Shown here: piece by piece, positions 1 to 64,000 of the stretch
Numbering within the stretch: position 1 is the first letter of the stretch
How the letters are laid out: the number at the start of each line of letters is the position of its first letter
Assembly: GCA_977017645.1 (NCBI GenBank)
Contig: OZ360240.1
Location: 75,826,001-75,890,000 of the forward strand
Direction of reading: 5' to 3'
Length of the DNA stretch: 64,000 nucleotides
Origin: Torpedo marmorata
Taxonomy: Eukaryota
The notes under the pieces: generated by a model
Databases searched by the model: none
What the model was told of the DNA's origin: nothing
The model's input: only the letters and a program-made list of their open reading frames with translations
Program-made: the position numbers and the translations under genes

Positions 1-3000
1 ACGTCCCCCGGGATAGGGTATCGGAGGGCTCGTTGAGCTTCCCGGGCCGGTACATGATATCATAGTTGTAGGTGGAGAGTTCGATTCTCCACCTCAGAAT
101 TTTATCGTTTTTGATTTTACCCCGCTGCTGATTGCTGACATAAATGTGACTGAGCGCTGGTCAGTCAGCAGGGTAAACCTTTTGCCGGCAAGATAGTGCC
201 TCCAGTGCCTGATAGCTTCCACTATGGCCTGGGCCTCTTTCTCCACCGCTGAGTGCCAAATTTCTGGGCCTTGAAGGGTACGGGAGAAGAACGCCACCGG
301 TCTTCCCGCCTGGATGAGGGTAGCAGCCAGTGCGAAGTCGGACGCGTCGCTCTCTACTTGGAAGGGAGTGGATTCGTCCACCGCGTGCATTGCTGCTTTG
401 GCAATGTCCTCTTTGATGAGGCTGAAGGCCGCGCGTGCCTCAGCTGAGAGAGGAAAGGTGGTGGACTTGACTAGGGGGCGGGCCTTGTCCGCGTAATTAG
501 TGACCCATTGGACGTAATATGAGAAGAAGCCCAAGAACCTTTTGAGGGCTCTGAGGGTGTGGGGGAGCGGTAGTTCTAGCAGGGGGCGCATGCGGTCGGG
601 GTCAGGGCCAATGACTCAGTTCTCCACGACGCACCCCAGGATAACGAGTCGGGTGGTTCCGAACACGCACTTATCCTTGTTGTAAGTGAGATTGAATGTT
701 TTGGCCGCCTGGAGGAACTTCCAGAGATTGTTATCATGGTCCTGCCGGTCGTGACCACAGATAGTAATATTGTCCAGGTATGGGAACGTGGCCTTTAATT
801 GGCACTGGTCCACCATCCTGTCCATCTCCCTCTGGAGATACCCCATTTGTGACCCCAAAGGCAACGCACAGGATGTAAAAGAGCCTGCTGTCCGCCTCTA
901 AGGCAGTATAAGGACGGTCCTCCGGCGGATGGGTAGCTGATGGTAGGCGGATTTAAGGTCTATAGTGGAGTATAGCTTATACTGTGCTATCTAGTTCACC
1001 ATATCCGTGATGCATGGTAGAGGGGACGCGTCGAGCTGCGTGAACCTATTGACGGTCTGACTATAATCTACCACCATCCTATTTTTCTCCCCGTTCATGA
1101 TGACAACCACCTGGGCTCTCCAGGGACTTGTGCTCGCCTCAATGATCCTTTCCCTGAGCAACCGCTGCACCTCCGACAATGAAGGCCCTGTCCCCCGCGC
1201 TGTATCTCCTGCTTTTGGTTGCCACAGGTTTACAGTCAGGGGTCAGATTGGCGAACAGCATTGGGGGATGGATCTTGAGGGTGGATAGGCCGCAAGTAAT
1301 GTCTGTGATGCGGCTGCGCGTGTGATGTGGCGGGATACGTCTAGTATGTCTGAGAAATTGATGGTTACTGACAGTGATTGGTGGGAGGGGCCCATCATAC
1401 TCCATCACGCTTTGCAGGTGGCTCTGGAAGTCGAGCCCTAGTAGTACAGGGGCACACAGTCGAGGCATAACCAATAGTGTAAAGTCCCGATATTCAGTGT
1501 CCTGCACCACTAGCGTCGCTTCACAACCCCCCCGGATGTCTGTTGTGTGCGACCCGGAAGCCATGACGACCCTCTGGCTTACCGGCTGCGTCGTGAGTCC
1601 GCAGCGCTGCACCGTGTCTGGGTGGATGAAGCTCTCCATGCTGTCCATTTCGAAAGGGCAGCTTGTCATGTGTCCCTCCACCAGAATGTCCATCATAGAC
1701 CTCGCGAGTTGGTGGGGTGCACTCTGGTCGAGAATAACGGATGCCAAAGTTGAGTCGCTGTCTTGATCCAACACGATGGAGTGCCTAGTGTTCCGGGATG
1801 GCGGCACCCGTGAGTCGTGGGCCGCGCCGTGTCGGCAAGATGGCGGCGAACAAGATGGCCGCTCCCATGACTCACACGTGTTGGCCACAGGTATGTAAGA
1901 TGGCGGCGACGGAAATAATGACAAACAATATGGCCGCCCCCATGTCTCGCACATGGTGGCAACGAACGGGCAAAATGGCGACGGCAACAATGGCGACCCC
2001 CATGCCTCGCACGCGGCGCTGTTTAATCCCGCTCGTGGTTTGGACTTACAGACCTTGGCGAAGTGGCCTTTCTTCCCGCAGCTTGCACAGGTCGTCTCTC
2101 GGGCCGGGCAGCGTATCTGGGGGTGTTTTTTGAGTCCGCAGAAGTAGCACTTCTCGGACTCGCGATTGGTGGCAGCTGTGGTTGATTCCCTGGCGTGGTG
2201 CGGTGTCTATGGTATCCACGGAGCTGGTGGGAGATCGCGCGCCTGGATACCGTCGGAGTTCTGCAACGCGGCTTCCAGCGTATCGGTCAGCTCTATCACC
2301 GAGCGTAAGGTGAGGTCGGATTGTTCCAGCAGGCGCTGGCGCACATACACCGACCTGGTCCCAGTGACGAATGCGTCTCTTACCAGGAGCTCCGCGTGTT
2401 CTCCGGGCGTCAGTCCCTGGCAATCGCAGTCCCGCACGAGTGTCAGCAGGTCCCGGACGAACTCAGCGCTCCACTCACCGGGTTGCTGCTGCCGCGTCGC
2501 TAACCGATGTCGCGCATATACTGTATTTACTGGCCGTATGTATTGTCTTTTAAGAGCGTTCATCGCGTCTTCGTAGGTCTGCAGGTCTCGGATCATCGAG
2601 TAGACCCGTGGGCTGACCCTAGAGAGGAGGACTTTGCATTTTGACGCGTCTTCGTGCACCTTGATTTCCTCCAGGAACGACTCGAAGCAGGCTAGCCAGA
2701 GTTCGAAAGCGTTGCTGGCCTCTGGTGTTTGCGGATCGAGGTCCAGCTTGTCGGGTCTCAAGACGTTTTCCATGCTTAAAATATTGCTAATAAAATTGAT
2801 GAGCCCATCAATAACTTCAAAAGACTAGAAGTTGTACTTGAACTGAAAAGCTTTTATTAGCAATAGAATGGAGTCACATCCATGCTGGTAATCTGTCCCA
2901 GACTGGGGGAGGAGCGGTGGCACAATCGCCTTTATTCAGGGGGTCTGTGGGAGGAGCCACAGGAACAGTCAGCAGAGGGCATGTCCAGACATCTTACCCA

Positions 3001-3030
3001 GCCACAACCTATACACCGTGGTTTACCACA
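1..3030 (-). mobile_element. Gypsy/Ty3 LTR retrotransposon, degenerate, runs off the left edge of the window
   Basis: Gag ORF 2207-2773 (LRPDKLDLDP...), Zn-knuckle remnants ~2050-2160, protease in 1139-1990 (VLLGLDF), RT fragments 991-1179 (SPWRAQVVV, RMVVDY) and 616-864 (YLDN), RNase H 94-591 (ESDASD, EKEAQAI, TDQ). Several frameshifts. Confidence 0.93.
2797..3030 (-). repeat. 5' LTR of the Gypsy element (~234 bp)
   Basis: Minus strand starts TGTGGTAAACC at 3030 and ends CATCA at 2797, contains AATAAA, and lies ~24 nt upstream of the gag ATG. The 3' LTR is outside the window, so the boundary is not confirmed by a second copy. Confidence 0.75.
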
Positions 3031-3052
3031 CCTCCCATGTTCCAAAGACAGT

Positions 3053-3780
3053 CAAGGTTCAAGATTCCTTTCATTGTCACATAATAATACATTAAAAATG
3101 TAACATACGTGATGTACTTTAATTTTTGACTACCACAAGGCAGACAAAGAGTCGCCATTAGTGTTGCCCGGAGCCCCTTACAGTACGAGAGAAAGAGAAG
3201 CAAATGAGTCTCTTCAGAGTCACTGAGTGTCCGTGGATTCATCTCCAGCGCTCCCGCAGCCTCTGCAGCCGCACAGACTCCTGTTCGATCCATCGGCAAC
3301 CTGAGCTCCAGATCTAAACCTCGGATACGATCAGGAAGCCTTCAGCGCCCGAGGCCCTTTGGGAGCCCTTCTTGACCTCAGCTCCCTCTTGAATCCCAGT
3401 TCCGATACCTGGATCACAGGAGCCAGTGTCCACCTGTGCGGTTCCCCCGACTGCAAGTCGGCAACAGCCCGCAGTCTGTGCGGGTCCCCCGACTGTAAGT
3501 CACCCGAAGCCTGCGTGGGTTGTTCAGCCGCTGAGCCCCTCGCTGGACCGCCGACATGGTCACCGTTCTGTAGGGTCGTCTCCTCTGCTTCTCTTTCTCA
3601 ACGGAGTGTGTTCTCCCCGTTTCTGGTGCCCTGTGTCCGCTGCTCCCCGGAATCTGTAACCCCCTCGTGCCCGCTGCTGAGCATTGGCATCGGCACCGCC
3701 ATCCTGATCACAAACCTCACGGTTGCAGAATTTTACTTACAGCTATAGTTGGCTCCTTTAACAAGCCGTTTAAAGCCTGT
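3053..3780 (-). mobile_element. Non-autonomous retroposon (GC-rich body plus Rex1-like 3' tail), copy 1
   Basis: Homologous to 57563-58295 and 60642-61294; minus-strand end GACAAT..GAATCTTGAACCTTG; no RT motifs. Confidence 0.65.
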
Positions 3781-4832
3781 CATTTCAAGTCAAGTTTATT
3801 GTCATCTGATTGTACAACCCGACGAAACAACGTTCTCCGGTCCTCGGTGCAAAACATGCAGACACACAACCAGACATAACTCACTTACAGACAAACAATA
3901 CAAATGCAGGACAAGTATTTCATCAATACAAATAAATATCTAAATGTCATTTTGTACAAATGAGAGTCTCGGATGTTTAGTGTGAGCAGTTCCTTTGGTC
4001 GTTCAGCAATCTCACTGCCTGTGGGAAGAAGCTGTTCCTCAGCCTGGTGGTGCTGGCTCTGATACTCCTGTATCTCTTCCCCGACGGGAGCAGCTGAAAG
4101 ATGCTGTGTGCAGGGTGGAAGGCGGCCTCAATGATTTTACGAGCCCTCTTCAGATCCCGGTAGATCACATCGATGGGGGGAAGGATACTCTAGTGATCCT
4201 CTCTGCCACTCTTATGGTCCTGTGGATTGACCTCCGATCCATTTCCCTGCAGCAACCGTACCACACTGTGATGCAGCCGGCCAGGATGCTCTCGATAGAG
4301 CGCCTATAGAAGGTTGACATAATGGTGGCCAGTAGCCTTGCCCGCTTCAGTCTTCTCAGGAAGTGCAGTCGCTGTTGCACCTTCCTGACAAGTGAGGAGA
4401 TGTTGTGTGTCCACGATAGGTCACTAGTTAAGTGAACTCCAAGGAACTTGGTGCTCTCCACTCTCTCTACTACAGAGTTGTTGATGTGTAGTGGAAGGTG
4501 GTCATTCCTGGTCCTCCTGAAGTCCACGATCATCTCCTTCGTCTTGTCCACATTGAGACTCAAGTTGTTAATCTCGCACCATTTCACAAGAGTTTCCACC
4601 TCTTCTCTGTAGTGCGACTCATCGTTGTTGCTGATGAGGCCAACTACTGTTATGTCATCTTCAAACAATGACACTGTTGGAGCTGGATCTGGCGATGCAG
4701 TCGTGGGTCAGTAGCGTGAACAGGAGCGGGCTGAGCACACAGCCCTGAGGTGCGTCAGTGCTCAGTGTGACCGTGTTCAACGTTCTCCTACCGACCCGGA
4801 CAGACTGTGGTCTTTCCATTAGGAAGTCCAGG
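3781..4832 (-). mobile_element. Rex1/Babar LINE, 5'-truncated
   Basis: ORF 4165-4674 (DDITVVGLISNNDESHYR, QQRLHFLRRL) and 3977-4168 (LPSGKRYRSI..NSFFPQAVRLLN); tail GACAATAAACTTGACTTG. Confidence 0.9.
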
Positions 4833-5203
4833 TTCCTGCCTGTATGGAGGCGCCGGCATTAGGACCAGGTGGTGGAACACTTTGGAGCAGCGCTGTGTCT
4901 CCACTCTCTGCTCTCCTGGGTCCGCGCTACCGTTACAGCAGCTCCAGCAGCGCCGCCATTTGGGGTTTGGGTTAGTTGGTTTATAAGTCACATGGGTGTA
5001 TTTGGGCACACAGGCTCATGGATCAGAAGGGGCTGTTACCATGCTGCAACTCTAAATAGCAGGTCCCCCATCATGGGAGTTGGATGTTAGAATGATTATG
5101 CAGTTGTACACATCATACCAATCAGTCTTTGTAAACCAGTGTCCAAAAGTCTGAGACCTGAGGAAAGAAAAAACTTCTTGGTAGACCGGTGAAGCAATCA
5201 TCA

Positions 5204-5365
5204 GGGGTGACACAGTTGGTGTAGTGGTTAGTGCAACGCCGGCGATCGGGACCAGGGTTCGAATCCCGCGCTGTCTGTAAGGAGTTTGTACGTTCTCCCC
5301 GTGTCTGCGTGAGTTTTCCCCGGGGGCTCCGGTTTCCTCCCACCGTTCAAAATGTACCGAGGGTT
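5204..5365 (+). mobile_element. tRNA-derived V-SINE, 5' half (3' half at 14775-14863)
   Basis: A/B-box head (TGGTGTAGTGG, GGTTCGAATCC) and V-domain GGAGTTTGTACGTTCTCCCCGTGTCTGCGTG; interrupted at the duplicated sequence CCGAGGGTT. Confidence 0.88.
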
Positions 5366-6134
5366 AGAAAACATAGAAACATAGAAAATAGATGTAGGAG
5401 TAGGCCATCTGCCATGCATTTGCCCACTCACCCAACCTGTCCAAGTCACCCTGCACCCTCTTAACATCCTCTACACAGCTAACACTGCCACCCAGCTTCG
5501 TGTCGTCTGCAAACTTGGAAATGCTGTTTTCTATTCCCTCATCTAGATCATTAATATATATTGTAAATAACTGGGGTCCTAGCACTGAGCCTTGTGGTAC
5601 CCCACTCGTTACTGTCCGCCATTCCGAAAAGTACCCGTTTATTCCTACTCTTTGCTTCCTATCTGTCAACCAATTTTCTATCCACCTCAATACCATACCC
5701 CCTATACCGTGTGCCTTAAGTTTGTACACCAATCTCCTGTGTGGGACCTTATCAAAAGCCTTCTGAAAATCCAGGTATACCACATCCACTGGTTCTCCCC
5801 TATCCACTCTACTAGTTACATCCTCAAAAAATTCAATAAGATTCATCAGACATGATTTTCCCTTCATAAAACCATGTCTCTTCATAAAACTCTGTCCAAT
5901 GATTCCACCACTTTCCAGATGTGCCGCAATCACATCTTTAATAACTGACTCTAGCATTTTCCCCACTACCGATGTCAGGCTAGCCAATCTATAATTCCCT
6001 GTTTTCTCTCTCCCTCCCTTCTTAAAAAGTGGAGTTACATTAGCCACCCTCCAGTCCTCAGGAACTACTCCAGAATCTAAAGAGTTTTGAAAAATTATCA
6101 CTAATGCATCCACTATTTCATGGGCTACTTCCTT
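5366..6134 (-). mobile_element. CR1 LINE 3' part (RT, internally deleted, plus tail)
   Basis: ORF 5364-6113 with [27 protein letters not shown]; (TTTCTATG)n tail at 5366-5390. Confidence 0.93.
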
Positions 6135-7054
6135 TTTTTAAATTATTTTTTTTATTTTAAATATTTTATTTAAACATTTAAATCACAAAATACATAAGGT
6201 AAAATATGAAATTATCAAAATACTTGTGATACATTTTCACCCCCCCTCCCTCCATCCCCTCCCTAACCCTCCCATCCCTACTAATCTACTAAAATAAAAA
6301 TAAAAAAGAAAGAAAAAGATAGAATAAGGAGAATGTCAATCTAAAAAAACACATCTATAAACTGATTTTATTATGGAGGATAGGTTCGCCAGTCAGATCC
6401 GATGTCTAGAGATCTTCAAATCCTTAAACCAACAGCCTTCATATATGGGCTCCATATTTTCAAAAAGAAATGATATTTATTACATAAATTATAGGTAATT
6501 TTTTCAAGTGGTATACATGAACGAAGTTCTGCATGCCATCTCTCTAACCCTAAATCTACATCAGATTTCCATGTAATAGCAATACATTTCTTAGAAACAG
6601 CTGAAGCAATTCGCAAAAATTCTATTTGATACATATTTAATTTCATCTTAATACTAATTCTTTTAATATCTCCAAACAAAAATTGGAAGTGTAATACTCA
6701 ATACTTTATCTAAATTTTTTTAAACTTTCAACCAAAAATCATAAATCTTTGGACAAAACCATGTAGAATGTACAAAAGAACCTTCCTCTCTTACATCTAA
6801 AACATAAATCTGATAATGTCGAATTAAATTTCTTTAATTTTTTAGGCGTTAAATATAATTGATGAAAAAAATTATATTGAACGAATCTATATCTAACATT
6901 AATAATCTTTGTCATACTTAGTTTACATAATTCTTTCCAATGTTCTTCGTCTATTATTACCCGATTCGGCGTATAAATCGACCCTTGAAAAACCAAAAAA
7001 AAACCCGACTGCAACAAATTTTCATTGACATTTTTATTGAAAACAACAAAACAT

Positions 7055-8392
7055 TTAGAACCCTTCAAAATCACTTTTGCTATCATCGTCTGAGGCAAAG
7101 ATCTCGGCAAGCACATCCAGGGTCTCACTGATTAAACAGTCATCATACGGGTCCCAGTCTGTATCTGATGAGGCGGCTTCAGCTTCGTCGTCAGTGTCCC
7201 ACAATAAATCATCTTCCGTACCATCAATTGCACAAGAGATACCGCACTTTTTAAACGATTTTATTACAGTCTCTACTTTCACTTTGTCCCATGCCTTGAA
7301 CACGAAGTCACACAGCACATCAAGCGATGCAGCACACATTGCCCCGCCTTTTGTAAATGATTTTTCTGCACTCGACATCCATGTATTCCACTCTTCACGC
7401 ACATGGTCTTTGAATGGCTTGTTCAAGCAGACATCGAGAGGTTGCAATATAGACGTCAAACCACCTGGGATAACCGCCATGTAAGTATTATGTTGTGCTA
7501 ATCTACTTTTAGTCTTCTCAGTTAAGTGGCTACGAAACATATCCCAGACCAGCAAACTCCGTTCCTTGCGTAAACCGCCTGGCCGCCTGTTCCACACATT
7601 GTCCATCCATAGTTTTACACCATTTTCATCCATCCATCCTTTTTCATGAAAATGTACAAAAATACCCACAGGGAATTTTATTTTAGGTTTAAATTTACGT
7701 TTGAAGATTACCATGGGTCTTAACTTTGTCCCGTCAGCCATGCACGATAACACCACGGTAAACCTGGTCCTTTCATGGCCTGTACTCCTGGTTTGCACAG
7801 TTTTCACACCTTTCCATTCCACTGTTCTATTGCCTATCATGTCAAAATTCATGGGGGTTTCGACAATGTTTCCAATATTTGCCAATGCAAACTTGTGTTT
7901 CTGCCGGTTACGTAAAATAAACTGGTGAAAACTTACAACTTTATGATCAAGATCTTTTGGTAGTTTCTGAGCAATTTTTGTTTTTTGTCATAATACCAGA
8001 TTTTTCCTGTTCATGAAACGGTTGCACCAGCCGACTGTAGCTTCAAAATCATTACTGAGTTCTGGGTGCGACTTTGCCCACTTCAGTGCAAATGTTCTTA
8101 TTTTATTTCGGGTGACTATGTAGCAATCTTGCCTCTGTTCACGTACCCATGCTGCGACGTGATTTTCCAACTCTGGCCAACGAGTGATTCCTCTTCTCAT
8201 GGAACATTGCCTTTTTGGTATTTTTCTTAAAGTATCTTCTTTCTTCCTCCAATCTCTTACCAACTTCTCACATATATCAAATTTTCTTGCAGCAGCACAG
8301 TTGTTGGTTTTCTTGACCATTTCTATCACTTTTAATTTAAAACTCACCTCATACTTTCGTCGTTTCAATTGAGCCTCCATGATAACAATCAC
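7055..8392 (-). pseudogene. pogo transposase (Brinker-like DBD, CENP-B HTH, DDE_1) with one stop codon
   Basis: ORFs 7988-8392 and 7055-7885 are in the same frame, separated by a single TGA at 7988-7990; first catalytic D appears mutated (NIVETP for N-DETP); VWD..PLD spacing is 35 aa. Confidence 0.9.
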
Positions 8393-8399
8393 CTCCAGC

Positions 8400-8614
8400 C
8401 AACGCCCAGCAGCTCAATCAGCGCGATCGTTGTGGGTCGACCTATACGCCGGTCAACACCCAGCAGCTCAATCATCGCGATCGTTGTGGGTCGACCTATA
8501 CGCCGGTCAACGCCCATCAGCTCAATCATCGCGATTTTTGGGGGTTGACTTATACGCCGGTCGACACTCAGCATCTCAGGCATCGCGATTTTTGGGGGTC
8601 GACTTATACGCCGG
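8400..8614. repeat. Four 54-bp subterminal tandem repeats of the pogo element
   Basis: Unit CAACGCCCAGCAGCTCAATCAGCGCGATCGTTGTGGGTCGACCTATACGCCGGT; each carries the TIR core. Confidence 0.9.
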
Positions 8615-11203
8615 ATATACAATAAAACCATTAAAATGAGGCTGAAAAAGGGGGGTCGACTTATCCGCGAGTCGACTTATACGCCGAAATATACGGTAAT
8701 TTTGTATCAATCTTTATTCCCAAATATTTAACTCCTTCCTTTGACCATTTAAATTGTGTAATTTCTTTACATTTACTATAATCCCCTTGTGTCAATGCCA
8801 TAATTTCACTTTTATCAGAATTAATCTTATAACCAGATATTTCCCCATATTCTCTCAATAACAGTCAATTATATTAAAGAAGTAATAGGTTTTGTTTTAT
8901 ATAAATCAATACATCATCTGCAAATAAACTAATTTTATGCTCTTCTCTTCCAACTTTAATACCTGCAAACTTAATATCTTGTCTAACTAATTAAAAGGTT
9001 CTATTGCTAAAATAAACAATGCTGGCGACAAAGGACATCCTTGTCTAGTTGACCTAGTCAAAGAAAATTTTGAAGAAATTTGTCCATTTGTCACCACTTT
9101 AGCAGATGGTTCTTTATATATAGTTTTAATCCAATTAATAAATGTAGTTCCAAAACCAAATTTCCCCAATACCTTAAATAAATAATTCCACTCTAATCTG
9201 TCAAAAGCCTTTTCAGCATCTAATGTTAATACTAATGCTAGATCATCTTTTTTTCCCCACATTAATTAAACTAATTAATCTAGCTATGTTATCTTTTGAA
9301 TATCTATTCTTAATAAAACCAGCTTGATCTACATGGATTAAATCTGGTAAATAATTAGCCACTCTATTTGCTAAAATTTTTGCCATTATCCTGTAATCCA
9401 CATTTAACAATGAAATTGGTCTATATGATTCTGTTTTCAACACATCTCTATCTTTTTTAGGTATAATTGTAATTATTGCATTCGAAAATGTGTCCGGTAA
9501 CGAATGAGTTTCCGCTATTTGTTTCAACACATCCATATATGGAGGTATCAATAAATCTTTAAACTCCTTATAAAATTCTGATGGGAAACCATCCTCCCCT
9601 GGAGATTTACCACTCGTTAAAGAACTATGAACATCATTAACTTCCCTCATTGAAAAAGACGAGTCTAAAAATTCTTTACTTTGAGTATTTAATCTAGGTA
9701 ACTTAATTTTAGATAGAAATTCATTAATTTTAGAATCATCTTCATCAATCTGAGATTTATATAAATTCAAATAAAAATCCTTAAAAGAATCATTTATTTC
9801 TCGAGGTTTATATGTTATTTTTTTAGAGTTCTTTTTTATAGCATTTATACCGGTAGTTCTAAAAGATTGATCTTTCTTTAATTGCCATGCCAACACTTTA
9901 TGTGCTCTTTCTCCCAATTCATAATATCTTTGCTTAATTCTTTCAATTAATTTTTCCATTTTATATGTTTGTAACATATTATAATGCAATTTTTTCCCAA
10001 TTAAATTTTTTTTCTTTTTTTCTGATTTTTTTTTGCAAGTCTTTCTCCAAAAATTCAATCTCCCTCTCCAAATTATCCACCTCCTGAACATAGTCCTTCT
10101 TAATTTTTGCTGAATAACTTATTATTTGGCCTCTTAAATAAGCCTTTAAAGCTTCCCAAATAATAAATTTATTATCAATCGAATTAGAATTAATTTGTAA
10201 AAATTCTTGAATTTCTCTTCTTATATAATCACAAAAATCCATTCTTTTTAATAAAGAGGAATTAAATCTCCACCTATATATAATTTTTTCTTTTTCTGGA
10301 ATTATACAAGACATTAATAAAGGCGAATGATCAGAAATTATTCTTGCTTTATAACATGCTTATGTTACCCTATCTTGGACTTGTGAAGACAATAAAAACA
10401 TATCTATCCAAGAATATGAATCATGTCTAAAAGAATAATCTTTTTCTCTAGGGTTCAACTTTCTCCAAATATCTATTAAGTTTAACTCTTTCATCAAAAT
10501 AAGAATTCTTTTAGCAATTTTAGATTTAATAACTGATTTCGATGTTTTATCCATTATCGGATCTAAACAACAATTAAAATCCCCACCAATTAAAATATTA
10601 TCATTAGCTTCTGATAAATGCATAAAAGAATCTTGAATAAATTGTTCATCTTCCATATTTGGTACATATATATTCATAAGTGTCCACATTTCTGAATATA
10701 TCTGACAATGTATTAAAACATATCTACCTACCACATGTATAACCACAGATTGTATTTTAAAAGATAACTTTTTATTAACTAATATAGCAACTCCTCTTGC
10801 TTTAGAATTAAATGAAGATGCAACCACTTGGCCAACCCATTCTTTCTTCAACTTCTGATGTTCTAAATCTGTCAAATGTGTCTCTTGTAAAAAAAGCTAT
10901 ATCTACATTTAACTTTTTAATATACGCTAAAGTTTTCTTCCTTTTAATCGGGTTATTTAGCCCATTTATATTAATACTTACTACATTTATTGTTTTACTA
11001 TCCATCATTACTAAATCTTAATAACTCTCTCTCCATCAGATCCACCAGCACCCTCCTCCACATTCGTAATCTATTTGACATCTCCTTAAAAAGAAAAAGA
11101 AAGAAAAAGCAAATAAAAAAGAAAAAAAACCCCACTGTATACAATACTGGCAAAATTACCCCAGTATTACCCCCCTCCATTACTCAGGAAGTGGCCCTCG
11201 CCA

Positions 11204-12697
11204 CTAAAGTGGTGTGCGGCTAGGAAGGAGAAAACAAAAAGTCCACCCCCCCGCCAACAGATTTTTCACAACATTTATTATCATATCTTCATTTAGCTTC
11301 TTCAAATCCTTATGAACTTGGTCTTCACCAATCTCGATCTCGGCCTCATCCTCTTTTCCTGAAGTACTTCGCAAAGAAACTTGCGACGGTGAAATATCTT
11401 GAACTTGGTGATGTTCCATCATATCTTGATCTTTCTTCAAATACGGAAGATAATTTGCATGTTGGAGCGCTTGTTGACAATCCGTAAAAAAACAATATTG
11501 ATTCCCTGTAGACTGAACCTTCAAAACCGCAGGATATCTAAACGAAAACTTATACCCCTTATTCCAAAAAATTGCTTTTGCTGGATTAAATTCCTTTCGT
11601 TTATTAACTATAACTGAACTCAAATCAGGATAAAAGAAAACTCTATTCCCCTGAACCATCAATGGACCATTCTGCGACTTAGCGTTTTGAATAGCCAATT
11701 TCAATACCTTCTCTTTATCCGGATATCGAAGACATTTAACTAAAACTGAACGTGGTCTTTGACCAACATACGGTTTCCCCCTACCAACTCTATGTGCTCT
11801 CTCTAACTCCAGTCCAAACTGAAAATTACCAATACCCAGAGCATCTGGAATCCATTTTTGAAAGAATTCAGTCGTATTTTCAGGTAATCCCACAATTTTG
11901 ATATTGTTCCTCCGGCTCTGATTGTCCAATACATCCAGCTTTTGTAAAAGTTCATTTCTTTGCTGCTCCCAACCTGTAAATGAATCTTCTACTTTATCAA
12001 CTCTATCTTTATAATCCACCATTTCTTCATAATGTTCTTTAACCTCTTTTTCAATTTCTTGAACTTTCACTTTTACTGTATTCACAGTATTTGTCTGTCT
12101 TCTCATATCTTGCTTAATATCTTTCATTTCTTCTTCAATTCCATTAAGTCTAAGTTCCAAACGATATTCCATTGTTGATATCCTCTTTGTCATGTTATCA
12201 ATAGCCTTAAGTATTTGTTGAGCTACCGATATTTCAATCTCTTCTCCACTTGAATCTTCAGCCTCTCCCTCCATTTCTCCCATTTCTTCTTCCATTATTC
12301 CTTTCTTCTCTTTCTTTTTATCTTCTGAATCTGATGAAGTTTCAAGTCCCACAACATATTGTAATGATTGTGGGACGTCTCCTTTGCCGTCAGCCTTATC
12401 TGACAGCTCCCGTTGTCTATCGCGCATGCGCACCATTTTGCACATGCGCGGTTGCTCAGTTAAGATTTGTAGTTTTGTAGTCTTCCTTCGAGCACCGGCG
12501 CCATCTTCCCCAGCTCCCCGGGACGGCAGCGCCGGTGCTTCAGTCGCTCTAGGCACCCTCGTCCGAGTAGTTCTGGGAGGGAGAGAAACTTGAACCTGAG
12601 GCTCCATCAAGCAGGTAGGCCGATCTTCTTCTTGAAATAAACTTTGTTGAAGCATTACTTTCCTTGTCTTTTGTTCTTTCGTTTTTCTTGTGGCCAT
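11204..12697 (-). CDS. L1 ORF1p (coiled coil, RRM, CTD), open frame
   Basis: SRRNNIKIVGLPE, LERAHRV, FFYPDLS, YPAVLKV motifs; likely start MATRKTK at 12697. Confidence 0.85.
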   Translation of the reverse strand: MATRKTKEQKTRKVMLQQSLFQEEDRPTCLMEPQVQVSLPPRTTRTRVPRATEAPALPSRGAGEDGAGARRKTTKLQILTEQPRMCKMVRMRDRQRELSDKADGKGDVPQSLQYVVGLETSSDSEDKKKEKKGIMEEEMGEMEGEAEDSSGEEIEISVAQQILKAIDNMTKRISTMEYRLELRLNGIEEEMKDIKQDMRRQTNTVNTVKVKVQEIEKEVKEHYEEMVDYKDRVDKVEDSFTGWEQQRNELLQKLDVLDNQSRRNNIKIVGLPENTTEFFQKWIPDALGIGNFQFGLELERAHRVGRGKPYVGQRPRSVLVKCLRYPDKEKVLKLAIQNAKSQNGPLMVQGNRVFFYPDLSSVIVNKRKEFNPAKAIFWNKGYKFSFRYPAVLKVQSTGNQYCFFTDCQQALQHANYLPYLKKDQDMMEHHQVQDISPSQVSLRSTSGKEDEAEIEIGEDQVHKDLKKLNEDMIINVVKNLLAGGWTFCFLLPSRTPL

Positions 12698-12842
12698 TGT
12701 TAAGCCTTTAATAAACACTCTTAACTTATTTTTAAACTAAATAAAGTATCTTATAAACAGTGTTTGATTAAATCTGTGGGGAGAGGACTCCATGTCTCCG
12801 ACCTACGCCATCAAACCACGCACCCCCCCCCCCCCCCCCCCC

Positions 12843-14774
12843 CATGGGCTACTTCCTTAAGCATTCTGGGATGCAGACTATCTGGCCCTGGGGATTTGTC
12901 TGCCTTTAATCCCTTCAATTTATCTAACGCAACCTCATGACTTACATTTATTTCCCTCAGTCTTTCCGTCACATTAGACCCAGGGTCCCCGACTATCTCC
13001 TGAAGATTATTCGTGTTTTCCCTAGTGAAGACCGAACTAAAGTAGTCATTCAATTGGTCTGCCATGTCCTTGTTCCCCATGATCAATTCACCTGTTTCTG
13101 ACTGTAAGGGACCACATTTGTCTTAACTAATCTCTTTCTCTTTACATATCTAAAAAAACTTTTAGTCATTTTTTATGTTTCCTGCCAACTTTCTCTCATA
13201 ATCTCTTTTGCCTTTCCTGATTAATCCCTTTGTCTTCCTCTGTAGAACTCTGAATTTCTCCCAATCCTCAGGTATACAGTTTTTCCTTGCTAGTTTATAC
13301 ACTTCCTCTTTAGATTTGATACTCTCCCTGATTTCCCTTGTTAGCCATGGATGCACTACCCTCCTTGAGTTATTCTTTTTCCAAACAGGGATGAACTGTT
13401 GCTGTAGTTCATCCAGGTGATCTTCAAATGATTGCCATTGCCTTTCTACCGTTAATCCTTTAAGTATCATTTGCCAATCTAACTTAGTCAATTCGCATCT
13501 CATACCCTCAAAGTCACCTTTCTTTAACTTCAGAACCTGAGTTACTGAATTAACCCTGTCACTCTCCATCCTAATGTAAAATTCCACCATATTGTGGTCA
13601 CTCTTGCCCAAGGGGCTTCTCACCACAAGATTGTTAACGAACCCTTCCTCATTACTCAGTACCCAGTCTAGAATGGCCTGTTCCCTCGTTGGTTCCTCAA
13701 CATGCTGGGTTAGAAAACTATCCCGTATACACTCTATGAAATCCTCCTCCTCAGTACCCTTACCAATTTGGTTCACCCAGTCAATATGTAGATTAAAGTC
13801 ACCCATTATAACTGCCTTACCTTTGTTGCACGCATTTCCAATTTCTTGTTTAATGTCATCCCCAACCTCTCGACTACTGTTAGGTGGCCAATATACAACT
13901 CCCACTAGCGTCTTCTGCTCCTTTGTGTTTTGCAGCTCTACCCATATTGATTCCACATCCTCCAAGCTAATATCCTTCCTTTCTATTGCGTTTAACTCTT
14001 CTCTAACCAACAACGCTACCCCACCTCCTTTTCCTTTCTGTCTGTCCCTCCTGAATATTGAAAATCCATGGATGTTGAGCTCCCAGCCTTGGTCCCCTTG
14101 AAGCCATGTCTCTGTAATCCCAACTATATCATATTCATTAATAGCTATCTGCACCTCCAAATCATCCACCTTATTACGAATACTCCTTGCATTAAGACAC
14201 AAAGCCTTCAAACTTGTTTTTACCACAGTTTTAACCCTTTTACCATTATGTTAAAAAGTGGCCCTTTTTGATTTTTGCCATGGGTTTACCTGCCTGCCAC
14301 GTTTGCTTTTCACCCTGCTATCTTTGGCATCTACCCTCATGCTACACCTTTCTGTCTCTCTACTCCTGATCTCAATCCCCCTGCCACATTAGTTTAAACT
14401 TTCCCCAACAGCACTAGCAAACACTCTCCCGAGGATATTGATCCCGGCCCTGCCTAGATGTAGACCGTCCTGTTTGTACTGATCCCATCTGCCCCAGAAC
14501 CGATTCCATTGCCCCAAGAATCTGAACCCCTCCCTCCACTGTTCAAGCCACATATTCATTCTATCTATCCTGCTATTACTACTCTGACTAACTCGTGGCA
14601 CCGGCAATAATCCAGAGATCATTACCCTTGAGGTCCTACTCCTTAACTTCCTTCCTAGCTCCCTAAATTCTGCTTGTAGGACCTCATCCCGCTTTCTTCC
14701 TATGTCGTTAGTACCAATATGGACCACGACAGTTGGCTGTTCACCCTCCCCATTCAGAATGTCCTGCAGCCGCT
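12843..14774 (-). mobile_element. CR1 LINE 5' part (ORF1 esterase plus ORF2 endonuclease), continuation of 5366-6134
   Basis: SGNH esterase 14389-14727 (HIGTNDI, DGLHL); APE endonuclease 13162-14226 (NARS, ITETWL, GDFN, SDH); 12811-13086 KSPGPD. Confidence 0.93.
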
Positions 14775-14863
14775 CCGAGGGTTGTAGGTCAATTAGGTGT
14801 AATTGGGCGGCACGGGCTCGTGGGCTGAAATGGGTGTTACCATGCTGTATGTCTAAATTTAAA
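14775..14863 (+). mobile_element. V-SINE 3' half
   Basis: CCGAGGGTTGTAGGTCAATT...GCTGTATGTCTAAATTT matches the 3' ends of intact copies (e.g. 59447-59528). Confidence 0.88.
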
Positions 14864-15189
14864 ATTTTTAAATCACTTTGCTTCTCTCAAGCCTCATCAT
14901 ACATCAATCTCGCAAACACTCATAACCTATCCCAAAATATTCATTTCTGAAATCTATATCTAATTTGCATTTGAAAGCATCATTACTAATTGATTCTGCT
15001 GTCTCCCTTGGAAGCCTGTTCGATAGATTGGCCTTTCACTCACTTAGAATTTATTTCTGCAGATTAGTTTTGAATTTAACCTCTTCATCACAGACTTTGA
15101 TTCTATTGTTTCAGGCAAGGTAACAAATACATTTAATTTTCTTCATGCTCAAAGTTAAACGTCGTAAGCTTTGTAATCTTATTATTGGA

Positions 15190-15980
15190 ATCATAAGAAA
15201 TAAGAACAGGAGTGAACCAATCAGGCCCTCAAGTCTGTCCCATCATTCAATAAGCTTATGGCTCAACAATTTTAGTGCTAACACCATTCTCCCACTCTCT
15301 CCCCCTTCCCTCATTTAAACACAAGGCAGTTTTCACCAGTAGATGTTCAGTGACTGGCTCTACAGTTGTCTGGGCTACAAAGATTCATGAACCTTTGTCT
15401 TCGATGGGCACCACTGATTTGAAAACAATGGACTCTGCTTCTACGTATTTCCCCCACTTGGGAAATATCCAGATGCAGAGTCCATTGTTTTAAAATATTT
15501 CTCGCAGGGGAAATATCCTTTCAGCATTCATCCCATCAATCCCAGTCAGAATCTTGAATGCTTCTTTAAGTGAGTCCATCTGTTCAACCCATCTCCACAT
15601 ATCAACCTCCTTCATTGCAGGATTCAAACAATGAAACCCTCTCCACACAGCCTCTAATGCAACTAAAGCCTTCTTTAAATTTGTACACAAACTCCGGGTG
15701 TAAAGTAACAACAAAATCTCCCTAGTTTAATATTCCAAATACTTTTCACAATCAAAGCCAACATTTGCACTCATTTTCTAAATGCCAAACCTTTGTGTTT
15801 TATGCACTGGGACCCCAGGTTCCTTTTTATGATTTTGTCATTATTTTTACAATAATCTGTTTTATCATCCCTCCTTCTGAAGTGGATAACCTCACATTTC
15901 CCCACATTATACTCTATCGGCCAACTTCTTGCCAGTTATTTAACCTATCTCTAACCCTTTGCAGTCTCTTCACATCAACA
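15190..15980 (-). mobile_element. Old CR1 fragments
   Basis: Degenerate CATAAGAAATAAGAACAGGAG tail; ORF 15490-15714 (EAFKILTGID, ERIFPL). Confidence 0.55.
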
Positions 15981-16329
15981 AATTTGGCCATAGCACTCTT
16001 CGTCCCTTCATCTATTGGTGTCTCAGTCTTTTCCTTGTTACATCATTCCTGCTCCCTAAAATGTATCATTCCTGCTATATAGTGTAGGGAATTTCCATGG
16101 CATTTTTACTATCAACTGTGGTTATTTCACAATTGGCCCTTCTGCTGAGCTTCTGTTAATCTTCCACCACTGGGCAAATATGGGAGAGATTCTCAAGGGA
16201 ATCCCAGGCATCTTTGCTGGTCTGAGATTTTAATCTTGCCTGGTTCACATGTTCTGTCTCAGCTGGCCTGGATGTTGTCAACAGTAATCTTCTTAATCAG
16301 TGAACAAATTTCTGTGATCTGGGCATGTA

Positions 16330-16535
16330 TCCGGATATTGAAAGGGCTAGATAGACTGGATATGGAGAAGATGTTTCCAATAGTGGGAGAGTCTAGGACC
16401 AGAGGGCACAGCCTCAGAATAAAAGGATGTCCCTTTAGAACAGAGATGAAGAGAAATTTCTTCAGACAGAGGGTGGTGAATCTGTGCAATTCATTGCCAC
16501 AAATGGCTGTGGAGGCCAAGTCATTGGGTATATTT
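16330..16535 (+). mobile_element. CR1 3' fragment (continues at ~18397-18545 after nested Rex1 and L1)
   Basis: RTRGHSLRIKG..FF.QRVVNL.N.LP motif; resumes with TAAAGCGGAG..AAGGGTATCAAAGGTTATGGG. Confidence 0.8.
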
Positions 16536-17842
16536 GTATACCTTCTATAATGTCCTGCCTGAGCGGCGACATGGATTTGCCTACTGTAGCAACAGGTCTA
16601 CGGTAGATGCCATCTCACTGGCTCTCCACAAGACCTTGGAACACCTGGGCAGCAAAGATGCATATAGTAGGATGCTCTTTATTGACTAGAGTACAGCATT
16701 CAACATCATTATACCCTCAAAACTAATCCACAGACTTTCATATTTCACTCCACAAACTCCAAGACCGGGGCCTCAATACTCCACTGTGCAATTGGATCCT
16801 GGATTTCCTCACCTCCAGACCACAGTCAGTACGGATTGGCAAGAGCATCTCCTTCACAATCTGCATCGGCACAGGAGGACCACAGGGATCCGTACTCAGC
16901 CCCCTGCTTTACTCGCTTTACACCTAAGACTGCATGGCTCGGTACGACAACAACACCATATACAAATTTGCTGACGATACCACTGTAGTGGGCTGTGTAA
17001 CAGGGGGTGATGTGTCAGCGTACACGAGGGAGATTGAAAACTTGGCTGAATGATGAACAACCTCTCACTCAATGTCACCGAGACCAAGGAGCTGATTGTA
17101 GACCTCGGGAAAGGAAAACCAGAGATGTACGATTCAGTAATCATTGGGGGATCAGAGGTGGAGAGGATGAGAAATTTTAAATTCTTTGGAGTCACCATCT
17201 CAGAAGATCTGTCCTGGACCCACCATATTAATGCCATTGTGAAGAAAGCATGTCAGTGCCTCTACTTCCTTAGGAGTTTGAGGAGGTTCGTAATGTCATT
17301 GGAAACCATGGCAAACTTCCACAGCTGTGTAGTGCAAAGTGTGCTGACACATGGGGGCATGTGGTATATGCGGAAAGGCCTGCAAATGGTAGTGACACAG
17401 CCTAGTACATCACAGGCAAAACCATCCCCACCATCGAGATCATCTACAGGGAACCCTGCCGTCGGAGAGCAACAGCAATCATCAAAGACCCACACCACCC
17501 AGCACACGCTCTGTTCTCGCTGCTGCCATCAGGAAAGAGGTATAGGTGCCACAGGACTCGCACCACCAGGTTCAGGAATAGTTGCTACCCCTCCACCATC
17601 AGACGCCTCAACAACAAACTAATTCGCAGACTCATTTAAGGACCCTTGCTTTGCTCATTATTTATTACTGAATATTTATATTTCTGTATTTGCACAGTCA
17701 GTTTGTTTACAGTTCTTTCTTTATTTGAGTGCAGTTTACAGCTACCAGTAATTAGAAATTCTGCCTGGCCCACAGGACAAAGAATCTCAGGGTTGTATGT
17801 GATGTCATGTATGTACTCTGACAATAAATTTGAACTTTGATC
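16536..17842 (+). mobile_element. Rex1/Babar LINE, 5'-truncated
   Basis: [28 protein letters not shown] motifs; tail GACAATAAATTTGAACTTTGA. Confidence 0.88.
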
Positions 17843-17848
17843 TATACT

Positions 17849-18379
17849 GTTTTAAAAAATTATTTTATTTAAATTTTTTAAATCACATAATACATAATTC
17901 AAAATATATAGTTTCCAAAATACATTGATATAAATTTCCTCCCCCCACTCCCTCCCACCCCTCCCCAACCCCACTATTCTAAAAATAGAAATAGAAAAAG
18001 AAAAAAGAAAAAGAAAAAGAGATTAATAATGAGGAGAGAACCATCTGAAAACCAATTTTAATCTGGAGGTTAAACTCGCCAATAGATCTGATTTCCAAAA
18101 ATTTCAAATCCTCAAACCCATAACTCTCATATATGGGCTCCAAATTTTTAAAAAAGAATGATATTTATTACGTAAATTATAAGTAATTTTTTCCAAAGGA
18201 ATACACGAACGAAGTTCTGCATGCCATCTATCTAAATTCAAATCTAAATCTGATTTCCAAGTAATAGCAATACATTTTTTTGAAACAGCTAAAGCAATAC
18301 GCAAAAATTCTACCTGATACATATTCAATCTATTCCTAATACTAAATTTTCTAATATCTCCAAAATAGAAATAACATAG
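17849..18379 (-). mobile_element. 5'-truncated L1 (related to 6135-12842) with 17-bp TSD
   Basis: TSD GAACTTTGATCTATACT at 17832-17848 and 18380-18396; ORF 18104-18328 closely matches ORF 6416-6679. Confidence 0.92.
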
Positions 18380-19194
18380 GAACTTTGATCTATACTTAAA
18401 GCGGAGCTGACATGTTCTTGATTAGTAAGGGTATCAAAGGTTATGGGAGAAGCTAGGAGAATGGGTTTGAAAGGAAAAATATATCAGGCATGATTCGAAT
18501 GGCAGAGCAGAGTTGATGGGCTGAATGATGCAATTCTGCTTCTACACTTTTTGGAATCACTTACAGAGAGAGCAGAGAAAGTGTAGACTGTTGATTGCTT
18601 TTTCTGGAAAGAACAGTTAAGGATTTAACCTTTTGTAATCCCTGCAGTGTGATTCAGTGAATCAATTAAAGAGGGTTGAAGTGAATAGTTTGCTCATCAA
18701 AATGCTACAATTTTCATAAGGGCACTGAGGATTAATGTTCCATTTATAGCTCCCCATCTAATTGCGCCATTAAGTTCAAAGTGGCATTTAACAGCATATA
18801 AAAGTGTACAGAGATCATGCAGTGAACATGAGCTAACGGCAGACTCTCTTACACAGTTCATTTGCTATGCTGAGTTAATTCAAATACAGTACCATGGATG
18901 CTAAATCTGTTAACCAACTTCTAAATTCTGAGCAGCAAAGACTGACGTAATTGGACAATGTTCTTCCAGCGTCAAGGTATCAAAATCATTTTATAATCAT
19001 TTACTTTGGAGATGGGATCACTGCGTAAATGTAAGAAATCGGAGCTATCACAAGTACTGATGTGGCTGTCACTGGCTTTTTGGTCAGGGGGTACTTCTGG
19101 AGACTGTCACATTGGGAAAGCTATCGTCCTCTTCTCCGAAACAATGCCATGAGAAGTCTTCCACATCTATCTGCCATGGTGGCCAGGGCTTTTT

Positions 19195-19945
19195 TTTCAG
19201 ATTTATTGTCAGAGTACATACTTGACATCACATACAACCCTGAGATTCCTTTTTCCTGTGGGCGAGGCAGAATTACCACTAATTGGTAGTGCAAAAAATA
19301 AACTGTACACAGCGTATACATGTAAACAAACAAAGAACTGTAAACAGATAACGAATGTAGACAAACTGTGCAATACAGAGAGAACAAAAAGAAAATCAAT
19401 AAAGTGCACAAGTAAGAGTCCTTAAATGAGTCTCTGATTGAGTTTGTCGTTGAGGAGTCTGATGGTGGAGGGGTAGCAGCTATTCCTGAACATGGTGGTG
19501 TGAGTCTTGTGGCACCTATACCTCTTTCCTGATGGCAGCAGCGAGAACAGAGCGTGTGCTGGGTGGTGAGGGGCTTTAATGGTTACTGCTGCTCTCCGAC
19601 AGCAGCGTTTCCTGTAGACATGTGCTCAATCGTGAGGAGGGTTTTGCCTGTGATGTCCTGGGCTGTGTCCACTACCTTTTGCGGGGCTTTACGCTCAGGG
19701 GTATTGGTGTTCCCATACCAGACCATGGTGCAGCCGGTCAGCACACTTTCCACCAAACATCTGTAGAAATTTGCCAGGGTTTCTGGTGTCATACCAAACC
19801 TCCGCAAACTCCTGAGGAAGTAGAGGCGCTGACGTGCTTTTTTCACGACGCCATTGGTGTGCTGGGTCCAAGAAAGATCCTCCGAGATAGTGACTCCCAA
19901 GAACTTAAATTTGCTCACCCTCTTCACCTCTGATCCCCCAATGAT
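19195..19945 (-). mobile_element. Rex1/Babar LINE 3' fragment
   Basis: ORF 19583-19927 (KFLGVTISEDLSW, RQRLYFLRSL); 3' UTR like that of 16536-17842. Confidence 0.9.
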
Positions 19946-20009
19946 GTCTCATTGTAAAGGTAGCACCTCCAACTGTGATCCACTTAGGTATGAGCCTAGG
20001 CTTAATTAG

Positions 20010-20425
20010 AGTCACAGAAACAGGCCCTTCAACCCAACTCATGCATGATGACATAGTTGTTGATCTGATCTAGTCCCATTTGCCCGCATTTCCCTCTAAA
20101 CCGTTCCTATCCATGTATCTGTCTAAATGACTTCTAAACATTGTAATTATTTCTGCCTCTACCACTTCCTCTGGCAAATACCCAGCACCCTCTGTGTGAA
20201 AAAGTTGCTCCTGGCTCCTTTTAAATCGTTCCCCTCTCACCTTAAATCTATGCCCTCAGTTTTAGACTTCCCTACCCTGGGAGAAAGAATGCCACCATTC
20301 ATCTTATCTACGCCCCTCACATTGTCAGCCTCCTACACTCCAAGGATAAAATTCCCAGCTTATCCAACCTCTCCTAATAACTCCAGCTATTCAATTCTGG
20401 GAACATCTTCGTGAATCTTTTTCAT
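20010..20425 (-). mobile_element. Old CR1 3' fragment
   Basis: CACAGAAACAGGCCCTTC tail; ACCCTCTGTGTGAAAAAGTTG motif. Confidence 0.65.
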
Positions 20426-20454
20426 GAGGTAGAGCACCAACCCACAAGTTTCGA

Positions 20455-20600
20455 CTCAGTCTGAATGCCACTGAATCCTGAAGAAGGGCTCAGGCCCGAA
20501 ACAACGACTGCCTTTTACTTCCTGTGGATGCTGCGTGACCTGCTGAGTTTCTCCAGCACTTTTGTGAACTGCACCAGACCCCAGCATCTGCATATTTCCT
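20455..20600 (+). mobile_element. Penelope-derived short repeat with hammerhead-like core
   Basis: CTGAAGA-A-GGGC..GCCC-GAAAC at 20478-20502; GACCTGCTGAGTTTCTCCAGCA shared with 27982-28003. Confidence 0.7.
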
Positions 20601-21599
20601 TGCTTACCACAGAGCCTGGCTACTGCCGCGAAGCTTATGAGGCATGGAATGGAACAGCACAGAGATAGGCCACTCAACCCATTGTATCCATGCTGACATC
20701 ATGTATCATCTACACTAATTCCAGTCACCGGGTCTGTAGCTTCTACGCCTTGAAGATTCAAGTATTTGTCTAGAGATTTCAATTATTTCTTTGTCCTTGC
20801 CTGTTTGACTAAGCTTAGCAGTCTTCATCCTGGGGTTCTCAACCAACTGAACTGAATCTGGCACAGTAAAAGAGAGACTACAAAAACAACCTGTATTTGC
20901 ATATTTGCATAGCTGTCATAACACTGTGAAGCACTTCACAGGAACCTTATCGGGGCCAGAGGGAGGAGGGGCTAGGGAAGGACACCAAAAGGAAAAGTAC
21001 GTTTTCAGCAGCTTCATAAGGTTGGAGAGTGGGGTAGAGAGACAGAGGGACAGAGAGGGATTTTAGAGTTTGCTCCAGGTAGTAGCAATTAAATTCTGAG
21101 GTTCGAAAAATGCTTGACACAATTCCAAATAAAACCTGGCATTGTGCTTGATTAACTGGACTGGGGAGACTTTTCTCACAGTCCTGAGACTTCCTGCCTG
21201 CTGGGAAATGCTCCTCCTTGTTTCTCCGCCCGCTTCTTTTTGCTCCCAGTACGTTTCCTGGTGCAGGATTGCCCACCCTCCCAACGATGGCAGCAGTAGC
21301 GCAGCATGTGCGATTGATTCACTGCCCGAGGGGTTCTCACTTCCTCACAGAAGGGCGGGATTTTACCGACCCCTTTGCCCCGGCACCGTTCTTTCAAAGG
21401 GCTGGCACACAGGGAGTAACCTTCACTGCACATGCACAGGTCACTCTCGGCTTCCTAGCCTCAGGACCATAACAGGCCACTACTGCTGTTCTCACAGTTT
21501 GTTGCATTAAGAAGGTCTCGCCTACTGAAGGGGGAGGAGACTTCACCTACTTCCCGTCTGGTCCACAGGAGCAGGCAGTGGACACACGGGGTAGACTAC

Positions 21600-22420
21600 A
21601 TTGCAGTATTCCCCAAGGTGCAGGTCATTAGAAGGCTGCACTCATGTCTAACGTAGTGCCTAAGGCGCATAACTCACACCCTAACTCCCCAAGGCCTGTC
21701 CATCATCTACAAGGCTCAAGCCAGGAGTGAGATGGAAAGTTCTGCACCTGTCTGGATGAGGGCAGCTTTGACAACACTCTGGGAGCTCTGACACCAGGCC
21801 AGCCCACTTGATACACACCCCATTCACGACCACTGACTCACTATGTCATCAACACAGGCAACTCACCAGGACTCGTTCGACAGCACCTTCCGAACCCTGG
21901 TCCCTGTGGAACAGAGATGACGAGGTTTCTTCAGTCAGAGGGTGATGAATCTGTGGAATTCATTGCCACACACAGCTGTGGAGGCCAAGTCATTGAGGAG
22001 ATTTAAAGTGGAGGTTGATAGATTATTGATTAGTAAGGGTGTCAAAGGTTATGGCGAGAAGGCAGGAGAATGAGGTTGAGAGGAAAGACACAACAGCCAT
22101 GATTGGAATGGGGAACAGACTCGATGGGCCGAATTCTGCTCCTGTCTTATGGTCTTATGGACCTCTACCAGCTGGAAGACAAGCATGAGGAACACAGCCA
22201 GCTGGAAGTTGCCCTCCAACCCAGCACCGTTCTGACATGGAAATACATCGCAGTCACTGGGTCTAGATCCTGGTCCTCCCTCTCTAACCACACTGTGGGT
22301 GTCCCCACAACTCAAGCACTGTGGCGGTTCAAGAAGGCAGCTCCCCACCACCTTCTCAAGGACAATTAGGGATGGGTAATTAAATGCTGGCTCAGCCGGT
22401 GGAGCCCACATCCCTGGAAT
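21600..22420 (+). mobile_element. Old LINE RT 3' region (CR1/L2 group) interrupted by a CR1 tail at ~21905-22160
   Basis: ATCTACAAGGCTCAAG (IYKAQ); 3' end GACAATTAGGGATGGG..GCCCACATCC; related piece at ~55880-56210. Confidence 0.55.
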
Positions 22421-22619
22421 GATTTAAAAAAAATCGTCTTGCCAGGATCACCTAGCTGCAAAATCCTGCTGAGTCTCTGTGACCTCAGTTGAACTGTGAC
22501 CTCTGTGGGTACTTCCTTCGCCATCTTGTCTAAGATCTCCAAAACCTCTTGGGATCACTCTCCCTCCCAGCTCCTATTATTGTAGCTCTGTTCATTCAGT
22601 AGCATGGTTTAAATTTAAT

Positions 22620-22890
22620 TTTTTTAATTTTAATTTTTAATTTAAAAAAAAATTTAAACAATTCGGTAACAGGCCATTTCGGCCCTCGAGTCCGTGCCGC
22701 CCAAATTACACCCAATTAACCTACATCCCCGGTACGGTTTGAACGGTGGGAGGAAACTGGAGCCCCCGGGGAAAACCCACGCAGACACGGGGAGAACGTA
22801 CAAACTCCTTACAGACAGCGCGGGATTCGAACTCCGGTCCCGATTGCTGGCGCTGTAACAGCGTTGCGCTGACCGCTACGCTAACCGTGC
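22620..22890 (-). mobile_element. V-SINE
   Basis: Full head, V-domain and CR1-like tail on the minus strand. Confidence 0.9.
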
Positions 22891-22976
22891 CATCCCGGTT
22901 TGCCCCTCATAATCTTATACACCTCTATTAAGTCAACTCTCATTCTTTGTTGCTCCAAAGAGAAAAGCCCTTGCTC

Positions 22977-23629
22977 TGTTGTAGCGTGGAGAATCTCGTC
23001 TGTCACGTAATCCTAGCCAGAAGTCGCTTCACCTGCCAATCAAGGTTGTACTCCACCCACCCGTTAGTGGACACCTGACCATTGGCCCCTTTAATCACCT
23101 AGCGATTACCTGGGCAGAGCCTCCAGTTTACTGTACTATAAAGTCCACCATGTGGAGCAGCTCTTCCTCTTTTGCTTTACGGCCCTGAGACGAACCCTGC
23201 TCCACTCCAGGTCGTGAGCTGTGGACAATGCTGGAGGAGTCGTTGGTAAGGTGTGCACTACATAGAGATCGGGGCTGTTGTATATTGTTGTAGATGGCAT
23301 CTGAGCCATGCCCACGTTAGACAAGTAACGGCGGGTAGCGTATTGTTGTCAGTCCTTGGTTGTGATAAAAGCCTGTATAAACAGTTACTAGTATAGGTAA
23401 TCGTTGTATCCAATGTGACTGGGCTGTACTGTGCTTGTATGAGTGTAAGCAGTTGCTAATATTGGTAGTGTTGAGTATACTGTGTTGTGTGATTGAGAGT
23501 ACTGGTGTGTTGCGATCCCTGTTGCGATCCCCTTATGTGTGTTTCAATAAAGATCATTCCTGTGTTCAGCCTGTGTCCAGACTCGTTGCTCTAAGAACCC
23601 ATCAAAATTGGTTCCCTTCCCACACAACA
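22977..23629 (+). mobile_element. Solo LTR (~653 bp) within a CR1 fragment
   Basis: Termini TGTTGT...ACAACA; CCAAT ~23036, TATAAA ~23137, AATAAA ~23546; flanks on both sides are minus-strand CR1. Confidence 0.75.
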
Positions 23630-24060
23630 CATGTTCTCCAATCCAGGCAACATCCTGGTAAATCTCCTCTGCACCCTGTTCAAAGCATCTACATCCTTTT
23701 TGTAATGAGGCGACCAGAACTGAACGCATACTCCAAATGTGGTCTAATCAAAGTTTTACAGAGCTACAACATTAACACGTAGCTCTTGAACTCAGTTCCC
23801 CAAGTAATGACACCATATGCCTGTTCAACCACCCTAACGACTTGCGTGGTAACCTTGAGGAATCTATGGACCTGGACCCCAACATCTCTCTCTTCCTCCA
23901 CACGGTTAAGAATCCTGCATGTATTCACCAAGTTCGACCTTCCAAAATACATTTATCCGGATTGAACTCCATCTGTTACTTCTCCGCCCAACTCTGCATC
24001 CTGTCTATATCCTGTTGTAACCTACGACAACCTTCAACACGATCCACAACACCTTTGTAT
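23630..24060 (-). mobile_element. CR1 RT fragment
   Basis: ORF 23764-23952 (YFGRSN, EERDVGVQVH). Confidence 0.75.
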
Positions 24061-24214
24061 CATATATGAAGGTTGGCAGGTTAACAGCCTTAAATTGTCC
24101 CAAGTGCACCCAGGTGATAGAATGTAGATGTGAATGGGATTCGTGTAGGATTAGTGTAATTGGGTGTTTCATGGAATTGGTGAGCCTCTTTCTGTGCTGT
24201 GTAAGACTTTATCA

Positions 24215-24555
24215 AGTTGAAGTTCATTATCATCTGACTGTACATGTACATCCAGACGAAACAGCATTTCTCCCATCCACGGTGCGCACACATTCACACA
24301 CAACACACAGCATGTAATGGTCAGATATATACATAAAAATATAATATAAAATAAATATATCTAAATATTTTGGATTAATTTAATCATTTCATTAACAAGA
24401 GACCCAAGGTTACTGTTCATCAATCTCACAGCTTGCCGATGAAGCCATTTCCCAGCCTGGCAGTTCTGATTTTGATGTTCCTGTACCTCCTTCTTGATGG
24501 TAGTGGGTCAAAGATCCCCTGTGATGGATGGAAAGGGTCTTCAATAATTCTTCTG
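24215..24555 (-). mobile_element. Rex1-type 3' end
   Basis: Tail matches 25200-25250 in the opposite orientation. Confidence 0.6.
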
Positions 24556-24819
24556 ACTCTCCTGCCTTCCCTGCCACTTCCCAAGTTGCAGTGTTGTGAC
24601 CAAAGTTCAGTAATGTTAAAACATTCCCTCCTTTTTATCCTGACCCTGTCAATCCATCAGCCTTATTAATTATACTTTGTGGATGCCGAGTAGTTTTTGG
24701 TGATCCCTTTCACAGTTCCAAGCATCTTATGATGTAGAAAATGGTGTTATCTGTCTTTCTGGGATCCAAAGAAAACAATCTCCCCACATCCCACTAGTGC
24801 AGTTTAGAGTTAGACCATT

Positions 24820-25250
24820 AACTTTACTGAAAGATCATTGGGGTCTCCCTTTCCTCTATTGACGACATTCAATGGGATCGTTGCTTAAACAGGGCTCAAA
24901 GAATTATTGAGGATCCCTACCATTCATCACACAGGATCTTTGACCCACTACCATCAAGAAGGAGGTACCGTACAGGAGCATCAAAATCAGGACTGCCAGG
25001 CTGGGAAATGGCTTCTTCTCGCAGGCTGTGAGATTGATGAACAGTATCCTGTAACCTTGGGTCTCTTATAAATGAAACAAGTAAATTATTCCAAAATATT
25101 TATATATATTTATTTTATATTATATGTTTATGTATAGATGTGAGTATTATGAGCTGTGTATGATGTGTGCGTGTGTGTGCACTGTGGTCCGGAGAAATGC
25201 TGTTTCGTCTGGTTGTATATGTACAGTCAGATGATAATAAACTGGAACTA
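24820..25250 (+). mobile_element. Rex1-type 3' end
   Basis: GAAAAGATCATTGGGGTCTC-like start, GFFSQAVRLMN; tail GATAATAAACTGGAAC. Confidence 0.65.
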
Positions 25251-26515
25251 TACAATAAGCAGAGCTCCAGACACTGAACACTGACATTTGGGGGTCTCCG
25301 CATGGGGGTCTGGTATAGAATCTTCACATTTTGAGGGGCCTACACATCAATTGCCACCACATAGGAGTCCGTACACTGTACTCTGGCATTTCAGGGTTTG
25401 CATATTATAGACAAATATTGGTCTTCATACAGAATACCTCGAATACAGGTCAATGTATTCAACACTCATGGTGAACACAGTAAACTGTGTTCCTTGCAAT
25501 CTCCTGCCACATCCTGCAATACTCAGTTGAGGGTCACTCTAACGACTGATGCACAGATAAAAGGCATTCATTTACAGAAATAACACAGAAAATGTTACCA
25601 CATGAGCTGCACGTGTGGCTTTGGAAGAGACGGGGAAAAAAAGCTTCAATAATGCAGTCACTTTTACAACCCTGAGACATACTCGCTATCTTCCCCAATA
25701 GTGATGAGCAAAGGTAGATTGGGAAATCAGGCGAGTCAAATAAATGGAGGTCGATATGTGTGACAGAAATTGAAAGAAAAATCAAATAATTCTCAATAAA
25801 TATATACTGTATTCCCTTTGGAAATAAAGACTCTTCAGGAAAAGTGATATACATGGCCAGCTCAAGAAATTAAAGATAGTTTAAAATTGATGGAAGGGAT
25901 TTAGAAAGTTATGAAGACTTTTAGAATTTTAGAAATCAGCAATGACAAAAATTGATAAAGTAGCAGGGAACAGAATATGAGAATGAAACATCAAGAAATA
26001 TAGCAACATATAAGTACTGGGAGAGGAAAGGAGTAATGAACGCTCGCCTTGTCTATAGTGGTGTACAGAACCCCATCTTCAATTTCCCTTACAGTCGCTC
26101 ACTGCCCTTTTAACTCCCTTGGGTAGCAAAGGCCCAAACTCGACAGAAGTGTCACTCCCTGGTACTGCAGCAAATAACAAAGCAACCATCCTTTTATGGA
26201 AGCCAGTAAACTCTCCAGCACGAGCAGGATCTCACACAACAATGTATCAGAAGTCACACCCATCAGTTTTTAAAGGTACACTTACAATATTCACGACAAG
26301 GATCCAGGTCCATCTCAGGAACTGAAACAAGAAGTCATTGAACTCCCCATATAACCACAAAAAAAAGGTGAAGGGCTCAGGCCTGAAACGTTGGCTGCCT
26401 TTTCCTTTCAAGTCCAGCACTTCTAGCTTCAAGAACAGTCTTTATCCAACAGCTATCAGGCTCTTGAACTTCCCCGAACTATTGTAACATCAGTTTTTTT
26501 TGCACTAACTCAACT

Positions 26516-28055
26516 GTGAATATTCCCCGTTTCTACCTTCTACCCAAGATACACAAACCCAACCATCCGGGCAGACCCAATATTTCTGCCTTCTCCTGCC
26601 CCACCGAACTAGTTTCATCTTACCTTGACTCTATCTTTTCTCCCCTGGTCCAATCCCTCTCCACCTACATCCGCGACACCTCACAATGCCCTCCATCTCC
26701 TCAATGACTTCAGATTCTCCGATCCAGACCGCCTCATCTTCACGATGGACGTCCAATCCCTTTATACCTCTATCCCCCACACAGAAGGTCTCAAAGCACT
26801 TCGCTTCTCTCTCCATCTCGGGAGACAAGCTTTCCACCGACATATATTACAAACCCTCTAACTCCCACAACTACCTTGACTACACTTCCTCACACCCTGT
26901 CCCCTGCAAGGATTCCATCCCCTTCTCTCAATTTCTCCGTCTCCACCGCATCTGTTCTCAAGATGAGGTCTTCCAGTCCAGATCTTCCGAAATGTCTGCC
27001 TTCTTCCACAAACGTGGCTTCCCCTCCACCACTATCAACTCAGCCCTCACCCACATCTCCTCCATTTCCCGCTCATCTGCCCTGGCCCCCTCTGCCCCCA
27101 GACGCAACAAACATTGAATCCCCCTCATCCTCACCTACCACCCCACCAGCCTCCGCATCCAACACATTATCCGCCGGAATTTCCGGCACTTACTTACAGG
27201 ATCCCATCACCAGACACATTTTTCCTTCTCCTCCCCTCTCAGCCTTCCGCAGGGACCGCTCCCTCCGCGATTCCCTCGTGCACTCATCCCTCCCTACCCA
27301 TCGCACCCCCTGCACCTTCCCCTATGCCAGCAGGAGGTGCAACACTTGCGCCCACACCTCCCCCCTCACCACGGTCCGGGGCCCCAAACAGGCCTTTCAA
27401 GTGAAACTACACTTCACGTACATCCAGAGAACTTATTTACTGCATATGGTGCTCCTTTTGTGGCATTCTCTACATCGGAGAGACCGATCGTAGATTGGAA
27501 GATCGCTTCGATGAGCACCTCCTCTCCGTCCGAAACAACAGCGACCTCCCAGTAGCCAACCATTTCAATTCCGAGTCACACTCCCACACTCACATGTCTG
27601 TCCATGGCCTTATGTACTATCCCACCCAGACCACCCGCAAATTGGAGGAACAACACCTTATTTTCCGTCTGGGCACTCTCCAGCCAGATGGCATTAACAT
27701 TGACTTTTCTGCTGTCCACTAAACCTGCTTGTCTTTTCCTTCCCTTCCCCCCTTCCCTGTCCTTCTAGTTCTTCTACCCACCCAGCCATCCCTCCTCCCC
27801 CTCTTTGCTGCTGTCCCCTCCCTCCTTTCTCCACCTATCATCTCCTGCCTTTGCCACCCCCCTTCCCCCCCTCACTCTTTTGTTCGGATGCCTGCCGGCA
27901 TTTTCTCAAACTTTGATGAAGGGCTCAAGCCTGAAACGTCAGTTATGTATTTCTACCTTTGCTACATAAAATACACTGTTTGACCTGCTGAGTTTCTCCA
28001 GCATTTTGTGTTTTTACTTCAACCACGGTGTCTACAGATTTTCGTGATTTACTTG
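26516..28055 (+). mobile_element. Penelope-like element, internally deleted (RT N-part, GIY-YIG endonuclease, 3' region)
   Basis: RFYLLPKIHKP..GRP, FTMDVQSLYTSIPH, then a jump at ~26805 to TDIYYKP..YLDYTSSHP; YIGET..RF.EH; LEEQHLIFRLGTLQPDGIN. Confidence 0.92.
27909..27944 (+). ncRNA. Minimal type I hammerhead ribozyme motif
   Basis: Stem I AACT/AGTT, core TTGATGA, stem II GGGC-TCAA-GCCT, GAAA, palindromic ACGT stem III, GTC cleavage triplet. Confidence 0.7.
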
Positions 28056-28469
28056 TGGATATTTATTTATCTATCCTTTTATATTTAGTGTTCTATTTTA
28101 TCTCATGGGGTAATTCAGATCATATTTATTGTTGGTGCATTTTACGTACCTGTGTAGCTGTAGCAAACAAGAATTTCAGTGCACAAGTACACTGTACTCA
28201 TGTGTATGAAAATAAACTCTCATCATCACCATTATGTAAAGGACATTGACTTCCACATTCACATTCACATTGATGCAGTACTTTTCAAAGGTGCCTTGCA
28301 CTTTCAAGTTGCTAAACTTGTTTGGTGACAAAGCAAATGTTAAGTTAAAGTAATGACACATATCAGTTAAATATGTAAGAAAAGCAATGGTTGCCTGGGT
28401 TACAAATACACACTTGTTTTTTTTGTCTATTTGTTTTGGTAAAGAAACAGGTTTTCCAGCATGTGATTC

Positions 28470-29725
28470 GAGAGGCTCGTCATGAGGCACATCAAGCTTC
28501 TGCTGCCCCCATCACTGGACCCCCTGCAGTTCGCATATTGATCAAACCGCTCCACAGATGATGCCATCATTACCACCCTCCACCTAGCCCTCACCCACCT
28601 GGAAAATAAGGACGCGTATGTTCGAATGCTGTTTATTGACTTCAGCTCGGCATTCAACACGATCATACCTCAGTACCTGATAGGGAAGTTGAGGGGGCTG
28701 GGCCTAAACTACACCTTCTGTAATTGGATCCTAGACTTCCTGACGGGAAGACCTCAGGCAGTCCGGATTGGAAACAGCACTTCCAAGGTCATTACATTGA
28801 GCACGGGGGCTCCCCAGGGCTGTGTGCTTAGTCCATTGCTGTTCACTCTGCTGACTCATGACTGTGTAGCAAAATACAGCTCGAATCATATCATAAAGTT
28901 TGCTGATGATACAACCGTGGTGGGCCTTATCAGTAAGAATGATGAGTCAGCATACAGAGATGAGGTGCAGTCGCTAACTGAATGGTGTGGTAACAACAAC
29001 CTGCAGCTGAACGTGAACAAAACAAAAGAGTTGGTTGTTGACTTCAGAAGGGCCTGGGGGGATCATTCTCCTTTGACCATGGAAGGCTCTACCGTTGAGG
29101 TCGTAAAGAGTACCATGTTTCTTGGAGTGCACTTGGCGGAGAGTCTCAGCTGGTCCCTAAACACCAGTTCCATAGTCAAGAAAGCCCAGCAGCGTCTTTA
29201 CTTCCTGCGAAGACTGAGGAAAGTTCATCTCCCACCCCCTATCCTTACTACATTCTACAGGGGATGTATTGAGAGTATTCTGAGCAATTGCATCACCGCT
29301 TGGTTTGGAAACTGTACTACCTCGGATCGAAAGACCCTGCAGAGGATAGTGGGGTCAGCGGAGAAAATTATTGGAGTCTCTCTCCCCACCATGACGGACA
29401 TCTACAACACACGATGCATGAGGAAGGCTAAAAACATTGTGAATGACTAATCACACCCCTTTGGTAAACTGTTTTCCCCTTTGCCATCTGGAAGGAGGTA
29501 CCGAAGCACTCGGGCTCGTACGTCCAGACTGTGCAACAGTTTTTTCCCCCAAGCCATCAGGCTCCTCAATTCCTAGATAAATATGTGTATTAGCATGTTA
29601 TAGTTTTTCTATTCTATTATGATATTTATGTACATCTGCCCACGGTCCTGGAGAAACGCTATCTCGTCTTACTGTGTATATGGTAATGAACGACAAATAA
29701 AGGTGACTTGACTTGACTTAACTTG
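28470..29725 (+). mobile_element. Rex1/Babar LINE, 5'-truncated, relatively young
   Basis: ORF 28626-29450 ([35 protein letters not shown]); tail (GACTT)n; near-identical to 48540-49115. Confidence 0.93.
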
Positions 29726-29912
29726 ATTCAAGTCATTCAGGTCTGGTTAGAAGATTGACGGTGTGTTACTCATTGTTATAAATGGGCTGGGATGGTGGGG
29801 GAGGGGTACTTGAACCTGAGATTTATCCGTGTCTCCTTTCCTCAGGATATAATGCAAGTACTCTGAAAAGGAAGTTCCTCGTTCAATTTTACAAAGTTGA
29901 CCTGTGATAATT

Positions 29913-29949
29913 TAAAAAAAATTTAGACATACAGCACGGTAACAGGCCC
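29913..29949 (-). mobile_element. V-SINE 3' end (rest at 36796-37023)
   Basis: ATTTAGACATACAGCACGGTAACAGGCCC, as in intact copies at 52380 and 53860. Confidence 0.85.
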
Positions 29950-30522
29950 TATAGTGACTTCAATCCAACAAATAGTCACTTGGAGGCTAGGTGAGATACT
30001 TGTTCTTGACGCGTTTCAATTAATTTACTAACAAAGTCTAATATGTTCAAAATCTTTATTAACACATGATGACTTGTAGCAATCTTCAATAACGTAAATA
30101 TCTTCTTTAATGAAATATAAACAATTCTTGATAACGATGATCAACGATTCTTCAAAACATCTATAAACTTCCTTTAAACGTTACATTAAACATTCTTTTG
30201 ACGGTCAATGAAAGATATAGCGATCTCACTCACCCTCCTCTAAGCCACCATCTTTTTCTAACCCTTTTTCCCCGATTCGCGCATGCTCCAACCACGCATA
30301 CTACACCGCGCATACTCCACAGCGCATACTCCACTGCGCATACTCCACCGCGCATACTCCACCGCGCATACTGCTGTCACTTCCCAACTGTGTATGCGCC
30401 CGTCGGCACTCTCGCTCATGCGCAGAGTACTAAATAGGCCCAGAACGACCTACTAAACTCTGTGACTCCTGCGAACCCCACTGAGACCATTGGAACGCCG
30501 CGATGAAGGTAAATAAGTAACA
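29950..30522 (-). repeat. BEL 3' LTR
   Basis: Direct repeat of 36228-36779; minus-strand termini TGTTAC...TATA; internal 14-bp repeat CCGCGCATACTCCA (~6 copies here, ~4 in the 5' LTR). Confidence 0.93.
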
Positions 30523-31356
30523 CCGGCCCCTAATTATTATAATGAGACACAATGTCTTAAATAATAATTACACAATAAATGACAAATAACAATAACCATA
30601 TAACATTCAAACAATATACATATCTTCTTTCTTCATAAGACCAGAGTTTACCATAACTCTGAATCAACAAAAGTCTGTAACCTGTGAAGTATACAACAAC
30701 AAATAAAGTCAGTTTGTATTTATCAAAGTTCCTCCGTCTCCAACAGAAGGCAGACCTTGTTAATAGGTCGATTTAGAAAGCCAGTCTTAGTTTTAATTCG
30801 AACTTGACGCACAAGTCCCCTTTTGTCCTGAATAGTCTCAATAATTTTTCCAAGTAACCAGGAGCTTCTTGGAGTTGAATTATCCATAATAATCACAATG
30901 TCTCCTCAAAGTTCTTTTATCTCCAGAATCTTTGAGTTAAAACGTCGACCAGTAAACCTCAAATCTTCCTCACGCAAAATAGATACAGTTTTTCTTTTGA
31001 ATTTAACACGAGGCACTTCTTCAGCATGTCGTTTCACTTTATTCCTTTCTTCAGCATTCCACTTCTCATGTGAAGAATTTAAACACTTAGAACTAGAATT
31101 TGAATATTTATCTGATCCTCTCGATTTTAATAAACGAGTCTCTTTAAGCACTCTGGTTTCTATTGCCTTTTCCTGCAATTCCAAATCCAATTTTGCAACT
31201 TTCAATTCAGTCTCAGTTCCTTCTGAGAAATTAATAACTTGATCTGAAGTGAAAATATTATGTGATACATTGATATTTCTATTGTCAACCCTGCTGTGGT
31301 AAACTTGAAATTTTTGAATTTCTTCATCTACCTTGTTACATTTCTGTAATGCAATA

Positions 31357-32441
31357 CAGGTGCCTAACCTTTTATCCGTAATTCCAAAAACCGAAAACCT
31401 CCGAAAACCGAGCATTTTTTCCAGTGTATTTTCAGGTGTTTCGCCAGTTAATGTTTGAAGTTTTACTGTATGTTTTACTTAAAAATAAAAAGTACGCCAG
31501 TAATTTAATGGTATATCTTTATCTCACTTCATTTACCAACCCCCCCCACCCCGTCGAGCTCCACCGCGAACCCCCCCAGTCCAGCGCCGCTGCGAATGCC
31601 CCTGTCCAGCGCTGCTGCGAACGCTGCCGCGAACCCCCAGGTCCAGTGCCACCGCGAACCCACCCCATTCAACGCCGCCATGAACCCCCCACCCCGTCGA
31701 GCGCCACCGTGAACCCCCACCCCAGTCCAGTGCCGCCGTGAACGCCCCTGTCCTGCGCCGCTGCGAACACCCCGGTCAAACGCCACCGTGAACCCACCCC
31801 TTTCAGCGCAGCTGCGAACCCCCCATCCAGCGCCGCTGCGAACACCCCCGTCCAGCGCCACCGTGAACCCCCCCAGTCCAGTGCCGCCGCGAACGCCCCC
31901 ATCCAGCGCCACCACGAACAACCCCGTCGAGCGCCACCGCGAACCCACCCCTTTCAGCGCCGCCGCGAACCCCCGACCTGCGCCGCTGCGAATGCCGCCG
32001 CCAACACTGCTGTCCAACGCCGCCGCGAACACCCCCATGCAGTGCCGCCGTGAACACTGCTGTCCAACGCCGCCGCGAACACCCCCATGCAACGCCGCCG
32101 CGAACACCGCTGTCCAGCACCGCCGCGAACACCCCCGTGCAGCGCCGCCGCGAACACCACTGTCCAGCGCCGCCGCGTAAACCCCTGTGCAGCGCTGCCA
32201 CGAACACCCCCACGCAGCGCCGCCGTTAACACCCCCTTCCAGCGCCGCCACAAATCCCCTCCCCCCATCAAGCACCGCCATCCAGAAACCCTTCTAGTTG
32301 GAGTGTGTCTTTGTTTTGGCGAATCTGAAGCAACGCAATTATTTAAAAGTATCACCATTAAAATAATTCTATAATCCGAAAAAATCCGAATTCCGAAAAG
32401 TGTCCGGTCCCAAGGTTTTCGGATAAAAGGTTAGGCACCTG
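31357..32441. mobile_element. Tigger/MER2-like non-autonomous DNA transposon
   Basis: Perfect 22-bp TIRs CAGGTGCCTAACCTTTTATCCG; TA TSD at 31355-31356 and 32442-32443. Confidence 0.93.
31540..32280. repeat. GC-rich ~24-bp minisatellite inside the MITE
   Basis: Recurrent CCAGCGCCGCCGCGAACACCCC-like units. Confidence 0.9.
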
Positions 32442-35394
32442 TATCACTTTCTTTCTGCATTGTTAGTAGCTGAACATTCAATTTACATTCTTGATGGTTT
32501 TCTATAGTCAACTGTTTTGTGTTATTAACCAATAACTTGTTCTCTTTCAAAATATTAATCTCTTCCTCCAACCTTTTACATTTTGATAATGCTGAATCTC
32601 TTTCCTCAATAACTGTATTTATTTCTTCAGCAGTTATTCTTTTCTTCCGCTTTCTGACTTTGCAAATTTTACTTACAATTAAATCTTTCTGTTTACTGTT
32701 TTCATAATTACCTAATATTTCCAATTCCCCTTTCAACATTTTGTTCTCTGAATTCAATTGCATTAAATTATCATTCACATTCTTCTTTATTCCATCAGCA
32801 CAATTTCTTGCGTTCTCCAGTTTTACATCACATTGCAACATTTCTTCATTGACTTTGTCTGTTTTAACCTCTGAACTACAAAATCTACTTTCAAATTTGT
32901 TCTCAGTCACTTGTTTTATTCATGTACCTGATTCAATTACACATGAATAATCAATAGTATTATTTGCAACATCTTCTAATACTTCATTTTCATCCATTTC
33001 TGATGAACATAATTCCTTCAATGTTGTTTTAAATACCTTTGATTTATTTTCACATTGATCTATTTTCTTTTCTTCAAAAGTGATTTTCTTATTCACAGTC
33101 TTTTGCTCTTCCCTTAACTCATCAACTTTCACAACCGAAATCCTGTTAATATTTATCGCTAACTGTTCCTTAGCAATATCATTATTTCTTTCCAATGGTC
33201 CATTGATTGTCCAACCAAGCTTGGTTCTAACAGCGAAAGGTCCATTCCCTCTACTCCATATTACTTCTAGTGGTTCCAAAACCTTTGGCACATCTGAACC
33301 AATCAGCATTTCTATCTCAGAGTTAACTTCAGGTAAATAAACCTTCCACAGATAAGACAAATGATGGAAATCATTTTGATGAGGAATGTTTCCTTCATGC
33401 ACAGGCATAGTCTTCTGAGTGTATAAACTTGGAAGATCACAAAATTTTTTGTCACCAATCCAGCAACCTCTAAGCCTGAAACAATGCTTGTTTCAACGAC
33501 CTTTTCTTGTCCCACGGTTTTCAACATAATTCTTGACCTTCTTCCTTGAATATTAAGATTGTTCATTAGTCCTTCCATGCAAAAAGATGCAGTGCTGCCT
33601 GGGTCTAGAAATGCATATGTATGTACTGTTGCATCCCATTTTTTGTCTTGACTTGTACAGGCACGATCGAAAGTTTGCAGTTATCCACACCGGCCCCGGT
33701 AAGACCACTTGTCTGAACCAAGGTTATAACATTGTTTTCTGATGTTTCCTTTGTTTCTGTTTGCTCCTTTTCCAATTCCTTGTTTCTTTGATGAATATGC
33801 AACATTCTAGGATGTTTCAACTTACATATGTTACAATTAATTCGCTTCTCGCAGTTTTTACTGATGTGCCCTTTACACAGACAGCTAAAACATATTCCAT
33901 TTTCCTTTAAGAAAGCGATCTTCTCATTATGTTCCTTCTTTTCCAACTGTAAACACATTTCCAAAGTATGTCCACCTTTACAGAACAAACAACTCTTCTC
34001 ATTAGTCAAACTTTCCTTTTCCTTATTTACTTTATCTTTTTCTTTATTTATAACTGACATATTAGTAGCAAAAGTACTCCTTTTCAATTTTGGACCAGGC
34101 TGTGAGTTAGACCTCCTTACATCTTTGCCCATTGAATTGTCTCTGGTATTTCCATATATTGGATCTGTTTCAATGTACACCTGTCGTTCAAGAAATTTTA
34201 TCAAGTCCTTTAAGGTAGCTCTTCGACTGTAATTTTCTTGTAAATCACAAGCCAAATTTCTCCATCTATCCCACAACTTGTAAGGTAATTTTTCTAAAAT
34301 GATTCACATATTACCAGGCACTTCAAGCTCACGAATATTATCGATATCTTCCATGGCATTACAACATCCTCTTAAAAATAGAGTATATGCTTGTAGAGCC
34401 TTTACATCATTTTGTTTTATTGATGTCCATTTAAGAGCTTTATCCATATAAGCTAAAGCAATTTGATGCTTGTTGCCAACATGTTGTTCTAATAAAGATT
34501 TAGCTCTGTCTAATCCTCTTTCTGAGGACATATATTGACAACTCTTTACAAGTTCTTTTGGATGTCCTTCTGTGAACATTTCCAAATAATAAAGACATTC
34601 ATCAGGTTCTTGGCATTTATTTTCGATATTGCGTTTGAAAGATCTCATAAACGCTTGGTACTGAAGTGGATCACCATCAAAAGTTTGTATCTCTTTCTTG
34701 GGCAAAGAAGAGAGAGACTGTAACTGAATCAATGATGTAGCAATTTCATTTTGTCTTCCCTTGGATGACAATACATTGCTCTGTTCACCGTCTCTTGTTA
34801 CAGGTAATGTATCTGGAAATCTCACTGGTGTAGTTTCTCCCATATTTCTGATGCTTGACTCAAATGACAAGGGAGCTGCTTCGTTCGACCGAACCCAAGC
34901 CGTAGCTTTGTCTTCAGATGTTTCCACTGGTACATGTGACTCGATACCACAATGCTCTTGAAAGATTTGTCCTTGTATTCGCAAGTCTTGTACCCCTGGT
35001 GCTAAAATATCTATCCTTTTGGTTGGTTTCTTTTCCTGTGACTCTTTTTTAAAATATGACCTTTTATTATCATACACTTTAGATAATTTACTTCGATCAC
35101 CAAATACCATTGATCGTTCTAGTACCTCTTTTTTTGCCTTGGCAGTAGTAATGTTTGCTTCCAGCTCCTGCAGCTCCTTTCTCTGCCTGAGCTGCTCCTT
35201 CTCTTGCCTTAGCTGCTCCTTCAGCTGCTCCTCCTTTTGTTTTAGCTGCTCCTCCTGTCGTTCTAAAATATGTTTATCCTTAAGCGTTTTTTGTTGTGCA
35301 AGAAGAGCGGCCAAGTTAACTTCAATCTTTGTACGTGACGATGAAGAACTTGAAGTACGAGAAACTCTGGAGCTCGAACCAGAATTCGTTTGCT

Positions 35395-35781
35395 TCTCCT
35401 GCTTTCAGCATTTGAGACACTGTCACTTGCTTGTATTTCGTCCTGCAGGTCATATGTTTTCTTCTTACTTACCTCCTTCACAAATTCGAATTGTACATCC
35501 TTTGCATCTTCATCCTCTTCATTTTCTTCATCCTCTTCATTTTCTTCATCATTTAGTGACACAATTTCAGCCATTTCCACGTTGCTATCTTCTTGTTCAT
35601 CTAATGAAACCGCATCTTCCTTTGCCAGCATCAGTCTTGTGATGAGAACCCTTTTATTTCCACTTATATCTAGTTTCATTCCCTTCAATTCTTTTTTAAT
35701 ATCCGCAACCTTCATGTCTTCAATACGTTGGTCCTCAATAGCAACATCAGCAGTTGCTGCGTCAGCGGCTGCTGTGGCCAT
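35395..35781 (-). CDS. N-terminus of BEL Gag with SAP domain and acidic tract (frameshifted from the rest of gag)
   Basis: MATAAADAATA..IEDMKVADIKKELKGMKLDISGNKRVLITRL fits the SAP pattern; followed by BEL-typical DEIQASDSVSN. Confidence 0.75.
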
Positions 35782-36227
35782 TTTACTCGTCTTGTTCCAC
35801 TGTCCTTCAAGCATACACAACACTAGCCAAATCAACAGTCCCCAATGGACAAGCGGCAGCAAATCCAATCTGTGTTCAAACTTGCCAAAGATACACAGGA
35901 GTCCACAGACTTATGCCTACCACTTCAGATGACTGTAATGCCTACCAACGAGTTTCCACCACAACATCCGTCATTAATATCGCTGATTTTCCAGAAATGG
36001 TTTCTCCAACGTATTTATAGTACACTCTACTATAAGATTTGAAGCTTTAAATCCCTCTCTGGCTGTTACTCATGGCAGATGGATGTGGATTACAAACTGC
36101 CCCCAACTCGAGGCATCTCCAAGATGGCCACCATTTTATTTTAAATATCAGTCCAAAGCACAGAGAGATTATTCTATCTTCTTTCCTTCAATTTTCTGTT
36201 CCAAACAACCTCTTTCATTGACTAAAA

Positions 36228-36779
36228 TATAGTGACTTCAATCCAACAAATAGTCACTTGGAGGCTAGGTGAGATACTTGTTCTTGACGCATTTCAATTA
36301 ATTTACTAACAAAGTCCAATATGTTCAAAATGTTTATCAACACATGATGACTTGTAGCAATCTTCAATAACTTAAATATCTTCTTTAATGAAATATAAAC
36401 AGTTCTTGATAACGATGATCAACAACGATTCTTCAAAACATCTATAAACTTCCTTAAAACGTTACATTAAACATTCTTTTGACGTTCTTTTGACGGTCAA
36501 TGAAAGATGTAGCGATCTCACTCATCCTCCTCAGCCGCCATCTTTTTCTAATCCTTTTTCCCCGATTCGCACATGCTCCAACCGCGCATACTCCACTGCG
36601 CATACTCCACCGTGCATACTCCACCGCGCATATTGCCGTAACTTCCCAACTGCGCATGCGCCCGTCGGCACTCTTGCGCATGTGCAGAGTACTAAATAGG
36701 CCCAGAACGACCTACTAAACACCGTGAATCCTCCGAACCCCGCTGAGACCATCAGAACGCCGCGATGAAGGTAAGTAAC
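36228..36779 (-). repeat. BEL 5' LTR
   Basis: Direct repeat of 29950-30522; carries TGCGCATGCGC (NRF1-type) and AAGATGGCGG (YY1-type) motifs. Confidence 0.93.
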
Positions 36780-36795
36780 TAATCCTATGGCTCTT

Positions 36796-37023
36796 ACAGG
36801 CCCTTTCAGCCCACGAGCTCGTGCCACCCAATTACACCCAATTAACCTACAACCCCCGGTACGTTTCGAACGGTGGGAGGAAACCGGAGCCCCCGGGGAA
36901 AACCCACGCAGACACGGGGAGAACGTACAAACTCCTTACAGACAGCGCGGGAATCAAACCCCTTTCCCAATTGCTGGCGCTATAACAGTGCTGCGCTAAC
37001 CGTTATGCTAACCGTGCCGCCCT
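36796..37023 (-). mobile_element. V-SINE body
   Basis: V-domain and tRNA-like head. Confidence 0.88.
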
Positions 37024-37078
37024 AAAATTGATGTCTAAGATCGTGTATTATGTTTGATTCTGTACACTCCATGTACAG

Positions 37079-40000
37079 TGTAGTGATAGAGTGCTATTGA
37101 TACTCCTGACCACTAGAAGGAGTCAGAGACTAGTTTGTTGCAACTCGTTTGGATTCAAGATGGATGCCTCCACACGGTCATGAGTTCTATAGCTAATAAA
37201 GTATAGTTGTTTTAAAATAACCCAAGTTTCTTTATTACAATAAAAGAAACATCACATGGTACCAGGAGTGAGAATCAGTCGATAGCAGCAGAGAAATGGA
37301 AAGTGTGAAGGTTCCTGATGCTGTAAATTGGACTGGAAATGTCGACCACGAGTGGAGGTTGTTCAAACAAAGATTCATGTTGTACCTGCAAGCCATTGGA
37401 GTCGATAGCAAACCTGATGCACGGAAGATTGCACTGCTACTTACCGTGGCGGGACCTCAAGCACTAAAGGTTTTCAATACATTTGTTTTTGACGAGGCAG
37501 AAGACCAGGACAAGTTTGACAAGGTTATCGAGATGTTTGATGAACACCGTTCACCAAAGAAAAATGAAACATTCGAGAGGTATGTGCTTCACTCGCGCAC
37601 CAGCTGCAGGGAGAGAGCTTTGATACTTTTTTAACGGACTTGAAATTAAAAACAAGAACATGCAATTTTAGATCGCTACAAGATTCAATGATCCGTGATC
37701 AAATTGTGTTCGGGATTATTGATAAGAAAGTGAGAGAGAGGTTGCTACGAGAGACAAAGCTTACCTTAGCTGGAGCTGTGAAGATATGCCACGCCAGTGA
37801 ATTAGCTCTGCAGCATGCGAAAAAGTTCAGTGATAGTGCAAAAGCCAGTGAAAACGAAGGCATAGCCGTAGCCACAGTGTCGGGACACACGCACAAACAA
37901 AAAATGAGATATAGGAAACAACAAAAAGATGGAGAGACATTCATTTGCAAACAACGTGGCACTCAACATGCACCAAAACAATGCCCCGCCTATGGAAAAG
38001 TCTGTAATAAGTGCAAAGGGCAGAATCATTATGCAAAGCAATGTTTTTCCAAAGGGAAACAAAACAGAAGTGAAAGCATGCACACTGTACACACTATAGA
38101 AGAAAATGCCCTCAGTGATACATTTTTTGTGGGCATGGTAGTGCAGAAAGACTATAAACCAACAGACACTGAACAGCCAAGCGTGAACAGCGTCGAGCAG
38201 GACAAGTGGACTGTGTCATTACATACAAATGGAACAAATATTCCTTTCAAGCTGGACACAGGGGCAATGGTCAATTTGATCTGTGAGCGCGACATCAGGG
38301 CAATGAAGATAAAGCCATACATCCATGCAAATCCTGTACAGCTCAAAGCCTACAATGGACAGAGCATCGACACGAAAGGTACATGTAAACTCAAGGTGAA
38401 AGTTAAAGATAAAGAGCACCACCTCAGGTTCACAGTAGTCCCAGATGGACATTATTCACTGCTTGGTGACAAAGCATGTGAAAACTTAAGCCTAGTCAAG
38501 AGGGTGTACCACATTATCAGCGCCAATGCATGGAACAGTGTAGAGGAAATACTGGATCAATTTCCAGACATCTTCAAGGGGTTTGGAGTTCAACCATTCA
38601 CCTATATGATACAGTTAAAGGAGGACACACAGCCAGTAGTGCATGCTCCAAGGCGGGTTCCAGCGCCACTAAAAGAAAAGCTCAAGCAGAAACTCGACTG
38701 AATGATGTGACTAGGGGTCATAAAGAAAGTGGAGGAGCCCACAGAATGGGTGAATTCAATGGTTTGTGTCAAAAAGAAGAACAGTGACCGACGCGTGTGC
38801 ATGGACCCAAAAGACTTGATTGTCAATATAAAGAGGAAACATTATCAGATTCCGACCAGGGATGAAATTACAAGTCAGATGGCCGGTGCAAACCTTTCAC
38901 TAAATTGGATTCATCCCAGGGCTTCTGGAAAATAAAACTGCATGAAGATAGCACAAAATACTGTACATTTAATACACCGTTTGGCCGATACTCCTGTCTG
39001 AGGATGCCTTTTGGAATTTCCTCAGCTCCGGAAGTGTTCCACAGGACAATGGAGCACATCATAGAAGGCATAAATGGGGTACGTGTGTACATGGATGACA
39101 TGATCCTATGGGGATCCACACAAGAACAACACAACGAGAGGGTCATCAAAGTGCTACAACGCATCCAGAAGTATGGATTAAAGTTAAACAGAGAAAACTG
39201 TCAGTTTGGTGTGAAGGAAATCACCTTTCTGGGAGATAAACTGTCAGAGGCAGGTGTGGAGCCAGACAAGAGCAAGGTGAAAGCAATTTTAGAGATGACC
39301 AGACCCACTGACAAAAAAGGCATATTGAGAGTGCTGGGAATGATCAAGTTCATTGGTAAATTCATACCAAACCTGTCTTCCAAAACAATGTACCTAAAGA
39401 GGTTGTTACAGGACAAATGTGAATTCAAGTGGACAGACAACCTCGAGTAAGAATGGGGACGACTGAAGACCATTCTAACTACAGAACCAGTGCTTTTGAC
39501 ATTCTTTGAAGCATCCAGAAGGACGAAAATATCTACGGACACTTCAAAAGATGGAATAGGTACCATACTACTTCAGGCTGTGGGAGAAGATTGGAGGCCA
39601 GTAGCATACGCATCAAGGACGATGATAACATCTGAATGTCGATATGAACAGATCGAGAAAGAGTGTCTAGGTCTGGTCTATGGACTCGAGAAATTCCACA
39701 TTTATTTGTATGGTCTACCAACATTCATGGCAGAGACAGACCACAAGCCATTAATAGCGATAATCAAGAACAATCTCAGTGAAATGTCGCCACGAATCCA
39801 AAGACTGATGATGAAGCTACAACGTTATGACTTTGAATTGGTTTACACACCAGGGAAACTTATTGTGCTGGCTGATACGTTATCCAGGGCAACGACGCAG
39901 AGTGAAGCACACAATGAGAGTTTCACAGAGACAGATGTGAATCTCCACGTGAACCTGATCACTGAATCTCTTCCCGTATCTAACATGAAATCCAAACAGA

Positions 40001-41582
40001 TCACAGCTGAAACAGAAAAGGACACAGTTCTACAGAAGGTCATCAAGAATCTGAATGAAGGATGGCCTAGAGGTGAATGTCAGCCATACTACAACATCAG
40101 AGCTGAGCTGAGTGTTGTCAATGGGCTTCTTCTCAGACAGAGCAGAATTGTCATTCCTCAATCACTGCGACAAGAGATGCTGAAAATGGTGCATGAGGGG
40201 CACCTTGGAATGGAAAAATGCAAGAGGAGGGCCAGAACTGCTGTTTATTGGCCAGAGATAAACGCTGACATTGACAGGATGGTTTCCAGCTGTGAGACCT
40301 GTTTGAAACATCACGCAAAGCAGACAAAGGAACCCATGATAATAACTGACTTACCAGCAGAACCATGGCAGAAAGTTAGGACTGATCTATTCCACATGGA
40401 TGGAAATAATTACTTGCTGCTTATTATCTATCGAACTATCCGGAGATTGCGCTGCCTCATGCTTGTGTGATCAAATATATGAAATCGATCTTTGCAAGAC
40501 ATGGAATTCCTCAAATTGTCTACGGTGACAATGGACCATGCTACAGCTGTAGAGAATTCCAGAACTTTGCAGAAGAGTATGATTTTCAACATGTGACTTC
40601 AAGTCCTCTGCATCCACAGTCAAACGGTAAAGCAGAGAAAGGAGTTCATATAGTTAAACAGTTGCTCAAGAAAGCACCAGACAGTGGCTCAGATCCTTAT
40701 CTAGCTCTATTGAGTTACAGAGCTTCCCCCCTTGAACATGGCATGTCACCCGCTGAGCTTCTGATGGGACGTAGACTACGCACAACACTTCCCCACTTTG
40801 CAGAACAGAGATGTCAAACGGAAACAAAAGCGTCTGCAATGCAGACAAAAAGCAAACTATGACACGACAGCAAGAAGCTTAGGAATGCCTAACCTGAAGA
40901 AGTTCGCGTTTGCTCTCCGAAGGGAGTTCTGTGGGATTCTCTCTCACTGCTCCCCATCTAACGAGGGATGACACAGTGAAACTCAGAGATTCCAACACTT
41001 GGGACAAAAAGGCTACTGTTCTGGAAGAAGTAAATCCAATATCCTGCACTGTCAGAACAGAGGATGGTCAAATACTGAGAAGGAATCGAAAGATCCTGCT
41101 GAAAACGCAAGAGACACTGCAGGAACAGATAAATGCAGAAGATCCAGCCTGCACAGCAACAGAGGAAACACCAGCAGTGCTAGACAGTAGTGGACCAGCA
41201 GAGCTGACAGAAGCACCTGTGTTAAGAAGATCCACACGTGTTATCAAAGCACCTGACAGGCTGAATCTCTAAAAGAAAAAGAACTGCACACTTAAAAAGT
41301 TTGTGCTGCTGATGTTGTGTTTACGTTTGTGTTGAACTTTAAATTGAAATGAATACTGTATTAGTGTGTCATGTTGTTAGATTAAACATCTCAAGGAAAG
41401 GGGATGTAGTGATAGAGTGCTAGTGATACTCCTGACCACTAGAGGGAGTCGGAGACTAGTTTGTTGCAACTCATTTGGATTCAAGATGGATACCTCCACA
41501 CGGTCATGAGTTCTATAGCTAATAAAGTATAGTTGTTATAAAAGAACCCAAGTTTCTTTATTACAATAAAAGAAACATCACA
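37079..41582 (+). mobile_element. Full-length Gypsy LTR retrotransposon (short LTRs), disrupted ORFs
   Basis: LTRs 37079-37256 and 41405-41582 (7 differences in 178 bp by eye); TSD TACAG (37074-37078, 41583-41587); purine-rich PPT 41393-41404; gag 37296, protease KLDTGA, RT YMDD (38905-39450), RNase H and Zn finger (39490-40470), integrase DNGP..SNGKAE (40467-40862). Confidence 0.96.
37257..37270 (+). promoter_or_regulatory. tRNA primer-binding site (tRNA-Leu-like)
   Basis: TGGTACCAGGAGTG directly after the LTR, complementary to a tRNA-Leu(TAA) 3' end as recalled. Confidence 0.75.
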
Positions 41583-41649
41583 TACAGTATATGATATGAT
41601 TATGTATTGTATAATGTGTACTGGTTGTATCACAGCCTGGTTTGGTAAT

Positions 41650-42120
41650 TTGAGTGCCCACAAATGCAAACATGGCCAGGACATCACAGGCTCCAACCTC
41701 CCATCTATTGCAGACATCACATGAAAGGCAGCCAACATCATAAAGGACCCCTATCACCCTGGTCACAACCTCTTCTCACTGCTCCCTTTGGGCAGAAGAC
41801 CTCGAGGTTCAAGAATAGTTTCTTTTCAATGGCTATCAGGCTCTTGAACCTCCTATTGTTACACAGACAGACAAGGTCATTACTCTGACACCACAACAGG
41901 ACTCTCTGCACTATTGTAATGCCACTTTTTTTTCTCTTGCTCTGGATAACTATGAATATTTATTAACTTCATATTTTTTGTATTTATTAGCTATTTTTAA
42001 TTTAATAATAATATTGTAGTTTTTTTTTTAAACAAAGTACCTGTTCGGCTGCAGCAAGTAAAAAAGTTGGTGCATCTGTACATTGTACAACATGCATGAC
42101 AATAAACCCATCATCATCTT
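41650..42120 (+). mobile_element. Rex1-type 3' fragment
   Basis: RFKNSFFSMAIRLLN; tail GACAATAAACCCATCATCATC. Confidence 0.65.
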
Positions 42121-42453
42121 ATTATCTTATCCATGCTTTTGATGTCATTAACCCTTGGTGCAGTTTCTTGCTGCTCTATGAATTACTGGTGTGATGTTTT
42201 GGGGCAATCAGTACCCTTCTGCAAGCAGCTTATCTTCAGAAGTGAACCGCTGTGTGTGGCCTGACCTATTCAGTCTGCATCCAAGACCATCTGCATGGAC
42301 TTGTGGTGACTGGTCGATACAGAGCAGACAGGCGACATGGAGGTGTCCCTTGAAGACAAGTCATTGCAGATAAGGATGAATATTGTTTCAGACAGGAAGA
42401 AAAGTGAAAATGGAGGGACTGGCGATGGTGTGGACCTGAGTGGTGTGGACACC

Positions 42454-42798
42454 GCTTCCCTCTAAGCTGTGCGCGTGTGCGCACGCACACACATTTTGCA
42501 ACCAGCGCACAGAGGAAATTAATGTGCGCACAAACTGAACAAAGTAGTTCAAAGTATAGAACAAAATCTTAACTAAATACGTTACTTTGTAGAATGCAAT
42601 CATACTTGTATTATATTAAAACATGCCAATACAGTTTTATTAGCCATGAGAGATAGGCTGTGCCAAAATTATCTTGAAACAATTTCAAGTTTACATTTGC
42701 ACAAGCATTCAGTGTGTACATACTTCTGTCACAGGAAAAAAATTTGCACAACATAAGATTTTTGCGCACACTGACTACTAAAATGAGAGGGAACATTG
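42454..42798. mobile_element. hAT-type MITE
   Basis: Ends TTCCCTCTAAGCTG and GAGAGGGAACATTG; 8-bp near-TSD GTGTGGAC/GTGGGGAC; left TIR eroded. Confidence 0.55.
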
Positions 42799-42899
42799 GT
42801 GGGGACACCTCTTCCAGCGCTCCTCAACATGGTGCAGTGGCACATCATTAGACCGACAGTCTCGTACAGGTTTAAATCACCTGCAGAAGTGGGGTTGGT

Positions 42900-43475
42900 G
42901 GTTTTTTTTAAATAGCGGAGAAACAATGGAGCTCCGTGCTACAGAAGGCGGTGCCCATTCTCAGCAGCCTAAACCACGAGGGTTGTGGGTTCTGGGGAGC
43001 ACCAGAGCAGGAGAACACCCCCCACCCACCCTGCTGAGAAGGAGAAGCATGAGAGAGGACCCCACAGGGTGGGAGACCACACCAGCAGACCAGCGAGAGG
43101 CTCAGCGGACAAAGGACTCACACCAGTCTGCAGGGTGCTGGCGACCAGCTCATGGGAATCAGGTATGGGGACTGGGATCTGTGAGGGTGCCGATGACGAG
43201 CAGGGCTCCCGAAGGGTATCATCTGCTGACATCTTCCTGATCGTATTGGCGGTTGGGAACCAGGGGCCGAGGAGGGAGACTCGGACGCCTGGAGCTCGGG
43301 TTCACCGCTGGACCGGACAGGAGGCCGCAACACCAGGGGAAGTGGCGGGATTCCCGGACACTCGATGTCTCTGAGGGACTCTCTCTTCTTGGTGGGGACA
43401 CTGGACTATTGGTACCCCTTACAGGCAAACAAAAGTAAACAAAGTTTTTATGTACATGACAATAAACCTTGAACA
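42900..43475 (+). mobile_element. Non-autonomous retroposon with Rex1-like tail (distant relative of 3053-3780)
   Basis: GC-rich body ending GGGACTCTCTCTT..TTACAGGCAAACAAAAG..GACAATAAACCTTGAA. Confidence 0.45.
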
Positions 43476-43744
43476 GCATTTCCGGTTGTATATGTACAGT
43501 TAGATGATAATCAACTTGAAGTTGAGAAAAGTATAGAACGTTCTTTCCTCCAAATGTAGAGCGTAGAGCGAGAGCATAGAAACTGGTCTTCGGTTTACTG
43601 ACTCTGTGTCAACCACCCATTTACACGGATCCTACACTCACCCCATATTGTTTCTGCCACATTCCATCTCCCCCACCCCCACCCCCCGCCCAACCCCCCC
43701 CAGATTCAACACTTCTCCCACACATCACAACTCCACCCTGAGCT

Positions 43745-44910
43745 AAACTGTTCTCACATCTAATTCCAATTTCCGGCCTTTTCCCCATATCCCTTGATAC
43801 CCTGACTAATTAGATACCTATCAATCTCCTCCTTAAAATCCCCCAAAGATTGGGCCTCCACAGCTGTATGTTGCAACGAATTCCACAAATCCACGATCCA
43901 CTGGCTAAAGAAATTCCTCCTCATCTCGGTTCTAAATGGGTACCTTTTAATTCTAAGACTAGCATCTGAATCTTCCTGACTAACCTCCCATGTGAGACCT
44001 TGTCAAGGGCCTTACTGAAGTCCATGTGGACAACATCCACAGCCTTTCCTTTGTCAACTTTCCTGGCAACCTCCTCTAAAAACTCCAAAAGATTGGTTAA
44101 ACATGACCTACCACGCACAAAGCCATGTTGACTATTCCTAATCAGTTTCTGGCTATCCAAATAATTGTATATCCAATCTCTTAGAACACCTTCCAATAAT
44201 TTACCTACTACTGACGTCAGGTTCACCGGCCTATAATTTCCAGGGTTACTTTTGGAGCCTTTTTTAAACAACGGAACAACATGAGCTACCCTCAAATCCT
44301 CTGGCACCACACCCGTGGCAAAGGATATTTTAAATATTTCTTCCAGAGCCCCTGCAATTTCTACACTCGCCTCCCTCAATGTCCAAGGAAATATCTTGTC
44401 AGGCCCTGGGCATGTATCCACCCTTATTTGCTTTAAGACAATAAACACTTCCTCCTCTTTAATCTGTATAGGTTCCATGGCCTCACTGCTTGTTTTCCTT
44501 ACTTCCCACGACTCTGTGCCTGTTTCCTGAGTGAATACTGATGAAAAAAAACATTTAAGACCTCCCCCATCTCTTCTGGCTCCATACAAAGCCGACCACT
44601 CTGATTTTTAAGGGGACTAATTTTGTCCCTTACTATCCTTTTGCTCTTAATATACCTGCAGAAACCCTTAAAATTTTCCTTCACATTGTCTGCCAGAGCA
44701 ACCTCGTGTTTTTTTAGACTTCCTGATTTCTTTCTTGAGGTTTTTCTTGCATTTTTTTGTACACCTCAAGTACCTCATTTGCTCCATGTTGCCTATACCT
44801 GTTGTACACCTCTCTCTTCTTCTGAACCAGATCCCCAATATCCCTCGAAAACCAAGGTTCCCTATCCCTGCGAACCTTGCCTTCAATCCTGACAGGAACA
44901 TACAAACTCT
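43745..44910 (-). mobile_element. CR1 ORF2 fragment with internal deletion
   Basis: ORF 43921-44589 (PGNYRPV, QHGFVRGRSCLTNL, DFSKALDKV) jumps to 3'-end sequence at ~43960. Confidence 0.88.
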
Positions 44911-45315
44911 GGACATCTTCAGGTGTCTTTTTTTATAAATCTCATTTTCATGGACTAAAATCCAAAGCTTTGACTTCCTTAAATGTCATCCACACGAGAA
45001 ACAAACTCTGTCAATCGCTAATTTTTAATTAATTGCAGCGTGAAAATGTACATTTCATGTTCTGATTTGGCAAAGAACTGCAGAATGAACATGTACGTTC
45101 TTCAATATAAAAGTCTTCACTCGCTGCAGCTCCATTAAAGCGAATCTCTGATACATGAACAAGCCACCAACTTGACCCCCTCCTAAATACCTTCAGGGGG
45201 ATTATCTTACCTGTCAGCAGAAGCAATATTAAGCTGCAAATCCACTACCACCAAGGTAAATATTACACTCATGAATGACCTCAATTCTAGCTCTGCAGAA
45301 CATTGATCATTTTAA

Positions 45316-45857
45316 GTAAAAACACAAAATGCTGGAGAAGCTCAGCAGGTCAAACAGTGTCTTTTATGTAGCAAAGGTAGAAATACATAACCAACGTTTC
45401 AGGCTTGAACCCTTCATCAAAGTATGAGAAAATGCCGGCAGGCATCCGAATAAAAGAGTTGGGGGGAGGGGGAAGGGGGGTGGCAAAGGCAGGAGATGAT
45501 AGGTGGAGAAAGGAGGGAGGGGACAGCAGCAAAGAGGGGGAGGAGGGATGGCTGGGTGGGTGGAAAAACTGGAAGGACAGGTGAGGGGGGAGGGGAAGGA
45601 AAAGGTGAGCAGGTTTAGTGGAAAGCAGATAAGTCAATGTTAATGCCATCTGGCTGGAGAGTGCCCAGACGGAAAATGAGATGTTGTTCCTCCAATTTGC
45701 GGGTAGTCTGGGTGGGATAGTACATAAGGCCATGGACAGACATGTGAGTGTGGGAGTGTGACTCGGAATTGAAATGGTTGGCTACTGGGAGGTCTCCCAA
45801 TCTACAACCGGTCTCTCCGATGTAGAGAATGCCACAAAGGGAGCACCGGATGCAGTA
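45316..45857 (-). mobile_element. Penelope 3' fragment (same family as 26516-28055)
   Basis: ORF 45615-45800 almost identical to 27495-27722; hammerhead motif at 45389-45424. Confidence 0.9.
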
Positions 45858-46010
45858 CTTTCATCATTTTAATGTTTGTTAAGTTTTCAGCAAAGACTAT
45901 TAACCCTTTACTTGGCAGCAGGGTGCCAGTGCGCAGTGTGGCAGATGGCCCTCTGGGCTGGAGAGTGAGGTGTGTTGGGAAGGACTTGTTGGTTGAAAAG
46001 ATGATGTGAA

Positions 46011-47200
46011 AGGGGTGCAGGGAGGGAAGGAGAGATGGAGGAGGAGTGCAGGGAAGGAAGGAGAGATGGAGGAGGGGTGCAGGGAAGGAAGCAGAGACGG
46101 AGGAGGGGTGCAGGGAAGGAAGGAGAGATGGAGGAGAGGTGCAGGGAAGGAAGGAGAGATGGAGGAGGGGTGCAGGGAAGGAAGGAGAGATGGAGGAGAG
46201 GTGCAGGGAGGGAAGGAGAGATGGAGGAGAGGTGCAGGGAAGGAAGGAGAGATGGAGGAGGGGTGCAGGGAAAGAAGCAGAGATGGAGGAGGGGTGCAGG
46301 GGAGGAAGGAGAGATGGAGGAGAGGTGCAGGGAAGGAAGGAGAGATGGAGGAGGGGTGCAGGGAAGGAAGGAGAGATGGAGGAGGGGTGCAGGGAAGGAA
46401 GGAGAGATGGAGGAGGGGTGCAGGGAAGGAAGGAGAGATGGAGGAGGGGTGCAGGGAAGGAAGGAGAGATGGAGGAGAGGTGCAGAGAAGGAAGGAGAGA
46501 TGGAGGAGAGGTGCAGGGAAGGAAGGAGAGATGGAGGAGGGGTGCAGGGAAGGAAGGAGAGATGGAGGAGAGGTGCAGGGAAGGAAGGAGAGATGGAGGA
46601 GGGGTGCAGGGAAGGAAGGAGAGATGGAGGAGGGGTGCAGGGAAGGAAGGAGAGATGGAGGAGAGGTGCAGGGAGGGAAGGAGAGATGGAGGAGGGGTGC
46701 AGGGAAGGAAGGAGAGATGGAGGAGGGGTGCAGGGAAGGAAGGAGAGATGGAGGAGAGGTGCAGGGAAGGAAGGAGAGGTGGAGGAGGGGTGCAGGGAAG
46801 GAAGGAGAGATGGAGGAGAGGTGCAGGGAAGGAAGGAGAGATGGAGGAGGGGTGCAAGGGTTGGTAGGAGAGATGGAGGAGGGGTGCAGGGAGGGAAGGA
46901 GAGATGGAGGAGGGGTGCAGGGAAGGAAGGAGAGATGGAGGAGGGGTGCAGGGAAGGAAGGAGAGATGGAGGAGGGGTGCAGGGAAGGAAGGAGAGATGG
47001 AGGAGGGGTGCAGGGAAGGAAGGAGAGATGGAGGAGGGGTGCAGGGAAGGAAGGAGAGATGGAGGAGCGGTGCAGGGAGGGAAGGAGAGATGGAGGAGAG
47101 GTGCAGGGAAGGAAGGAGAGATGGAGGAGCGGTGCAAGGAAGGAAGGAGAGATGGAGGAGAGGTGCAGGGAAGGAAGGAGAGATGGAGGAGCGGTGCAAG
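46011..47200. repeat. 31-bp purine-rich minisatellite (~38 copies)
   Basis: Unit GGAGAGATGGAGGAG(G/A)GGTGCAGGGAAGGAA. Confidence 0.96.
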
Positions 47201-48539
47201 GGTTGGAAGGAGGGGACGGGTTTGAGGGAAGGATGGGGTCAGAGAGAAAAGATTTGGGTATAGGGAGGAGAAGGGTGACAGGGAAGGAGAGAGTGGGCAC
47301 GGTGTCTGTTCCAGAGCCCACACCTTGGTGCACACAAGTACAGAAATGCTGTACCTCACTCTCTCAAGCTCATTGGAAGCTGGTAGGACAGAGATGGTGG
47401 AAAAAAATCAAGCACAGGTCACTTCTAGTCCTCAATGACAAGGCCCGAAACTGGGCCGTTCAGTAGTTGAGCTGCACGTGATGATCACGGTTTCTTTTCA
47501 CTGTATTAATCTTGAAATGTAATCAAAGACAAACATACAGTTTAAAGAAATAAAATACTCCTCTGCTCCGTCTATTTCCTGCTATGCTTACTTTACCAAT
47601 TCTCTCTTTTTAAACCTGTTTTTTAAAAAAGGTATTTATTGAGCATCAAAAACAACTTCGTTCACGTTATACAGATGTACATTGTGCTCCTGTTTTCTTT
47701 TTTTAACAGAAAAACCAACACACATATATACAAACGTTCACATACCACCCTCAGAAACACGCCCGGAACCCCACCCCCACCCCCCCGACCACGTTGGCAC
47801 CTTTGCTGACAGTATCATCGGTATATTACCGACTGTACCGGTACAACCGTCTCACAGTTAGTCTTTTACTCCATAAGCACTCGTAATTCAGAGAAAAAAC
47901 ACATAAAAGGTTGACATTTGTGAAACCTGTTTTGACATTTATATTTACAGCCTTCTCCCTGCCTAACTCACTTCAAAGAAAGATTTTTTATATATTTTAA
48001 ATGGACGTCTATTGGCTGTGAGCTTTTTTTATGGCAGTGGCAAAGCGATGAAATCATCATTATTTTTATTGTTATCAGCTCATCGGACATAATATCATGA
48101 CAGAGTATCAGGCTAGGTCATTAAGCCAATCAAGACTATCTCCCTATTTAGTTAGATCACAATCGATCCTCAAATTGTATTTGCATCATCTTCAAAGAAT
48201 TGTCAATTACATTGATTCAGCATCCACAGCTTTTTAGGGAGAAAGTTCAACATTTTTACTAGTCTGTGAGGGCCAATGTCGTTTTGGGAAATCAGTTGGT
48301 GCAGCTGCAATGTAAGATCCTGCCACCACCTACGTTTAGCAACCAAAAGGTCCTGTTCTATAGAATCCCTTGATTTCCTTTAGTGATTTCTGTTTAATCA
48401 ATGCTCAACTTTCTAAATTCATGAGAAATTGAATTTTTGCACCCTTCTTCGTGATTCAGTTCTTCAAGCCCAGTTTAATCTTGTTTCAAGGCCTAAGCTA
48501 ATGTTTGAAGGACAGTGCTCAGCTGAGATCAGAGACTCA

Positions 48540-49115
48540 GCTGGTGCCTAAACACCAGTTCCATAGTCAAGAAAGCCCAGCAGCGTCTTTACTTCCTGCG
48601 AAGACTGAGGAAAGTTCATCTCCCACCCACTATCCTTACTACATTCTACAGGGAACACATTGAGAGTATTCTGAGCAATAGCATCACCGCTTGGTTTGGA
48701 AACTGTACCATCTCGGACCGAAAGATCCTGCAGAGGATAGTGGGGTCAGCGGAGAAAATTATTGGAGTCTCTCTCCCCACCATGACAGACATCTACAACA
48801 CACGATGCATGAGGAAGGCTAAAAACATTGTGAAGGACTTCTCACACCCCTTTGGTAAACTGTTTTCCCTTTTGCCATCTGGAAGGAGGTACCGAAGCAC
48901 ACGGGCTCGTACGTCCAGACTGTGCAACAGTTTTTTCCCTCAAGCCATCAGGCTCCTCAATTCCTAGGTATATATGTGTATTAGCATGTTATAGTTTTTT
49001 CTATTGTATTATGATATTTATGTACATCTGCCCATGGTCCTGGAGAAACACTATCTCGTCTTACTGTGTATATGGTAATGAACGACAAATAAAGGTGACT
49101 TGACTTGACTTGACT
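48540..49115 (+). mobile_element. Rex1/Babar 3' fragment
   Basis: Near-identical to 29148-29715. Confidence 0.92.
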
Positions 49116-49344
49116 AATGGGCTCTGACCAAGGTTCTATACAACTGAAGCACCAGACACATTTTAAATTCTATATCTCTTGGAATAAAGGCCAAGCCTCC
49201 ATTAATATTTTAAAATAATTTTTGTAAACTATCCACTAATTTTTAAGTAATAAAAACAGACACCCAAATGTCTTGTTTCTGATTACTGAGTCACTCAGCC
49301 TTAAAAATAATTTCATTTGCGTACCTTGGATCTGAAGAGAACTT

Positions 49345-49560
49345 CCTGCATTAAGTACCCAGTGCTTATATTCAACACATTAGGGATATTTCACAGTGGC
49401 CAATTAACCTTCCAACCTACATGCCTTTGGGATGAGGGAGGAATCCGGAGCACCCAGGGTAACCCATGGAGTCACAGGGTGAACATGCAAACTCCACAAA
49501 GACAGCACCAGAGGTTAGGATTTAAGCCGGGGCTCCGGAACTGCGAGGCAGTGGCCAATT
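49345..49560 (-). mobile_element. Older V-SINE-like element
   Basis: GAACATGCAAACTCCACA..GACAGCACC is the reverse complement of the V-domain. Confidence 0.6.
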
Positions 49561-49569
49561 CATTGAATG

Positions 49570-49785
49570 TGGGCGGCATGATTATCACAATGCTATGACA
49601 GAGCCAGCGACCCGGGTTTGAATCTGCCGCTGTCTGCGTGGAGTTTGACCTGTGTGGGTTTTCCTTGGGTGCTCCTGTTTCCTCCCACCCTCCAAAATGC
49701 ATGGGGTTGCAGGTTAATTGGGTGGCACAAATTTCATGGGCCGGAAGGGCCTTATATAGCGCTGTATCTTCAAAATTTAAAAAAT
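49570..49785 (+). mobile_element. V-SINE (diverged)
   Basis: GGGTTTGAATC, GGAGTTTG, tail GCTGTATCTTCAAAATTT. Confidence 0.7.
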
Positions 49786-50574
49786 ATATATACGGTACAT
49801 ACTGTATTCTCAAAATTCTGCGTTTGTTTGTACCTTGTATTGAAACATGTCCTGCTCTATTTTATTCTCATTTTTTTTATTCTCTTCCCCTGCTTTAATG
49901 CACAATGATGCTGCTGGAAAACAATGAATTTCGTGGCACATGTTCATAACCATAAATTCTAATTCTGATTCAATTATTTTTCAAATTTTAGTTTCCCCTT
50001 TCCCTAGAGTGCATGGAGCATGATTATTAATTTTGATCCCTTCCCTTTAGTTTTAAATTATTATTCATGGTGTCACCTACACCTCAGTAAGACCTTACCA
50101 CAGTCATGTCACCGAATCCCCTCCACAGTTCCCCGGATTTTTCATGCCTGCTTTCCCTCTGCGAGGTATCAGCCAATGAGCAAAACGTGGCTTCCAGTTA
50201 CAATGTCTGCAATATTTTCTCCTCAGAATGTCTTGCCCCCTCGTTCCAAACATGGTGCTTTGTAATTTCCAGCCAGCCTTGTAGCACTCCTTCCTTTCCC
50301 ATAGTTTTGCATTCATCTATAAATCTCCTGAATTTACACCCCGAGTTTCTGAGTTAAAAAAAACACAGGAATCAGCAAAGGTCCCAACACTGAGGTGAGA
50401 TTTCCCCAGCTGGTCCTAGCCCTGAAGCTAACAGCCTTCTAACCAATGCCTGTTGCTTTCTCCCTTCCAGCCAATTCACCAATTGTACCAAGCATTTGTT
50501 CTATAACATTCCTTCATACACAACTTTGTCAAATACCTTGAAGCCTAAGTACATAACACAACCCCACTTAGAAT

Positions 50575-50990
50575 GGTAAACACAGATGACGGCGTACCTG
50601 GCAGGGTACTGCAAATCTGCGCCAACCAACTAGCCAGGTGTTCACGGACATTTTCAATCTCTCATTGCTGCAGTCCGAGGTTCCCACCTGCTTCAAATGG
50701 GCATCAATCATTCCAGGTCCCAAGAGGAGCAGATTGCCCACGCTGACCAAAATGTCCCACCCACACTAGTCTCACCTGCCTGCGTTTGGGCCCATATCCC
50801 TCTAACCCATCATATCCATGTGTCCATCCAAGTTTTTCTTAAATGTTGCAATAGTACCTGCCTCAACCACCTCCAGTGCAGCCCGTTCCATACACCCACC
50901 ACCCTCTGTGTAAAAAAAGTAACCCCTCAGGTTCCTGTTAAATCTCTCCCCCCTCACCTTAAATCGATATCATCTGGTGACTGATTCCCC
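50575..50990. mobile_element. Rex1 RT fragment (+, to ~50740) followed by CR1 3' fragment (-)
   Basis: NQLA.VFTDIFNLSLLQSEVPTCFK motif; then ACCACCCTCTGTGTAAAAAA. Confidence 0.6.
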
Positions 50991-51142
50991 TACTCTGGGC
51001 ATAGGTCTCTCTGCATTCACTTCTATTACCTCATCTCTTCAAACCTCTATTATTCCTGACCTGTCCTGCATGTGCAACGTACCAGTCTGGCATTCACTGG
51101 CGCCCAGTAGCTCGAACCTCAGCTTAAGTATACCCAACGATG

Positions 51143-51450
51143 TGAGGTGGTGGTGCAGCAGTTAGTACCGTTGCCGCACAGTACCTGGGTTTGATCCTGC
51201 CCTCTGTTGCTGTCTGTGTGGAGTTTGCACATTCTCTCTGTGGCTGTGAGACTTTTCCCTGAGTTCTCAAATTCCCTCCCACATCCCCAAGATATGATGG
51301 TTGAATGGTTAAGTGGCCACTGTAAATTGTGTGCAGAGTAGATGGGAGGAGAATCAGGGGTGAACGTGACAGGAAATTGATTCCAGAGATACAAGTGGAG
51401 GAAGGGGATTTATGGGATTGAGCTTAGAGCTGCATCGACTTGATGGGACA
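51143..51450 (+). mobile_element. Older V-SINE-like element
   Basis: CTGGGTTTGATCCTG, GGAGTTTGCACATTCTC. Confidence 0.6.
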
Positions 51451-51649
51451 AATGACTTCCAACTTTGCAAGAAAATATGAGAAAATATTATTGAATCTTC
51501 AGAGCTAAATTCTCAAAATCATTGTCACTTCCCCCAGGAGGGAGATTAGCTCGGAGATTCGGATAATACTCAGATGGGTGTGGTTGAAGAATCCCATAGT
51601 GAATGGAAAGGGTTGGCCAGAGTGGACTGGAGAAGAGGTAGGAGAGTAG

Positions 51650-51960
51650 TAAGAGTCTAGGACCAGAGGGCACAGCCTCAGCACAAAAGGACGTCCCTTT
51701 AGAACAGAGATGCGGAGAAATTTCTTCAGCCAGAGGGTGGTGAATCTTGTGGAATTCGTTGCCACAGATGCCACGTCATTGGGTAGATTTAAAGCGGTGG
51801 TTGATAGGTTCTTGAGTAGTAAGGGTGTCAAAGGTTAGGGGGAGAAGGCAGGAGAATGGGGTTGAGAGGAAACATGTGTACATCAGCCATGATGCAAATG
51901 GTGGGCAGACTCGATGGGTTGAATGACCCAATTCTGCTCCTACGTCTTATGGTCTTATGC
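51650..51960 (+). mobile_element. CR1 3' end
   Basis: AGAGGGCACAGCCTC..GTCTTATGGTCTTATG tail; same family as 16330 and 21905. Confidence 0.8.
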
Positions 51961-52344
51961 AAAGCCCTTTTTATTAACTTTGAAGCGGCAAAGCCTCCGA
52001 GAGCAGCAATGGGATTGGAAAATGAATGAGGCATCTACAATCAAAGTTTACCTGATGCCTGGTAGTCAATTTGAGCGCAAGGCTGGGGAAAGCCAGGTAC
52101 ATCGCTACCCTGGACCTGACGGAAGGGGGCTTGTCAGTTCCATGCGGATTCACAGACCTGGAGGTGAGACCACTACCAGCAGCAAAGCAGGCTGAGATCA
52201 CAGGGCCGCTGTGCCCACTTGCACAAAGCGGAGGATGTATCCATTGGGTTGGCAGAGGGAGGTGTGGTGTAGTGTCGCACTGACCAGGGAGTAGGAAGCA
52301 AATGATGGCCTTTGCAGAATCATTGGCGAGTTACTCCAAAAGGT

Positions 52345-52628
52345 ATAAATTTAAATTAAATTTAAACTTAAATTTTAAATTTAGACATACAGCACGGTAA
52401 CAGGCCCTTTCGGCCCACGAGCCCGTGCCGCCCAATTACACCCAATTGACCTACAACCCCCCCTTACGTTTTGAAGGGTGGGGGGAAACTGAAGCACCCA
52501 GAGGAAACCCATGCAGACATAGGGAGAACGTACCGACTCCTTACAGACAGCACGGGATTTGAATCCCAGTCCCGATCGCTGGCGCTGTAACAGCGTTGCG
52601 CTAACCGCTAAGCTAACCGTGCCGCCCT
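52345..52628 (-). mobile_element. V-SINE
   Basis: Complete head, V-domain and tail. Confidence 0.9.
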
Positions 52629-53084
52629 AGGTAATTCCTGAATTGCCCCTTCTTGGAAAGAGGAAGTCTTTGCATTTTTGGTAGATTAGGGCATTGAAGG
52701 TGATGGGAAACTGACACAGAGGAGATAAGGGTTGGGCCGCATCAGCCATGATCTTGTTGAATGCCAGGCCAGGCATGAGGGACCCTGCGGCCTACTCCTG
52801 ATCATGATTTCTTGTGTTTTTATGTTCTATGTATCTGATCAAAACTGAGGGACCGAAGCCCGGTAAGGTGGAGCCCCAAGTCCGAAGCTGCTCTGGGGGA
52901 CTGCAACAGGACAATGCTTCTGGTTCCAGACCTTGGCCTGGAACTGGTGCTCCACAGGAATGCTTCAGGGGCGAGAATGAGAGCTCCATTCTCTCAAATA
53001 TTGAATCTGCGGCTTATGCCACAGTCAGTGAGCTGATGCCCAGCGAAATGAAGGCATATTGGAATTAATGGGTTGCAGATTGAA

Positions 53085-54222
53085 ACACTATGTAATAGCT
53101 ATTGGTGATGTGGATGGTTTTCCAAGACTGCAGCAGGATCCTGATCAGTTGAGCAGTTGGGCAGAGGAATAGTTGATGGAATTTAATACAGAGAAATATG
53201 AGATGTTGCATTTTGGGAGGTTTAATGTGGGTAGGACCTACACAGTGAATGGTAGTGATCTGGGGAGTGCTGTAGAGATGAGGGATCTATGAGTACAGAT
53301 ACATAGTACCTTGAAAGTGGCATCACAGGTAGATAGGGTGGTCAAAAAGGCTTTGAGCACATTGGCCTTCATCAGTCAGAGTATTGAGCATAGAAGTTGG
53401 GAGGTCTCGTTGCCGTTGTATCAGATGTTGGTGAGGCCCCATTTGGAGTATTGTGTTCAGTTTTGGCCACCATGCTATTGGAAAGATATTGTCAAGCTGT
53501 AGAGGGTGCTGAGAAGATTTATGTTGCCAGGACTTGGGGGCGTGAGCTACAGGGAGCGGTTGAGTAGGCGAGGGCTTTATTCCTTGGGGCGCAGGAGGAT
53601 GAGGGTGATCTCATGGAGGTGCACAGAATCATGAGAGGAATACATCAGCTGAACGCAGAGAGTCTTTTGCTCAGAGCAGAGGAATCAGTAACCAGAGGAC
53701 ACAGGTTTAAGGTGAGGGGGGTAGGGGGTGCAAGAGATTTAGCAGGAACCTGAGGGGTAACTTATTTACACAGAGGGTGCTGGGTGTACAGAACGGGCTG
53801 CTGGAGGAGATGGTTGAGGCAGGAACTATTGCAATGTTTTAAATTTTAATTAAAAAAAAATTTAGACATACAGCACGGTTACAGGCCATTTCGGCCCACG
53901 AGCCCGTGCCGCCCAATTACACCCGATTAACCTACAACCCCCGGTACATTTTGAACGATGGGAGGAAACCGGAGTCCCCGGAGAAAACCCGCGCAGACAC
54001 GGGGAGAACGTACAAACTCCTTACAGACAGCGCGGTATTCGAACCCCGGTCCCGATCGCTGGCGCTGTAACAGCGTTGCGCTAACCGCTACACTCACCGT
54101 GCCGCCCTCTACGCCAACCGACGGATACGTGGATAGGACAGGTTTAGAGGGATATGGGTCAAACGCAGGTAGGTGGGACTAGTGTGGGTGGGCCGAAGGG
54201 CCTGTTTCCACGCTTGTATGAC
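53085..54222 (+). mobile_element. CR1 RT 3' region interrupted by a V-SINE
   Basis: ORF 53311-53502 (LVRPHLEYCVQFW); tail GGGCCGAAGGGCCTGTTTCC at 54190. Confidence 0.82.
53836..54108 (-). mobile_element. V-SINE
   Basis: Complete copy. Confidence 0.9.
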
Positions 54223-54599
54223 CTCGGCCAAATTTCTCCCCATGGCACAGGCAGGAACATAGTGTTGTGACAGGGCAGCACTGTGACTTTGAAGTGGAAC
54301 ATGAGACAGGGATGGTTCGTGCGAGCTCTCCTGTCTTCTCAGCACCAGCAACTGGAGAGATGGCAGTGGTTTCGTGGTTAATCACCCGTTGCATCCTTTT
54401 CTCAAATTTCAGATATCTGAGTAAAACTTCCTGAAATCTCAGCTTCAAGTGGCAAGATTTATCCCCTTTTAAGGAACCTTTCCTTTAAGATGGAAGAACT
54501 TACTTTTAAAGGTAATTCAAACTGAAGTGGGATACCTTCTCCAGACAGCTGAATTTAAATAAGTAATGAGGAGAAGCTGGGAGCTCTTCACAGTGGCAA

Positions 54600-54960
54600 T
54601 GACGAGACTGCAGATGCTGGAAAACTGGGACAACGCACAAAATGCTGGAGGAACTTGGTGAGTCAGGCAGCATCCATGGGAGATGATGGGTAGTCGACGT
54701 TTCGGGCCGAGACCCCTTCATTGAGGACTGGGAAAGAAGGAGAGAAGTCCGAACAAAAAGGTGGGGGGAGGGGGAGCAGCAGCAGCTGGCAAGAAGGTGG
54801 GTGGCAAGAAGCTAGGATGTGATAGGAGGAAGAGGCAGAGGGCTGAGGAAGATGCACTCTGATAGGAGAGGGCAGTAGATGATGGAAAGAAGGGAAGGAG
54901 GCAGGAGGCAAGAGGAAGGAAGGTGGGGGTGACGGAGAGTTGGAGAGGGCGGAAAAGCTT
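54600..54960 (-). mobile_element. Penelope-derived 3' fragment with degenerate hammerhead
   Basis: Minus strand ATGAAGGGGTCTCGGCCCGAAACGTCGAC; TCCAGCATCTGCAG end. Confidence 0.7.
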
Positions 54961-55621
54961 TGTGAGAGAAAGTGTCCGTGGTGGCAAGGTTGTGGAACAG
55001 AAGTGATTATTGCAGCTTTGGATAGGATAGATGATAAAGAGATTGAAATGCAGTTGCATCAGCCCTCATCTCAAACTTGCTCCAATAATTCCAGGGGTGA
55101 ATCCTACAACATGGAAGCAGAGTGTGGACAACCAAAGTCAGTGGGGATCAAAGGAGAAAACAGTTGTCGGAGTCTCACTTCACACAAAGGAAGGTGGGTT
55201 AATCATTCTAATCCTGTGTCACCATTCCTTCATCACCATCAAAGCACCTGACAATCACAAACTCCGACAACAGCAGTGACTTGGCGCATTACCTTCGTCA
55301 AACCACTATCAATGTCTTCATAGAAACCATTGACCGGAAACTGAATGGACCCAACCACATTAGTATTAGGGCTAGGAGAGCAGGTCAGAGACTGGGTGTC
55401 CTCTGGTAAGTGGTTCATCTCCACCATCTGTAAAGTACAAGTCCATAGAACCATAGACACTACAGCTCAGAAATAGGCCCTTCAGCCCATCTAGTTGAGC
55501 TGAACTATTATTCTGCCTAGTCCCATTAACCTACACCCTCCATACCCCTCCCATTTGAATACCTGTCGAAATTTTTCTTCAATGTCGAAATCAAGCCCTT
55601 AATCAGGAGTGCGGTAGAGTA

Positions 55622-55878
55622 GGGGCGACACGGTTGGCGTAGTGGTTAGCGCAACGCCATTACAGCACCAGCGATCGAGACCGGGGTTCGAATCCCGCGC
55701 TGTCTGTAAAGAGTTTGTACGTTCTCCCCGTGTCTGTGTGGGTTTTTCCCCGGGGGCTCCGGTTTCCTCTCACCGTTTGAAACGTACCGGGGGTGTACGT
55801 TAATTGGGTGTAAATTGGGCGGAACAGGCTCGTGGGCCGAAATGGCCTGTTACCGTGCTGTAAGTGTAAAATTAAAAT
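55622..55878 (+). mobile_element. V-SINE
   Basis: GGGGCGACACGGTTGGCGTAGTGG..GGTTCGAATCC, V-domain, tail. Confidence 0.92.
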
Positions 55879-56281
55879 GTGACTCTGCAATTGTCTGGAT
55901 CAGTGCAGCCCCGACTGTTCTCAAGAAGTCCGACACCATCTAGGATGGAGCAACCTGCTCAAGTTGCACTCTATCCACGACCCCTACACATCCATTCCTC
56001 CACTACCAGCTCAAAGTGGCTGCAGTGTGTCCCATCCTCCAAAGTTACTCACCCAGGCTACCCTGACACCATCTCACAATCCCCTGGACACCACCACCTA
56101 CAGGTTCCCCTCCAAGACACTCTCATCCTGACTGGGAAATATATCACCAATCCTTCATCGTTGCTGGGTCGAAGTCCTGGAGTTCCCTCCCCAACAGCAT
56201 TGTGGGGGTATTTTCTCACCACTATTTCACGACTTTCCAAGTCCATAGATCCATCAAAGTTTTAACATTTTTATATTCTAT

Positions 56282-56448
56282 AATTTTAACATTTAAGAAG
56301 AATTTGGACAGGTACGTGGATGGGAGAGGTATGGAGGGATATGGACTGGGTGCAGGTCAGTGGGACTAGGCAGAATAATGGTTCGGCACAGACTAGAAGG
56401 GCCGAAGGGGCCTGTTTCTGTGCTGTACTGTTCTATGGTTCTATGGTT
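56282..56448 (+). mobile_element. CR1 3' end
   Basis: Tail TTCTATGGTTCTATGGTT; inverted match to 56614-56781. Confidence 0.88.
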
Positions 56449-56613
56449 GCCACGCAAGTTGATAGGGTGGTTAAAAAGGCGTATGGTGTGCTGGCTTTCA
56501 TTAGTCTGGGATTGAGTTCAAGAAGAGCTGCGATGTAATGTTGCAGCTCTATGAAACTCTGGTTAGACCACACTTAGTGGTATTGTGTTCAGTTCTGGTC
56601 ATCTCATGAAATG

Positions 56614-57560
56614 AACCATAGAACCATAGAACATTACAGCACAGAAACAGGCCCCTTCGGCCCTTCTAGTCTGTGCCAAACCATTTTGTTTTGCCTAGTC
56701 CCACTGACCTGCACCCAGTCCATATCCCTCCATACCTCTCCCATCCATGTACCTGTCCAAATTCTTCTTAAATGTTAAAATTGAGCCCGCATTTACCACT
56801 TCAGCTGGCAGCTCGTTCCACACTCCCATCACTCTGTGTGTGAAGAAGTTCCACCTCATGTTCCCCCAAAACTTTTCCCCTTTCACGCTTAACCCATGTC
56901 CTCTGGTTTGTATCTCACCGACCCTCAGTGGAAAAAGCCTATCTACATTTACTCTGTCTATCCCCCTCATAATTTTAAATACCTCTATCAGATCTCCCCT
57001 CATTCTTCTACGCTCCAGGGAATAAAGTCCTAACCTGTTTAACCTTTCCCTGTAACTCAGTTCCTGAAGTCCCAGCAACATCCTAGTAAATCTTCTCTGC
57101 ACTCTTTCAAACTTATTGATATCTTTCCTGTAGTTAAGTGGCCAAAACTGGACACAATACTCCAAATTTGCCCTCACCAATGTCTTGTACAACTTTACCA
57201 TAACATCCCAACTCCTGTACTCAATACTTTGATTTATGAAGGCCAATATGCCAAATGCTCTATTTACAACCCTATCTACCTGTGATGCCACTTTTGGGGA
57301 ATTATGTATCTGTATTCCCAGATCCCTCTGTTCTACCGCACTCCTCAGTGCCCTACCATTTACCGTGTATGTCCTTTCTTGGTTTGTCCTTCCAAAATGC
57401 AACACCTCACACTAGTCTGCATTAAATTCCATCGGCCATTTTTCAGCCCATTTTTCCATCTGGTCCAGATCCCTCTGCAAGCTTTGAAAACCTACTTCAC
57501 TGTCCACAACGCCTCCAATCTTAGTGTCATCTGCAAACTTGCTGATCCGATTTATCACAT
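56614..57560 (-). mobile_element. CR1 RT 3' region
   Basis: ORF 56695-57405 (LEYCVQFW, LERRRMRGDLIEVFKI, RGHGL). Confidence 0.93.
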
Positions 57561-57562
57561 TA

Positions 57563-58295
57563 TTCAAGATTCAATTTATTGTCATAGTAATAAAACAGTG
57601 TCATATTCCATGAAATTTCTTTTTGCCTGCTGCAAGGCAGACAGATTCGCCACCGGCAGAAATTGCCTAAGTGCTTCTAATATTCCTTACAGTCAGAGAA
57701 AGAGAAGCAAAAGAGAGTCCCCCCAGAGTCACCGAGTGTCCATAGATTCGCCTCCAGCGCTTCCGCAGCCACACAGAGTCCAGTCCAAACCATCGGCATC
57801 CCGAGCTCCAGATCGGAACCTCCAACACAGTCAGGTCGCCCTCGGCACCCCCTCGCATCCCGGTTCCGATACCTGGTACTCCTCCAGCCAGTTCGAGCCA
57901 GCCTCCAGCAGTCCGCAGCCCGGCGTGAGTCCCCCGACAGCAGTCTCCAGCAGCCCACAGCCTCCGCGGGTTCCTCGCCTCGAGTCGCCAGCAGCCCGCC
58001 GCATGCACTGGTCCTTCAGCCTCAGAGCCCCTCACCGGTCCACCGCCGTGGTCACCGTCCCATGAGTCGTCTCCTCCGCTTCTCCTTCTCAGACAGGGGT
58101 GATCTTCCCGTCCACTGGTGCCCTGCTCCAGTCCTCCGCTTCCCCGGAATCTGCAGCTCCCCGTGCCTGCTGCCGGTTAAAAGGCGCTGCCATCTTGGGC
58201 GCAGACCCCGTGGCCACGGGATCTTAAATAAAACCACTGTCGGCTCCTTTAACGGGCCGTTCAAAGCCCGTGCGGAACCAACGGTTCCCCACATT
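57563..58295 (-). mobile_element. Non-autonomous retroposon, copy 2
   Basis: Homologous to 3053-3780 and 60642-61294. Confidence 0.7.
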
Positions 58296-58549
58296 ATTAC
58301 CCTCTTGAAAATGTTCTGACGTTGGCCTGAGACAGATATCATAGGGTCGCCAGCTTCTCACTGGTACAGTTGAATTTTCCTTTTTAAAGTGAGCATAAAA
58401 GGTGTTCAGTTCATCGGGGAGGGAGGCATCATTCACAGCCATTTATGATGCCTTAGGATGTAATGGACTGCAAGCCCTGCCATCACTGGCGAATATCTGA
58501 TTCTGCGTCTAGCTTCACTCGGAATTGCCTCTTTGCTGGTTGCTGCCTG

Positions 58550-58992
58550 CATTGGAGAACATGTCTTATGATGACAAGTTGACTGAGTTAAGGCTTTTCT
58601 CTTTGGACCAATGGAGCATGAGAGGCGACAATAGGGGTGTATAAAATGATGAGAGACATGGGTAGGGTGGACAGCCAGCATCATTTTCACAGTGCAGCCA
58701 TGGCCAATACCAGAGGACACCTGTTTAAGGTGAGTGGAGAAAAGTTTAGGGGAGACATCAGAGGTAGGTTTTATTTTTACACAGAGAGTGGTGGGTGCCT
58801 GGAATGCATTGCAGGGTTGGTAGTGGAGGCTGGTACAACAGAGGCCTTTAAAAGACTCTCAGGCACATGAATGCAAGAAAAATGGAAGGCTGTGTGGGAA
58901 GGAAAGGTTAAATTGATCTGGAGTTGGTTTACATAGGTCGGCACAACATTGTGGGCCCAGGGCCTGTACAGAGATGTACTGCTCTATGTTCT
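58550..58992 (+). mobile_element. Old CR1 3' region
   Basis: ORF 58637-58870 (YKMMR..NTRGHLFKV). Confidence 0.75.
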
Positions 58993-58996
58993 GAAG

Positions 58997-59229
58997 CAGC
59001 CATTCTCATAGGGGGCCCGAGAGACCCCCGGGGTCCACAGCACATTTAAGTAAAAGCCTTGTTTTCTTTTCACCTCACGTAACATAACATTTTAAAAATG
59101 TTTTTTATGTAGTTGGTAGGAGAAGTACGGAAGGAACTAAAACTTGACTGCTTCACGGGGAAGGGGGGCCATAAACTTTGAACAGAGTCCTAAGGGGGCC
59201 ATAGCCAAAACAAAGGTTGAGAATGGCTG
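58997..59229. mobile_element. hAT/Charlie-like MITE
   Basis: 12-bp TIRs CAGCCATTCTCA / TGAGAATGGCTG; TSD not conserved. Confidence 0.55.
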
Positions 59230-59299
59230 GTCCACAGGGTGATTAGGGGGTCAGTGAGGCTCAGAACCCAAAGAAGCGAACAAATAAATAAAGAAGTGC

Positions 59300-59528
59300 A
59301 GCACGGTTGGCGTAGAGGTGAGCGCAACAGCACCAGCGACCAGGGTTCGAATCCCACGCTGTCTGTAAGGGGTTTGTACGTTCTCCCCGTGTCTGCGTGG
59401 GTTTTTCCCGGGGGCTCCAGATTCCTCCCACCTTTCAAAACATACCGGGGGTTGTAGGTTAATTGGGCGGCACGGGCTCGTGGGCCGAAAGGGCCTGTTA
59501 CCGTGCTGTATGTCTAAATTTAAATTTA
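59300..59528 (+). mobile_element. V-SINE
   Basis: Head, V-domain and tail. Confidence 0.9.
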
Positions 59529-59799
59529 ACTGAGCTCTGAAGTAAAATGAATTGACAGATTTAAACTGCTGATTGGTAGCCAACAATTTAGATACTATTT
59601 AGCTAGATGATCTTCATTTAACCATCTATCCCGCTTCGCAGCCGAGGCAGCTGTGCCAGACGCAAATGTCATCTCCAGTAAAGCAGTAGGCAAGGATCCG
59701 TTTCAGTGGGTTTGGGGACTAGTTGGAATCTAATCATTCTGTGTGAATAATACTTCCTGAATATCCCGATGTGAGTAGAAGCCCATGTTGAATAAAGTC

Positions 59800-60110
59800 A
59801 TAAGAGTCACAGAGTCACACAGCGTGGAAACTGGCCCTTCGGCCCAACTTGCCCACGCCGACCAATGTCCCACCCACACTCATCCCACCGGCCTGTGTTT
59901 GGCCCAGATCCCTCTAAACTGATCCCATTCATGTATCCGTTTCAAATGTTTGTTAAACATTTCAATCGTACCTGCCTCAACCACCTCCGGCAGCCCATCC
60001 ATACACCCACCACACTCTGCAACAAAAAAAAAGTTGCCCCTCAGTTTTATGTTAAATCTCTTCCCCCTCACCTTAAACCTTTGGTTACTGATTCCCCGAC
60101 TCTGGATAAA
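59800..60110 (-). mobile_element. Old CR1 3' end
   Basis: ORF 59880-60116 (RFKVRGKRF..LPEVVEAGT). Confidence 0.7.
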
Positions 60111-60641
60111 TGACATGGTGTGTTCCTCTCATGGAAGCCATGTACCAGAATCATCCCATTTTCTCAGGTTAGCTCTCTGGTAAGATAAAGAACAACTGGA
60201 AAAGAATTGGAAAGGCAAGTAGATGGAAGATGCAGACTAACAGCTTCTGAGCTAAAGCAGACTGCTCTCTGGGAATCCGGTGGAAGTCGCCAGCAGCTTG
60301 CTGCCTGCCATTTTGTTTAAGGGCCTCTCGTCTGAGCTTTTGTCTTAGTCAAAGGCTTCCCCTTTGCAAAGCAGCAGCTGTACCTGCAGTGAAATGAAGG
60401 GAAGTGAGAAAGCAAGAGAGGAGGAGAGTGAGCAGGACTGTGGCATAAACAAATTGTGGTCAAGGACGGGGATGGAGCATGTTGATATTGGAATGAAGCC
60501 TGTGGAGGGAAGTGGAGGAACTATTTGAGTAGGGACTGTAGATTTCATTGTAAACTCATCCCTTTGAATGATGCACTACCTTCACCTCAACAGCACAGAA
60601 GCACAGCCATACGTAGTAATACGTAGGATATGCCAGTGTAA

Positions 60642-61294
60642 CCAAGATTCAAGATTTAATTTATTGTCATGTAATAAAAAGTGTCATATTACATGAAATT
60701 GCTTTTGTCTACTGTAAGGCAGACAGAATCGCCAGCGGCAGAAATTGCCTGAAGCGCCTCTTACAGTCAGAGAAAGAGAAGCAAAAGAGAGTCCCCCCAG
60801 AGTCAGCCTCCGCAGCCACACAGAGTCCAGTCCAAACCATCGGCTACCGGAGCTCCAGATCCGAACCTCCGACACGATTAGGAACCCTCCAGCACCCTCG
60901 GCACCCTCTCGCATCCCGGTTCTGATACCTGGTACCCCTTCAGCCAGTTTCGAGCCAGTCTCCAGCAGTCCGTAGCCTGGTGCAAGTCCCTTGACCGCAG
61001 CCTCTGTGGGTTCCTCGTCTCGAGTCACTGGCAGCCCATTTTCTGGTGCCCTGCACCAGTCCTCCACTTCCCCGGAGTCTGCAACCCCTCGTGGCTGCTG
61101 CTGATCATAGGCGCCGCCATCTTGGGTCCAGACCCCGCGGTCGTGGGATTTTAAATAAAACTACCGTCAGCTCCATTAACAGGCTATTTAAAGTCTGTAC
61201 GGAGCTGACGTCAGTCGAACTGAGCAGTTGGATCCTGCGGGAGCGCTGTGACTCCGCTTTCCGCGGGACTGCACCAGTGGCAGCGCTGCCATTA
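60642..61294 (-). mobile_element. Non-autonomous retroposon, copy 3 (extends furthest 5')
   Basis: Begins ATGGCAGCGCTGCC, contains CAAGATGGCGGCGCC, ends AATCTTGAATCTTG. Confidence 0.7.
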
Positions 61295-61481
61295 TTTTTT
61301 TTTAACCAGTGACTTGTGTTTTGCACATTGACCACAAGATGACAAAAATGATAAGGAGCAAGCAAAAAATGTTTTGCATCTGTCCAGTGCTTCTAAGTCA
61401 GGGTGAACCAACCTCCATCACTGGGTGACTGGAGAAGGACTTCAGCAGATATAAGCAATAATTTGAACTTCAATGGAAGAA

Positions 61482-61663
61482 GGGGGCGACACGGTTGGTG
61501 TAGTGGTTAGCGCAACGCTGTTACAGCGCCAGCGATCAGGACCGGGGTTCGAATCCCGTTCGAATCCCGCGCTGTCTGTAAGGAGTTTGTACATTCTCCC
61601 CATGTCTGTGTGGGTTTTCCCCGGGGGCTCCGGTTTCCTCCCACCGCTCAACACGTACCGGGG
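61482..61663 (+). mobile_element. V-SINE 5' half, interrupted by Gypsy
   Basis: Head with duplicated B box and V-domain; ends GTACCGGGG at the LTR. Confidence 0.88.
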
Positions 61664-64000
61664 TGTAATGATAGTGTGCTAGTGATCCTCCTGACCACTA
61701 GAGGGAGTCGGAGACTAGTTTGTTGCAGCTTCGGTTGGATTCAAGATGGATGCCTCACACGGTCTTGTCTGTGTGTGTTCTAGCTAATAAATATAGTTGT
61801 TTTAAACGAACCCAAGTTTCTTTATTACAATAAAAGAAACATTACATGGTACCAGGGGTGTGAATGGTGAGTGGAAGAAACACCAGGAGTGTGCAGAGTG
61901 AGAATCAGTCGATAGCATGGAGAGTGTAAAGTCTCCTGATGCTGTAAATTGGACTGGAAATGTCGACCACGAGTGGAGGTTGTTTAAACAAAGATTCATG
62001 CTGTACCTGAAAGCCATTGGAGTCAATAGCAAACCTGATGCACGGAAGATTGCACTGCTACTTACCGTGGCGGGACCTCAAGCACGAGAGGTTTTCAGTA
62101 CATTTGTTTTTGCCAAGGCAGAAGACCAGGGAAAATTCGACAAGGTTATCGAGATGTTTGATGAACACTGTTCACTAAAGAAAAATGAAACGTTCGAGAG
62201 GTACGTGTTTCGCTCATGCATGCAGCTGCAGGGAGAGAGCTTTGATATTTTTTTATTTTTATTTATTTATTTATTTATTTATTTTTTAAAATCGGACTTG
62301 AAATTAAAAGCAAGAACATGCTATTTTGGATCGCTGCAAGACTCAATGATCCGTGATGAAATTGTGTTTGAGATTATTGATAAGAAAGTGAGAGAGAGGT
62401 TGCTGTGAGAGACAGAGCTTACCTTAGCTGGAGCTGAGAAGATATGCCACGCCAGTGATTTAGCTCTGCAGCATGTCTAAAGGTTCGGTGAAAGTGCCAT
62501 AGTGTCGGGACACACACACAAACAAAAAACGAGATATAGGAAACAACAAAAAGATGGAGAGACATTCAAGTGCAAACGATGTGGCACTCAACAAAGGGCA
62601 GAATCACTATGCAAAACAATGTTTTTCCAAAGGGAAACAAAACAGAAGTAAAAGTGTGCACACTATAGAAGACACTGTACACACTATAGAAGAAACTGCC
62701 CTCAGTATTACACTTTTTGTTGGCATAGTAGTGCAGAAAGACTATAAACCAACAAACACTGAACAGCCAAGCATGAACAGAGTCGAGCAGGACAAGTGGA
62801 CTGTGTCATTGCATGCAAGTGGAACAAATATTCCTTTCAAGCTGGACACAGGGGCAAGTGTCAATTTGATCTGTGAGCGCGACATCAGGGCAATGAAGTT
62901 AAAGCCATACATCCATGCAAATCCTGTACAGCTCAAAGCCTACAATGGACAGAGCATCGACACGAAAGGTACATGTAAATTCAAGGTGAAAGTTAAAGAT
63001 AAAGAGCACCACCTCAGGTTCACAGTAGTCCCAGATGGACATGAATCACTGCTGGGTGACAAAGCATGTGAAAACTTAAGCCTAGTCAAGAGGGTGTACG
63101 CACCAGGGAAACCTATTGTGTTAGCTGATACGTTATCCAGGGAAACGACGCAGACTGAAGCACACAATGAGAGTTCCACAGAGACAGATGTGAATCTCCA
63201 TGTGAACCTGATCACTGAATCTCTTCCCGTATCTGACATGAAATCCAAACAGATCGCAGCTGAAACAGAAAAGGACACAGTTCTACAGAAGATCATCAAG
63301 AATCTGAATGAAGGATGGCCTAGAGGTGAATGTCAGCCATACTACAACATCAGAGCTGAGCTGAGTGTTGTCAATGGGCTTCTACTCAGACAGAGCAGAA
63401 TTGTCATTCCTCAATCACTGCGACAAGAGATGCTGAATAGGGTGCGTGAGGGGCACCTTGGAATGGAAAAATGCAAGAGGAGGGCCAGAACTGCTGTTTA
63501 TTGACCAGGGATAAACGCTGACATTGACAGGATGGTTTCCAGCTGTGAGACCTGTTTCAAACATCACGCAAAGCAGACAAAGGAACCCACGATAATAACT
63601 GACTTACCAGCAGAACCATGGCAGAAAGTTGGGACTGATCTGTTCCACATGAATGGAAATAATTACTTGCTGGTTATTGATTATTTATCAAACTATCCAG
63701 AGATTGCGCTGCTTCCTAATATGTCTGCTGCTTGTGTGATAAAATATATGAAATCGATCTTTGCAAGACCTGGAATTCCTCAAATTGTCTACAGTGACAA
63801 CAGACCATGCTACAGCTGTAGAGAATTCCAGAACTTTGCAGAAGAGTGTGATTTTCGACATGTGACTTCAAGTCCTCTGCATCCACAGTCAAACGGTAAA
63901 GCAGAGAAAGGAGTTCACATAGTTAAACAGTTGCTCAAGAAAGCACTAGACAGTGGCTCAGACCCGTATCTAGCTCTATTCAGTTACAGAGCTTCGCCAC
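61664..64000 (+). mobile_element. Second copy of the 37079 Gypsy family, RT/RNase H deleted, runs off the right edge
   Basis: LTR 61664-61846, PBS TGGTACCAGG; gag 61917-62408; ORF 62554-63504 joins protease to integrase Zn finger. Confidence 0.94.

Follow-up and report, generated by a model that had tools for sequence, protein, structure and literature searches.

Predicted self-priming by LTR RNA in a BEL/Pao retrotransposon lineage with contiguous and intron-split primers

Immediately downstream of its 5′ LTR, the BEL/Pao retrotransposon described here carries a short leader sequence that is complementary to a stretch within the same LTR, and this self-complementary pairing is real and non-random. 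We regard it as likely that the element's own LTR RNA primes its reverse transcription, in the manner of the yeast element Tf1. A sequence-only reading of the same DNA had proposed this mechanism for a superfamily other than that of Tf1, and the proposal is now supported by pairing that covaries among relatives and by searches in which no matching tRNA was found. All coordinates refer to the window, the whole 64-kb stretch of DNA that was analysed, in which the element lies on the minus strand (Table 1).

Table 1. Sequence features of the BEL/Pao element and its Gypsy neighbour, in window coordinates
Feature	Position	Strand	Remarks
5′ LTR	36228..36798	-	571 nt, TG..TA
3′ LTR	29950..30522	-	573 nt
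Target site duplication GGGCC	36799..36803; other copy 29945-29949	-	Flanks both element ends
Polypurine tract AGGGGCCGG	30523..30531	-	Precedes 3′ LTR
Predicted self-primer, 11-nt core in 5′ LTR	36496..36506	-	12 nt with 36507 in window copy
Primer binding site, 11-nt core, LTR-complementary, no TGG	36212..36222	-	Pairing and tRNA tests
Spacer from LTR end to primer site	36223..36227	-	TTTTA-initial leader, 5 nt in window copy
Second copy of primer sequence, in 3′ LTR	30204..30215	-	Exact match
U5 terminal hairpin, 7-bp stem	36231..36258	-	z -0.8, weak alone
Purine tract with AAGATGGCGG	36535..36550	-	Also predicted to fold onto first primer bases
ATTAAA, candidate polyadenylation signal	36384..36389	-	118 nt downstream of primer-site start
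gag region, broken	33600..35910	-	SAP domain, DUF1759, three Cys-His boxes
Integrase C-terminal tail, like that of full BEL polyproteins	30730..30905	-	Homology
tRNA-Leu(TAA)-type primer site of Gypsy neighbour, TGGTACCAGGAGTG	37257..37274	+	14-nt match

The element spans 36798-29950 (-), is bounded by LTRs of the form TG..TA and is flanked by a 5-bp target duplication. Its 5′ and 3′ LTRs align over 543 columns, 513 of them identical and 30 mismatched, and both end in TA, as had been read; the LTR start, TGTAAGAGCC or a close variant, recurs in 29 of 30 family copies. The earlier assignment to BEL/Pao has held up as well. The LTRs, the target site duplication and the polypurine tract agree with it, as do the DUF1759 domain of gag (Pfam, E 2.9e-5, just under the curated cut-off), the three Cys-His boxes of the gag translation and the kinship of the proteins, whose longer homologues, 34 in number, are polyproteins of BEL type, with fish and one barnacle as sources of the named ones; 33 of the 34 have the BEL-type domains PF03564 or PF05380 or close fish kinship. 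The third Cys-His box, CX2CX3HX4H, differs from the Suzu form given in the available text of PMC554778. Given the BEL-type proteins, a Tf1/sushi (Ty3/gypsy chromovirus) identity was ruled out. The window element lacks the 18-nt host-tRNA primer site that serves as an ICTV criterion for Belpaoviridae, and its membership in BEL/Pao, as judged by protein descent, is left intact by this. First-look searches of the genome gave 5412 candidates for the LTR junction and 44904 for gag.

The interior of the window copy is degraded. A protease motif follows gag in a shifted frame, and between protease and integrase tail a Pfam search of the window copy found no RT, RNase H or integrase core. The PR-RT-RH-IN series is present in L050, a copy with the same LTR, and in a sister family; in the window copy it is absent beyond the protease. 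A SAP domain lies at the gag N-terminus (35900-35630, -) and is listed among the 34 homologues only for the barnacle protein. In the place expected for RT, RNase H and integrase, 33100-30950 (-) is an open region rich in Glu, Lys and Asn with no Pfam match. An insertion with terminal inverted repeats (CAGGTG start), flanked by TA and holding an internal GC-rich 25-nt tandem array, occupies 31357-32441 inside the element and looks like a non-autonomous DNA transposon. The BEL element itself sits in a dispersed short repeat (36804-37023; 29944 onward), of which further copies occur in the window as families D4, D5, D12 and D20. Elsewhere in the window, 45887-47400 is a tandem array of about 39 or more copies of a 31-nt unit, open in several frames.

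Past the 5′ LTR end at 36228, the minus strand reads TTTTA and then GTCAATGAAAGA (36222-36211), whose exact reverse complement occurs once in each LTR, at 36507-36496 (5′) and 30215-30204 (3′), just as the earlier claim that the primer sequence is kept in the other LTR would have it; no further occurrence of the complement was found in the 64 kb. Dinucleotide shuffling of the LTR produced a 12-nt match in 1 of 5000 trials, and among 190 internal 30-nt windows only the leader gave 12 nt, the next best giving 10. The repeat had been presented as a 12-mer, which is exact in the window copy, but the conserved unit is only 11 nt (36222-36212 with 36506-36496). Among family copies, represented by the 30 best of 40 scored, the twelfth pair is T:T in 21, A:T in seven and G:T in two; it is thus formed by A:T in only 7 of 30, which leaves a working unit of 11 nt. 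Over these 11 positions, 22 copies pair by Watson-Crick rules throughout, three have one G-U and five one mismatch. The spacer between LTR end and primer site varies from 4 to 7 nt across the 30 copies.

A tRNA partner for the site was sought in two ways. A genome pattern for the fitting tRNA 3′ end gave 31 matches against 15 for a reversed control; the element's own leader accounted for most of the 31, and the 17 that were fetched included no tRNA. Direct comparison of the site with 28 host tRNA sequences, a set that spans seven amino acids and missed the Gypsy control, gave a best agreement of 9 of 18 positions, a result that carries little weight with so small a set. The same pattern design applied to the primer site of the neighbouring Gypsy element returned seven identical tRNA-like matches, and ARAGORN called a tRNA-Leu(TAA) gene in one of the two fetched. 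A match of the BEL site to a tRNA, raised beforehand as evidence that would count against self-priming, was thus absent from a genome pattern search that recovered its Gypsy control, and the Gypsy element, cited as an internal contrast with a normal tRNA primer site, proved to be one, the complement of TGGTACCAGGAGTG lying in the tRNA-Leu(TAA) gene. This neighbour (37079-41583) has short LTRs of ~180 nt, and a second copy starts near the window end (61900-64000).

All four BEL families seen in the genome (A, that of the window, and B, C and D) keep the pairing in differing letters. Sister family B comprises 18 young loci with LTRs 98-100% alike; its site, GTCAATAAAG, is present in 18 of 18, the matching complement is reported in 17, and site and complement have changed together relative to the window family, giving a 10-nt pairing. 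Both parts are present in 8 of 15 loci of family C (~81% to B in RT), over 10-12 nt and with LTRs ending in CA, and family D (~77%), in its one readable copy, shows a different word that matches over 12 nt, its LTR end being inferred from a second locus. The 5-bp duplications of family B, 11 clear and one ambiguous among the 18 loci, place the TA end of the LTR directly before the target duplication in the 11 clear cases. In the same family (L031-L048) the primer site follows the TA end at a distance of 0, 2 or 6 nt, in each case with a clean 5-bp duplication, and this variable gap suggests flexible trimming of the end. LTR ends are TA in families A, B and D and in L095 and L114, and CA in C and most others. 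Families A and B share a donor-like GGTGAGT 16-19 nt upstream of the primer (window 36526-36521, -); it is altered in the 5′ LTR of the window copy and present in its 3′ LTR and in most copies. A genome pattern search for copies changed at this motif gave four matches and, judged from the matched letters only, no recurrent junction; nothing indicated that the motif is used.

Beyond this genome, a metagenome scan yielded 80 BEL loci in 52 families. In many families whose LTR end is fixed by a second LTR, only part of the complement is present, and such partial complements start right after a pyrimidine tract and AG or end right at GTAAGT; on reading the LTRs, the two parts join once a GT..AG intron is removed. 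This intron was first spotted by eye, and later searches required a splice consensus. Among 15 families with the LTR end so anchored, three are contiguous (the window family with 12 nt, the sister family with 10 and L056 with 12), 11 are split, pairing over 11-15 nt across the junction versus 6-11 without it, and one is without a match, so that 14 of 15 have a pairing of 10-15 nt that begins 0-5 nt away from the LTR end. The exception, L125, is an old copy that lacks a match because each of its LTRs carries a change. Eight families with an inferred LTR end comprise seven contiguous (9-15 nt) and one split, and the 31 remaining families six split, one contiguous and two with an acceptor-adjacent match and the donor outside the contig; the other 22 of the 31 gave no credible match, mostly for lack of LTR sequence. 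Eight additional loci contributed two split families, L210 and L211, which differ by three bases at the end of exon 1 with matching changes in the site; five of the eight had no usable LTR pair, and L214 gave no junction match. The overall count is 13 contiguous families and 20 split ones.

The LTR segment removed in the 20 split families, 74-451 nt long, has a GT(A/G)AG donor, a pyrimidine tract and a YAG acceptor with the junction in register, and the sixth donor base, which lay outside the search criteria, is T in 11 of 12 families; we predict that it is a spliceosomal intron. The nearest named proteins of one split family belong to anthozoans and abalone. A pattern scan of viral contigs gave 21 matches, none of them confirmed. 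BEL retrotransposons also turn up, as loci L208-L215, in contigs labelled bacterial MAGs, where they most likely represent host DNA binned with bacteria.

The letters of the helix change freely as its pairing persists. Among 24 families there are 20 distinct 11-nt words, and positions 1-9 are all Watson-Crick, with no G-U and two to four pair types at each position, in a table that holds only families with a match and hence leans to pairing, the unselected figure being the 14 of 15 anchored families. Loss of pairing in relatives, which had been named as a result that would speak against the mechanism, is therefore not what these families show. The site opens with G in 21 families and with A in three, and in 22 of 24 a C follows the primer.

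In a 64-row tree of RT-RNase H, a single branch (100/97) unites the 13 contiguous families, the four of this genome among them, with named fish proteins, and split families occupy all other branches. One doubtful row coded as contiguous, L113, falls among the split families; because its match begins at an AG close to where the contig ends, it is probably split with its donor outside the contig, and the Gypsy-rooted tree does not include it. With midpoint rooting the tree reads as one intron loss. Rooting with the RT of the window's Gypsy element, on a branch of length 10, places the root inside the contiguous group and does not reject a single clade for the split group, this outgroup being too distant to give direction.

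Where the RNA starts bears directly on whether the helix can form, and the indirect evidence on the start is mixed. Folding the window copy from varied starts gave a helix probability of 0.98 with 0-10 extra 5′ bases and 0.00 with at least 20, the AAGATGGCG motif capturing the first bases of the primer; a similar loss, to an upstream hairpin, is predicted for the sister family. Most families reach a cis helix probability of at least 0.8 when the 5′ tail is short. The sequence-only reading had placed a promoter-like motif ~40 nt upstream of the primer stretch, and the purine/AAGATGGCGG motif indeed starts 43 nt upstream; AAGATGGCGG in this tract we take to be a YY1-like motif. TATA-like boxes occur in six related LTRs, 47-64 nt upstream of the primer site, and none was found at that position in the LTR of the window family; their placement in relatives suggests an RNA start 17-34 nt before the site, with extra 5′ bases of the kind predicted to abolish the helix. 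The primer may accordingly differ from the very 5′ end of the RNA, and in the split families it cannot be the plain 5′ RNA end. Several related LTRs add a helix of 4-5 bp after a bulge. The U5 hairpin has mostly weak z-scores across families, with a compensatory pair in the sister family, and a third duplex like that of the Tf1 "pretzel" could form in the window and sister families but does no better than control tails across families.

The precedent for such a mechanism is Tf1, in which the RNA's initial 11 bases anneal to the site and the RNase H cut falls between bases 11 and 12, as described in the available text of PMC7175516. In the BEL element, the LTR stretch would be part of the genomic RNA, close to its 5′ end, and would fold onto the primer site as in yeast Tf1. 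A cut after ..AC, for which an autonomous relative would presumably supply the RT RNase H, would free a 3′ OH, from which minus-strand DNA would run back to the cut. For strand transfer, the LTR segment between the cut and the poly(A) signal would act as R, and plus-strand synthesis would copy the primer, renewing the site; such copying would explain why the pairs are Watson-Crick only and the spacer is variable (0-7 nt). In split families the primer would form only after the predicted LTR intron had been spliced out. If this happens in cis, the 5′ copy would be spliced and the 3′ copy unspliced: inheritance of the intron would require an unspliced 3′ copy, and the cap-proximal 5′ intron would presumably be spliced as the 3′ intron stays. 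Alternatively, the primer of the split families may come from a separate spliced RNA.

A more encompassing account, to which we would give slightly less than an even chance, extends these steps to history. A whole aquatic BEL/Pao lineage would be tRNA-independent, its original primer being splice-built, with the 5′ intron spliced, the 3′ intron kept and splicing licensing reverse transcription; the vertebrate-type branch, which includes the window element, would then trace back to a single event: the 3′ intron too was spliced out and the product reverse-transcribed, fixing a contiguous primer.

Among other explanations, one that shares the claim of tRNA-independence with cis self-priming has the element encode a primer that acts in trans: a short LTR-derived RNA, spliced in split families, would be made from 3′ or solo LTRs, co-packaged and trimmed, with the genomic RNA remaining unspliced. 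Trans supply would account for the survival of introns in progeny LTRs, and it finds material to draw on in the poly(A)-like signal downstream of the primer site in 22 of 23 family LTRs and in the many candidate LTR matches (5412) in the genome. We nevertheless judge it unlikely, since the Tf1 precedent acts in cis (PMC7175516, in its available text) and the cis helix is predicted at the high probability given above for short 5′ tails in most families, though none of the present observations tells cis from trans.

Distinctly unlikely, in our estimate, is a role of the helix as a structural switch in packaging, dimerisation, translation or poly(A) control, with priming left to a host RNA such as an internal tRNA fragment. 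An alternative hairpin does compete with the helix, the host tRNA set that was compared spanned seven amino acids, and half-tRNA priming occurs in some Copia lineages according to the available text of PMC6317226. Against this, the helix sits exactly at the primer-site position in 33 of 33 families, the site varies as freely as its 20 words in 24 families attest, which a fixed host RNA would forbid, and the G-U pairs presumably to be expected of a switch number zero in positions 1-9. Finally, in a control in which each site was compared with the LTRs of other families (506 pairs), 23 scores reached at least 10 nt, six contiguous and 17 spliced, 16 of the latter among five families with one shared site word. 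Chance, or a by-product of one family's history, is highly improbable even though the words are A/T-rich and contiguous cross-family scores of 9-13 nt occur in 27 of the 506 pairs, given 10-15 nt at one fixed position in nearly all independently anchored families, 11 of them across splice-site-like ends in a set whose sixth donor base is almost always T.

Cis self-priming by LTR RNA, the reading we prefer, has counterparts outside BEL/Pao. Tf1 and Tf2 of Schizosaccharomyces pombe, Tj1, Tosmo1-3 and the Tf1/sushi group have the same ~11-nt LTR-complementary site by the LTR end with an adjoining U5 stem, as far as the available texts of PMC7175516, PMC4600332 and PMC10085805 go. The Tf1/sushi group consists of Ty3/gypsy chromoviruses, whereas the window element is BEL/Pao, a different superfamily. 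In Tf1 the first 11 nt of the RNA serve as primer, whereas the BEL relatives suggest a longer 5′ tail; the duplexes flanking the primer site in the Tf1 pretzel (PMC10085805, available portion) make a three-duplex structure that is weakly supported across BEL families; and an intron-split primer, predicted in 20 BEL families, goes unmentioned for Tf1/sushi in the portions of these sources at hand. For plant elements, Tcn1 (gypsy) and TAR/Houba/Osr-1 (copia), self-priming was likewise predicted from sequence outside yeast, and the trait arose in more than one superfamily; these belong to other superfamilies than the window element, and the available part of that source does not name BEL/Pao (PMC6317226). 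The fungal GalEa Copia elements, with their Conserved Hairpin Site, likewise have no tRNA site after the 5′ LTR, but there the pairing lies within the internal region and the authors found no LTR complement, according to the accessible text of PMC5445492.

The ICTV 2021 account describes Belpaoviridae as tRNA-primed, with an 18-nt site for host tRNA-Arg or -Gly, and BEL/Pao replication as poorly understood (PMC8742986). With this family the window lineage shares LTRs, polypurine tract, triple Cys-His gag and, in full-length relatives, PR-RT-RH-IN, but no 18-nt tRNA site was found in it (PMC8742986). In the available texts of PMC554778 and PMC3118150 there is no occurrence of tRNA or priming. 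The literature covered, which also takes in parts of PMC3601003, PMC6934838, PMC8220671 and PMC5443660, held no published account of BEL/Pao self-priming or of splice-built primers; Repbase, subscription papers, supplements and the primary Tf1 papers lay outside its scope, and an earlier remark is therefore possible.

The sequence yields base-exact predictions, namely the cut site, the exon junction and which LTR copy is spliced. If the mechanism is true, it would explain why primer sites are missing in tRNA-based annotation of these elements, and its split form would link initiation of reverse transcription with splicing, a connection of which the literature searched gave no instance. BEL elements would then presumably stand outside control by tRNA fragments, and their self-priming would represent another independent origin of tRNA-free priming, in animals and in a widespread lineage.
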